Assembly: GCA_048013815.1 (NCBI GenBank)
Contig: CM106586.1
Coordinates: 6,324,001-6,388,000, forward strand
Source of the DNA: Setoptus koraiensis
Taxonomy: Eukaryota; Animalia; Arthropoda
Direction: 5' to 3'
DNA length: 64,000 bases
Shown: piece by piece, positions 1 to 64,000 of the stretch
How the letters are laid out: each line of letters starts with the position of its first letter
How positions within the stretch are numbered: the stretch's first letter is position 1
Translations under genes and position numbers: made by a program
Notes under the pieces: model-generated
Database searches by the model: none
Seen by the model: only the letters and a program-made list of their open reading frames with translations
What the model was told of the DNA's origin: nothing

Positions 1-2172
1 GGGCACAAACAGTGAGAGTTGTGCATCGCTCGCTCTAACCAATGCATGTCGCACCTGCGCAAATCTGTGTGTCTAACCGTGATTAGCTTGCCGCTATGAG
101 GCACATAATTGATTGAATAGGCACAGGACGTAAAATGCTCAGGCGCACAGCAGAGTGTTCGTAGTGTCAAACTGACACTACTGACACTTGTCACTGTCAA
201 ACCGACAGTATCAACAGTTTCACGACTTGTCCTGTTTTTCCGCTGCCCGATTCTATATACTGCCAATGAAATAACACACCGATTTAAATAACATGATAAT
301 TGTGCGACATCAAACACATATTATTGCACAATTGTTACAACAATTACCGATTATGTAATTGCGCAACGGTCACATAATAACTATTGTGTCGATTCATGTC
401 GACTGTTCATTCATGGTTGCTATTCATAACTTGTGCTGATGATTAATCGGTTCTGTCTGCTAGTGATTTGGCTAACAATATGTGCAATGCGCAAACAATT
501 GGTTGTTCATCATAAATTATCTGTATGATCTGATTGATTAGCACAAGAGAAAAGAAATGATCGAATCATCAAATCGAGGCAATAAGCATTTCAATTTTAG
601 AGTTAATTCAGACATAATAGTCTAGATATTGAGACGGAATGAGATGATGCATAAAGCACCCAATAAAGGCACTCATGAGTCACAATAGTGATAGTAGATG
701 AAATCACGTGATAAGCGCTGGTTGTCACCAGCCGGCAAGTATACCGGCGACACTTGTGGCAGCCTAGTACTTGAGTACCTGATCTATCAAGTGTGTTGCA
801 TAGTGAATGCCAGACTGTCTGCACCGTCTTACAAAATTGTTAAACAAATTTTTTTTTTATTATTTTATCAATTGACAGATAGTTATAATCAGCTGATGTT
901 GTTGTTGAACATTGTGAATGTGGCTCGATAATTTTCTAGAATAATAGCAGTAATAAAGGAGCCTATCAATGAGCGAGCACTCATTATTACCTTTTGCTCT
1001 TTACAACTTGTGGCAATCATGGCAGCATTGTTGTTTAGTCGGCTATTTGTATCGTGTTTTTGTGGTTGCCGCGGTTGAAGAAAGAGACGCGAGGGGCGCT
1101 CGCATCAGGTTGAGAATGCACCGCAGAGCTTGAGGTGTCTCGATAGATGTTACCTTTCTTTTTCTTTTTTTCTTGTTACTCTGTTTTGGTGGCGCTCGTC
1201 GCTAGTAAATCACACAGCATGCACGTACAAGAAGCGACCTCGAACGGCTTTTAATACAACTGAGTGCAGCCACAGCAGTATTGGCACTGTGGTGGCACCC
1301 GATACAAGTATGCAGTCAGTATCTGCATGGGAGTCTATCAATTAGTTGATCATTGGCCATGATGATTGCACATGTTGTAAGATAATTCAACAAGTGCTCT
1401 TGCCGAGATTGATTGCACTGATGGTGCTACCGACTGAGACTGTCACTGTGAGTGGCGGTGGTATTTTCGAGTGATTTTAAGTGTAATATAGTGGCTACCG
1501 CCCAACTAAAACTGAAGCCACCAAAATCACTCGTTCGCTCGGTGGATCCGACTGCAGAATCGCTGCAGAATCGACACACGGTGCGGATAAATCGAGAGAT
1601 TGATTTTCACCGGGCTTGCGATTTGTGCGGCCGCCCATATACTCAACTGTCTATAATTTAGAGTCTATATACAATGTCTAGCGTGAGGCTTGCAACGGCA
1701 GCAACAAAGTGGATATAGACTGAGTGGCGCCCGAAACAAAGCCAGCTCGTCGCAGTCCAACGAGATTCAGTGATATCCAACGGTTGGATATCGCTGAATG
1801 AGAGATCACATGCGAGCAGAATGTACATGAGAGTATACATGAGAATATACATGAGAATTATACACGAGAGAGGCAGTTGAGACGAGCAGCTCAAATGAAA
1901 TTCATACGACACGAACGAGCGCAATTGATAAATGCCAATGATGATGATTTATTCACAAGTTTGTGTGCGTTTCTTATTGGTTGGATTGACTAACTGACTG
2001 ACTGATTGACTACAACTGATTGATGGTTTAGTTGTTGTTTTACATTTAGTGTAATATGCACAATCGCTGCGCAAGCAATAAATAATGATGGAACTGATAT
2101 TATTAGAATATTTACAAATTATTTGTTGTTCGTTACCATTTGTATTAATTTACATGGTATGACTATTGTGGG

Positions 2173-2712
2173 TCAAATTCGGTTAATGGAAACACAATCA
2201 GTGGTATCAGCGTCATCGTCGTCGTCGTCGTCAGGTAAAAAGAAGGCCTGTCGGTGGGCCATTTTAATCTGGTGGCGGCCATTGAGTGAATCATTGTGAA
2301 TGTTCATTTTGTTCAGTTGCTCTAGTTTGTTTAAGCGATTATAATAACTGTCATAATACGACGAATGCTGATGACAGTCTGAATGGAGATAATCGTCATA
2401 GGAGTGGTCCGACAATTGGTTTTGGCCAGCATAATATTGGTTGCTCGGCTGATGTCGCGCTGCGTCTTTAGACAGGGCTCTGGCGTCGTTAAGTTGTTGT
2501 GGTTGGTGTTGCTGTTGAAACAACAGCTGAGGTTGTTGCTTCTGTTGATCGTGATGCTTGAACCAACTGTGACTGCTGACGGTGGACAATTTGTCGAAAC
2601 TTTCCAGACAATTCAGGTGGCGCGGATAGCAGATGGAGCGCGAGATGCGTCGCTGCGGCGAGGCCGATCTCGACGACGAGCGCGAGGAGTTGGGCGACGA
2701 TGTTGTGGACAT
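2173..2712 (-). CDS. Orphan 179-aa ORF (Ser/Gln/His-rich with acidic tail); possibly an N-terminal exon of a gene extending left of the window
   Basis: ATG-initiated ORF, among the longest in the first 18 kb, with protein-like low-complexity composition (SSRSSSRSASP, poly-Q/H, poly-D). No recognisable domain and no clear splice donor. Confidence 0.4.
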   Translation of the reverse strand: MSTTSSPNSSRSSSRSASPQRRISRSICYPRHLNCLESFDKLSTVSSHSWFKHHDQQKQQPQLLFQQQHQPQQLNDARALSKDAARHQPSNQYYAGQNQLSDHSYDDYLHSDCHQHSSYYDSYYNRLNKLEQLNKMNIHNDSLNGRHQIKMAHRQAFFLPDDDDDDDADTTDCVSINRI

Positions 2713-2746
2713 GTTGCTATATCTATGCCTGTCTCACGATTCAATT

Positions 2747-2819
2747 AATGGGCTGATTTTCAGTTGAATGGGCTGATTTTCAGTTGAATGGGCTGATTTT
2801 CAGTTGAATGGGCTGATTT
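2747..2819. repeat. 20-bp tandem repeat AATGGGCTGATTTTCAGTTG x3.6, with degenerate copies to about 2860
   Basis: Three identical copies at 2747, 2767 and 2787 plus a partial fourth, read directly. Confidence 0.95.
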
Positions 2820-3687
2820 ACAATTAATCGCTTGATTTTCAGTTAATGAGTTGATTTTCGAATGTTCGTTCGCTGCCGGGGCGCTGGGCCGTTTTGCTGT
2901 GGTTGGCTAATTTTGAATCTAATGTCTCACAATGGTTGTCAATTCCAGTGACACGGCGTGTTGCTTCAAAATGGATGCAATTTTGTAGTGTTGTTGCTAT
3001 TTAGCGATGCGCTAATTGATTCAGTTGATTTTGTCGCGTTAATTGGTTCGTTGTCGTAACGATGCAACCAAGTCTGTAACTATCGTGGCACTGACTAGAC
3101 ACTGACACTGTCGCTGCTATTTATACACCTGTCACTTGTGTGCCACTTGTGTGCTCTGTGCCAAACGATGCGCTGTGCCAAACACTTGACATGGAACAGA
3201 GTGACAATCAACAATCATTGATTTGTGATGGTCGTTAATGTCATTGCCATTTGCTTGGGGCGGCAACCACACAACTACTCGCTCAACAAGTAGCGTGTGT
3301 CTGCAGCATGTCAACTAGCTAGCTTGCCATTGTGTGTGTGTGTCGAGTAATGAGTGTCGACGAGAAGAATAACTGGCAATGCCATTGCAAACACACACAC
3401 AGCCATTGGCCCGCAAGTGACAGGCATAATTTGCATACATGTCATCGAGCATTGGCACTCATTTACTTAATTGATCACAACAGCGTCAGCCAGCTGATTG
3501 GCCTGTCACTGACAGGCTGTCAGTTGTGACGGGTGCGCCAGTGGACAACTGGACAGTCAGTTGGGTTATTACGCAATTTGTGCAGATTTTGTCTATATTG
3601 TGACGGACACACACTGCTGAAATGTCAGGCACAACTGTCCGTGTGTTGGCGCGTTGGGCACAAGTGCACAAACGGGCCAACACAAAT

Positions 3688-3735
3688 CAACAAGGGCATC
3701 AACAGGGGCACCAACAAGGGCACAAACGGGGGCAT
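3688..3735. repeat. 12-bp imperfect tandem repeat (CAACAAGGGCAY) x4
   Basis: caacaagggcat caacaggggcac caacaagggcac aaacgggggcat. Confidence 0.85.
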
Positions 3736-5244
3736 TTCCACAATGATGTGGGTACGCCGGCCAGGTATTTGTTTGTTTCGGGAGCATGGTCGCTAATGAT
3801 TAATTAGTGCCGGCCCGGCGCTGATGCGTGCGATGACGATGACACAGTGAGCTAACTGACACGAACAGACAGCACAGTTGCACGAGTGGAGCGAATGGCG
3901 CCGTTGCACTTGTTGCATTTGTGACAGCTCACAAATGCAGTGGCGACAAACTGACTTGTGAGTCTCGACAGCCAACTCGAGGACGTCAATGAGTGAGTCA
4001 GGTTTTTCCATAATTGCACCAATATTGCATCATTACAGCAGCCACACAGACGGTGGCGAGACGCACGCGCCTTACGGGCGTCTCATGGTCTCATTGTGAG
4101 TGAGACTCGTTGGCGATAAACACTCACAAACCAAGACACAAAACGCGCAAAAAAGAAGCCAGACATACAAGAAAAAACGACAACACGCAGCCACCATGAT
4201 AACAGGTTGTTGTTGTTGTGGTTGTTGTTGTTGTTGCTGCTGTGTAGACAATATTAATAATCATCGCCAATAATAGTAGTAATAATTATCATGCCGACAA
4301 TGATTGTGTCTCACAATTGTGAGCCGCGCACGACGCTATCACTCGGCGACGGAGTGATCGCAACACTGACTTGTGAATGAAAATCAATTCCGTCTGCGCT
4401 CAAATCTTAGCCTAAATCTAACCACTTACGCAGCAGTGTAACGTAACCGGTAACTAGTACGCGCCGATACGTTTGCCACTCAATGCTACGTTTACTAGCG
4501 AGCAAATGAGCTCATTCAATTCACTCATGCCAGCTGATCTGGCCAGGCAAGTCAAGGCGCGCCAAGCTAGCCGAGCTAGATGAGCTCTTCAGTCAGTGGA
4601 GAGAGATGGCGAGCGAAATTGAATGCGATTGCATGGGTTAGATGCATCAGATGGCATTAGGTGGCATTCGACGGCGTTCGATGGCATTAGAAGCTGATGA
4701 TTAGATCTAGATAGACGAGGCAAGAGTGCACATGAATGGAGCGGCCATCGAGCAACAAGTGACGCCAAGCGACAGGCGCCATTCCACAGGTGAGCTGTGT
4801 GAGGCAACAGCGCAACAATGACACAGGTGAGTGGTGTTAACAGTGCCAGTGTGGCCACTCATTGAGTTATCTCAATAGGTGAGTTATCTGGCTGTCGTGT
4901 GTGTGTGTGTGTTGTCGAGCCGCGTGAGTCGGTGTGTGCGTCGTCGTGTGTGTCGACCACACTTAAACTAGCAGCTTGTAAATGAAAATAAAATAAACTT
5001 TTATACCACAAATAGCGACACTCAAACAGACAGTCGCACTTATGTACGTAATGTACGTAATGCGATTGAATAATTATGATTTGTTTACGTAAGCATCGGC
5101 TCGCAATCGCACAATTGTCAATCAGATGACTGGAGCGCAATTAGTGCACACTGACAACGCAACGCAGCTCGCCATTGTCAGTCAACATTGTCAGTCAATT
5201 GTGTCGGCATTTGCGATACTTCGGTATCGCACACTCTGTATCGT

Positions 5245-5300
5245 CTGGTGTGCACTAACTGGTGTGCATTATCTGGTGTGCATTATCTGGTGTGTATTAT
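5245..5300. repeat. 14-bp tandem repeat CTGGTGTGCATTAT x4
   Basis: Units start at 5245, 5259, 5273 and 5287. Confidence 0.9.
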
Positions 5301-5759
5301 GCAGTGTGTGTAGTGTGTGTGTGTGTGTTGTGGTGTGTTGTGTGTATCTGAAGAGGAAGTGAGTGATGCACGAGTGCACGACAATTAGCATCATCACATA
5401 AATCTCATCTCTCATTTGTGCTTGCGCGACAGAGCACAAATGATGAGATTTATGTCACACGACTGCCTGGCGTGCGTGTGTGTTGTGTTGTGTGTGTGCG
5501 TGTGTGTGTGTGCGAGTGAAAGAACCCCAAGGAACCGGCGAGCATATGTAATGATGTCAACAATGATTATTGTTATGCAATGACGGTTAGCTCATATAGC
5601 GCCGATGACGAGCATGCCTCTGGCAACATCTTGGCGGCTTATTGATCGTGGCGATGGTTGCAATCGCTTGCGATGAGATACTCGAGCACACGCACACGTG
5701 AACCATGCGTGATACTAATAACAACTAATAATGGCAGCAATAAATCACGGCACGCATGC

Positions 5760-5925
5760 ACTTGTTGCTGTTGCAGTTGCTGTTGCTGTTGCGCCTTCCA
5801 CAACAGCACGACAGCGGCACAACGGCAGCACAACAGCAGCACAACAACAACAACGACAGCAACAGCGACAACAGCACAACAGCGACAACAACACAACAAC
5901 GACAACAACAACGACAACAACGACA
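5760..5925. repeat. Low-complexity (CAA/CAG/CGA)-rich tract
   Basis: Degenerate trinucleotide repeats that generate spurious ORFs in many frames. Confidence 0.85.
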
Positions 5926-7890
5926 GGCGGGCAACCGCACAAGAGTCACACCATGTTGAGCGGGAAGGACGCACTTTGCACTTTGTAGTGGCACAGGGCG
6001 CGATTAATTGTCGATTTGATCAGTGCGACGCATGATGCGTCTCCATCACAATGTAGCCTCCTGCGCCGATGAGCGGCAAGACGTCAATCGAGCCACTTGA
6101 TCTGATTGTCGCGCCACAAACTTTGTCCCATCAGTTGCAATCAATCACAGTGAATCGCAATCAATCATAATCAATTGTAATCTGTCGTCGTGATTCGCCA
6201 GAGCCAGCGCCAGCGTTAGTCACGCCGGTCGTCATGACAATGTGACTCGGCTCGCCGATCACGAGCCGGTCACATTGGCGATGCAGCCGGCGCTTCGTGC
6301 AATCACCGCTGCACAAGTCAGCTGCAAACTGTCATAACCTCTGTTATCGGCAAGCGCAAATTATCGCAAATTATCACAATTATCGCAATTATCGCAACAC
6401 TGTTTGCTTGGTGGCAGCGCCAACAAGTGCACAGTTATCAAAAACACTTGCACTGTGTACAATTGATATATAATTAATTATCATACTTGCCAATCACCGC
6501 CAAACCGCTATTGATGCACCCTGCCCAACCAAAACAACAACAACCAAAACAACAACCACTCACAGCCAAACATTCCTATGACGGCATTGCTATCTCGTGT
6601 GCACATCTTTTCCACTATCCGTTACCGTTTTTTCTCCGCTTTTCCATCTCGCTCACAACATCTCCTCACAACTGACTGACTAACTGACTGACTAACTAAC
6701 TAACTCACACAACTCTCACTAATGCCGCTACACAATCAATAGTGATCTGGTTGATTTATCATAAATTAGCCACATTGTGACTGTGCGCGCAAACCCGCCA
6801 ACATCGCAAACAATGTATCTTGCCATTGCGATCTTGGCGTGCATTGTTTTGCCTGTCAACTTTCTATGTAATGTCGATTGCGCGCTAAAATACAAAAACT
6901 TCCATTACGCACACTGTGCCTCGAGTCACTCGAGTCGAGTGTAACTCTACTGACAATGTTGTTGTCAGTATAGCAAATAACACACAATACAACAGGTAAT
7001 AAATGCAGGCAAATAAAATATACAGTTTGGTAACGGCCCACACACTCATAATGCACACAAATGGGCAAATCGCTATTGTCGCTGTTGATGCGAGTTGCAG
7101 TTTGCGGCTACGATGTCGACCTTTGTCGACTGCAATAAACACTCGCTGCCGACCATTGGTTGGCATCAATGCAACGCCAACCACAATTAATCAATCGCAA
7201 TCAATTAACCGGCGCTTGCCATGCCACACAACCTAATCACAGTTTGTGCACGCGTCTCAAATTAGACAAACTGTCAAACTTTTGCAGCCTCTGTCTGCGC
7301 CATTGTTGTCCGCAGACAACTTGCTGTCTTATCGACACACACTAATTAACCAATTAATTAGTAGTAATTCAGCAACAGTGTGACGTAATTCAGCGTGTGT
7401 TTGTTTGAGTCACTCGAATTGAGTGATGTCAGCGGCGCCAAATCGACACACAAACACCTTTATTGTTAGACGAGCAAAAAGGCCAACCAACGCTTTGTTG
7501 ACAATTGCAAAAATAGTCCCAACGTTAATAGTAATTGTGCACTGACAATCGCCGGTGGCCCACAAACGATGCAATTGTCACCAACAGGCAACTTGTAACA
7601 ATTGCAACATTTCTCTTGGGCTTTTCTTGCGATATCTGCCCATTTATAACCCGAACGAAAATAGACAAATTTGCCACAAAATAACGTAACGTAACGTGTG
7701 CAGCCAAATGTCGTATCTTTAAATAGATTTGGATGACGTAGTGAACTAGTATTTTGCGACTACCATTTTGCTTGCTACAACTTCAAGTCAAGTACAACCA
7801 TTGTCACAGGATTTTAACAACAATCAAAGAATGCTCTCGTCGTCGAAACTTTTGTTGGCTTGTGTGTCATTGGGCAACACAAGCCAACAT

Positions 7891-7965
7891 TGGGTAATAT
7901 TGGGCAATGTCGGGCAATGTCGGGCAATATCGGGCAATATCGGGTAATATCGGGTAGCATCGGGG
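7891..7965. repeat. 10-bp minisatellite (CGGGCAATAT) x7.5
   Basis: In-register decamers tgggtaatat tgggcaatgt cgggcaatgt cgggcaatat cgggcaatat cgggtaatat cgggtagcat. Confidence 0.95.
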
Positions 7966-8663
7966 GTGACTGGCAAGATTTGTTGGCAAGATATCAACAA
8001 GTGAGTGGTTTGTATTGTGAGCGGTGCGCGTCGACGATGCATTGTCATGTGCAACTTTGTCCCCTTTCCATTCCGTCAATCGGATGTCGTCATAGATTTC
8101 AATTTCAAAGGCGCACAATGTTATATAATACAATATTGTTACTATTAACAAAAAGCAGCCGCTCAAACGAGCCAGCCAAACAGCTAAATAGGCACGCAAT
8201 GTCACCCAATTTAGTGTCTGTCATTGGGTTGGCAATGGGATTATTGCAGCACACACAACAAATCATTTGGGCAAGCTGTCGATGTTAATAAAACACACAT
8301 GTGAAATATGTCAATTTAAAAGTTACGTCAGCGTTGCTGGCGATTATCCGATTGGCGCCGGCTACAGCCAGCGTGACTGGCAGGCTGGCTGGATTAGCCG
8401 TTTGCCCATTTGTCATTGCTTACTCCACATAATGCTATATTTAAATGCGTCAACGGCGCCGATATGAATGAAAATGACGCGCCTCCTGAATGTTAATTGT
8501 CGGATAGCCATGAACCCTTGATGATGATTTGGTAGTGGCGCATACACTCGCAAGCCTCAAAATATGATAGTTCAAAGTCACTAGTTCAAGTTCAGCAGTG
8601 TGCTATTTTTGCAACTTACAACTCGCTATTTGTGTATTCTGTGCACCCACAGAATCCCAAACA

Positions 8664-8717
8664 ACAAGTCACCTGTATACTTGACAAGTCACCTGTAAGT
8701 TTGACAAGTCACCTGTA
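8664..8717. repeat. 20-bp tandem repeat x2.7, each unit carrying the E-box CACCTG
   Basis: ACAAGTCACCTGTA starts at 8664, 8684 and 8704. Confidence 0.9.
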
Positions 8718-10921
8718 TGTAGGAATGCACCGCATGTTGGCGCTGCTGCAAACTGCCAACAAACTGTACAAGATATTGTTGTTATTTCAAATGTTAGGTA
8801 ACACTGTCATACAAACAATGGTGATCCGCTCGAAATGGATTTTGCGCGCTCTTTGTGGCCCCTCATCGCAAGCTCCCATACAACTGACAAGTGTAAGTCA
8901 CAAGCGGATAAAAAGCGACAGTGTTATGCTTGTCGCTGACAATGCGCTGTCAATTTAATTGAGCAGTGTTACCCAACTCACCTGTTGCCTAAACAGGTGC
9001 AACAACCACTTTACGATGCACACTCACACACCGGTATTTACACAATAGACATACTTTGAATTTGAGTTTCATTTTCATTTTCCAATGCAAAGTCCAAAGG
9101 GCAGGCGCGCACAAAGTGGAAAAATGGCAAAATTGACATTGGACAGACTAAGCATCATATTGGAGTGAACAGAAAAGCCGAATAAATTCCGTGTGAAATC
9201 GATTGGATTAACATGGGCTTAAAGGCGTGCGATTGTGTGTCACTCTCTCTCTCTCTCTTGCCTCCGTCGGAACTCGTGAGACTCGCGCCGCATAGAAAGT
9301 GATAAGTTGGTAAGATAAGTACGCAAGTGAAAACAAGCGAAACAACCTCAAGCTATCAATACCCCCAATTCCACGCAAAGATAAAAAGATTAGCTAACAA
9401 TCGCAAGTGTTAACTCAAACTTGTAAGCCAAAGTATAGATTTGTCGATTTCTTTTTCTATTTTTTTTTTGTGCAAAAAAAGATCCATTCAGCATTATCAT
9501 TTTTCGCTTTAACTTGCACATCTCGTCTACGTCAACGGGCGTCGTGTTCACCTGTTGTTGTTGTTGTTGTTGCTGCTGCTATTGGAGGCTTCCAAACTCA
9601 TACTGTGAGAATACTATTTTTCCGGCGTCTATCTACGTCTAGTTTGGCGCCACAATGCGATGCCAATTTTAGCACGGCCCTCGCAACCTTATCATAGGCT
9701 TATCACATGCTTATGAACGGAAGCACAACAACAGCTCGTTATGTCACTGCTCACTGAGTTTGTTGGCCAAACGGAAGTGCCGCTGTGCCAATTAGCCTTG
9801 TTTGAGTGAACACGGCTAACCTATAACAACACAACTGTACTAGTATAAAGTATTGATTGGTATAATTAATCGATTAATATGATATAACATAATTATAACA
9901 TAATTGCAAATTCAACCTGTTTGAGTGGGCCAGCTGAACAAAGCATCTCAACAGTAACAACAAAATGGCTATTGCAAACAAAATCATCAGAGGAATGAGT
10001 CATTTTTCAGCTGACCTGTCTCGCTGATTTATTGGATAGGTCGATAAAATGAAACACTTGATATTTAATTATGTTAGGTTGCTTTCTCAAGCTTTCCGTG
10101 AGCTTTCTGTAGGTTTTGTGAGTTTTGCGTGGCCATGTTTTTCATGTTTGCAATGTGTACATAACGCGACGATAACTGTTTATGATAATTATCATAAAAT
10201 GATGTTTCCATTTCTTCGTTCATCATGCACAACCTGAGTAAAGCATGCATGATATCGTACATTATTCCAATGTTACCGACCTTATCGGCGTGTCATCATC
10301 GTGTTGGAATATTTTATCAACAATCAAATCATGACATTTTGCCATAATTGATTGATAAGCTCACAGTTAACAAAATATTTATCTTATTAGCGAAACGAAA
10401 AGTTTATCTCTGCCGCTTCAAGAGGTCGGTTTATTCTGACAGTTTGAGAGGCAAACAAATAAAATAAACCCACTACAGAACATTCCAACTGTAAGCAGGT
10501 TTCTTTTTGGCTTGGCTTAATGCCATTTAGACTCATTAGTAATTAAGGTTTTATGGGTCATTGACTAATTGAACCACCATTGTTATGACAACAATTTAAA
10601 TTAATTAACTGTCTAATCATCTCTCGTGCCATCATTCGATCTCTAGTAGCATAATTTCTCATAATTTTTCTTGATTTGCTCGCGCCTGTAATAAAATTGA
10701 ATATTTACAAATTGCAGGCGCAAGTGACAGCAGTGAAAAGCTTTTTTTTTCAATTATTTCAATTATCGGATCAGCGAAATCCATTCAGCGGCCCATTTAG
10801 TCAGATCTCTCTATAGATGAAAATTAGCTGTGACTAGAACATTTTATTCATGCACCACCTAGAATCAACATTTATTATATTTATCTTAAATCTCATCTAT
10901 CCAATATTCAGGTTGGCATGT

Positions 10922-11971
10922 TCAAATTGGCCATAAAAACGATTTGTTCATTTTAAATAGATAACTCGTTCTCTGTCTACATGTACTCTGTATATGCATG
11001 ATTTTTCGTCTGTTGTTGCCACTGTCATGGAGTGTTTGCTCGGGGAGGTCATCTAATTCGGTCCGGAGATTGTAAAATTGCAACTTGACAGAGATGTTTG
11101 CCTGGACAATCGTCATGCATCGCAGCTTATTGGCATTTTTAAAAGTGCCGACGATTACCAATGAATGAAAGTTGCCTGTCGCTATGGCAAGTGCTTAATA
11201 AATGAGTGACTAGGCATTCGATCGTTCGATTGACGATAAACACACTTAACAATTTATTTATTTATTTATTTATATTAACGAAAGACAAGAGATCCACTGA
11301 CAAGCAACTAAGAACAAGCAAGAACAAGAAAGAACAGCAAACAAACAGATGAGTAAGCTTGCAAGAAAACAAACAATCTAATCAGCATCAATGGAAGCTG
11401 AGCTATCTAGTTAGAGAACTTGCAACCGCGAACTAGTAAGCGAACTAGGAAACGCTGACAAACTCGCCGCATTATATCTGTTTGTCCACCTGTCATTTTG
11501 ATTATATGACATCTCACTTTTCACATCTCACTTGCATAACACGCATGGTATGATGAATGTTATATCATGGCACTAGTGCCATGCGTAAGCATCTTATATA
11601 ACCGCCTATACCCAATAACATCAACATCACTCACCTGAGGATTTTAAATTAGTTAATTGTGATGGAGATTCACTTGCAATGCCACCATCGCTGTTGCACA
11701 TGCTGTTTGTGGATTTTCTATCACTTCCGCTATCAGTTTCACATGGTGTTTGTGTGTTAGTTGTACAATGAGTTTGAGAACAACAAGTGTTAGTGATGAT
11801 GCTTTCATCGGGCCCACTTGTGGATGATCCAGCCACATCAATAGATGCTGCGGTGGCTGGCGTTTCACTAGATTTATCTGATATTGTTGTTGACGTTGTT
11901 GTCGCACCACAAGTTGTGGCGTCGATTGTCATAACATTCGAAGCATGCGCCTCCATTGCATAAGAAGGCAA
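10922..11971 (-). CDS. Hypothetical two-exon protein (about 198 aa, Thr/Ser-rich N-half)
   Basis: Exon 11971-11635 ends CAG|GTGAGT (phase 1). Acceptor CCATAG| at 11182 opens exon 11181-10922 in the matching phase, with no stop until 10922. No recognisable domain. Confidence 0.4.
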
Positions 11972-14900
11972 TCGTTTCTTTTCCGCTGTCTATGTGTGTG
12001 TCTGACTCACTGTCCACCAATGTCGGTGTCTATGAATATTATCAAATAAATTACAATATATTTAAATAATAATTCAAATGAGCAGCGGATTACAAGCTTG
12101 TTATTGTATAATATCCAATAATATTTTGTTCTGTCTTGACACTGGTGGCTATGGTTGTTTGAGAGGGATGGATTATTGCTATTATTATTACTATTGATGT
12201 TATTGTTATTATTGTTCGACACTTGACGCCATTTCGATTGATGTAATAGCAAAGGTTTTGCTGTCGCACTTGGCCAGAGAAAGCTACCCACGAGACTATG
12301 ACACAATTGTTGTTAACTTTTGATGTTTCTGACAAACACAACTGTGGGCCTCACTTCTGCTGCCACTGTATTTGCGCCATTTTCTGCTCCTATTATTGCC
12401 AATATTATTGACGAATTTGACTGGAATTTTACTATCGACAAGAATTCTATTATTTCCTCAATTTAATCGAATCAAAACAATCAAACCACAGTTGCCTCAT
12501 GAATGTAATCATTACATAAGCAACAATGGCTGCTTGCTTGTTGATGAAAAAAAAAATGAAAAAAAAAAAACATACCTTTGCCCTTCTAAAGTGATTTCCG
12601 AGAAGAAGGCTTAAAGTTCAAGAGAATCCTCTTGCTAGTCTTGCTATTAGAGTCTATCGAATCTAATAGTAAATCAGTTCACAATTTCTATTCTTTGTGG
12701 CTGCTCATTTTTCTTGTCTATCCAAACACTAACACTGATACCTGAACTAGCTAGCTCAAAGTTGTTTTTGTTGTGAGAAGGAGAATTAACCAATCCGTTA
12801 GCATTATAAATATAAATAACAAACTGCGCACTTTGTTGTAGAGTCAACCTCTTCATTGCCACGCAATTAACTTTGCTGAGTCCGTTATTAAGCTTATAAT
12901 GCTTTTGAAGCTGCTTTTAGCATCTCTGGTGCCATTTATACTCCAATTGTTGGAGTGCGATGAGTCGAGCCGCTACTTGAGCGAGCTGCAATCGATCTAA
13001 CTGGAACTCAATCAACCCGCTGGCTGTTGGGATGCGTTCTATCCAAGAAGCGATTTCATCGTTGAGACCGTTAATTTCGAACAGAACTGAAGAAGCTCGC
13101 TCACAGTTTACAATTCAGAGCGATTCAGTAACCAGCGTCGTGGCAAGTTCAACGAGTTGCGTAAGCTACCAAAATCGTTGGCTGTCTGCTCACGATATTC
13201 ACAATAAAAGGACCAAAAGGATTCTCTCGCCGTGTGCCTTTGCATTTGAATGGTAACGATTCTGGAAAATGGACGATTCTTCGGATCGAATCAGCTCTTT
13301 TTGTGATGATTTTTGTATTTCGTTCAGTTGGTTGCGATCAGAGCGCAACACTGTGCCACCTGTTGCGGTGAGCAGTGAGCATACATAAGCGAGCTAGTAT
13401 TTTTGCTAATGAACTTGAAAAACCCGCAGAAGCATCTCGTACGTTGTCGATACTACACACTGAATTCTTTCCTCGACTTTTCCATTCCTTCGTTGCTGTT
13501 GCTGTGACAACGCAAGCCGAGCCAACAATTCACACCAATGGAAAAAACCTAAATAAACAAACATAAACAAGTTAATGTTGCTGTTGCTGTTAATGCTAAT
13601 GAGCGTTCGAGCTCACGAACAACAACAACAACAGCGACTGGCGTGGTTTTACCCGAGACATCAATCTAGTGATTGATTCGAAATTCCTCCATTACGTTGC
13701 ATGTAACATTGTCGGCCACGCTGCTACCGGAGATCGTATAAAGTAATGCTAACTATTTCGCGAACATAAGATAGCGCCGGCGAAAGGTGATAATCTGCGA
13801 TTATCTCTCCTGTCGGGCACAAAACACATACATGAATTAATCGTCATTGAATTTAACAGTTACACGCCGATTGTGTGTGACACAATGTGTCTATCAATGT
13901 GTCTAGAGCCATTGCAGAGACTCTATTTGCTCTGATGGCTTAGTTTAGTTCTGGTACATTGTTGGTGCAATATAATAAGAGCGATCTCGCGGAAACAAAC
14001 GTCGTGAGTTCACTTTGATAAACAGTTTACCTTGAAAGAATGAGGAAATTAATTGACTAGCTTATTTTGAGAAAACTAACGCAAACAACAACATTTCGTT
14101 AATCAGTGTCGGACTGGATTCATTATTGGCTTGTGTATAGTATAGTATAAATTGGTATTTGATAGCGATCAAGACGAGATGACGACACCAACTTGTCAAC
14201 ATTTCCAGACGACATTGGTGTGGTTCAAAGAAGTCTTGTCTGGGGGCGCTGAAAGCTTTCCAGAGGCTTTGCAAGCGATACATTGCTCGCACAGGTTGAG
14301 CCAAACAATCTTAAAAAGGACAACTTTAAGCGAGCCACCATGGTTTGTTGGTACAATACGCAGCATCTGTAGCGCCTCTAGTGTGGACGTGTCCAACTTG
14401 ACTACAGGCATACGCTGTGACTTGTGTCATCATTAGATCAACATACTCGAAATTATCTAGATCATTAGGACTAGGATTGGACATAGAAAAATAAACCGTA
14501 AACAAACTAATAAAATGCTTCCGCTGTTGTTATGTAACAACAGCAAGATGTCTGTGCGAAGATGGTCTAACAAACATTCGATAAGACAGGCAAAAATTAA
14601 TAAAAAATAAGGTTGGCATAGGTTATTAAATGCACCTTGCGTGGACTGTGCGTGCCATAAGAATGACACAGCAAAGGCCAACGTGTTGGCCCTAAGAGTC
14701 CGTCTAATGACAATGTCACCAAATGGGATCTAATTGAATTGTTGTTGCTGCAAACAAACTGACACCTTGTGAATGCACCTGAATAGTTGATGCTCTTACA
14801 CAACATAATCACATGTAAATCACAGACACAATATCCGCACAATAAAGCTCTCGATATATTACATATGTATGTTAGCTCATTACAATGGCCACGGAAGAAA

Positions 14901-17900
14901 GGAAGCTGCTGCTGCTCTTGCTCTTTGAGTGACTGTCAAGCATTCATTCCAATTCATTGTTTGTTTGTTTGTTATCTAACAATGGAAAACAACATATCAT
15001 GATGATAAAAACACATTATATTATGACAAGCTTGTCAGCGTCATTGTGGCGTTTATTACGTAAAACTGACTTCTTGACATTGAGCGAGCACCATTGCATA
15101 AGTGTTGTCGTCACACTGTCTCATTAGACCAAATGATGATCGGCATGAAATCATGGTCATGTCATTGTTTCTTGTTGTGCTGTTGCTGTTGTTGATGTTG
15201 TTGCAGTTGTATATAATGTTAATTAGGTTAATACAATTGATTGATTTCGATTAAAATGAAGAAAGAGAAGCAACAGGAAAATAAGTGATGACGTCATAGT
15301 GGAAAAATACAACTTATTTAGTCTATTATTGAATGAGTGGCAACATGTTGTTTCCACTCATTGATCACTCCTGCTCTCACCTTGACATAAGACACTATCT
15401 AGTCTGTTGTGTGAATAGCGCTATTACCTTCAATCAATAGCTGGTTTCAAGTTTATAACAAGTCACATGTTTACAAACAAATTCATTCCGATATTTCTTG
15501 CAGAGAAAAATTCCACTTGGCATGCATGATGTGACACAGCGTTTTCAAGTTTTCTTTGTAATTCATTCGAAATAAATCACTCAACTTGTTGAATCTATTT
15601 TACAAGTCTAGAAAGAACATTGCCCACTCAATTGACGCATGATGATACTATACTCATTACGTATTGTATTCTAGAAATTACCACAGCCCGCCGTTATTGT
15701 TTTTTTTTAATTTTTGTCATCAAACGAATAATTATCAAACAGCAATTATTATGTAATCCCTTTATTGTAAATGGGTACTCTTTTGAGTATCTTTTTTTTG
15801 TTTGTTGTTTGTTTTTTTTTCAGAGTAACTGACCATATCCTATGATGGCAATGCGCGAGGCAGCTGCCCAGTGTGTGAATTATCTGGGGTTCATTCAGGT
15901 TAACAAAAATCAGTGATATATTTAGTGGGTGTAAGTGGTAATCTAATGATGTAAAGTGCCTAGTCGACAACACGAGGCATGAATGATTTCGTATGGTGAC
16001 GTAGTTGCTGATATAATTTGATTTAGTGGACATGCTAGTGGTGGACATTATTTCATGGGTTGCTGTCAAACTTTTTTCTCCCATTGAAAATCGCAACGTT
16101 GAGAAACTTGTCATCTTGTTCTTAAGCAAGCAAGAACAAGGTGACGAAGAACGGAGTCAATGACACCCATGTCAATGAATTGTCAAACACTTTCAGCAGA
16201 GTTACTATGCAACAGATCTCAACTATTAGAGATGAATACAATTCAAACGGTCGTTGAATGACCGCACTTGCTGTATATGAAACTCATCAACTTTGTCCTA
16301 CCGTCACCCTTTTATGCATTACCCTTCACCGCCGAATCGCCAATTCATCAAGCTAGTATTATAAAATTCTCTATTAGAATGATCCGTACTCACCAAAGCA
16401 AACCATTCAAGTAGGGTTATCTTGGCTCATTCACCAGCTGAAAGCATCTAGCTTGAGCGCGAGACTAATCATTTAGCCAGCCAGTACAATAGTCAATACA
16501 ATAGTTGATACATCTAGTAAGTACGATATCATTTCTCCACACAAGCAAGCGATAACAATTGTCCTTGGATTTTGAGGCTGCAACCATCATGCTAATTGTA
16601 ATCATGGATAGTCTGTTTATTTATGCGCATCCTTTTACGACTCTATCCACTGCCATGTTGGCAGGTTGTTCTTTTCTTGGTAGTTCATTTGTAGGCATCC
16701 AGTAATTCAATAGATATGGACTGTTGACATTTGATAATAATGGGTCGGTGACAATTCCTCAAACGACTTTTCTTCAGATGCCAATTCTTCCAATCAATCA
16801 CATTTTCGTGATTACATACTTACCTAAGTGTGCAGTTATAAATTTCAACCAGCACTCAGTACTCCCCGAGACAGGAAGTTATTTTTTAATGCCTTAAGTC
16901 ACCAGAGATGTAATAAATGGACTTTGGAATATTATTAGTCTGGAGTGCTACTTCTCATAACAGCGTCAGAGGACACATGAAGCTGTGAAATAGATTAGAT
17001 TCAAAAAAGCAGTTGCAGCTCAGAGTGATCAGCTAATATCCGGCTATTAATTAATGCATACAATGATTCTCGATGCCTAATTGTAAACTGTCTGTGCATT
17101 CAAATCACGTGAACATAAGATCCTTATAAATAAGAAAAAGCTCTCTTACTCATTATCGAAGCTGTTTTAATCATACTAGATTGTGATCTAAATCAAACAT
17201 GCGAACATAGGCGAAGGTCTTGCTATTGCTTGTGATTACTAGAACATTTAATTTAACTCCAACTTGTCACTTGTCATTTGCTCTGACGTAAGCACAATGT
17301 GTGACTAAAACGATCATAAGGATTAACTACATGTAGGCGTCACAATTCAAATTACATAACAGTTAGTCTCTATGTGACCTAAATCAGATATAACTCGGAA
17401 TTTTATCTCTTCTTGGCCATAATATTAATACAATAACATCACTCTGATAATCCATCTGAAGTTTGTTAGACGACAGCTTTATGATTCAATGTGCGAAAAT
17501 ACTTTCGAAAGTGTCATGATTTCCACTGGAAAGTCCGCTTCGTTACCTAAGAACAAACAAGCGTCGCATTAGATAAATAGCTACAAAAACATCGACATTG
17601 TTTCACACATGGCGCAACATTCATTTTTCTTCTCAAACAGTTTTGACATTGCAAAGCAATCAAGTTCTCTGAGCTATCTACTCTTTGTCGCAATGTCATT
17701 TTTGTATAGCTCTCCAGCTTGTCTATTATTAGAGTTGTTTGTCTTACATCACATACAAAAGTCTCGAATCCGCTTTCTTATAAAAAATGTTTGAGGAAAT
17801 TGATACAGATAGTCAACGTGGACAATCAACAGTGAGACATGCTCTACAAAGTCACACTCCCTAAAACTACTGTTACTGTCTTTAAGACAGTCTCATAGTA

Positions 17901-18709
17901 GACAAATCGAACCTATCCGTCTCAGTCAACAACAATCCGTTGATGTTGAGTTGCAAAATTATCATGAAGATAATTTTATATTAAGAGATAAAACTTCGAG
18001 AGGCTCAACACTTATGTCAAAGTTGATCTGTGGCGAACAGACTGGCAAGATTGCGGTATTGAAACCGGATGTTTCTTGGATATGTGCTAAATCTCACAAT
18101 ATTGATTGTGGTTACAGTTATCTACAATAGTATATGCCATTAACCAGAATCCATACTTGCAAACTTAGTAATTTATTAATCGGGTATCATATAAATCTAT
18201 CTATCTATCTATCTCCCTATCGCTGCATGATCAAATGCAAGTAGTTTATATACATATATGGTCTCCTTAAGCCTGCTTCTTGTTTTCATCTCATATCTGT
18301 ACAAAGTAGATATACTTACAACATTTATACATACTAGTTCACAAAGTCTAAAGAGGGCTTAATATTTTTTAGTTTAGTTTTCAATTAAATCCTCTTTTGC
18401 AGTTATAATTGATCCTTCCCAATTGTGTGTATCCATCTATATCGTGAAAAGAAATATCAATTTTGAATGTAATCGCATTTGCGTCTCGTCTTCTATTCAA
18501 GTTGTTGTTGCTCAATTCTATATGTTTGTATCAACAACATCCAGGCTAGAGTAGTAGACTGCCATGCATAGTTTAGTGTATTTTTGATTGACATGTTGTT
18601 GTCCTGTGAATTTATTCATTAAAGTAGAAGAAAATTATTGACCCACAATCTTTGCTTATAAAGTTCAGGAACATTAAGGCAGATAACCAATTCAAATGTA
18701 CTAATGAGC

Positions 18710-18870
18710 CTACTCTTGAGGTGCTGTTCCCGCATTCGATTGTTCAGGTTGTTCAATTTGTTGTTGTTGCTTATCCCTAAGTGCTTCTCCTATTTGCATA
18801 GCCTGCACCATAAATTGTTTTGATTCTCCTCCTCTTGCCTTTGTCCTTGTAGGTCAATTCGATAGGGCTG
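18710..18870 (-). pseudogene. Decayed tandem duplicate of the PP2A-B56 C-terminal coding segment (or alternative terminal exon)
   Basis: Reads PYRIDLQGQRQEEENQNNLWCRLCK* versus parent [28 protein letters not shown] frameshifted poly-Q tail follows. Confidence 0.75.
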
Positions 18871-18953
18871 ACCAAATAAAGTGAAATCATCGGAAAATAG
18901 ACATTTAGCAGTATATTTTATTGTAGCTTACATGGTTACATTAGGGAATTTTT

Positions 18954-20528
18954 TTATTTGGGTTCTTGAAGTTGCTGGTGAAGCTGTTGGTGTTGTTGTT
19001 GTTGTTGCTGCTGTTGAAGTTGTTGCTGTTGCTGCCTATGTGCTAACTCTAATTTACTCAGCCTACACCATAGATCGTCTCGATCTTTTTCCTTTTGCCT
19101 TTCTTTCTGAAGGTCAGTTCTATATGAGGCTGTCAATTCATCAAATAGTGCAGAATTCACATCCATAAACGTCCTCAACACATTGTATACTAAAGCCACT
19201 ATAGTTTGATTCCAATGTGTTTTTGATATTCGGTACAATGCTTTGAACATGATGGGCATGATTGTATTAGAATTCTCATCTACCAGTGAAGATATATATT
19301 CATTGTTCCAAAAGTAGAGAGCCCTTTCAGCTACTTGAAAATGGGGACTTGATACACAACGAGCTATCTGCTGGAAAAGCTTCTCTTGAATTTTTACAAA
19401 TTGTGTTGGTTCGATTACATCCAAAATTTCTTCAATTTCACCAAGGAACATCACTTCTTTCTGGGAACACGTCTTTGGCCAGTATCTTAGTAGACCCTTG
19501 ATAACGTGTTCTGTCAAGGTGGCATCTTTTTCTAAAAACTGCACTACACAATAAGCCAACTGGGCATGATATAGTCCCAAACATTTAGGTTTATGCAGAG
19601 GAATGAGAACTTTGATTAAAAATTGTTTATGTTCCGCCTTAAGTGGTAATGCAAAACCATTGATAATACTGTGAGATCATCCATCGATAAAAGAAGGAAG
19701 AATGATTGTTAGAAAAGAACAAATGAATATCATATAATTGCAGTATAATGAATCATAATAATAGTAATAATATTATTCATTGTTGATAACTCACCTCCCT
19801 AATATCTCAAGCAACTCTCCTACACCATTGAATTGCTCTGTTTCATATATGAATCTCAAGAATATATTATTGATTTGTTTCCTAATAAACGCACGTAGGC
19901 CCAAAAATTTCCCGTATATACGATGTAAAACTGTCTTTAAATAATCTCTCTCTCGTGGATCCTCACTATCAAATAGTTCTAATAATTGTAATACAAACTT
20001 CTGGTCGATCACTTTTTTGCCGATTGCGGGTTGAAAATCTGGCGATTCTAAGAATCTAAGAAAGAATTGATAAACTGATTCTAAATGTGGCCAGCTAGCC
20101 TCTAACGTTGGATCATCCTCTTCGGGATCAAAATCGGGATTATCACTTGGAGGTAATGTCCTAAACAGATTACTTGATATCATACGTATAATTTCTGGGT
20201 AGACGCCTTCAGTCAGAACGTTGTGGCCGTATCTGATATATTCGTCTAGCTCATTGAGTGTGGCTCTTTTTATTTCTTTTCCTTTAAGATCACTGACGGG
20301 GTCCACAAAATCAAATACAACGCAACATTGTCCCAGTTTTCTAATAAATAACGCTTCTTGTTCATTTTGTGGCACTACATTTAACTTAGGAAGTTCTGTC
20401 TCCATTTCCATTTTACTGGTGTTGCGATACCTCGACGATTGTTGCTTAGATTTTCGCTTAAATGATGCTGTTCTCATGGGAGATAGCGTTGATGTTGTTA
20501 TTGGTGGTGTTGGTGTTGGTGTAGCCAT
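18954..20528 (-). CDS. wdb: PP2A B56 (B') regulatory subunit, widerborst/PPP2R5A-E type; exons 20528-19795 and 19668-18954
   Basis: Hallmark B56 sequence ([55 protein letters not shown]). The GT-AG intron 19794-19669 restores [18 protein letters not shown]. Confidence 0.97.
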
Positions 20529-22852
20529 GATGATAAATAATATAATATCTTTTGTTAATATGTAGATATAATCGAATAATAATTATGTAACATCACCACG
20601 TCGCATTTCTAATAATACCATTAACATTATTATTATTATTATTATTGAGCTATACTATACTAATAATAACAGCACTACGCTAGAGAGGCGCAGATTCATT
20701 TATTTTTGAGCACAGAATTTGTTATGGTACACGCTTATCCATGCCAATTGTACACTGTGCACGATGTGTGTGATATTTTAAAGGATGGCACTAGGCAAGT
20801 TCAATAAATTCACACTTGGAGGGCAAATGTCGACTTTTCTAAACACTTTGATACGCCTTAATGGCCTATCTCTTAGCAACTTGAACTGTTTGGACCCATC
20901 TTTAAGCGCCCCCAGGCGTAGCTTCCGTGAAGTGAGTTACTGGCCATGAAGAATAGTCGCCCAATGTAGCACAGAATCTGTGGCCAATTATACACCATTC
21001 ACATACCACAATAGCAATCTGAGCGACAAACTATAATCTGTGCTCATCTTGCTGCACTACTCTACATAGGAGCGCTGTGTTGTGGTGCTCACTGTGCAGC
21101 AAGTACAGGAGTTTATATGAAATCAGCCTATATGAAACAAGGATGGTACACAGAAAGAGAGAGAGAGAGAGGCAACGATGATTTGAAGACGTCTTCGGTG
21201 CAGCAGCAGCAGTCTGTTTTGTGCCTCCCTTTGAATGAAGTTTTTGCGCTGCTAGTAAGCAGTGGCGGTGGTGGTAAAGCACACGTCTCCCATTCGTTTC
21301 TCCCACCTTTTACAAAGCATTTTTTAGGTGCGCGAAGTACAAAAGCGCGCAAAATTCAAAATGAAAAAAAAGAAAAGAAAAAAGGTTTCGATGAATTGTT
21401 GTTGTTTAGTCGGTATAATGTTATGTTCAACAACAACATGGCTTTTTCATTCATTTCCTTTCATGACAACACAATTTAGACGTTACATACGAGCATTGAA
21501 TTATATGGATATTGAATTCAGACTCATGTCATTTGATTGTGTTGTTGTTAATTTATAATCTAGTTGTTGTTGATGAAAAATTAATTCCGTGTGAATACGT
21601 TTTCTCGTCTCATTGTAAATGTGCTTTACTCTCTGTAAACGCAGAGAATATCTACTAACTTTCAACGACACACACACAGACACACACACCAACTCACTTA
21701 CAGAATGGACACGAAAAAACGAATAGTATGCGAATGTGATACATACAATGAATGTACGCACACACGAAAAAGAGAGCGAAAAACAATTGGTTCCATCTGT
21801 ATGTTCACTAGCCTACTGTGTGTCAAGAGATAGGTGAGGAGTTTTTGAATGTGTGACAGCTCTTATAATATATATATTGGGCTAAACAACGGCATCAAAC
21901 AGAAACAATTCATCTATCTATTATTATATTATTATCATAGTTAACATGTATCAATGTTGACATTACATTTGCATGCTGTGTCATTATTATTATCGCTAAT
22001 ACCATAGGACCATTATTAATATTATCGCTACTAGTGCTGAATGAAAAACAGTCACCTTCAATTAAGGTACACTAGACTGGAATTACCGATTATTAAGCCA
22101 AATAAGAGAATCAAATGACAGGGATATTACTTATCAATCATTACTTCTATCTTGATCATTGCAGCATCTCAAAATATTGTTACATGATAACGTTGCGGCG
22201 GCTGCCAAAGGATGAAGCCATCAAGACTTAAGAAAATCTAGAAAATGATCATTTGTCTAGGCGTATATCAACTGGCCATTAACATTATCATCTATATTAC
22301 AAGCAGCAATCATTTAGGCAAGATAGGGACGAAAAGACGGTGAACATTGGATAATGTCTCCAATCATATTCCAGCTTTGTCAACACTATTATTTCTACAT
22401 TTTCCTCACCCTCATCTGAATTGTCACTAGATAAAGCCAACCTCATCGTGGTTCTAACAGATGTTTTTTCTATTCACTTGGATATCTAGCTTTCGAAAAA
22501 CACACCCACTATCTACATAGTAATACCAACCACCTATTCATGGTATTCGATAACAAATCGCATTATTTACATTTCACCCAAGAACCTTAGTGACCCTTAT
22601 AAAAACAACTACCTTGATCAACCGGTGAAAGCACCTTATTATCAGCGAACAAACTAGATTTGCTTTTTATAAGGGACCTTTTCATGCTGACCGGTTACAT
22701 TTCCATCACTCATCAATAGCATACTACAATACGTATGTCAATAATATATTAGTTATAACGTTCAATTGTTATATAGAGACAAAAAAAACTTATACATTCT
22801 TCAACCTAAGGCCTCTTGGTATTAATTTAAGCACAGACCAAACCAAGTAATC

Positions 22853-25800
22853 ATGGCCAACTCAACCTCTCAAATAACAGCACGTGAATTCATTGAGAAA
22901 ACACGTGAAGACATAAATGGAAATTCACCCACAGCTATGTCGTTCTTCAATAAGAGACTACCTCATTTCAAAAACACGATCAATAGTCTCGATACTTCTA
23001 TCGAATTAGATAGAGATAACCTGGTAAAAATGAAGAAAGCTCTTAAAGCAATGTCGAATAACGTTAACGCGCACCTAGAAAACGATACTAACCTTTGTAA
23101 GGTTTTAGAAAAACTGGGGGCTAGCTCCATATCAAGAGAGGAAGAGCTGGAAATAGGCCAAGCTTTCATTAAATTCTCGATAGTAGCATCTGAATTATCC
23201 ACTGTTGTTAAAACTCTCATGCAAAACTTGAGTAATCGAGTTATGTTTCCCTTGGAAAGCATGCTAAAAAGTGATCTCAAATCTATTAATGGTGATCTCA
23301 AGAGACCGGTTGATAAGGCATTAAGTGATTATGAATCCAGACTTGCAAAATTAGAAAAAGATAAGAAGAAAAAAACACATCATCTAGATAAGACCAAAGA
23401 CAACAATAATATATCGACCAACAGTCATCAGTTTCGAGCCACTCAGACAAGTGGCTCATATCAATCAGAGCAACCATCTTCCATAGAGTTACTATCCTCA
23501 GATAGCATTGATTCATCCCTTAGTACAATAGCTGATAAAGAGAAACGAATCTTCCAATTGCACTTGTGTGACTATCTGATTCGAGTCAATGATATCAAAA
23601 CTCGCAAAGGTGTTGATCTTTTACAACATCTTGTGGAACACTTCAACGCCCAAGCTACTTTCTTTCGAGAGGGTTTAAAAACAATCGAACATTATAGCAC
23701 CTATATTAGCGAACTCAGTCAACGCCTCGGAGAGCTAAAAATTGAACAAGATGAAGAACGGAAGTGTCTAATTGAATTACGTAACAACCTTAAGGCCTCG
23801 ACTCCTTACTTGGATATTAATTCGGGAAATAAAGACAGAGTTGACTCTAACTTCACATCCGATGCGGCTCATGATAATACAATAAATTCATACAATCATA
23901 TTTCCTCAGATCGTCGAGATTCCTCAATCCATGGGTACAGTCTTCACCAGCTGCAAGGAAATCTAAGCTATGGATTCAGTAAATCTGGGTATCTGCTCAA
24001 AAAATCCGAGGGAAAAATGCGAGTCAAGGCATGGCATAAGCGCAGATGTGATATAACCGATGGATTTTTATGCATATACCACTCAGACGAAGCTAAAACA
24101 CCTACAAAACTAAATCTTTTGACATGTCAAGTGAAACCAGTGACGGGCGAAGAAAAAAAATGTTTTGATCTCATATCGTACAATCGTACGTATCACTTCC
24201 AAGTAGAGGATGATTCAGATTTAACTGCATGGGTGTCAGTATTGATTAATTGTAAAGAGGGAGCTCTAAAAAGAGAGTTTGATAATAGCCAACTGCAACA
24301 ACAGCAAAGTTTACTTGGTATTGATCAAGTAGATTTTTCACCCGGTGGTAGTCAAAGGATTCGAAGGATAGGTACTAGAAAGCAAAATATCCTCCATATT
24401 CAGCAAACTTTGATTAGTCAAGTGCAAGCACTTCCTGGCAACAATCGCTGTGTTGATTGCTCGACTACATCAAATGAGCCGACTTGGTTATCTACTAATC
24501 TCGGAGTGCTTACCTGCATCGAGTGTTCTGGCATCCATCGCGATCTTGGTGTTCAAATATCGAGGATACAATCTCTGACTTTGGATAACATTGGAACTTC
24601 ACAACTTTTGATCGCTCACAATATGGGAAATGACGTCTTCAACGAAGTATTTGAAGCTCAACTCAATGATCCAACGAGGGCCAGCTTAAATGACATCCAG
24701 AAACCTAAACCAAATAGCTCTATGGAGCAAAGGTGTGAATTTATCAGAGCAAAATACATGCACCGCAAGTTTTGTACCAAGGTTCACACCGATGAGGCAT
24801 CTCAGGTAGCAAGGCTGAGGAAAGCCATAGTGGACAATGACCTGAAGCATCTACTTCAGATTTTTGGCGAAGGTGTTGACTTAGCTAGTTACCTAACACT
24901 CACCGATAGCGAGAGTCCGAGTGGGTCCTGCCCCTCCAAATCAGACACAAATAATGATTTGAACGAGACCAGTCTTCATCTTGTCATCCACAATCAGGCC
25001 AATCAAGGAACCAAGAATGTAGCTTCCAAAAGTGCCTTACACATCTTGGACTTCATTATACAGAATAGTCGGACATTGAACAGACAGAATGTCTTGGGAG
25101 AGACTGCTCTTCACTATTGTATTAAGTACAATCAACCCGAGAGCATGAAATTACTTCTTAGGACCGGAGCCGATCTCAATATAAAGGATTCTTCTGGATT
25201 TACACCATTAGAAATGGCCCGTATGTCTTCTTTGGATTACTTTGTTGAGCTACTAGAACAAGCAATTCAAAACAAAAAATCAATGTTCGACAACGTTTAC
25301 TCGGATCGGGGTATCTCGTTTTCCACCAACACCGAGTCTAGTTGTGAAGATTCTAGTGATGATGAGCAAATCACTAGAATGGAAAAGAGTCGATCGGATA
25401 AGGTATACGTGGGCGTAAATAGATCTCGAAGAGACTCTACTGACAATGCCATCTCTCAACAACGTAGAATCGCAAATGAAGTGGCGGCATTCCATGCTCA
25501 GTCGGCTGAAAAAAAGAAAGCTCAGGTACATAGACTGAGAAGTAGTGATAGTGGTGGATCTCCACCGACTTTATCTCCAGTAGCCACATCCCCCGAAGCT
25601 GATGTTAAATTAAGTGACGAAAACGACGACTCCTTAGTATGCGACTCTGGATCACCTAACTCTATCATCAATAGATTGCATGCTAGAACGCCATCAGATC
25701 CTATTGTTAGAAAAACACTAGTCAACCCAAGTCCACGATCTGATTCTACTCCAAGTCCAAATCATAACATCAGTAGCCTTGTGATCCCTTCAAGTTCACC

Positions 25801-26431
25801 GCAACATAACCCACCCTCCATAGCATCCTCCACCACTTCATCTAATCACAGAATATCTCCCAATCAAAAGATGATGAAGCAAGTTTCACCACCGACCAGT
25901 TCCAATCAAACCCAGCAGTTGGTCACAATAGCTTTAGGTGGCAACAAGCAAAAGTCTGCGCCCACTACAGAATGTTACCCATCCGATAAGACAATGACTA
26001 ATGTCAACAAGTGTTCTCAAAATGGCAACATTAAACAACCTCATTCTAGAACTTCAACTGGTAACATCAAGTCCACCAATCAGCTATCCTCGTTCAAGTC
26101 TTCCCCAAAAGGGCGCTTTTCTTCACCAGCAGACGCACTGACTACAAACTATGATAATAAAAAGACTAGTAAAACTAGAGATTTACCAGTGCCACCGCCT
26201 AGAAAGCGCGCCACGAATGATGCCCCCAGCCTGTCTAATCCAATAAAAGCTAGAGCATTGTTCCCCTGCAAGCCGGATAGGGAAGACGAACTGGGATTTG
26301 AGGAGGGAGAGATAATAGCTATTACAAGCGAACAAACTGATGATAGAGACTGGTGGCAAGGCTACATTGATGGTCACCCAGAAAGGCGAGGAGTTTTCCC
26401 TGCTATATTTGTTAAAATTCTACGCGATTAG
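22853..26431 (+). CDS. ASAP1: ArfGAP with BAR, PH, ArfGAP, ankyrin and SH3 domains (ASAP family), intronless, 1192 aa
   Basis: PH domain (SGYLLKKSEGKMRVKAWHKRRC), ArfGAP zinc finger (CVDC...CIECSGIHRDLG), ankyrin repeats (GETALHYC) and C-terminal SH3 (ARALFPC...ELGF...WWQG...GVFP). Confidence 0.96.
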   Translation: MANSTSQITAREFIEKTREDINGNSPTAMSFFNKRLPHFKNTINSLDTSIELDRDNLVKMKKALKAMSNNVNAHLENDTNLCKVLEKLGASSISREEELEIGQAFIKFSIVASELSTVVKTLMQNLSNRVMFPLESMLKSDLKSINGDLKRPVDKALSDYESRLAKLEKDKKKKTHHLDKTKDNNNISTNSHQFRATQTSGSYQSEQPSSIELLSSDSIDSSLSTIADKEKRIFQLHLCDYLIRVNDIKTRKGVDLLQHLVEHFNAQATFFREGLKTIEHYSTYISELSQRLGELKIEQDEERKCLIELRNNLKASTPYLDINSGNKDRVDSNFTSDAAHDNTINSYNHISSDRRDSSIHGYSLHQLQGNLSYGFSKSGYLLKKSEGKMRVKAWHKRRCDITDGFLCIYHSDEAKTPTKLNLLTCQVKPVTGEEKKCFDLISYNRTYHFQVEDDSDLTAWVSVLINCKEGALKREFDNSQLQQQQSLLGIDQVDFSPGGSQRIRRIGTRKQNILHIQQTLISQVQALPGNNRCVDCSTTSNEPTWLSTNLGVLTCIECSGIHRDLGVQISRIQSLTLDNIGTSQLLIAHNMGNDVFNEVFEAQLNDPTRASLNDIQKPKPNSSMEQRCEFIRAKYMHRKFCTKVHTDEASQVARLRKAIVDNDLKHLLQIFGEGVDLASYLTLTDSESPSGSCPSKSDTNNDLNETSLHLVIHNQANQGTKNVASKSALHILDFIIQNSRTLNRQNVLGETALHYCIKYNQPESMKLLLRTGADLNIKDSSGFTPLEMARMSSLDYFVELLEQAIQNKKSMFDNVYSDRGISFSTNTESSCEDSSDDEQITRMEKSRSDKVYVGVNRSRRDSTDNAISQQRRIANEVAAFHAQSAEKKKAQVHRLRSSDSGGSPPTLSPVATSPEADVKLSDENDDSLVCDSGSPNSIINRLHARTPSDPIVRKTLVNPSPRSDSTPSPNHNISSLVIPSSSPQHNPPSIASSTTSSNHRISPNQKMMKQVSPPTSSNQTQQLVTIALGGNKQKSAPTTECYPSDKTMTNVNKCSQNGNIKQPHSRTSTGNIKSTNQLSSFKSSPKGRFSSPADALTTNYDNKKTSKTRDLPVPPPRKRATNDAPSLSNPIKARALFPCKPDREDELGFEEGEIIAITSEQTDDRDWWQGYIDGHPERRGVFPAIFVKILRD

Positions 26432-26547
26432 AAGCATGAATATTGTCGATCGTACGAATAGACTTAATAAATCCATCCAATTAACCATTTTAGAGTCCTA
26501 GCATGTTGTTAATCGGTAACCTCCATCCATCAAGGTTGAGTTACTAC

Positions 26548-26814
26548 TGGTCTCTTAATTGCTGGATCACAACCACATCTGACACTTCGGTAGAATTTAA
26601 TAAATTCATATAAAATGCTCAGCACGAATGAGGCCGAACAAGATAAGGTTAGTGCTATTGTGATAGAGATAGTAAATTGATAGCGATGAAAAGTTATTAA
26701 ATTCTAGAATCTATTTCATTCATTCGATTAGTTAATGAAAGCAAAAATCGATGCTTCTAATGTGATGATACTCACACAGAACTGTCTAGAATGAGGTCTC
26801 TAAACAAAAGGTGG
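26548..26814 (-). pseudogene. Diverged DNA-level fragment copy of the Ctr gene (source 35133-35372, intron included)
   Basis: Co-linear match, e.g. gctggatcacaaccacatctgacacttcggta. The intron is retained and carries an extra insertion. Lacks the ATG and the last two TM segments. Confidence 0.92.
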
Positions 26815-26848
26815 AGCAACAACGAGTACTGGAGAAAGTTTTATTTTT

Positions 26849-27376
26849 GGGAGAGGGAGAAAAAATCTCCCCCTCCCGTTTCAAACTCGGGGAAGGGGAG
26901 AGGGCATCTCCCCCTCCCTCTCCCGCTCGGGGAGACGGGAGAGGGCATCTCACTCTCCCTCTCCCGCTCGGGGAGATGAGAGAGGGCATCTCCCGGGGAG
27001 AAATCCGTCTCCCGGGGAGAGCCCGGGGAGACGATTTCTCCTTCAGACACTGCAACAGGCTCACTAGTTTCACCCATATTCAGCAATTGACGAGGACAAT
27101 TAACAGTGGACACTGATATTTTGCCAAAAAAACCAGTGAGTTGTCGTGGCGAGTGCCATGCTGACGAGATCGTCTCCCCGGGCTCTCCCCGGGAGACGGA
27201 TTTCTCCCCGGGAGATTCCCTCTCCCGTCTCCCCGAGCGGGAGAGGGAGAGGGAGATTCCCTCTCCCCCTCCCAAAGCGGGAGACGGGAGGGGGAGACTC
27301 CCTCTTCCCTCTCTTGACAGCGGGAGGGGGAGATTTTTTCTCCCTCTCCCCTCTATACACAGCGGGAGGGGGAGAT
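26849..27376. mobile_element. Foldback/MITE-like non-autonomous element with about 190-bp internally repetitive GA/CT-rich inverted arms
   Basis: 26849-27040 is the reverse complement of 27166-27350 (innermost 45 bp and outermost 30 bp identical). Arms contain about 41-bp subrepeats. Spacer is 125 bp. No TSD or transposase seen. Confidence 0.7.
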
Positions 27377-27398
27377 CGAAAATTCCTTTTTCAAAACT

Positions 27399-27409
27399 GG
27401 CGCCATTTT
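27399..27409 (+). promoter_or_regulatory. YY1/Pho-like motif GGCGCCATTTT upstream of NDUFB2
   Basis: Matches the CGCCATNTT consensus about 120 bp before the ATG. Motif match only. Confidence 0.3.
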
Positions 27410-27529
27410 AGAACCAATCAATTTTGTCTCTCGGTGTCACCTTGATAACAATCATCGAAAAAAAAAAATATATATAATAAATATTATTAACATTGTTACA
27501 TAACATTGGTGCTAGAAGTGGTAAATACA

Positions 27530-27862
27530 ATGATGCGATTTCGGGCCTTATTCGCCAGAGCCCACGTTCGCAAGGCTGTTCAATCCAGGACATTGTATAC
27601 GGATCAAATATACCCCTACCCAGAGAAATATGCAAACACAGTTAGATATCCCAGTCAAGCACTATATAGGGAGACATGGGTTTATCCTTCGTGGTCAAAA
27701 AATGATGACAAGTGGGCCTTCTTTATGAATACTATGATGTGGACCATATTAACTATTTTCGCTCTCAATGATGGAAAGAATTTATTGGGCCACTACGACA
27801 TACCTGATCCCTCAATCTGGTCAGATGAAGAATTGGGCATACCACCTGACGATGAGGAATGA
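27530..27862 (+). CDS. NDUFB2: NADH dehydrogenase (ubiquinone) 1 beta subcomplex subunit 2 (AGGG), single exon
   Basis: C-terminus LLGHYDIPDPSIWSDEELGIPPDDEE matches the NDUFB2 signature (LGHF.YPDPS.W.DEELGIPPDDE). Preceded by one TM segment and an Arg-rich presequence. First ATG is at 27530 (the ORF track starts at TTG 27506). Confidence 0.92.
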   Translation: MMRFRALFARAHVRKAVQSRTLYTDQIYPYPEKYANTVRYPSQALYRETWVYPSWSKNDDKWAFFMNTMMWTILTIFALNDGKNLLGHYDIPDPSIWSDEELGIPPDDEE

Positions 27863-27871
27863 AGTATGCTA

Positions 27872-28029
27872 ACCGCCCAGAAAGCGCGCCACTGATGATG
27901 CCCCCAGCCTGTCTAGTCCAATAAAAGCTAGAGCATTGTTAGACTTAGTAAATCCATTCAACTAACCATCGTAGAGTCTTAGCGTGCTGTTAATCGGTAT
28001 CTTCCATCCATCAAGGTTGAGTCACTACT
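27872..28029 (+). pseudogene. Internally deleted direct-repeat copy of the ASAP1 3' end (26194-26262 joined to 26460-26548)
   Basis: Near-identical blocks (agaaagcgcgccac...caataaaagctagagcattgtt | agactta...ccatccatcaaggttgag). SH3-coding part and stop codon are missing. Confidence 0.93.
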
Positions 28030-28318
28030 TGTTGAATTTGGGCGCGCGACAAGTCGATTTCCGAAAATAAGCAACTCACATCATCAGCAAAAGTCGACGA
28101 TGTTGTAAACACAAAAAACTATGTCTAGGTCGCACCGACTTTTTATATTTTTTTTACTTTCTCAACTAACACAACGCGTGTGTTAGAATGAAAGCCAAAT
28201 ATGAGAGAAACAGCGTCAACAATCCAAGGCGATTAACACTTGATTATTGATATTCATATCTCTAGTCATCGATCATTATATATTAATATTGAGTAGTTTA
28301 CATTAGATTATGAAAAAT

Positions 28319-30770
28319 TTAATCAGAACCGTCGTCGTCAGTCATAAGATCTGAATCCTCGACTGCACTGTCCTCTTCATAGTTGATTTCTGCCTCCTCA
28401 TCAGGTATGTCCCACAGATAAGCCGGAGGCTCTGCACAAACACGGGCTGGCTTCACTTCAACCTGAAGTTAGATGAGAATATAGTGTGGAAATTAGATAG
28501 TACCTCGGGAAAAAGCAATTGTGTGCGACTATCAGTAATATCAAGGTTTCATAACTTACTTTGGTTAAACGCTGAATGATACAATCAACATAAGAATCGC
28601 TCCTCACTACAATAGTATAGGTGTAACTTCCTGGTCTATGAGGGGCTGTAAACTTTAATTCAAACTCTTCTTTTTCTACTAAACTAGTAACTAGTAGCGG
28701 TGCTGTCACTAAAGCATGACGTTTTCTATCCACTAGATACACCCACCAGTATTCTTGTTTATCATCTGGAAAATAAGGACAATGAACGGAATGTGATTTC
28801 TTGGATTTAGACTCGAAAACTTTTTGTTTCTTGATGACCCTCTCCTGGAATCTGTCCCACTCCTCCTCGTCGTCACTTGGATTAGAAGTATCGTTAGTAA
28901 CTACCTCTTCCTTCTCTACATCCTGTTTTACAGGGGGTTTTTCATCTGGGATATCTAAATCTTTCTCTGAGGCAACAGAGCCTGTTTCTATTGATTCTTT
29001 ATCATCACCTTCCTCTTGGGACGACTCCGAGGCTTTCTTCGAAATTATTTCGTAATCCTTGAGAAGCTTTTGGTCCTCGGCCCCCTTCACAAGATCATTT
29101 TGTTTGTTTTTTAATTTATTACTCTTCTTACTTCCTTTACCTTTGATGCCGCCTCCAAACTTTCTATTCTTCTTTTTCTCTTTCTTCTCCCAGACTCTCC
29201 TATTGCTCTCTGAAGGTTGCTTTGCCTTTACATTGCAGTCCGATTGATTCTCTTGGTCTTGGCTTGAGCTATTGCAATCACCGAATGCATTCATATCTGA
29301 TGTTTTATTCTCTCCGGTGTCGAACAAATCACCCATAGATTTACGTGTCAGATTTACAGTAACGGTTACAATAGATCCAGCGGTTATAATACCAGGGTCT
29401 TCATCGTCCAGAACTTCGATTTTGGTTGCCACGTCAACATATGGCATCTGCGACATAACGAGCCTTATGTCGTTATACTGTTCGTCAGAGTAATTCTTCA
29501 GCAATGGTCTCCTGTCAGCTTCTTTCATGCGAGCTAACTGTTCTATGCTTTTAATTTTCTTCTTTTTGCTGGCGAAATGTCTTAGGGTGTCGTTCGTGAA
29601 ATGAGGTAACTGTAGTAGAGGACTTTCGAATTCCCACAATGCCTGAATGATCATGGGTCCTAACTTCATTGCATTCTCTAGTGTAACTAGACTTGGTATT
29701 TTAGAGATCCTACCCGATAGGGCTAATGTAATCAGTTGTGCCACACATTGCACAAACTCCTGCAGCAAATATGGACATTTTTTAATTATTAGGCATCTAT
29801 CTAATTCTAGTGTTTGCTGAGGTAGCTTCATTCTACTAATATGAGCATGGATTATAGCTCGACTCTTGATACTATAACTAAAACAGAGAGGTCTCTCCTT
29901 GTTTTTCTCTCCCAATTTAGGCAACTCTCTAATAAGATGAGGGACTTCTTGGTTGTCTGTAGGCCTCTCGATAACTTCGGCGTTGTGGCTTTTTGCGAAC
30001 TCCAAACTAGCTGCTAAGATCATCAGGACTCTTTTAAGAACCATGTGGGGTGTCTTGTGTATAAAATAGTAATAGAGTTCAGATGTGTTTAAAAGTACTT
30101 TATCACAGCCAAATTTCACGGATCGGTACCACCAAACACCAACAGATACGGGAAGTGCAACCATAAAAATGAGCGCATATATTCCTAGAACAACAAAAGA
30201 ATTTTCTCTTTCAACAATCCAAGAGGGCAAAGCAATGCCAAATGATGTTGCGCCTGGTCCATCTGGATTGCCATAAGTTTGCCAATTTTTGCGCGCCTCT
30301 GGATCTGTCAAAGCTCTATAAGCTCTGAGCATCTCATGAAATTTGTCGGCATCACCTGTCTCTTTATCGGGATGATAAATCAAAGATAACTTCCTATAAG
30401 CCTTTTTAATTTCAGCTTCAGTGGCGTCAGGGCTTACGCCCATAATATCAAATGGGTCCCAATTAACATTGTCGTGTTGAATATTTGCGCATTTGTAGGC
30501 GGTTGCAGTAAATGCTACCCATCCCAATATTAGTAATATCCTAATGATTCGTCTTTTGGTTTTTTTCCATTTGTCGTGTGTTCTTAGATGTTGCTTCTTA
30601 TTAGTACAACCCTGGCATCGGCACTGTTTCTCATCTGATTTAACCTCATCTTGATCATCTGATGGCCACAGATAATAGGTCGATGGTATTATTATCAATG
30701 CTAAGAAAGATAATAAAAAATAGAAGAAGGTCGCGCCGCTTTCATCATAATTAAACTTTGCTCGTGCCAT
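28319..30770 (-). CDS. SEC63: Translocation protein SEC63; exons 30770-28560 and 28462-28319
   Basis: N-terminus MARAKFNYDESGATFFYF, three TM segments, J-domain with HPDK, Sec63/Brl domain. GT-AG intron leads to an acidic C-terminus (…EEDSAVEDSDLMTDDDGSD*). Confidence 0.97.
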
Positions 30771-31276
30771 ACTAAATATCAATAATAATAATGTAATCGA
30801 TGATGTTAATTATTTGAAGTATAATAATAGATATAATATAGTAAGTTAACGGTAATAATGATAATACATGACACGACAACCATATGTAGATGTAGAAATA
30901 GTCAAGTGAGCTCTGTTGACTTGATAGCCGATCTGACTATCCGTTCCAAATTTCTTCTTCTGCGAGCAAACACACCAATGACAGACGAACAGACGCACAG
31001 GCCAGAGTTTTAACCTGGAAAAGAGTGACGCACTAACAATATTGGTGTGTAGAATAAGATAATCAGCACACGTTGCATTCTGGCATCAGACTGTATTCGC
31101 ATATTTACACTCACAGGATACGAACAAATCAATACTATTACAGCTAAATATTACTATATTTTTTAATCTCACAATTGATGTTTGAAGATAAACAATTCAA
31201 GTCTATTACACACAGCAGTAGATCTGGAATCAATAATACAGATCCATCCTATTGTAAGTCTATCTTAAGTAGACTG

Positions 31277-33217
31277 TCACTCCAGCTTGACGTGAATATT
31301 GATGCGGTGCCAGGAATTGTTTACCACACCTCTCAAGTTCCAAATTGTTTCAGCTCTCTCAGGTTGGCTGTTGTTGGCTGAATCAACGGCACGACATAAT
31401 ATTGTCATCTCACCATTGCCCTTGTTGCAAATCGATTCATTTACTGGTACCTCTACCGACCACCTGCACCACGACCAGGTCCTGTTGCGTTTCTCAAGCA
31501 CTTCTTCTAGATTGCCACGATTGGGGTCCTCGGCTATATTTGCCGTTATCCAAGTAGTCCCATTGTCGATGGACACATCAACTCTTAGAATATTCTTGCC
31601 TCCGCCACTGTAAGCGTAACCCTGAACATCTAAAGAGGCAGTTTTTCCAGGGCTCTTCTTAAGAATAACAGTTTGGTTATTGATAGGTTGACATATTGCC
31701 GATTGTACAGGCATTTCCTGAATAGATATACTTTTATCATATTGCACATTGAACATATCTATGTTAGGTGAAAACGATTTATAGTCATTTCGCTGCCAGT
31801 GACTAGGACTTTCTTCGGAGCTGAACACTATCCTTTTGAGCCACTTAACGCACCGAGCACCAGCAATACCTGGAGCTATAAATCTCAACGGAAATCCGTG
31901 ATCTCTTGTTAATGGTTGACCGTTCATTTCATAGGCTAGTATCACATCCATCATAGGATTGAATGTGACATCGGCTGTGACAGAGGCTCCGTACGACTGT
32001 CCACTCATGTCACAATCTAATCCCTCTAGTTGTACATGTTTTATTTTATTTATCAATTCAATGTTGCTCCTGATATTCAAATAGTCTAACAGATCAACGA
32101 ATCTTACTCCAGTCCAAGATGCATTACCTATGGCGCCAACTTTCCAATCTAGACCTTTGATTTCTTTTATCTTTCAATGAAATTCAGTGTAGATTGATAT
32201 CAGGTATTCAGTTTAACAACTACTCGCAAGATCTACTCATATATCGTCACTTACCTTCTTAAGATCAGTTCGCCTATTCCCTGAGCATTGCATAACTGCA
32301 TCGACAGTATACGGCTCAAATTTGGATTTTAGTTCATCCAGTGTGAGTTGGGCGAGGAGTTTCTCATTAGAGCCGCTTCCATCTTCAATATAAATTTCGA
32401 GATTGTAATCGTCTAGATCAACCTCGGGCACCGGCAAATGATTTCTGACAAAAAAGATATCTACTGGAGTGATGTAGGATCGAGTCAGAAGCTCAGGTGG
32501 AGTTTCAGCGTTGAATGGCTCCCGACTAAGCACTGTGAGCAGTTCAGATCGTTTAGGTTCGTCGGAATAAGGATTTAAAGATGAATCCTGTTGAATTGAT
32601 GGCTTTTTATTCTCTCCATCAGCATTTTTCTTAACTAGGCCGATCTTGTATTGTGCTAGTAAACTCTGTACCTCATCTTTCTTATGGAATTGATAAGTCT
32701 CCCAAAATGGTCCAACATCACCACCTGCTCCCATCAAAATCGTATGGCTTCCACCAGGATGATGTTTGATAAAATCTGTTATATCATAGACTGAACCGTC
32801 ATATGTTATCCAAACACCTTTTTCAAGATTGTTGTGAAACGACACTTCTTCCAGAGTGTATTCTGTGTCGTCTTCTATGGATCTGTCGGAAGTCTTTGGT
32901 TGCGGTATTTCAGTGGTGATTTTTTGGATTGTGTCTACTCTTTTCAGTTTCAGATAAGTGATGCCGCCAGCGAAAAGGAGTAGCGAACTGACTAGTGTTT
33001 CATTTTTCCAAGATTTTTTGTGTTTTTCATCATTAACTGTCCCATTCCCATTAGCGAGACCTCTATAGCTGATTGATTTAACAAAGTTATCATTTGCCTG
33101 AAGCAAGCAGGCGTCTCTACGAAAAGACTGCAGACTCCTTTCGGTTCGGTTGTGTGAAAATTTATCGAAGGAGTTAAAACGACTTATGATTCTTCTGATA
33201 ATTTGTATCCTAGCCAT
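31277..33217 (-). CDS. SUOX: Sulfite oxidase, mitochondrial; exons 33217-32255 and 32170-31277
   Basis: Cytochrome b5 domain (HHPGG), Moco Cys (MQCSGNRR), DHGFPLRFIAPG and dimerisation domain (WNLRGVVNNSWHR). 84-nt GT-AG intron in phase 0. Confidence 0.97.
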
Positions 33218-33380
33218 AAGAAGATGACAATACTCAGGGGCCAATTGTTTTTTGGTGTAAGTCGAATGAAAACTCAAAAGAATAATGGCCTTCGCGTTAC
33301 CGAAAGTTCACAACTCGCATTCATACTTTACTTGTCAATCATACTGACAGCGCTAAACAGCTGATTTGATCCACCAGCAT

Positions 33381-33681
33381 CGCAATCGGCAAAAAAGTGA
33401 TCGACCAGAAGATTGTATTACGATTATTATAACTATTTGATAATGAGGATCCACGAGAGAGAGAGAGATTATTTAAAGACAGTTTTACATCGTATATACG
33501 GGAAATTTTTGGGCCTACGTGCGTTTATTAGGAAACAAATCAATAATATATTCTTGAGATTCATATATGAAACAGAGCAATTCAATGATGTAGGAGAGTT
33601 GCTTGAGATATTAGGGAGGTGAGTTATCAACAATGAAGAGCAGGTGGCTCGTTGTGTATCAAGTCCCCATTTTCACGTAGC
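33381..33681 (+). pseudogene. Young inverted fragment copy of wdb (19776-20028 joined to 19330-19371)
   Basis: Few substitutions, an in-frame TAA and a +4 GA-repeat expansion. Includes the intron donor GTGAGTTATCAACAATGAA, so it is a DNA-level copy. Followed by a 16-bp tandem duplication (33680-33711). Confidence 0.95.
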
Positions 33682-33774
33682 GACATTTGAGGGAAGCGAC
33701 ATTTGAGGGAATATTACTGTATGTATTATATTATGTTGTTGTTGTATTGTATTACATTATTATTTTATATATGA

Positions 33775-33945
33775 TTATCCATGGTGTTTAGGTGCCTCGT
33801 GGATTATGACTGGATGGTGATTCTTGGCCAAAAGAGCGCCCAAGATAAATCCTTTGATGAACTTTTTACTTGCCGCTGATGTCAGATCGTTGAATGCTAC
33901 GGCTAGCACTAGGGCCACCAAAAGGAAACGGCACAATAATCGCAT
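33775..33945 (-). CDS. Small secreted cationic/His-rich peptide (56 aa)
   Basis: MRLLCRFLLVALVLAVAFNDLTSA is signal-peptide-like. It is followed by ASKKFIKGFILGALLAKNHHPVIIHEAPKHHG*. Confidence 0.7.
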   Translation of the reverse strand: MRLLCRFLLVALVLAVAFNDLTSAASKKFIKGFILGALLAKNHHPVIIHEAPKHHG

Positions 33946-34041
33946 GTTGAAACTCATTGATATGAAACTCATTTTGAATCGACTTTTTGGTGCTTTAAAA
34001 CTTCTAATATGAATATTAAGGTAGTATTGAGGCTCTTGTTA

Positions 34042-34522
34042 TTACTTTATATTTGTTGCAAATAACGATGATATTGCAGTTATCAATTGATGTGTAAACT
34101 TGACTTGCTTCTTGTCTACTGAGATACCTGACTCGGGAATATCGCACTTTTAAGAGATTTTTCAAGTTACTATTTCATCTAAAGTACTCACCTCCCGTCA
34201 ATAGCGAAGCGTTGGGTGATTGGTATAAAACCGCGAAGGTGTTACCTTGAGAATATTTGAACCAGGCACCGAAGGCGTCATGGTACAAAATGTTCTGTTG
34301 TGTTGTGCAAAAGTTAAGAGCTAGAACTGGTTTTGATGATCCAACAATCTTTAAAAACCAGACAGTTACTGCGGTAACAATAGCGTTCAATGAATCATGT
34401 GTGTTATCAACTTGTTTCCCAACATTTGATTGATGATAAGTGATGAGACAATGACATTGTATCGACACCAAGACAACGATTACAACGAATGATTTGATGG
34501 TGACAAATGGAGCCACTTTCAC
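34042..34522 (-). CDS. Orphan spliced coding segment lacking an in-frame ATG (gene remnant or 5'-incomplete gene); exons to 34192 and 34127-34042
   Basis: ORF ends GGAG|GTGAGT (phase 1). A 64-nt intron to CAG| gives in-frame GISVDKKQVKFTHQLITAISSLFATNIK*. The 5' end runs into the 34494-34624 hairpin. Confidence 0.35.
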
Positions 34523-34624
34523 TTTAATCTCCAGCTAACTGTGCAGGTCATCACTGAACGTAATTGATGACCTGTACAGTTAGCTGGAGATCAAAGTGAG
34601 AGTGGCTCCATTTGTCGCCATCAA
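34494..34624. repeat. Near-perfect inverted repeat: 60-bp arms, 11-nt loop (candidate hairpin RNA)
   Basis: 34494-34553 versus 34565-34624 differ at only 4 positions. A third partial copy lies at 34625-34638. Confidence 0.95.
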
Positions 34625-34811
34625 CCTGCACAGTTAGCAACCTCAATCGTCGTGCTTGCATCACAATGTAACTAAAGAGGAACGAAAAAAAAAGACCGAA
34701 CATGTGTCAGACTGAACAAGTCAACAAGTCTGGGAGGATCAATTTTTTTTGAACGAGAAACTGAATGGACTTTATTGAATATAACGATTTACTAGACTAT
34801 GCAGACACCAT

Positions 34812-35407
34812 CTAATGACAACTCTCTATGGCTTCCAACTCAGTATAGGCTCTATAGAAGATAAAGTATCCAACTGCGGTACCAGATATTATCGCGGATA
34901 TTATACAAACATTGTAGGTCATGACTGCCAACATTAGTAAGTAACTGATAATTGTTTGTAAGATATGTAAGCTTGTTTGCAATAATCTATAGTCTTTAGT
35001 GTGTTTTCTTCCCACTTGACAAGGCATTACCATGGGATCGCCTCCTCCGCTCACTGGATGTAAAATTGTTCCTTGGTGATTTGAACAGTTGTCGCCAACA
35101 ATTGATGTACCGTTAGTGTGTAGACTGCTGTTTGGGCTCTTATTTGCTGGATCACAACCACATCTGACACTTCGGTAAAATTTAATAAATTCATATAAAA
35201 TGCTCAGCACGAATAAGGCCAAACAAGATAGGGTTAGGGCTATTGTGATAGAGATAGTAAATGGACAGAGATTCATTCGATTAGTTGATGAGAGCAAAAT
35301 AAATCGATGCGTATAATCTGATGATACTTACACATAGAACTGTCTAGGATAAGGTCTTTGAACAAGAGGTGGCCCTCAAGACCAAAATGGAAGAACATTT
35401 TCATCAT
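34812..35407 (-). CDS. Ctr-family (SLC31) copper transporter; exons 35407-35332 and 35239-34812
   Basis: MKMFFHFG..LLF N-terminal motif, LYEFIK, TM2 MxxxM (LMLAVMTYN), GxxxG (GTAVG) and C-terminal SCH. The phase-1 GT-AG intron restores the frame. Confidence 0.93.
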
Positions 35408-38400
35408 GATGGCAAGAAAATTGCAGACTGTTAAAGGGGAGTTTATCAAAACAACAAACACAATAGGGAGAAAATAAATAGTTATGGTGATATATTTGGC
35501 TAACAGCTACTTTTGTATCGCTACGTGTTATCTAAAGGGTGTTTCATTCCAAATGGAGTTTAGAACTAAAAAGGCTACGGCTGCCCTCCACAGTGCTTTT
35601 TTTGTACATACTGTGTTTTGTGTGATACCATCAGCTAGTATTGTTTGTGGTGGCTCATTCAATGTGGCTCATTTAGTCATTTCCTCATGGCTCAATAATG
35701 ATAATTGTTGCATTTGTAATTGTCATCACTATTGTTATCCAAAACGACTGGAATATCTATCACCATTAATGTCAATGTCTGACTACACTGAGTTGTAGTT
35801 TCGATCACGATCCTATGATATACATTTAGATTTTGTTGTTGCAGTGCACATTGTTGTGTGGTTGTATAAATCGCATCTAATTTGCGAGTGTCTTAATAAT
35901 AATAGTAATAATATAGCCTCAGTGTGTCAGTGAAGCGACACAAACAAACCATCCGAATGAAATAAAAATGAATGATCCATATTGTCCGTCATATGTTCGC
36001 CCTGTGGAAAGACTCAGCACCTAGATGGCGCCACAAGATTGGAATGCCGGCATGGGAACGCCATCGAACAGTTTACAGTAGATTAACTGTTTTTTTGACC
36101 GACAGCAGACCGTTAGAATATCCTAGTTTTTGTTTGTTTGAAGTTTGTATTAAGTTTTAGTTATACCATGTGTGTGTGTGTGTGTGTGTAATCTCTGTTG
36201 ATCTATCACTGGTCAAATGACGGCCATATTTGTTGGCTCCAGACCACGACTTGAGGCTCCACACCATGATGATTGTGATAGACAAGGCGAACAAAAACCA
36301 ATATCACTCAATCTCAATTTTGCTGGCGCCACTTCTATCTAGCATTAGATTAGTATTCTAAGATCTAAGGACCACCAATCAAGAACGAGCCTAGTGATGA
36401 ACAAGTGCATCACCACTAGTGGACAAGTGCTGATGATGGATCCATTTCTTGGCTCGTTGTGGCTTTTCATTGCAATTGGGCTTGATGAAAGTATGCGACA
36501 CTCAGAAAAGTGTTAATGTTACGTTCATATTAACACCAACACTACTTCACTAGCACTTACACTCACTGTAATTGAGTTCTCGCACTGATTTAATTACAAA
36601 AAAAAAGAAATCCCAAATCAAGAGATCAAGCCAAGAGAATTTAGATATGCATGGCACTGATTTGAGTTGCAGGGTATGCCATGATTATCTTCAGCATCGT
36701 GAGATGAGCATAAAAGTTAAGTGTTAATATGGTCACCTTTGCAACATTGGCTTTTATTCAGATATAGATATGATAACAGGCTAGCCGAATACGAATATAT
36801 TACAGATTAGATTGAGCATATAAGCATAAGTGGACTAGAGTGATCGCCATTGAGCCAGTGATTGGGCATGACCACCAGTGGTGACATTACGAACATTGTT
36901 CAAGTTGGTTGTTATTGAACCAATCAGAGATTGAGCCATAATAAATCAACATTGAATCACTAAACTCGAATGTATATTGCTTCAGTATATTGGTTATATT
37001 GAAATATAAAACTATAAAGAGAAAATATACACCATTTAGTGGCGCTCTCCACTTGTAAGCTGTTGTAACTTGCACTTGGTTGGTTCAACTTTTGGACCAC
37101 ACGCACATACGCGAACACTTCGGCTAGCAAGTGCAGAGATTTTCGTCGATTTAAATCAATAAAATGATTATAGAATGCAGATTGGCTGCTCTCACACTCT
37201 CTTGCTTAAGACACTTTGAACAATAAAAGCTGTTAGCTCTGAAAGTGGATCTCTTCATCTGGAGTTAAGACTGAGAAGTCCCGGCTAGATGTCTCTCTTT
37301 GTCCAACTGCTAAGTGCTACTTGAATAACAACAACAACAATAACAACAAATATCCAGTAGCATCTGTCATGCTTTTTACGATGGGCAGCTACTAATTGGG
37401 TGGCACAATTATGAGAGCGTGGTATTATGCAAATAAATCATCTAGTTACATGATGAGCACGCAATTGTATCTGTCGCATTTGCCTGAAACGCAATTGTAT
37501 GCAGGCCTATAAGAGATGAACCGGCTTAAAATATCACCAGCAATATGTATCTATATAATTAGAGATGGCCATTAAGATAGCGCTACTAAGAGCACTTCTG
37601 CAACTATGCTACGAGATACTGATGTAAATGAGCTGACACAAACGAACGAATGTATCACGACATTTCTTTTATTATTATCCCTGTGACCAATTTAGCGCAA
37701 CATTAGCTCATATATCTTGATACCCGCACCATCGCTTTATAGTTTTGCTCTACGTACATACTTGGTGTATATGTTGCATAAAAGAATCTTCTTTTCAAGT
37801 TCGACACGGATAAAATATCTCAAGTAAGAGCCACAAGTTGTTGCATGGGGTCCGAGAGAAAGATATATATATAAAGCATGTTGATAGTGTGTAATTTGTT
37901 TGCGCGCTATCATTAATCAGATGAGTTCGTGCATCATTTGATTTGTTTTCATCTAATTCTATTTGTCGAACATAAACACACACATACATTCTGGTTCTCT
38001 TGTCCAAAAGCGATTCGTTTTCTCTTTCGATGGTGTAGCCATTGTGATTGTGCTTCTTCTTTTCATTTCATTTCGTTCCACTGAATATTGAAACTGTGTG
38101 GCCATCATTACTATGGTTAATCCTCTCAATTCTTGCCAGTTTAACCGTTGAATTTAGACATCGCTCTTCTCTCATCTTCTTCACACTAATCAACAACAAG
38201 AGCCGACGACGAACGAGACTAACGACGTTGGTGGCCACCGGCCAAAACATCAGCAGCATCCATTCCACGTTCTTTTTATTTTCCGCGATGCACGTACAAA
38301 CCAATGCCCAATAGCGGCAACATCGCCAACAACGCCAGCCCTGACACAACAGATGATGATGATGGTCATCGTATCTCGAAATCATCCATCGTTAGCTTAG

Positions 38401-41400
38401 TTGGCCGCTGTCATTCTATGGCAGCGGCAAAATATCCGTTTGCGTGGTCAGCGCCGCGAGACAAAGTGTACAAAATTGAGAAGAAGATGCAAAAGATTGC
38501 CCGTTGTTGCACATTGGCGCTGCTGCTGTTATTATTATTATTATTATTAAGTTTACTGGCATCGGCATTGGAACATTACACTTCAAAACAGCATAATGTT
38601 GGGATTTGCTCTGGATCAAATGGGACGAGAAGAAGCGATGCAATGGATTGCGAAGCTACGGAGCTCAGGACGGGACCAGGCCTGAGCAATCTGATCAGAT
38701 CAGATTAGACAAAATGATGAGCAAACTTATTTGCTCGTCGTTTCTCTTTTTACGCTTTCTCTCTCGCAAACACACACACTGTTTGCCGAGGATTACATCT
38801 GATTCTTCAAAATTGTCAGTTGATGTCTAACTTAATCGCACCACCGCCAGATCCAGAGACAGACACAAACACAAACTGCAGTGTGCAGTAACAAAACTCA
38901 TGTACATCATGATATATTATCATATCAGAACAATAATAGATGCTGGGCGCGATTATGACCAGGCTCAAGGTCCACCTCAAATGTTATGCGTGGTGTATTG
39001 CGTCTGACAGGTTCTTTCTCTCTTTCTTCTCTAAACAACTTGCTGCTGATGTACATGTGTGCTGCTGATAATTGATCATTATATCCAGTGGGTCTCAATT
39101 GTTTCGTTGTGCGCCAACAACCAGCCAGCAACCTACCACTAAGCATCGACAACCAACCAACCAACAACCAGCAGCAACAGGTAACCTCAACATGGCGCGT
39201 AATGATCATCATGACGCTTGACCACTGATGAATCATTGGCGCAGCAGGTGCCAGGCGTAGACGAATTAGTTTAGCATTTTCTGATTGGCCGTCATCATTT
39301 TGCGTTTCGAGTGACGACGAACCAGCTTGTTGTTCAACGGATCATTATCGTTACTTTTTGTCTAAGCGGGCAACAATCTGTGAAGGTTGAACTGGCCAAC
39401 TGAACACTAACGACGACGGATAGTGGGAGAACTTTATTTATTACATTTATATATGAATAGAGCAGACAATGTAGATAAATCAAGGAGGAGATAGAGTATA
39501 GATATATCTGAGACTTTATTAGCGGATGAGTGAACAGCTATTGCGGCCTATTGCAAAGCTATTGTGTGCTGCGGTTGCTGCCGCCGTTGGCCGGTGGATG
39601 TCGGATCAACAGAGCAAAGTTTTCAAACTTTGCAAAGTAAGACAACAACAACGACAACCCATTCGGACAATGTACATTCCAGAAGCTTATTTATAAGTCT
39701 GATCTATCAGTAGTATAAAATCTATAACTTAGATTCTTTGGATAGAATAGAGGCGCGTTGGCGCGCAAATGCATCTATTATAAGGCTTCTATTATTGTAT
39801 GTTGGTCGGTTTTGAAAATGTGCTCGCATGTCATGGACAACATGATGGACGTAGCCGGTTGTCACTAATGTATAGACTACACACATGGTTTGTCATTAAC
39901 GATATTGGTCGTCAAAATAAAGAAACGACGCCACACACTGATTGTGTGGCGTCGGTGATGGCGAAAACTGTTGCCAGCAAAACTGTTTCACCATCACAAA
40001 CTCAAGATAATTCTATCTGATCAATGCACGGTGGTGGTCAGTGAGTTTTTGGTTTAGACAAAAAGGAATTATAACTTTCCGCTTCTGGCTAAAACTAGTG
40101 CACCCACCAGCGATGACTGGGTGATGACTGAAAATGGTGCCGCTATTGTTTGTTTTTAGACGCGTTCCGTCCAATAATACACACGAGCGATGCACATTCT
40201 TTCTTTACTTCCTTCCTTCCTTTCTTATTTCCATCCAGTTGCTGTTGATACTGGCACTATTGTTGTTTGCACCTTATGGATGCCATATGCTGATGAATAA
40301 TGTTGCTTTGTTAGTTCGTTGGTTCGTTCGTTTATCAGTCCGTTGTCGTTTGTGCCCGCCGATCACTTAGCCTTAATTTAGCATAAGTGTGTAATCCACT
40401 GCCGCCATTTCTAGACGAAAGACGAAAAAATAAGATGATGCGACCCCGATGACCAATACGTAGAAAATGCGAGCACAATTCTTGTCGCCACAATCTCAAA
40501 CGAATCAACGAGGTTAGTAATAATAGATAGACCTATTAGATTCTTGTAGGCAGCAAAAGCTCTGCCAACAATCTAATAGGTTCTACAACAAATCAGGCAT
40601 GCTTAATGACATGACGCTCAAAGCTCATTTGCATAAACAGCGACCATAGAAACACACACCAGAGGTCAGACACCAGAGAGTAAACGACAGACCGAACGCA
40701 CACATTTGTAAAAAAACCAATCGGATTAATTTGACATTGTGTGCCGGTTTCGGTTTGGGCGAATGGTTTGTTCGGCAGTAGCAGCGCCATTATATCGGTG
40801 ACAAGGGTGGCGGGCTGGTTTACGGCTAAAGCCAAAGAGCATTATAATAATAATGAGATTTGACCTCAATAATAATAAGTGTAAATTCTTAAATGGTAGC
40901 TCACACAATGGTGCCAATGCCACAATGATATGCGATTTATATGCATTATAACACTATACGATATGTCAATTCAACTTGAACGGTGCGTTCCTCTGATGTG
41001 ACAACATCATTTAGTTGTATGTATAAACAAACTGTTGCTACTATTAAATTGTGAAACTTTCCGATCAGTAATGTGCATGTATCATTAGTATCAACTACGG
41101 ACTTATACGCACACACACACACACAAAAGCAGATTATACGGCACTATCGTTTTCCTTTATTGATCACCTCGGATGATTTTTTATATGCAAATTCCAAACT
41201 AAGTTAGTTGTATCGCTATGCTTGTGCTCTCCGATTTCAACTGAAATAGTCACCAAACTATTCTCGTGTCCCGTTTCACTGACCAAGGTCACCTGTCGAG
41301 CTTACAATGCCAATTAAGTGGCGGGCACGGCAACTTGAAAGAGACACATATCTGACTTTATAGATAACGATGACTTTGGCAACCATCATCTCGCCATGTT

Positions 41401-42597
41401 ACCTGATGAGCAGACTAGTTATTGCGCGCTCAGTCCAGGTTAATCTCACAAATAGACTCGTAAGTTTGTGTCAGGGCTAATAAAGGAGGCGCTGCAAAAA
41501 GGAGCCTCTCGACATAATTAGATAACGTATGTCTCACACACAGATTTTCGCGCAGTCCATCGCACAATCTGACAGGTGTGCGGGTCCCCCTACACCTGTC
41601 CGGTTGTTACTAAAAAAGTGCGCATTCTTGTCACAATTTATGCCTAATGTGTGTTCTCTTTCTCGACCGTCCTCCCCAAGATTGATTTTCAATCGTTGGT
41701 CTCTATCGATCAATCTTCCTCTTGGTGGGTCTCAGGTTGTCTTGTTGCAGTCACCGAAACTAACAACAAGCCGCCGCGGCAGCAACAACTAGTACGTGGG
41801 TGCGCCACAAATCAAACATGGTCGTCTCGTTTGTCGCGTTTCGAATGTTTGCTCGACGAATAAAATTCTTTGATCCGTTCCATTTCTTTATTTGATGTTT
41901 CTGTCGAAATCAACACAGGCCAGCTTTTGACAGTTGCGGTGGTCCAATGTATCTTCATACTGCATTTACAGCCAACACTCTTAATGGTCATGGTCTGGCT
42001 CTGGCTCTGGGCAATGATGAATCGCCATTGTCAGATGGATCGGCGTCTGGTGATTGGACTGGTCGACTATCTCTGGTCATAATCACACCTCTACTCTGCG
42101 TGTGTTTGTGTGTTCCAGCGGGTGATAAAGTGACCTATTGGTTGCATTGTTTTTGAGTGTCCAATAAAATGTCGATTGCACCAATCCGACTGCGCATCTC
42201 ATGGCGGCCAATGGCAGCTTGTTGAGTATAAATGTTGAGTGGTGGTTATAGTGACCAGGTGGAGGGTCAACTATCGTTTGTAAGATCGGCGGTCATTATA
42301 TGAATTGGAGCACAACAACAAATGGGGTGGCCTGGTCTGCTGATTGATGGTATATACCTGGTGTGGTTGGCATGTATAATTGCACGCTCAACAACAGTTT
42401 CATTATCTCAAAAGCAGCATTGGGTGCGCCGGCGGCACATTAACTGCAGTTGCGGTGCGAACCAGAGCGAAAAAAAGAGCAGCTGACACCCGAACAACGA
42501 CTGTTGCCTGCTCGCTCTGATGCGAACGCTTCGTGCACCCACTCGAGCATGCACCACGCACCACGAACCATGCACCATGTGCCAGAGTGTGTCTGGT

Positions 42598-42660
42598 CTG
42601 GGTTTTTGCTTGCGCCGGGTTTCTCTCGCGCCGGGTTTCTCTTGGGCCGGGTTTTTCTTG
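42598..42660. repeat. About 15-16-bp imperfect tandem repeat with a GGGTTTYT core (CCGGGTTT in three of four units)
   Basis: ctgggtttttgct tgcgccgggtttctc tcgcgccgggtttctc ttgggccgggtttttc. Confidence 0.8.
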
Positions 42661-43154
42661 GAACACTGGCGATCAATGTCAGTCAATGCGAGTTTGAGCG
42701 ACCCATAGGTGCCAGTGGTGGCACTGACGAGATTGCGTTTCCGATAGTTGCAAATAGCAGTGTGTCTGTGTGATTGTGTTTGTCGTTTGGGCATACTGAC
42801 TTTTCTCTTCACACTACAACTCCCATATCTTTTTTTCTAATATATCATCCAGGATAGTTGATTGTTAAGATAGACTCGTCACATTTAACAAGAATATACG
42901 CAACTATTGAACGTTGTCACCATAGTTATATCAAGCCTCCACTCTGGTCTCTGGTGGTGGCTCAATAGGTGTACTGTTTGTATGCACTGTTGTTGCCTCT
43001 GCAGTCTCGCCGTTCGTTGTGGCCGGTTGCTCTTTCGATTTCTTATATCGTTTCGCTGACTTGGTGCCACCCTTCTCGATCAAACTATGACAAAAATCAG
43101 CATTTACACGGATATAATGCCCATCATATAAAACACATGCGCGTACACAACCAT

Positions 43155-43560
43155 TTAATCGTGATATGTGTGATTTGTATTAGTGGAGCCTCTCTTGATT
43201 CCCTTAATCATCTTTCGATTTTTGATCAAAAACTCTTTTTGTTCACTACCCATTGAAGTAGCTAGATTTGCCCAGTGCGACTGGCCATGAATTACACAAT
43301 TGGCATCACTATCTCGGCAGGCCACCATGAAAAGAGGCAAACATTCGCTTGGTTTCAATTGTTTATTGCTGGGATTATGCAAGATGTTCTCGCCTTGATT
43401 GTCGTAAATAAATAAATCGTCCAGTTTTATGCGTTCCTTTTGCACGCCCGATGGAGCAACAAGAATCTTATTGTTTGCCCTGATTGATAAACCGCCGCCT
43501 GTCCCCGTGACCCATCCCAAGAGGGAAAATTCTTAACTTACAAGTTAGTTATTTTTTCTA
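43155..43560 (-). pseudogene. APIP: Truncated methylthioribulose-1-phosphate dehydratase (APIP/MtnB) fragment
   Basis: LGWVTGTGGGLSI, APSGVQKERI, KPSECLPLF and IKGIK match APIP. The HTHS zinc motif reads HGQS, there is an upstream in-frame stop, and the C-terminal third is absent. Confidence 0.85.
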
Positions 43561-43858
43561 ATTAGGCAATCGCTCCAATCAAGCCCCTCTATCAAGGCAA
43601 CACAATCAGCGATTATGCTCACTGGAGTTGTTTGTTATTATGCTGGCTCGGCAAAAGCGCCAATTGTTGTTGGGCGATGCAAAGTGATTGAAATTTTCAG
43701 TGAAAAACAACAACACCCATACAATGATACAATGTGGATATGGAAAGTAAACTGGTTGCGCTCATGCATAGAGCGATACAGTTATAAAGTTTGCTCTTTT
43801 GCTGCATCCATCGCTCACTGAAACCGTAAAACCCAGAATCAGCGCAAATGATACCCGA

Positions 43859-43861
<3 letters not shown>

Positions 43862-43895
<34 letters not shown>
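43862..43895. repeat. (GT)17 microsatellite
   Basis: Read directly. Similar tracts lie near 36170, 45144 and 45497-45524. Confidence 0.95.
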
Positions 43896-43896
<1 letters not shown>

Positions 43897-44291
43897 TGTC
43901 TGGACCACCCCAACGAGATGATGAGGACCACAGATTACAAAGTTGACCAGAGTGTGTGCCCATGGCCAAAGTCACGGGCATAAAATGTGTAGCGTTAGTG
44001 CACTGTTAGTGTATCGTTACTAACGTCGGAGACACTAACAAGGATTAGCGGCGGCACATCTACAGGTGGCGCGCATTGGTCGGCCATTGTTGGTGGTGGC
44101 CCGGCGAATTATTTTCGTCTCTAGAAATATCCACACTAGTTTAGGCATAATAGAGAGAGCCGTTGTTCCTTTGATTCACCTTGTTGTGCGTGTGCGCGTC
44201 GAAGCCGTCGTCGAAGCGTTCGCTGTGTGTGTGTGTTTGTTGTCTGAATGCGATACAATGATTTAGGCGCACACACACACACAATCATTAC

Positions 44292-44498
44292 CAATATAGA
44301 AGATGAAGATGTATGAGAATAATAGGGAGCCGTTCTCAAAATGGGTTCTCCTTCTATCCATTGTGTGCTGGTTCCAGTAATATTATTGTTGGTTGCCACC
44401 ACCATAGACGAATTCCCCCCTCTGGGGCTTGTGCGCGTGTTTATAAGAAGATTGTTATTGTTGTTGTTGTTGTTCTTCTTTGCTGCACACTGTGCCAC
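44292..44498 (-). CDS. Possible first exon of an unidentified gene divergent from ptc
   Basis: ATG-initiated Asn/Ser-rich frame (MAQCAAKKNNNN...SSSSIL) followed by a GTAATG donor. No downstream exon identified. Confidence 0.2.
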
Positions 44499-45496
44499 TA
44501 TGGGCTACACGCACGCACACTTGTGCTGGTGTATAACTTGTACGCTATAAGCCTGACAGTATAAGGCGCGTATAATGTGCGCCTTCTACGGCAATTCCAA
44601 GAAGACAATTTATTTACTCAGATTGGCTTGCACAAAAGCGAACACTATTTGTGATGTCTCTATTAACCTTACCTATCAACCAACCAAAGCGGCATCTCAA
44701 CTGGCGATGGCGCTCGCTGGCCGGCATGATCCGAGCTGAATAATTTGAGCTAGACAGATTTTGGCGTATTTGGTCTGCCACTGACACTGCTCTGTTGTGG
44801 AGCCAGCACTAATGAACAGAGAAGCTCTAGGTGTTCTCTTGTGCTCATGGCTGGGTGCTGGCACTTGCACTGTGTGTTGGTCAGTCGGTCAGCCTGTTCT
44901 GTTCTCACAATGCTCACTATACTCACCATGGTCACCACAGCCCGCTGCACCATTCTGCTCGCCCATGGCTCAACTTGCTCGTCATTCTGTTCGGCTCGGC
45001 GTGTGTACCGAGAGACGTGCACTGGAGCTGTGTACTAATAGAGCGCACAAACCAATGGCGATCGCAGAGGCGGAACACACACCGGCCCATGGAGCAACAG
45101 GCGACCAGGGTGATTGCGCCCGTCAAAATTCGATGCTCAACTAGTGTGTGTGTGTGTGTGTGCGCCGGCCCAGTGCGCGCAGGCCGGCAAACGCCGACGG
45201 GACCATGGTAGCGGCCGCGCTAACATCTCAATCGGTGGCCATCCTCGCGAGTCGCGACTCACGAATTGAGTTGAATGGTCAACACACACACACACATACA
45301 CGCACAGTTGAGGCAACGGCTCAATCATGGCACCACCACTGGTCGCACACACACACACAAATGGCCAAAGTAGCGTGTACACTCATGCGCACGCACTATG
45401 CACGAATGGGCGAAAAGGTTCTCTTGTGCACTAGTGAGTGTGTCCAACAAAACCAACACACCAACGAAGCGACAGCCTGGGTCTCCCCAACGCTAA

Positions 45497-45529
<33 letters not shown>

Positions 45530-46684
45530 GGCTCAAGCGGCATCGTTCTACAGATAATCTAGGTTGTATAGTTGTTGGTTGCAACCAGCGCGCACACACA
45601 TTTCGGGCTGAGGCTAAGGCTCATGCTAGCAGAGTGCTGTTAGTACGCTTGAGCTATAGTCAATATAGAATAGTGGACAGCAACAAAAGTGCATCACCAC
45701 TGCAAACAAATTCCATTCTGATTGCCGTGTGTGTGTGTGATGGTGCGAACAACCAACTATAGATAGCAGTTAAGCAATAGCATCGTACTAGTGCACATGC
45801 AGCTATTCTTTGGCCAGTGTTGCGGCTGCTGATGAAGACGCAACTAGATTCGACAACGACGACGACTCACACATTCGATTTATCTCCGCACAGCGCGACT
45901 AGACACAACAAGACTCACACAGTCGAACTTACACACACACTCACACTCACACACACACACAACAGGACAACAAGCAGCACCCACAGCAGCGAAGAGAGTG
46001 CAAACTAGCTTAAAAGTGGCCAACATCACCCATTGGTCATCAGCATTTCAGCACACAACAACAAGTTCCGAGTGGAGCCAAGTGGCAAGAACTGAAGCAT
46101 CCGAGGACTCAACAGCTCGACAGAGAAATAAACTGAGAGAAATAAAACAAGAATAAAGCAAGACGCCAAGAACAAGAAAATAAGAACAAGAAGTGCACAC
46201 CACGAAGACACAATAGCCGACAATTTTATTATACAAGCTGCAGCAATATGTGATGACGATACACGAATAGAACGTCGACTCAAATGTTTCCCTAGAGGAA
46301 GTCGTATTATCACTCGTACTACCACAATTGTAATTATCAAATCACAATGCGTTACACTAACAGAGAGACGACAAGTATTATATTATTTTTCCATCAAACA
46401 CTCAGTGATCTCTATATGCCCACCATCACCACCACCACAAACAGCCACCATACCAATGTGACACATTACAGCCAACGATGAATTGATGCAAGCATTATCC
46501 CAACATTATCACTATTACATCGACAACGACAGTCACAAACACAAATACAACTCAAACAGATACAATACGAGCCCATTATTAATTTATTGTCACAATTATC
46601 ACATTGCGCACCCACACACGTTACCTCATCCATCGAATAGACTTATGACTGCAGTAGCAACAGTACGAGAGCATTAACAGCAAA

Positions 46685-49600
46685 ATGCCCAATTATATTC
46701 AGCTAATTCTATTTGAGTTAGGCTGCCTCATACACAGAAATGCGGGTAAAATATTGTTTCGTTCCACTCTTATTATGATAACACTTTGTATAGCTTTGAA
46801 ATCGGTTAAAATTGAAACAAATCTAGATAAATTATGGATTGATAACGATGGTAGAGTTGGAAAAGAATTGGCTTACATTGAACAAAAGATAGGCTCCAAT
46901 TCCGGAACATCAAGTCAAGTTGTTATACAAACACCCAAGCAAGGGGAGGACGTTCTCAATGTCAACTCGTTTGTTATACATTTAACAGCTATGCAATTGG
47001 CTACACAAGTGGCCGTTGATATGTTTGGCAGAACATGGAATCTCAAAGACATCTGCTACTCGCCTAGTGTTCCAACATTTGATGGTGGTGGATTCATTGA
47101 TCAAATATTGGAAAAAATCATACCATGTGCCATAAAAACACCATTAGATTGCTTTTGGGAAGGCTCAAAACTATTAGGACCATACAATCCTGTGATGATA
47201 CCCCAACTCGGTTATGTAAAGTGGACAAGCTTAAATCCAAATGCACTTGTTGATACAATGAGACAAGCACAATTACACAACTCATTTGATTATAAGAATT
47301 TATTAGATTGGATGAAAAGATCAGGCGTCCACACGGCCTATCAAAACAAACCATGCCTGGTACCCTCAGATCCTAACTGTCCCATAACGGCACCAAATAA
47401 AAATACTGGCCAATCGCCCGATATTGGAGCAGAATTGACAAATGGTTGCTATGGTTTTGCTCAGCATCAAATGTATTGGCACGAAAGTGAGATTGTTGGT
47501 GGTGTTAAGAAAAACAAAACCGGTTTTATAACAAAAGCCGACGCGCTACAATCCACTATACAGCTTATGGCTGATCAGGAGATGTTTGAATATTGGAAAG
47601 GCAATTACATAGTCACTAATTTAGATTGGTCAGTTGAAAAGGCTAAGCTTGTGCTGGAGGCTTGGCAGAGAAATTTTAGCGAAAAATTAAATGAATTTAC
47701 AATGCAATCACTGGAAACAGAACCATTTGATGTGTACGCCATGACTTCAACATCAATCGATAAATTAATGGATAATTTCTCATCCATAGATTACCCCAAA
47801 CTCATTGGAGGATGTTTAGTGATATTTTTATATACATGCATATTTTGTCCCATCATGTGCCTTTCAAAATCTACAAGTAATGACATCAATGAAACAGTAG
47901 AACAACCAAGATCTTCACCAACAACAAAGAACGACATCAATCAAGATAGCTCGAACACATTCAACAAGTGGACTATCTACGAGAGAATAGCTACTATCGT
48001 TATGGCTTCTTTAGGACTAATCTACATTGGACTAACCCTGGCAGCATCTCTTGGATTTTGTGTACTTTTGGGACTATCATTTAATGCTGCCACCAGCCAG
48101 CTGCTGCCTTTCTTGGCTTTTTGTTTAGGATATCATGATCTTATGATTCTGTTTCAAGTTTTATCAAGAAGTACCCAGCAAGACATACACATAGACTCGT
48201 TGACAGGAGAGTGTTTAAGTGAGATGGGCCCTGGCATCATGATATCATCCATATCGTGTATCGCATCTTTTCTAGCTGCTTACATAATACCTGTGCCGGC
48301 TCTGAGAACACTTTCTCTTCAAGCTATTATATTCCTCATCTTCAATTTGATCTCTATAATGGTTATAATACCATCGATTTTCGACCTGATCTTACGTGCC
48401 AACTCCTCAAATGATACAAAATTGCAGATAAAAATAGACAAAGACAGTCAAATACTGTCCAGAATCAAGCACGATTTGATGAATGTACAGTCCGACTCTA
48501 ACAACATCACTTCTGATCAGCCATGCTTTGATTTTTCAGCTAAAATTAATTCTAATGGTGTGAGTACCACTGTCAAATGGTCTTCAAATAACTCATCAAG
48601 CAATAATGCAAGACGAAGCCATCAAGAATCCAATCATGAAGTTAGATATAACAGAAGAGTAAATATTCCAGAAAGTATAGACAAGCAACGAAATCCCTAT
48701 ACATTAGCATTACCGGATGTTGCACTTCCACAAAGATTCGCTCATAAAACTGATGAAGTAGAAGATGACAATCTCAATCAACCCCGAACAACATCCATTT
48801 CTCCATTAAATCTTAGTGTTTGTGATATTAGAGTTCCATCCGATAATTATAAGTCATCATGCACTGATGGTATGATAAGAGCGTTTGGCAAACTATTGGC
48901 TAGCAATGCCAAGATTCGTTTCCTGTTTATACTATTTGCTGCGACACTGTTCCTATTTATGGCAACAGGGATACCGGATTTAGAAAACAACTTGGAATTC
49001 TCTGACATGGTACCCAAGGATACGTCAGAGTATAAGCATATGACACTAAGGAGAAAATATTTTCCAATTTTCAACGCATTCGCCGTTACCAAAGATAATT
49101 TTGACTATCCTGCATCACAGAGGTTGTTGCATGAGTACTATAATGCTTTGAACAAGATAGATGGTATCGATAAAGATCATCGCGCGGTCTCGCCCAATTT
49201 TTGGTTGGTTCTATTCAGAGATTGGCTTTTAGATTTGCAAAAATCTTTCGATTATGACCGAAACATTTCAGCCATAAGTATTGATGGATGGACATCAGAG
49301 GCCAGTGATAGTTCAATTTTAGCCTATAAACTAATTGTTCAGACCGGTGACATAGCCAACCCTATTGACAAAAATCTGGTAAGTAAAAGATCACTGGACA
49401 GCTCGATTCCTATGCGATTTAATTTTGAATGATTCATACTAATGCTTTTATTTCGGTAATCATTTTATAGTTTAACAAAGCCAGGCTCGTTGACAGCGAT
49501 GGAATAATAAATCCCAAGGCGTTCTATAATTACATGACTGCATGGGTATCAAATGATGCATTCACTTACTCACTATCAGAAGCGAACTTTAGACCTGAGC

Positions 49601-50712
49601 CTGATCAACCTGAACCTTGGATCCATGATCCCAAAGATGTAGAGCTCAAGATACCTAAATCGAAGCCTTTAGTCTACGCCCAGAGTCCATATATCATAAA
49701 GATGCAAAGTACAAGTGATATTTTGAAAACGATTACGGACATACGAAAGATTTGCAACAAATTTGAACAACGTAGATTACCGAACTTTCCAAGTGGAATT
49801 CCATTTGCATTTTGGGAGCAGTTTTTTCAACTCAATTTCCACTTGGTTACTTCACTTTTGGTGACTCTGACTTCAATATTTATGATTGTAATCGTAGTGA
49901 CCTTGAATACCAGAGTCTCGTCTTTGGTCTTACTGGTGTCTCTGATCAATGTTACAGAGTTATACGGCATGATGGGTCTCGCTGCCATCTCTTTCAATGC
50001 GATTCAAGCCGCTGCTTTGACAATAGTCACTGGAATGAGCGTATCGTACTCGATCCACATTGTTACAGTAAGTATGGAGAAAAACTTCTGCGAACTTTTA
50101 ACTCAGTCTTCTTATTTCGATTCATGCTAATTAGACTCATTCCATTTCGTTTTAGACATTTATGATTGCCGAAGGTACAAGGGAACAACGTACAATAGAC
50201 ACCGTATCACGAACTTATGGACCGATTCTACGTAGTTGGATATGCGCGTCGCTCGGTGCATTTGTTATGATGCTCTCGCAATTCGACTATATATTCAAGT
50301 AAGTTATTTTCTGTGATTATGTTCTCAGATACTTACCCTAATATTAAGAACTACAGATTAACTAATATTGATGTATCTCTTCGCTCATATAAATACCCAT
50401 AGGTTCACACTAATTATACAAGGTTCGGTGGTTTTAAACGCAATCAACTCGTTGATTATAATTCCAGTTATATTGGCCTCGTTCGGCCCGAAAACTGTTC
50501 CGAATTGCAGTCATGAGACTGCAAGAGGAGCATCTATTACGGCTGAGATGAGGTACAAATTGAGAAATATGCCAACAAAACACTTTAAACGACGATCGTA
50601 TCCAAGGGTACAGTCGGAAATATCTTTATCAACGATCTCAGAAGAACCTAATCCTCATCAATCCCAGGCCAATGAAACGCATTTAAATACTATTACTATT
50701 AGATGTTATTAG
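46685..50712 (+). CDS. ptc: Patched (Hedgehog receptor, RND/SSD family); exons 46685-49378, 49471-50067, 50156-50298, 50403-50712
   Basis: IIPCAIKTPLDCFWEGSKLLGP, YQNKPCLVPSDPNCP, SFNAATSQLLPFLA, GIINPKAFYNYMTAWVSND, PNFPSGIPFAFWEQ. All three GT-AG introns keep the frame. The start may be incomplete. Confidence 0.95.
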
Positions 50713-51023
50713 AATTTGTTATTTTTATTTATTTATTTTAAAGTTAGATTTACAATTAGAACAAGAGAAACTAAAATGTATAGTTGAACTGACGCTCACT
50801 ATGTAACTAATAGTATTTATTAGAAAAGATCTCGTTGTATATATTTGATGAAAGTGTTTTATTAGTCATTGATTGACAAATTTAATTAATATTGAGATCA
50901 TTAATCAACTTTTCTATTTTTTTTCTTTTCTCAGCCTAACATGTTTCAGTGTATCTTTGTAATTTAATTGGGCTGGATAATTGATAAAGAACGGCGATCT
51001 TCAGTTAGAGAGGCTGTTAATTA

Positions 51024-51045
51024 TTAGTCATGAGTCATGAGTCAT
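51024..51045. promoter_or_regulatory. Tandem AP-1-type sites TTAGTCA-TGAGTCA-TGAGTCA
   Basis: Heptamer repeat giving two perfect TGAGTCA sites. Function is inferred only. Confidence 0.3.
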
Positions 51046-51220
51046 GATCGGATATAACTAGGCAGTTTCTGATGTAACATGATAATGTGCTGCATTCGTT
51101 GGTAATGAAATCAATGAATGCACATGTTTATTTATATGGTTTCTTCAGTGTGATGGTATAAATGAGTTCGGTGAGTACACTCACCATTGCACAAGTAGTG
51201 CACACGAAGAAAAGAAAGAT

Positions 51221-51622
51221 ATGGCGCCAAATATATTTGAATTTTACTTTCAGTTTTTTTCGTGAAAGACTACGCATGCGTCATCGAAATGGAATCTGGT
51301 ATATGAAGGGCGTGTCGAGTGATGGACCAAAACGCGCACGAATGCGAATGGAGATTCAATGGAATTCATTTCTAAGGACCGTGAGTGCAGTGTGAATGTG
51401 CGGCGTACATGAGCACAACGAGTCGATTCAATGTGTGTGCTTGAGTGTGTCTGTTTATTGTTCAATGGTGCAGCGGCAGTATAGCGCATTTCGTTGCGTT
51501 AGCAGAACAAGCGCGGACACACAAATTCGTCTAGAGGACCAAGTCTCCCGGCTAAAAATCATCGTGTTCTGCACATGAGCACAGAACGTAGATTTGCACC
51601 GCTTGTGCAAATGGCGCCAAAT
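51221..51622. promoter_or_regulatory. Two identical ATGGCGCCAAAT motifs (E2F/YY1-like) upstream of mof
   Basis: 12-mer at 51221 and 51611. The reverse strand reads TTTGGCGC (E2F consensus). Confidence 0.3.
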
Positions 51623-52135
51623 GGGCGTCCGTGTATTGTGTGGAGCACAGTGTGCGGGCAGCCAATACAACACGATTAATGCACCCTGTGCCCAAGTAAG
51701 AACTGTGCCGGCATAGGCCTCATTGTGCTTTCGAACGAATGCATCGGTAAAGGCGGCTTAGGATAAACAGTAGAAAGTGGCAGATTTGCTTGTCGCACCC
51801 TACACACTATATATACTATAGGGACGCTTGTATTCTAGCTTGTGCTGTGCAGTGTTCGTTGCTCAGGATGGGATTTTTCGCACAAGATGTCTATCGCATC
51901 GGCTAAAGTGTGTTTCAGCGTATTCGTCTTTGCCTACTGTTTAAGATACGTACCTTTCACAATGCTTTTTCGGAGCAAAGCTTTCGAAAAGCAGCATTCA
52001 AAAGCGTATATTTGAAAATAAATTAATAATAATATTAAGCGATATTGAGATTAACAAAAAAGGACTATAAATATTTAATAATCATTTGTCCGATCAAGAA
52101 GCCTCTGAACACATTATTACATTATTATTAACATT

Positions 52136-53404
52136 ATGGAGGTTGGAGCACGATATGTCGTTATGAGAATAGATGGCACGTGGCACGAGGCAGAAATTCT
52201 TGAGATCAGAGACCAGCCACGAAATCCTCCCCATTTAAAAACAGAATATTATGTCCACTATGATGGATTAAATAGGCGCTTAGACGAATGGGTTACAATA
52301 GATAGATTTGATTTAACGAGGCAGCCACGCATAACTAATGGCGAAAGCTCCGGAGAGTGTACACCCACAACAGATTGCGGAGAAAGTAGAAAATTAACTA
52401 GAAACCTTAAAAGAAAACATGACGAAATTAATCATGTGCAAAAATCTTTCGCCGAAATGGACCCACAAACGGCCGCTTTAGAACGTGAACATGAGGCTAT
52501 CACAAAGGTTAAATATGTCGATAAAATACAATTTGGCAAATATGAAATTGATGCCTGGTATTTCTCACCTTATCCAGACGAATATGGTAAACAACCTAAA
52601 TTATGGATATGTGAATATTGTTTAAAATATATGCGTCTAGAAAAATCATACAGACATCACATGGCCATGTGCAGCTGGTCTGGCCCGCCAGGAACAGAGA
52701 TATATCGCAAAGATTCTATTAGCGTCCATGAAGTTGATGGCAGAGACCATAAGATCTATTGTCAAAATTTATGCCTATTAGCTAAACTATTCCTCGATCA
52801 CAAAACACTCTTCTTTGACGTAGAGCCATTCTTATTTTATATATTATGCCAAGTGGACAAACAAGGCTCACATATTGTAGGATATTTTTCGAAAGAAAAA
52901 GAATCATTAGACGGAAACAATCTTGCTTGTATACTAACATTACCCCCTTACCAGCGAAAAGGCTATGGCAAGTTTTTAATAGCTTTCAGTTATGAGCTAT
53001 CTAAAATGGATCAAGTGATTGGATCGCCAGAGAAACCCTTGTCGGATTTGGGAAAACTAAGCTACAGAAGTTATTGGTCTTGGGTTCTGCTGGAGGTTCT
53101 TAAAGAATTCAGTCAGGTGCGCTCATTGCAACAGCTTTCAATCAGAGATCTTAGTAATATGACTTGCATAACGCAGGGCGATATTATATCTACATTGCAA
53201 TCCCTCAGCATTATTAAATATTGGAAAGGTCAACATGCCATCTGTGTGACGCCCAAAGTTATAGAGGAACACCTAAAATGTGCTCAGTTTGAGAGACCTA
53301 AAATCATGGTAGATCACACATTAATTAAATGGACGCCCCATAGGAAGGTCTACAAAAATGGGAATGGCACTGGCAACGGAAATGGTTATGGTAAAAAATG
53401 TTGA
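52136..53404 (+). CDS. mof: MYST histone acetyltransferase KAT8/MOF, intronless, 422 aa
   Basis: Chromobarrel ([16 protein letters not shown]), [15 protein letters not shown]2HC finger, [10 protein letters not shown] and [20 protein letters not shown]. Sequence is KAT8-like rather than Tip60-like. Confidence 0.95.
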
Positions 53405-53408
53405 AAAG

Positions 53409-54649
53409 CTAGCGATCATGCACGAAGCCTTCATTGTCATACTCCAGGTCAGGTTGCTGCTTTTTGCCTTCGGCAACAATTTCGTCTTCATGATCGATGG
53501 GCTCATCCCCATTGAATCGGGTCTCATCAACTTCGTTTACATTTTCTGTGATCTCTGACAATTTGGGCATGGTAGAAGACAATCTATCGCATCTTATTTG
53601 AGGACTATTACTTGGATAAGTCTCTTGTGCCGTACCCATTGACACTAGTGGAATACTATCAGATCTAATATGACTAGTTGGTGTAACTTGAGCTTGATAC
53701 TGTTTAGATATACTTCCAAATTCATACGAGGAAGTTCTTCTTGGGTTGATGAACGTCTCGTCATGTGATGGATGATATGTAGAATTTTGAGATGCCATTC
53801 CCTCGCTACTATCATCATCTTCTGTTTTTATGAGACCTCTCTGTTGATAGAGTATTAACATTATAGCCACAATGGCTGAGAGGACAACACATATACTAGT
53901 AAGAACAGCCACAAGAATAGTCTGCCAAGTAATTTGATTACAATCCTTGATGGTCAAAGTGAATTGTATCGCGTTGACCGCCAAACGCCTATCTCTGGCT
54001 GTTCCTGATTCAATTGTTTTGATGACTTGTAATTTCAAACTAGTCTCCGATTGCTTTAAGCTGGCAAACAATTTGATTTCGTTATCCTTGGTTATATTGA
54101 AACTTTCAGCAAACTCGCCTAATAACATAACCGTCGATATCGAAGTAAATCAAGAAGGGTATTACAATAATATTAGAAGCTTAAAGTTGAGGCTATTGTC
54201 CCGGACGATATTTAGTTAAAATGAGGAAAACAAGCAACAGTCAGCGCTAAACCAAAGAATGAAGTTGTTCTTGTTAGCAAAAAAGAGGAATAGCTGTTCA
54301 ATCATCTAATCTCAGTCCAGACCTGACCGCCCTGAATTTTCATCATGAATGTCTCAAATTTTGACTACGAGTATATACCTTGCAAGCAGAAAAATATACC
54401 ATTGTCAAGAGGTGTTGGAGTGACTTTGATCGCGTAAATTGAAATAGGAACTGTTTCGTAGTCGCATACATCTCTCTTCTCCATGAAAATGGGTAGCTCC
54501 GGGCTTATGAAATCTGTCTCGTGACACAATGTGGAGGATGGGTTTTCCGATGCTATAACGCTGGCTATGTATAATAAGTTTGTGCAGGAAAGCAATACAA
54601 ATATATAGTTCCGTCGCAGAGTAGCTCTAGGCGTTAATATTAGAGACAT
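53409..54649 (-). CDS. Type I membrane protein with a cadherin-like ectodomain; exons 54649-54400 and 54118-53409
   Basis: Signal-like N-terminus and a DYE motif. Phase-1 splice gives LDN-GEFAESFNI. TM segment ILVAVLTSICVVLSAIVAIMLIL, then a cytoplasmic tail ending YDNEGFVHDR. The cadherin assignment is tentative. Confidence 0.6.
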
Positions 54650-55212
54650 AATTACCAAATTACCAGTTTTTTGTGGGTTACTCTGTATTCTCTTTAGTAA
54701 CATTTCGGCAGATGTGACGTTTTCTTGGTGTAGCATAGCTCTCTTGCAGCTGGAAAGGGGGGTAGGGGCCGAGTCATCATCATTTTTCACAAGCAAAAAA
54801 TATCTCGCCCTGATCGCTGCAATAGAACAAATAGTGGGGAAAGATTTGTTTTTATCTCTTGCGCGCAACTGAGCGCGTAACTCAAAGTTATCGACTTTCA
54901 TATGGTCAACAACTTGTGTGCGCATGCGGGGAAAAAATAGATTTGTCCCTTGACGTGATTTATAGCGATTGTGTAGAGCAAGCACATAGACATAGCATAC
55001 AACGGGGGCCGCGTCACTCGTATAATCTACAGCATTATATTCGGGTGTTGTGTTTCTAAAATGCCAGATTGCCCCCGCTAATCAGTACTAATACTATTGA
55101 GTATGTTATGCTAACAAGTGGAGTGTATAGTCCATCTTCAACCTCAGCCCAATCATCTATCACAATACACATTTATTGCTATATTGATACTATTACCACA
55201 CTAGACTATCAA

Positions 55213-55247
55213 TATTATTATTATTACTATTATTATTATTATTATTG
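55213..55247. repeat. (TAT)n microsatellite
   Basis: tattattattattactattattattattattatt. Confidence 0.9.
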
Positions 55248-56679
55248 TTACATTAATTACATACTATTAATAAATACTATGTTGTGTATATAAATTTATA
55301 TAGAGAGAGTATTAAAATCTTATATCAACTTTCAATTTATCTCATGACGATCTACACACATACACACATGTTTACTCATCATTTGCAGAGACTCCGGCAT
55401 TTTTATCTCATTCTAAGCTCTCATATCTATTTATCTGTTTGGATGACAACCATTGAAATATAGTCAACAATTATCAGACCATAGCTTTATACTGATATGG
55501 ATCACAATCACCACCACAATCTGTGTTGCAGCAGCAAAATAACTTAGCGACTATAATATTACGTGGTGCTTTATAAACATTCATATCTATGTATATTCAT
55601 CTTGGATTGCCACATGAGCCACCCCATATTATTATTACTATTTATTAAATTTGTCATTTGCACAATAATCATAATGATTTAGATGAATCTCATCATCATG
55701 ATTATCAGCTCAGACTATTACTACTATAACTATTACGCTCGCCAGCCAATCACACACAGCTACTATTAGACACATTGTCAGACCAATGATCGGCCAAGTC
55801 TTCGTCTGACTAGTATACATTGATATATTTATATGGACTAACACTATTACAACCATATAATTGTTGTCTGCTTCTAATTTATATCATACTGACAAGCACA
55901 CATATAGGCAGACTCTATCATATTTACTAATAATACTCAAGCTTCTAACAACACATTTTCCCTCTCCTCCCTGTAGAGAATTTATGGTGGTGGTTTGAAG
56001 CTATCTAACATAATGATGATACCGTCACTAGTAATTTTTCGTTGAAAAGTAGTGCTAGATTTGTTTCAACTGAGTATCATAACTTTACATGATTTAGGGT
56101 TGGAACTGACAAGCCTACTTCTTATCGATTAAAAAGTAACATTAGAATGTGCACTATACAAAAATTTGTTGTTATCATCATATAGAGCTATAAGCATAGC
56201 TGATTGTACCTCCCAACAAGCATATTCTCACTTCAGACACATCAAAAAGAGACGCCTAAGGTCGCAACCAAATTCGTAGACCAGACAGTTGGAATGATTT
56301 CTATAATATAACAGTCAAATTATATATATATAAGTTTATTACAATTGTGTGCTTGTCAAAGACAATTCACAACTGGTTACATCAACTTTTTCAAGATATG
56401 ATAAAGTTCACACATGAAAAAATATTTTATTTTAATTTTTCAACAAGTACCTAATAGTGTGGCATAATACCAAATAAGAAATAAGATGGAATCTTCTCTA
56501 TGCATATACAAGGGAAAAGTGAGTAAAATAGTAGATTATCACTACTGTTACAGAAACATCACTTCTATATATGTTGAGTAGCAAACACTTACACACGACA
56601 ACATCCGTTTTTCTTTTGCAAACAACTCATAAATGTAATAACAAAGATTCAAGAAGCATTCAATCTCGTACAATTCGGT

Positions 56680-58921
56680 ATGAATACTGAGTACAGGTTG
56701 AAGGCTATACAATATTGGAATGCCGTCTCTGAGCATCTTCAAAATCTTGTCAATCCTAGCCCAAATGTTTTCAATGCATTAAACTCTGATGATGGAAACG
56801 GCCACTCAGAAAACAGCAACGAACAACATTCTGCGATGAATTCTAATCAATCACAAGTTGCTCTGTCTCAGTTGGGTTCACAGGTCTACAATATTGTATC
56901 CAACAATATAACTATGGCTCGTAACTCTAATGATCTATTCTTCAATGAATATTTGACTAGTGAAAATACAGACTGTACGGGCAATAAGCTTGCCTCCTCT
57001 TCCGATGGGCAATCTATGTCGAAGAAAGAAAATTCTGTCGATAATATCAATCACGGAGACTCTGTTTCGCCCGATAGTGCCAATGATGAAAACTTGATGC
57101 ATATCGTGGAGCAAACTATAGAAGATCAAGCTATTAAGGATTCAACAAATGATAGTGCAACAACTATGACGACATTTACTTCAAATCCTTTGATCTCTGT
57201 GTCGCAATCTAATCAAGCCTCAACTAAAACACAGACAATGATAGTGTCAACAGATAACAATAACTTGGCTAACAATTTGAATTCAACGTCAAGTTCATTG
57301 ACTGATGCTTACATGATTGAGAACTCCACGATCTTGCCTTCCAATATTACTATGGACTCCAATGGTATCTTGATTGGTACTTCGAGTAGCTCACCCGTTT
57401 CTAGTCCATCGAATGAGGTTCAAAGAATAGAACCGATATCTACTGCTCAACCTTTGGGTACGGATAACATCAATTCCTTAGCCAATCATTCTCTGATAAG
57501 TGTTGATGCTACCCGAACATTTCTATCAAGCGGTAACAATCATATGGTTACTGAAATGTCTGACTCATCAACTTTACATGCTCGAGCCATTAGAGCTCAT
57601 CCTCCACTCGTTCCACCAATGATTAATAACTCTATGCAGAATCAAGCTGTTGTATTAAGTCATGCCAGTCCCGTGCAAACTTATCAGCCTGGTGCCTTAC
57701 ATCATCAACTCCAGCCTTTGAATGGTTACGACCATCATATTGCAGTCCAACATAGTCGTCCTTTACAGCAACATCAAATGATAAATTATGAGATGGTTGG
57801 CCTGAATCCAGAATACAACTATATCCAAACTTTTTCTTGTGATATCTGCGGCAAACAATTGGACAGTTCCGAAGATCTCGCGATGCATAAAGCATTACAC
57901 AGTCCCGAAGATAACAATCTTGATACGAGTTGTCGCGTTAGAAATACACTAGATGGCGGGGTTACAGATATTTCGAATGGCTTGGCTCTAACTGCTAACT
58001 TTTCCACCAATGCCCAGAATCAGCATACTTGTGATATTTGTGGAAAATCGGGATTTTCAACCAAAGGAAATCTTAAGAGACATCTTAGGGCTCATTCAGG
58101 AGAAAAACCTTTCAAGTGTGAATACTGCGACTCGAGATTTACAGAGAAGAAAAGTTTGAAGATACATTTGCGTAGACACACGGGTGAGAAACCCTACAAG
58201 TGTGACATATGCGGGAAACTGTTTTCACAGACAGGTGTCTTACAATCGCATATGGCATTGCATCTCAATGAGCGTAAATTCGGATGCAATCTATGTGGAA
58301 AGGCCTTCCGACAAAAGTCTCAGCTTAAGTTACATATTATGCGACACGAAGGTGTGAAGAGACTTGAATGCTCAACTTGCTCAGCCAAATTCCTCACAAA
58401 AGGTGGGTACTATTTGCTGTTCAGATGTATCATCAATATGCAGCGATTATCCAACATCATCAGTATCTAACTCGTGCTACATTCTGTATTCAGGTGACCT
58501 GGAGAGACATTACAGGATCCACACTGGGGAGCGGCCATACGAATGTAAGATATGCAAGAAAACGTTCACTCGGCAACAATCGTTGAATGAGCATCTCAAT
58601 AGGCATTATGGGTATGTATGCTTTAGACTAATTTTTACCTTCAACTTCACTCGGTAGTAGAATTGGAATTCACCCATATTGTATCTAATCCCATCCAGGA
58701 CTAAGCCATATTCTTGTCCATCCTGTGACAAGACATTTTCTGAAATGAGCGCTTGCTATAAAGTAAGTACCTTAGATGTTATTTGTATATTTAAACTATC
58801 ATGATTATATCATAATGTACGATGTTTGCTACATACTGTTAACTCTACTCTGATCATTTATTTATTAAAATTACAACTCTAGCACGCAAAGATACACAAG
58901 AAACAGGAAACAAACCAGTGA
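56680..58921 (+). CDS. C2H2 zinc-finger transcription factor (8 fingers); exons 56680-58402, 58494-58611, 58699-58762, 58883-58921
   Basis: One isolated finger plus seven tandem fingers with HSGEKPF/HTGEKPY/HTGERPY linkers. Three GT-AG introns keep the frame. Confidence 0.93.
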
Positions 58922-59818
58922 TTACACTATGGATGATAACTTAATGGATGTTTCTGCCTTTCATACGCTGCTAAATTATCCCATAAACTCGATCGTAAGA
59001 GCATAGTCAATTACTTGGAGTTCTTTAGGTTTCATGTGATAGCTATCGGGATAGCCTAAACCGGACCTCATCGGATAGGCGAGGACTATAAATTCGGTCA
59101 CTTAAGTAACTAAAATAAACACGAAAATGGTTTTTTAAAAATGATACGATAACATAACCCACTTGCGAGTTATATATTTATATATATACGCATGCATTAT
59201 ATATGTCAATGCTAACCCTATAGCCTTGATTTTCAAACGATCAATAATAGGCAATAGCTCACATGAAGAATTGGAGGATCGCAAAAAGAAGCAAAATTGA
59301 AATACATGATCTAATTATAAAAGTTAGGCTTATAATCCCAGCTACGAATCATTACAATTTATTCTTCCATGATTGCTCCTGTATACAATGTCAAAGACAA
59401 AAAGCTTCACACATCAAGAGTGAGGTGGCGCATATCTATTATCAATCTCGTTGCAAAGAAGGTTTGCTATAACTTACTGGTTATTTATATGGGTATTTAT
59501 GACTATATAGATAAGTATCCGCCCTGTCGTTTGATCAGTATCAATGATATCCATGCCAATTTGTATCGAAAATGATTGAATCGAGAACATGAACCTTACT
59601 TCACATAACGTATCATGGTGATATCCATGTTAACTGTAAAAAAGTAACATGACTATTGCATATGTCATTTTTCATCTGCTCCAAATCAGGTCTCGCGCTA
59701 CCCTTACTACCTCAAGACAAGATCTAAGTCATATGTGTTGAGACATAGGATTGTTAAATTGATAACTTCCAGGTCAGTAATTTCAGTGAATCTTTGTGAA
59801 ATGGTCGGTTTGGTTCAA

Positions 59819-62050
59819 TTATGCAATCACATACGATTCAAAGTTGAAAGTTAGAAAGTGACCAACTACCAACACCAAATCGGATGACACCACCGACGAC
59901 AATGACCTCTCTAGTTTAGGAATCACGCTTGCCGTTAGATCCAATCTGTTGACCGATCCGATACTCAGGTTCCAATTTCTTTTTATTTGCACCGCCAAAG
60001 AGATTTGTTTCTTTATGATTCTCGGGCTTACTGAAGTTTGCATTGAATTCAATTTTCGTTGTGATTCGCTCTGATTGAAAAAAATCAAATTTAGTTCTAC
60101 TTAGACTTGCTACCTCATATATAAATAAATAAATCAAAAAATTTCTAACTTGGTCTTGATACATGTTCTTGGTCCGTGGTAATTCTATGGAGGTGGCGTA
60201 AGTTTTCATCGACGAATCGTCGTGATTGCAGCATATTTGTACTACACCGGATCTTGTGTTAACACCGAGAAATTTAGCCACCAGACAGTCGTTGAAGCAG
60301 TCTTCAACGACGGAAATATATGTCAAAATATATGTCAGGATATCAAATGTAGGGACTATCTTTAAGTGCGTATCAACTGTTTTTTGTGCCCTCTGAAAAT
60401 TGATCGTGGCAAATCTGTCGCATTCATGACAACCCAAACTCGTTTTTACCTTGACTGAGATGGGTCTGAGGGCATGATTTTCTACTTTTTGACCCGTGTA
60501 CGAATAGAAAGGGGAGAAGATCAAGAACATTCGATTTGAATCATTGATCGTCCGCTCTTGAAAAATGCCAATCAAACTACATAGCAACCGAAGGAACCGA
60601 GTTAATTAACTCGGGTTTAACTCAGATTAGGTGCACTATGGCGAGAGTGCGGTATCAGTTTAACTTGTCGCTTGTCTTTCAGGTTAGCTGACGTTATATA
60701 TAATTTTACTCATTTGAGTCTGTCTAGCTACGTCAGGTTTATCACTTGAGTCTATGAGATTAGAGAAAAAAAAGAGAAATCATGGCGTCATGATAAACTT
60801 GTGAGTAGCCTATTGTACTATCTATCGTAAATTTATCTATTGTCACATGTTCGAACTTTGAAGCACTGATTGTCGTAATTAGTAGTAGTTTGATATGTAT
60901 CCGCTAGGGTTTCATTCTCTAGTTGACAGTAAATTCAATTTACTAAATTGTGAGTCTGTGCCGGTGAGTGAGCAGCAGTTTCGGTTACAAAAATGAGCGC
61001 CAAATGAGACGCGTCAGAATATATAACAACTCACCTCACTTTGCTTGATTCGTCGATGCCCCAAACAATCATCTGCAGAAGTTGCCTCATTGAAATGAGA
61101 GGACAATTAATCTACGTCGGTTAGTCAGATTTAGATGGATTTGCAGAAGCTCACTACTAAACTTTCAACATCAAAACATATGAGTATTGATATTTGTTGA
61201 TCATTTATACAATTGTCAAAGGAATGCAAACCAGTACTCCCGTACGATGCACAATTTAATGTAATGCCACAGCATTGCCCTATAATTGCCTCACGATCAT
61301 CTAAATCATAGATTTGTACCAACTCCTACACCATACTCCTATTTTATTTCAGAATTTCCCCTACTTTTCGCCTGGGATGTTTCGATTGATTCGTTGCATC
61401 CTAGCTCGCCCAATGATAATCCGTTCACTCACCAAACAATTGCCTGGGCACCGCACGACAACTGTTTCGCCCGCGCGAATTTCTCTTCTCATCTATGTAT
61501 TGTACATTGGAATCGTTTCCAATGATTTTCACACAAGGAAGACCTGTGAGTTGAGAAAATTCTCAATTACAAGAAAGCGGGCATATTTTAAAATATGTAT
61601 ATCACCAGCAGTGGTTTTGATCGCCGCCCACAACCACAGCCACAGTCATGATCAAAAAAATGTTTGTTTCTCATGAGTTCAACCTGATTCTCGTCTTTTT
61701 GAGTCTTCTGTTTCTGGTCAGCACAAAAATACCTTTCTGGCACACATCTAATTTCGAGATATCTAGCCTCAAGAATAAATTTATTGAGCGTATTCTCTGT
61801 TGTATTTTAGGCGAAGGGAGCGCACTAAATAGGAAATCGAAAATTGTTGCATAATTACACAAATAACAAACGCATGTCGGAGAATATTCGTATTTGTTAG
61901 ACCTCTTCTTGATCATCTAGATCAGGGTAGTCGAATCGTAATAAAGTTTTGTTGGAACCAGCGCCATCGAGAGAAGGGTTTACCTTGTCAGATATTCTCA
62001 ATTCAGGTCTTACTGCAGCACGCGGATGATAAATATATTTGATGCATCAG
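59819..62050 (-). CDS. Unresolved multi-exon Cys-rich, probably extracellular protein (PAN/apple-like?); may be a pseudogene
   Basis: Splice-bounded coding-like segments: LPCVKIIGNDSNVQ..., DDCLGHRRIKQSE (61072-61035), ...EDCFNDCLVAKFLG... and ...FFDHDCGCGCG.... I could not join them all in phase. Confidence 0.3.
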
Positions 62051-63492
62051 CTGTTTTTGAGCGCATAGCCACATAAAATTATAGTCGATAGTGCATTATA
62101 GTCGGCGACTATTAATCGCTCAACAGGCCTTTCAAAATTTCGTTTTTTGTCTCAACAGAGGTGAACAGAACCACCACATTTGGCATGTTTTGCAAAAATA
62201 TTATCTATTTACTTAATGCCATTTCATCTTATCACTATGTTAACGAACACTAATGATAGTAAAGAAAAAACACGGGAAAGATTATTGTTAGTCAACTATA
62301 GTTTATACAAGTCTGTACAAGATAAACATGTCATTTCGTGTCTCTCGACTCAAATGAATACAGTGTGAGTATAGTGCAATCAGTGTATTACAATCAGTGC
62401 AATGAGATATTCGTAAGGTTACATCGTCAAGAATAAGATGACTGGCCGTTGTTAATTGTTTCGTGACCGTGAATGCAATAGTACTGCTAATAACGCCGTT
62501 TAATTGTTGGTTTGGTTAACACGAGATGCGCGAAGTGTGCCAGTCAGTGACTGGCAGTCACTATCCCAAGTGCTTCAATGGGCAGTAGCTCTATGATGAA
62601 TCATCGTAATCACAAAGCAATAAACGAGCGATGGAATATTGTGATCTCAACTTGTGATAGAAAATTTGTAGTGAAACGGTTGAATGTGAATACATGTGCT
62701 ATTGCAATGACAAGTGAGATTCTATTGTGTTAACTCGCCAAATAAAAATTTATTTGTTAACCTTTTTTTTGATGATGACATAGGGCACGTTCCTCATTCT
62801 ACAAGTTCTGCATGCAAGTTGTAATCTGCAACACGATGCCACAGTGTAGCATGACTCATCGGCATTATGATTGTAAAAATCGACAAGCACAATAATACGA
62901 ATCCTATTTCACAGATCACCCAACCGATAGTACAAATAAGTTATAAACAAGTATTTATAAACTATATTATACATTGATTGTAACTGACCCACAACAACAA
63001 GTTAGTGTAGTATTCAGCAGAACATTTATACATTTGTACCAAAAATAAGTGTTAACATTGAAAACTCAAAATAATTCCAACTTTATCATAAAACAACGAG
63101 ATAACACGACAATATAGGGCATTTCATCATTATTAGCAACATCACTCGCTCGTCTGGTAGCTATACCTCAATGCTCTCATTCGTACAGTAGTTGTCAGTC
63201 GAACCAACAGGCGTACATCTCGATCTGATCATTTTATCTAAATCGTCAGCTCCAACATTATCCATCACAACTGAATGTCAATAACAAGCACATACTGGGT
63301 GGAAAATGACTTCTTATGTTCCGTGTGCATCTGCACAATAAAACAATACTTTTGCGATTTACCAGCAGAAAATCAGTTAGCCAAGATAGACAAATTACGC
63401 TCAGAAAATGCTCTGAGAGCCCTGTTAATTGTTAAAGCCACACATTTATCAATATTAACATAAAAATAATAAAATAGTAATAATATAAAAGA

Positions 63493-64000
63493 ATGAAAAT
63501 CAACGAAGAGCTAGAGCTATACCATCGTGACCGGCTTAGTCGAGGAGATCCTCTGCCAAGAGCTGAACTGAGGCCATATCAACAAGAATTGAGCGAGATA
63601 TCAATAAGAGAGAACACAATTATCTTCTTGGGTACAGGATGCGGAAAGACATTTATATCGGTTATGCTGATCAACAGTGCCGAAATCAGCCACCAGATTG
63701 TGCAAGAAAACAAAAGAATCATCTTTTTGGCCCCAACGCAAGACCTAACCAAACAGCAGGCCGAATATCTAACAAAGCACACGCGTTATAGATGTAAGGT
63801 TTATTGCGGGCGTTCATCTCGTGCCGGCCGCCATATTGACGTTTGGACAAGAGATATTTGGGAGGAAGAGTTAACCAGCATCGAGGCCGCCGTTATGACA
63901 GCTCAAATATTTGCCAATGCAATATCAACGAACATCCTTGATTGGGAAAGATTTGCTGTGGTTATATTTGATGAGGGACATCACATCGCGCCCACGAAGA
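63493..64000 (+). CDS. Dcr: Dicer-family RNase III, N-terminal DExD/H helicase (5' partial, runs off the window)
   Basis: Frame from ATG 63493 reads ELRPYQQEL...ENTIIFLGTGCGKTFISVMLI...IIFLAPTQDLTKQQ...VMTAQIF...VVIFDEGHH, typical of Dicer helicase motifs Q, I, Ia and II. Absent from the ORF track because no stop falls in the window. Confidence 0.8.
   Translation, partial: MKINEELELYHRDRLSRGDPLPRAELRPYQQELSEISIRENTIIFLGTGCGKTFISVMLINSAEISHQIVQENKRIIFLAPTQDLTKQQAEYLTKHTRYRCKVYCGRSSRAGRHIDVWTRDIWEEELTSIEAAVMTAQIFANAISTNILDWERFAVVIFDEGHHIAPTK

Follow-up and report, generated by a model that had tools for sequence, protein, structure and literature searches.

The patched (ptc) gene of the mite Setoptus koraiensis, found in the 64,000-nucleotide stretch of contig CM106586.1 (GenBank assembly GCA_048013815.1) that we analysed and refer to as the window, probably codes for a functional Hedgehog receptor in which the ion site within the membrane is reduced to a single carboxylate, a reading to which we assign a probability of about 0.7. 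It rests on the commonness of triad loss among arthropod Patched (Ptc) proteins, on purifying selection acting on the gene, and on the conservation of its exon structure in a close relative. A first-pass annotation of this DNA had reported that two of the three acids of the GxxxD(D)/GxxxE triad are missing, and had taken this to suggest a transport-dead or mechanistically rewired receptor, or relaxed Hedgehog signalling. The altered residues are confirmed here, while the interpretation placed on them is, taken as a whole, supported in part and mostly not supported.

The gene spans positions 46685-50712 of the forward strand in four exons encoding 1247 amino acids (Table 1), of which the interval originally flagged, 48110-50067, is only a part, and all of its splice sites are canonical. 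Besides a short N-terminus, exon 1 encodes TM1, extracellular domain 1, the sterol-sensing domain (SSD, TM2-6), the cytoplasmic loop, TM7 and part of extracellular domain 2 (ECD2). Other eriophyoid Ptc share with the mite protein the loss of the Gly of GxxxD, the C-terminal tail motif YPRVQSEISLSTISEEP, which is mite-wide, and apparently the position of intron 2, as their called open reading frames stop at the same point. All helices could be aligned with few gaps to canonical Ptc, which gives twelve helices in a 1+5/1+5 layout and two large extracellular domains, and the hydrophobic segments lie at the expected positions. Solved human and mouse PTCH1 structures (6DMY, 6E1H, 6MG8, 7K65) align with the mite protein end to end in this same layout, with E-values against PTCH1 chains of 5e-28 for the SSD region and 2e-46 for the ECD2/TM8-10 region, although the N-terminus and C-terminal tail of the mite protein are much shorter than those of PTCH1. 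Exon 3, searched alone against the PDB, returned zero matches.

Every named best match of the mite protein is a 'protein patched', and Ptr/PTCHD, Dispatched and NPC1 do not occur among these best matches. Pfam places the sterol-sensing domain at residues 437-579 (PF12349, 8.3e-16; PF02460, 4.7e-11), and in comparison with the PDB the protein matched PTCH1 chains at E-values to 1e-46, with NPC1 and NPC1L1 about 40 orders of magnitude worse. In phylogenetic trees it falls inside Acariformes, in a clade with the Ptc of Fragariocoptes setiger and 25 other sequences that come from sequencing-run and metagenome assemblies (FastTree 1.0; IQ-TREE SH-aLRT 100). The gene is thus the patched orthologue of an eriophyoid (gall or rust) mite, and matches, trees and splice sites all bear out the earlier identification of a Patched gene with an intact reading frame.

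No canonical ptc paralogue was seen among the protein matches, where all eriophyoid-clade sequences are of degenerate types; Fragariocoptes has one Ptc among them, and no match has an identity between 86% and 47%. FastTree placed the query lineage outside Fragariocoptes and the main clade, whereas in the tree of the neighbouring KAT8 gene it is Fragariocoptes that lies outside. Because the three eriophyoid Ptc lineages form an unresolved trichotomy under a site-heterogeneous model, the two orders are not in supported conflict, and we dropped the idea that the two eriophyoid Ptc types are old paralogues. The adjacency of ptc and KAT8 is kept only in the close relative, leaving synteny uninformative as an orthology test.

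The residues of the putative ion site were read directly from the DNA. HMMER alignment to the solved human PTCH1 chains sets the TM4 and TM10 motifs gaplessly opposite lpflalgvgvdd (G509, D513, D514) and gigveftvh (E1095), so the human reference that the first-pass annotation had used was correct; the TM4 motif also aligned without gaps across 173 Ptc sequences. In place of GxxxD(D), TM4 reads CLGYHD, with Gly changed to Cys, the first Asp to His and the second Asp kept, whereas in TM10 GMSVSY keeps the Gly (G1086) of GxxxE/D and has Ser in place of the acid, with Y1091 at human F1096 and H1094 at human H1099. Both replaced acids, as well as the Cys, are exactly as first reported, and two of the three positions of the vertebrate triad are non-acidic. 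Together with D514 and H1099, the mite keeps human G511, G1091 and P1125; it further differs at H520 (Gln), D1128 (Arg) and T551 (Ser), the last of which makes a minor contribution to binding the Site-1 cation in simulations of human PTCH1 (PMC9949057).

Table 1. Features of the S. koraiensis ptc gene, in window coordinates
Feature	Position	Strand	Description
Exon 1	46685..49378	+	residues 1-898; open reading frame and splice donor
TM4 motif	48104..48139	+	LPFLAFCLGYHD
C480	48122-48124	+	aligns with human G509
H484	48134-48136 (CAT)	+	aligns with human D513; same reading frame as the ATG at 46685
D485	48137-48139	+	aligns with human D514; acid kept
S521 (TM5)	48245..48247	+	aligns with human T551
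Intron 1	49379..49470	+	92 nt, GT..AG
Exon 2	49471..50067	+	residues 899-1097; remaining ECD2, TM8-TM10
TM10 motif	50032..50058	+	GMSVSYSIH
S1090	50044-50046 (TCG)	+	aligns with human E1095
Intron 2	50068..50155	+	88 nt, GT..AG; directly after TM10
Exon 3	50156..50298	+	TM11
R1123 (TM11)	50231-50233 (CGT)	+	aligns with human D1128
Intron 3	50299..50402	+	104 nt, GT..AG; phase 2
Exon 4	50403..50712	+	TM12 and short C-terminal tail with YPRVQSEISLSTISEEP; stop 50710-50712

In papers on vertebrate PTCH1 the D-D-E triad is regarded as essential, and its conservation as high. Our panel for comparing triad composition comprised 145 cluster representatives of Ptc from outside the eriophyoids, mostly arthropod; all three acids are present in 19, two in 25, one in 96 and none in 5. 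With at least one acid missing in 126/145 representatives, the GxxxD(D)/GxxxE triad does not define arthropod Ptc orthologues, and on these alignments D-D-E is a minority state among the arthropod Patched of the panel. The single acid that is kept, if any, differs between Hymenoptera, Lepidoptera, flies, ticks and mites. We found no description of this arthropod variation among the papers searched, and one may already exist elsewhere; the Aculops genome paper leaves hedgehog, patched and smoothened unmentioned.

All 35 hymenopteran representatives have His-Asp in TM4, together with His at the Glu position (H-D-H). Hymenopteran Ptc (for example Vespa, Bombus, Nasonia, ants), whose normal function is taken here from annotation rather than from assays, thus resemble the mite protein in TM4 (GVHD vs. 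GYHD in the mite), in a TM10 devoid of acid and in having exactly one triad acid, but unlike it they keep the Gly of GxxxD and carry His both at the Glu position, where the mite has Ser, and at D1128, where it has Arg. A D-H-C pattern was found in 32 representatives, all brachyceran flies including Drosophila, with GVDH in TM4 and Cys in TM10 (GMMLCF); these proteins likewise have one triad acid only and a non-acidic Glu position. It is the first Asp that remains in them, and their Gly is unchanged, whereas the mite has only the second Asp and no Gly. Since Cys occupies the Glu position in every sampled Drosophila, including D. simulans, D. sechellia, D. mauritiana, D. yakuba and D. erecta, the earlier statement that Drosophila Ptc retains both the first Asp and the Glu is right for the Asp and wrong for the Glu. 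Drosophila Ptc is the original, genetically proven Smoothened repressor. The S-Y of the mite TM10 recurs in the Ptc of Halyomorpha.

A reduction to one acid is therefore ordinary for arthropods, being the commonest state in the panel and occurring as H-D in Hymenoptera and as D-H with Cys in Drosophila. By triad count the mite gene is no oddity, and hence the count should not be taken to mean that the receptor is dead or the pathway decaying; loss of two acids does not by itself mark a dead receptor, as most insect Ptc sequences show a similar loss. The first-pass annotation had itself named commonness of these substitutions in arthropod Ptc as grounds for giving up its transport-dead or relaxed reading, which fails on this count. 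Mechanistic rewiring, which it also proposed, is possible, not as a peculiarity of this mite gene but as something that applies to arthropods generally and to eriophyoids as a group.

Selection was assessed against the close relative, in which a syntenic contig carries the same four exons and an intact open reading frame of 1254 amino acids. Exons are 87-92% identical between the two, compared with 68-74% for introns (68% in intron 1, against 87-89% in the exons flanking it), and conservation begins at the ATG, with 87% identity in exon 1 and 43% in the 5' flank. The dN/dS ratio (Nei-Gojobori, dS ~0.5) is 0.118 overall, 0.018 in TM2-6 and 0.051 in TM7 plus ECD2; in the second half of the transmembrane domain (TM8-12) it is 0.171, about nine times the SSD value. 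The TM4 motif is the same in the relative, surrounded by synonymous changes, and its TM10 reads GMGVAYSIH, with Ala at the Glu position vs. Ser in the query. The strong purifying selection indicated by these ratios argues against relaxation, and we rejected a pseudogene or relaxed selection on the intactness of the relative's orthologue and a dN/dS of 0.12.

In the working receptor that we favour, D485 (human D514) would be the sole remaining carboxylate, flanked by His484 and accompanied by the conserved His1094 of TM10, and would serve as the essential charged residue, with the histidines as auxiliary titratable groups. The protein probably acts like other arthropod Ptc, as an ion-coupled, sterol-handling RND-type protein that would restrain Smoothened until Hedgehog binds; we infer both that one carboxylate suffices and that Smoothened is the target. 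Against this stand the intolerance of the mammalian site to change, seen in the inactive D513Y, D513A/D514A and NNQ triple mutants, and the Gorlin-syndrome mutations that affect the G and D of GxxxD, exactly where the mite has Cys and His. The lower constraint on TM8-12, the Ser vs. Ala difference at the Glu equivalent between two close relatives, the need of C. elegans PTC-3 for its GxxxD Asp and the rarity of Gly loss outside the eriophyoids also speak against it.

Some changes are characteristic of eriophyoids. The Gly of GxxxD is missing in 28/28 eriophyoid-clade Ptc, compared with only 3/146 non-eriophyoid sequences, and neither the query nor any other eriophyoid Ptc has an acid at the D513 position. 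Among the 26 eriophyoid Ptc in which all three triad positions are aligned, 23 have no triad acid at all, mostly with N-Q in TM4. The amide pair N-Q of the main eriophyoid clade parallels in nature the NNQ mouse mutant, which is inactive. Glu or Asp occupies the T551 position of TM5 in 22/28 eriophyoid-clade Ptc vs. 0/146 others; in the query lineage this position is Ser, D485 is retained and TM11 carries Arg. The query and Fragariocoptes have both Cys at G509 and His at D513, and these replacements therefore probably date to the eriophyoid stem.

The combination of D485 with a TM11 Arg raises the unlikely alternative of a self-compensated site, in which D485 is paired with the lineage-specific Arg1123 and a tethered positive charge replaces the transported cation, implying function without a Na+/K+ gradient or the use of protons through the histidines. 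Tethered charges have precedents in other transporter families. Arg1123 lies at the position of human D1128, which in PTCH1 simulations flips towards TM4 and passes Na+ to D513 (PMC9949057), and which in the 146 other panel Ptc is His in 132 and Arg in only 3. Arg1123 and D485 occur together in the query lineage and its close relative; neither is present in Fragariocoptes, which has T and I instead, or at two further eriophyoid loci, where Q is combined with T or I. But this co-occurrence represents a single lineage (n=1), and the proximity of the two residues is taken from simulations of the human protein.

We consider it improbable that the protein is an uncoupled, transport-dead Ptc that lost its ion-driven cycle and persists in some other capacity, for example to bind or sequester Hedgehog, to bind sterol passively, or to work independently of Smoothened, as happens in nematodes. 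Neither residue of the GxxxD motif proper is left, their human equivalents are sites of disease mutations that abolish Smo repression, and most other eriophyoid Ptc resemble the inactive NNQ mouse mutant in TM4; the weaker constraint on TM8-12 points the same way. There is also a precedent in C. elegans, whose DAF-6/PTR-7 is, like PTC-3 and the mite Ptc, an SSD/RND-type protein and works without the TM4 GxxxD, in an animal that has no Smoothened; PTC-3, which is the true Ptc homologue, has both GxxxD(D) and GxxxE and depends on the Asp (PMC3078328). The mite protein, however, is unlike DAF-6/PTR-7 a Ptc orthologue and not a Ptr. Drosophila D584 is a separate SSD Asp, distinct from that of GxxxD (PMC3078328). 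Against this reading, a passive binder would not be expected to have an almost frozen SSD and TM4 (dN/dS 0.018), triads as poor or poorer are found across Hymenoptera and in flies, whose Ptc is the classical repressor of Smo, and the eriophyoid Glu or Asp at T551 looks like selection keeping a buried carboxylate.

Logan contigs from four runs match positions 47900-50300 with 0 differing letters and 0 indels, covering both replaced codons exactly; this support consists of assembled contigs rather than raw reads and represents at least three studies, with one run a possible source of the window, one from another study and two apparently a single data set filed twice. In the latter two, a contig of depth ~5 provides the sole coverage of the Ser codon. 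We found no RNA run containing the ptc stretch, and none of the four matching runs is recorded as RNA. An artefact, be it an error of sequencing or assembly, a pseudogene or a Ptr/PTCHD, Dispatched or NPC1 paralogue mistaken for Ptc, is very improbable. We found nothing in its favour, the only weak point being this contig-based support with its low depth at the Ser codon, against which stand identical contigs across several studies (on which assembly error was rejected), the relative's intact orthologue with its identical TM4 motif, purifying selection, PTCH1 rather than NPC1 (1e-5) as best PDB match, and a tree position inside the Ptc clade.

Returning to the eriophyoids as a group, these mites appear from the aligned residues to have moved a carboxylate to another helix. 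It is possible, though less likely than not, that the ion site of eriophyoid Patched was rebuilt and not lost, as N-Q with a new TM5 Glu or as a TM4 Asp with an added TM11 Arg that may pair with it. If so, eriophyoid Ptc would be natural experiments on the number and placement of carboxylates and on the ion used. The set of natural Ptc variants could help to identify the ion gradient that powers Patched and the minimal site it needs.

The substituted codons lie within a four-exon gene encoding a 1247-residue protein, and database comparisons upheld its first-pass annotation as Patched (Ptc): all named best matches in a large protein database were 'protein patched', exon 1 matched the Pfam Sterol-sensing domain (SSD; 8e-16) and Patched SSD (5e-11) models, and solved PTCH1 chains were matched at E values of 5e-28 (SSD region) and 2e-46 (extracellular domain 2, ECD2, and TM8-10); for NPC1-type chains, E values were about 1e-5 to 1e-7. 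The nearest database matches were one protein at 86% identity, followed by Ptc of the eriophyoid mite Fragariocoptes setiger at 43%.

Features of the ptc region, in window coordinates
Feature	Position or length	Strand	Remarks
ptc exon 1	46685-49378	+	
ptc exon 2	49471-50067	+	
ptc exon 3	50156-50298	+	
ptc exon 4	50403-50712	+	
ptc introns 1-3	92, 88, 104 nt	+	all GT..AG
KAT8/MOF histone acetyltransferase	52136-53404	+	intronless; Tudor-knot, zf-MYST, MOZ_SAS
239-aa ORF	53409-54128	-	one hydrophobic segment

Human PTCH1 carries an acidic triad formed by D513 and D514 in the TM4 motif GxxxD(D) and E1095 in the TM10 motif GxxxE. In gap-free HMMER alignments, TM4 of S. koraiensis Ptc reads CLGYHD opposite human GVGVDD, replacing G509 by Cys and D513 by His while keeping D514, and TM10 reads GMSVSY opposite GIGVEF, replacing E1095 by Ser. 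Both codons are in frame (His484, CAT, 48134-48136; Ser1090, TCG, 50044-50046), such that all three substitutions proposed from the sequence alone are confirmed, as are the human motifs with which they were compared. In four public runs, which stem from at least three studies and one of which may be the source of the window, Logan contigs were identical to the window over 47900-50300 with zero differences and covered both codons; this agreement is at the level of assembled contigs, not raw reads, and none of the matching runs is recorded as RNA.

In mammalian Ptc the triad is essential, with the NNQ, D513Y and D513A/D514A mutants all inactive, and Gorlin mutations strike the G and D of GxxxD. 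The Asp is likewise essential in C. elegans PTC-3 (PMC3078328), and papers on both systems describe the motifs as highly conserved. The literature we searched, whose coverage omits key work, yielded no description of triad variation in arthropods. We aligned S. koraiensis Ptc and its close relative (the 86% match) with 173 mostly arthropod Ptc cluster representatives, gathered in two rounds of database searching, of which one used fly Ptc as the seed to bring in Drosophila. Three triad acids were present in 19 of the 145 non-eriophyoid proteins with all three positions aligned, two in 25, one in 96 and none in 5. The full D-D-E set occurred in the sampled molluscs, nemertean, sea star, decapods and millipede; termite, orthopteran and several bug proteins have D-D plus H, Lepidoptera Q-D plus H, mosquitoes D-H plus G or N, and brachyceran flies D-H plus C (32 representatives, including all sampled Drosophila; five melanogaster-subgroup species fall in one 90% cluster of this type). 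Drosophila Ptc thus retains the first Asp but not the Glu, contrary to the initial statement that it keeps both. Hymenoptera (35 representatives) have H-D plus H, sharing the TM4 pair of S. koraiensis, and Halyomorpha has the same S-Y in TM10. Substitutions of this kind are therefore common in arthropod Ptc, the outcome named beforehand as refuting the initial reading.

The 86% match is encoded on a 9.2-kb contig (L001) from a different sample, and this contig shows synteny with the window, with ptc followed by the same KAT8/MOF gene. Exon mapping recovered the same four exons, bounded by canonical splice sites and joining into an intact ORF of 1254 aa, and nucleotide identity was 87-92% in exons, 68-74% in introns and 43% in the 5' flank. 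Between the two genes, Nei-Gojobori dN/dS (at dS of about 0.5) was 0.118 for the whole of ptc, 0.018 for TM2-6 (the SSD), 0.051 for TM7 plus ECD2, 0.171 for TM8-12 and 0.30 for the cytoplasmic loop. Hence ptc is strongly constrained, most so in the half bearing H484 and D485. This constraint, together with triad variation across arthropods that includes the hymenopteran H-D pair, leaves the initial suggestion of an unusual, dead or relaxed receptor unsupported. The TM4 motif does not differ between the two proteins; TM10 of the relative reads GMGVAY, with Ala at the former Glu position, which is now free to vary. Between these two close relatives, the pseudo-symmetric transmembrane halves diverge at very unequal rates (0.171 over 49471-50298, TM8-TM11, against 0.018 over 48000-48480, TM2-6).

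Only ~20 residues precede TM1 in S. koraiensis. Conservation with the relative sets in at the ATG (46685), with 43% identity upstream against 87% in the exon. This supports a short N-terminus, and the protein seems genuinely to lack the long cytoplasmic segment found at the N-terminus of other Ptc. The C-terminal tail motif YPRVQSEISLSTISEEP (50590-50650) was not found in the insects and non-arthropods checked. It is near-identical in S. koraiensis, other eriophyoids and oribatids, and Brevipalpus and a tick retain part of it; there it is followed by P-x-S-Y-H-S, missing in S. koraiensis, and the tick version, PPSY, is a possible PPxY ligase site. KAT8, 1.4 kb downstream of ptc, is 99% identical to that of the relative at the protein level (Ptc, 88%), and the two genes are not adjacent in more distant eriophyoids. 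The 239-aa ORF lies tail to tail with KAT8, ending 4 nt from its stop codon, and the contig of the relative has a called gene at the corresponding place (L001 7247-7876). Upstream of ptc, simple repeats of TG/CA and CAA type abound in 44000-46050, and its many overlapping ORFs look like low-complexity products rather than genes. Two air-metagenome runs (X13, X14) contain a small fraction (0.05) of the sequence words searched for, as might be expected from eriophyoid mites carried by wind or from a conserved part of a relative.

S. koraiensis, its relative, Fragariocoptes and 25 other sequences from run assemblies and metagenomes formed one clade inside Acariformes (support 1.0 in FastTree; 100 SH-aLRT in IQ-TREE under a site-heterogeneous model), which we take to be Eriophyoidea. 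The Gly of GxxxD, present in 143/146 Ptc elsewhere, is replaced by Cys, Tyr, Leu or Phe in every member, and 23 of the 26 members with all three positions aligned lack any triad acid. Most have N-Q in TM4, which recalls NNQ, a mutant form of mouse PTCH1 that is inactive, and some have K-Q or R-Q instead. In PTCH1 simulations, T551 of human TM5 contributes to Site 1 as a minor cation ligand (PMC9949057); at this position Glu or Asp occurs in 22/28 clade members against 0/146 others, which looks like a relocated buried carboxylate. The TM4 and TM5 changes were noted in proteins P0008, P0015, P0031, P0032, P0109 and others, and at loci L002-L005. Unlike most of the clade, the S. koraiensis lineage retains D485, with Ser in place of T551. 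Cys480 and His484 are common to S. koraiensis and Fragariocoptes and are thus probably ancestral to the clade. In the Ptc tree the three eriophyoid lineages form a trichotomy, so it and the KAT8 tree are not in conflict.

The best-supported reading is that S. koraiensis Ptc is functional with a one-carboxylate site, like most insect Ptc, in which D485 would supply the essential charge, H484 and H1094 would act as auxiliary titratable groups, and the protein would act on Smoothened like other arthropod Ptc. Our data show which residues are present, how they are distributed and that the gene is constrained; that one carboxylate suffices, and that Smoothened is the target, we infer. Alternatively, D485 may be neutralised by Arg1123 (50231-50233) in TM11, a tethered charge replacing the cation. 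Arg1123 occupies the position of human D1128, a residue that comes near D513 in simulations (PMC9949057); 132/146 other panel proteins have His at this position. Arg1123 is kept in the relative with the same CGT codon and missing from Fragariocoptes and two other eriophyoid loci, all also without D485. The tethered-charge reading is supported by the approach of the human residue to D513 and by the joint occurrence of Arg and Asp in the S. koraiensis lineage only. The ion-driven cycle may instead have been lost, with Ptc retained for binding, but this is hard to square with an SSD that is almost frozen and with sister lineages in which a carboxylate has apparently been relocated. The more interesting pattern is that of eriophyoid mites and arthropods generally, rather than of S. 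koraiensis ptc alone.
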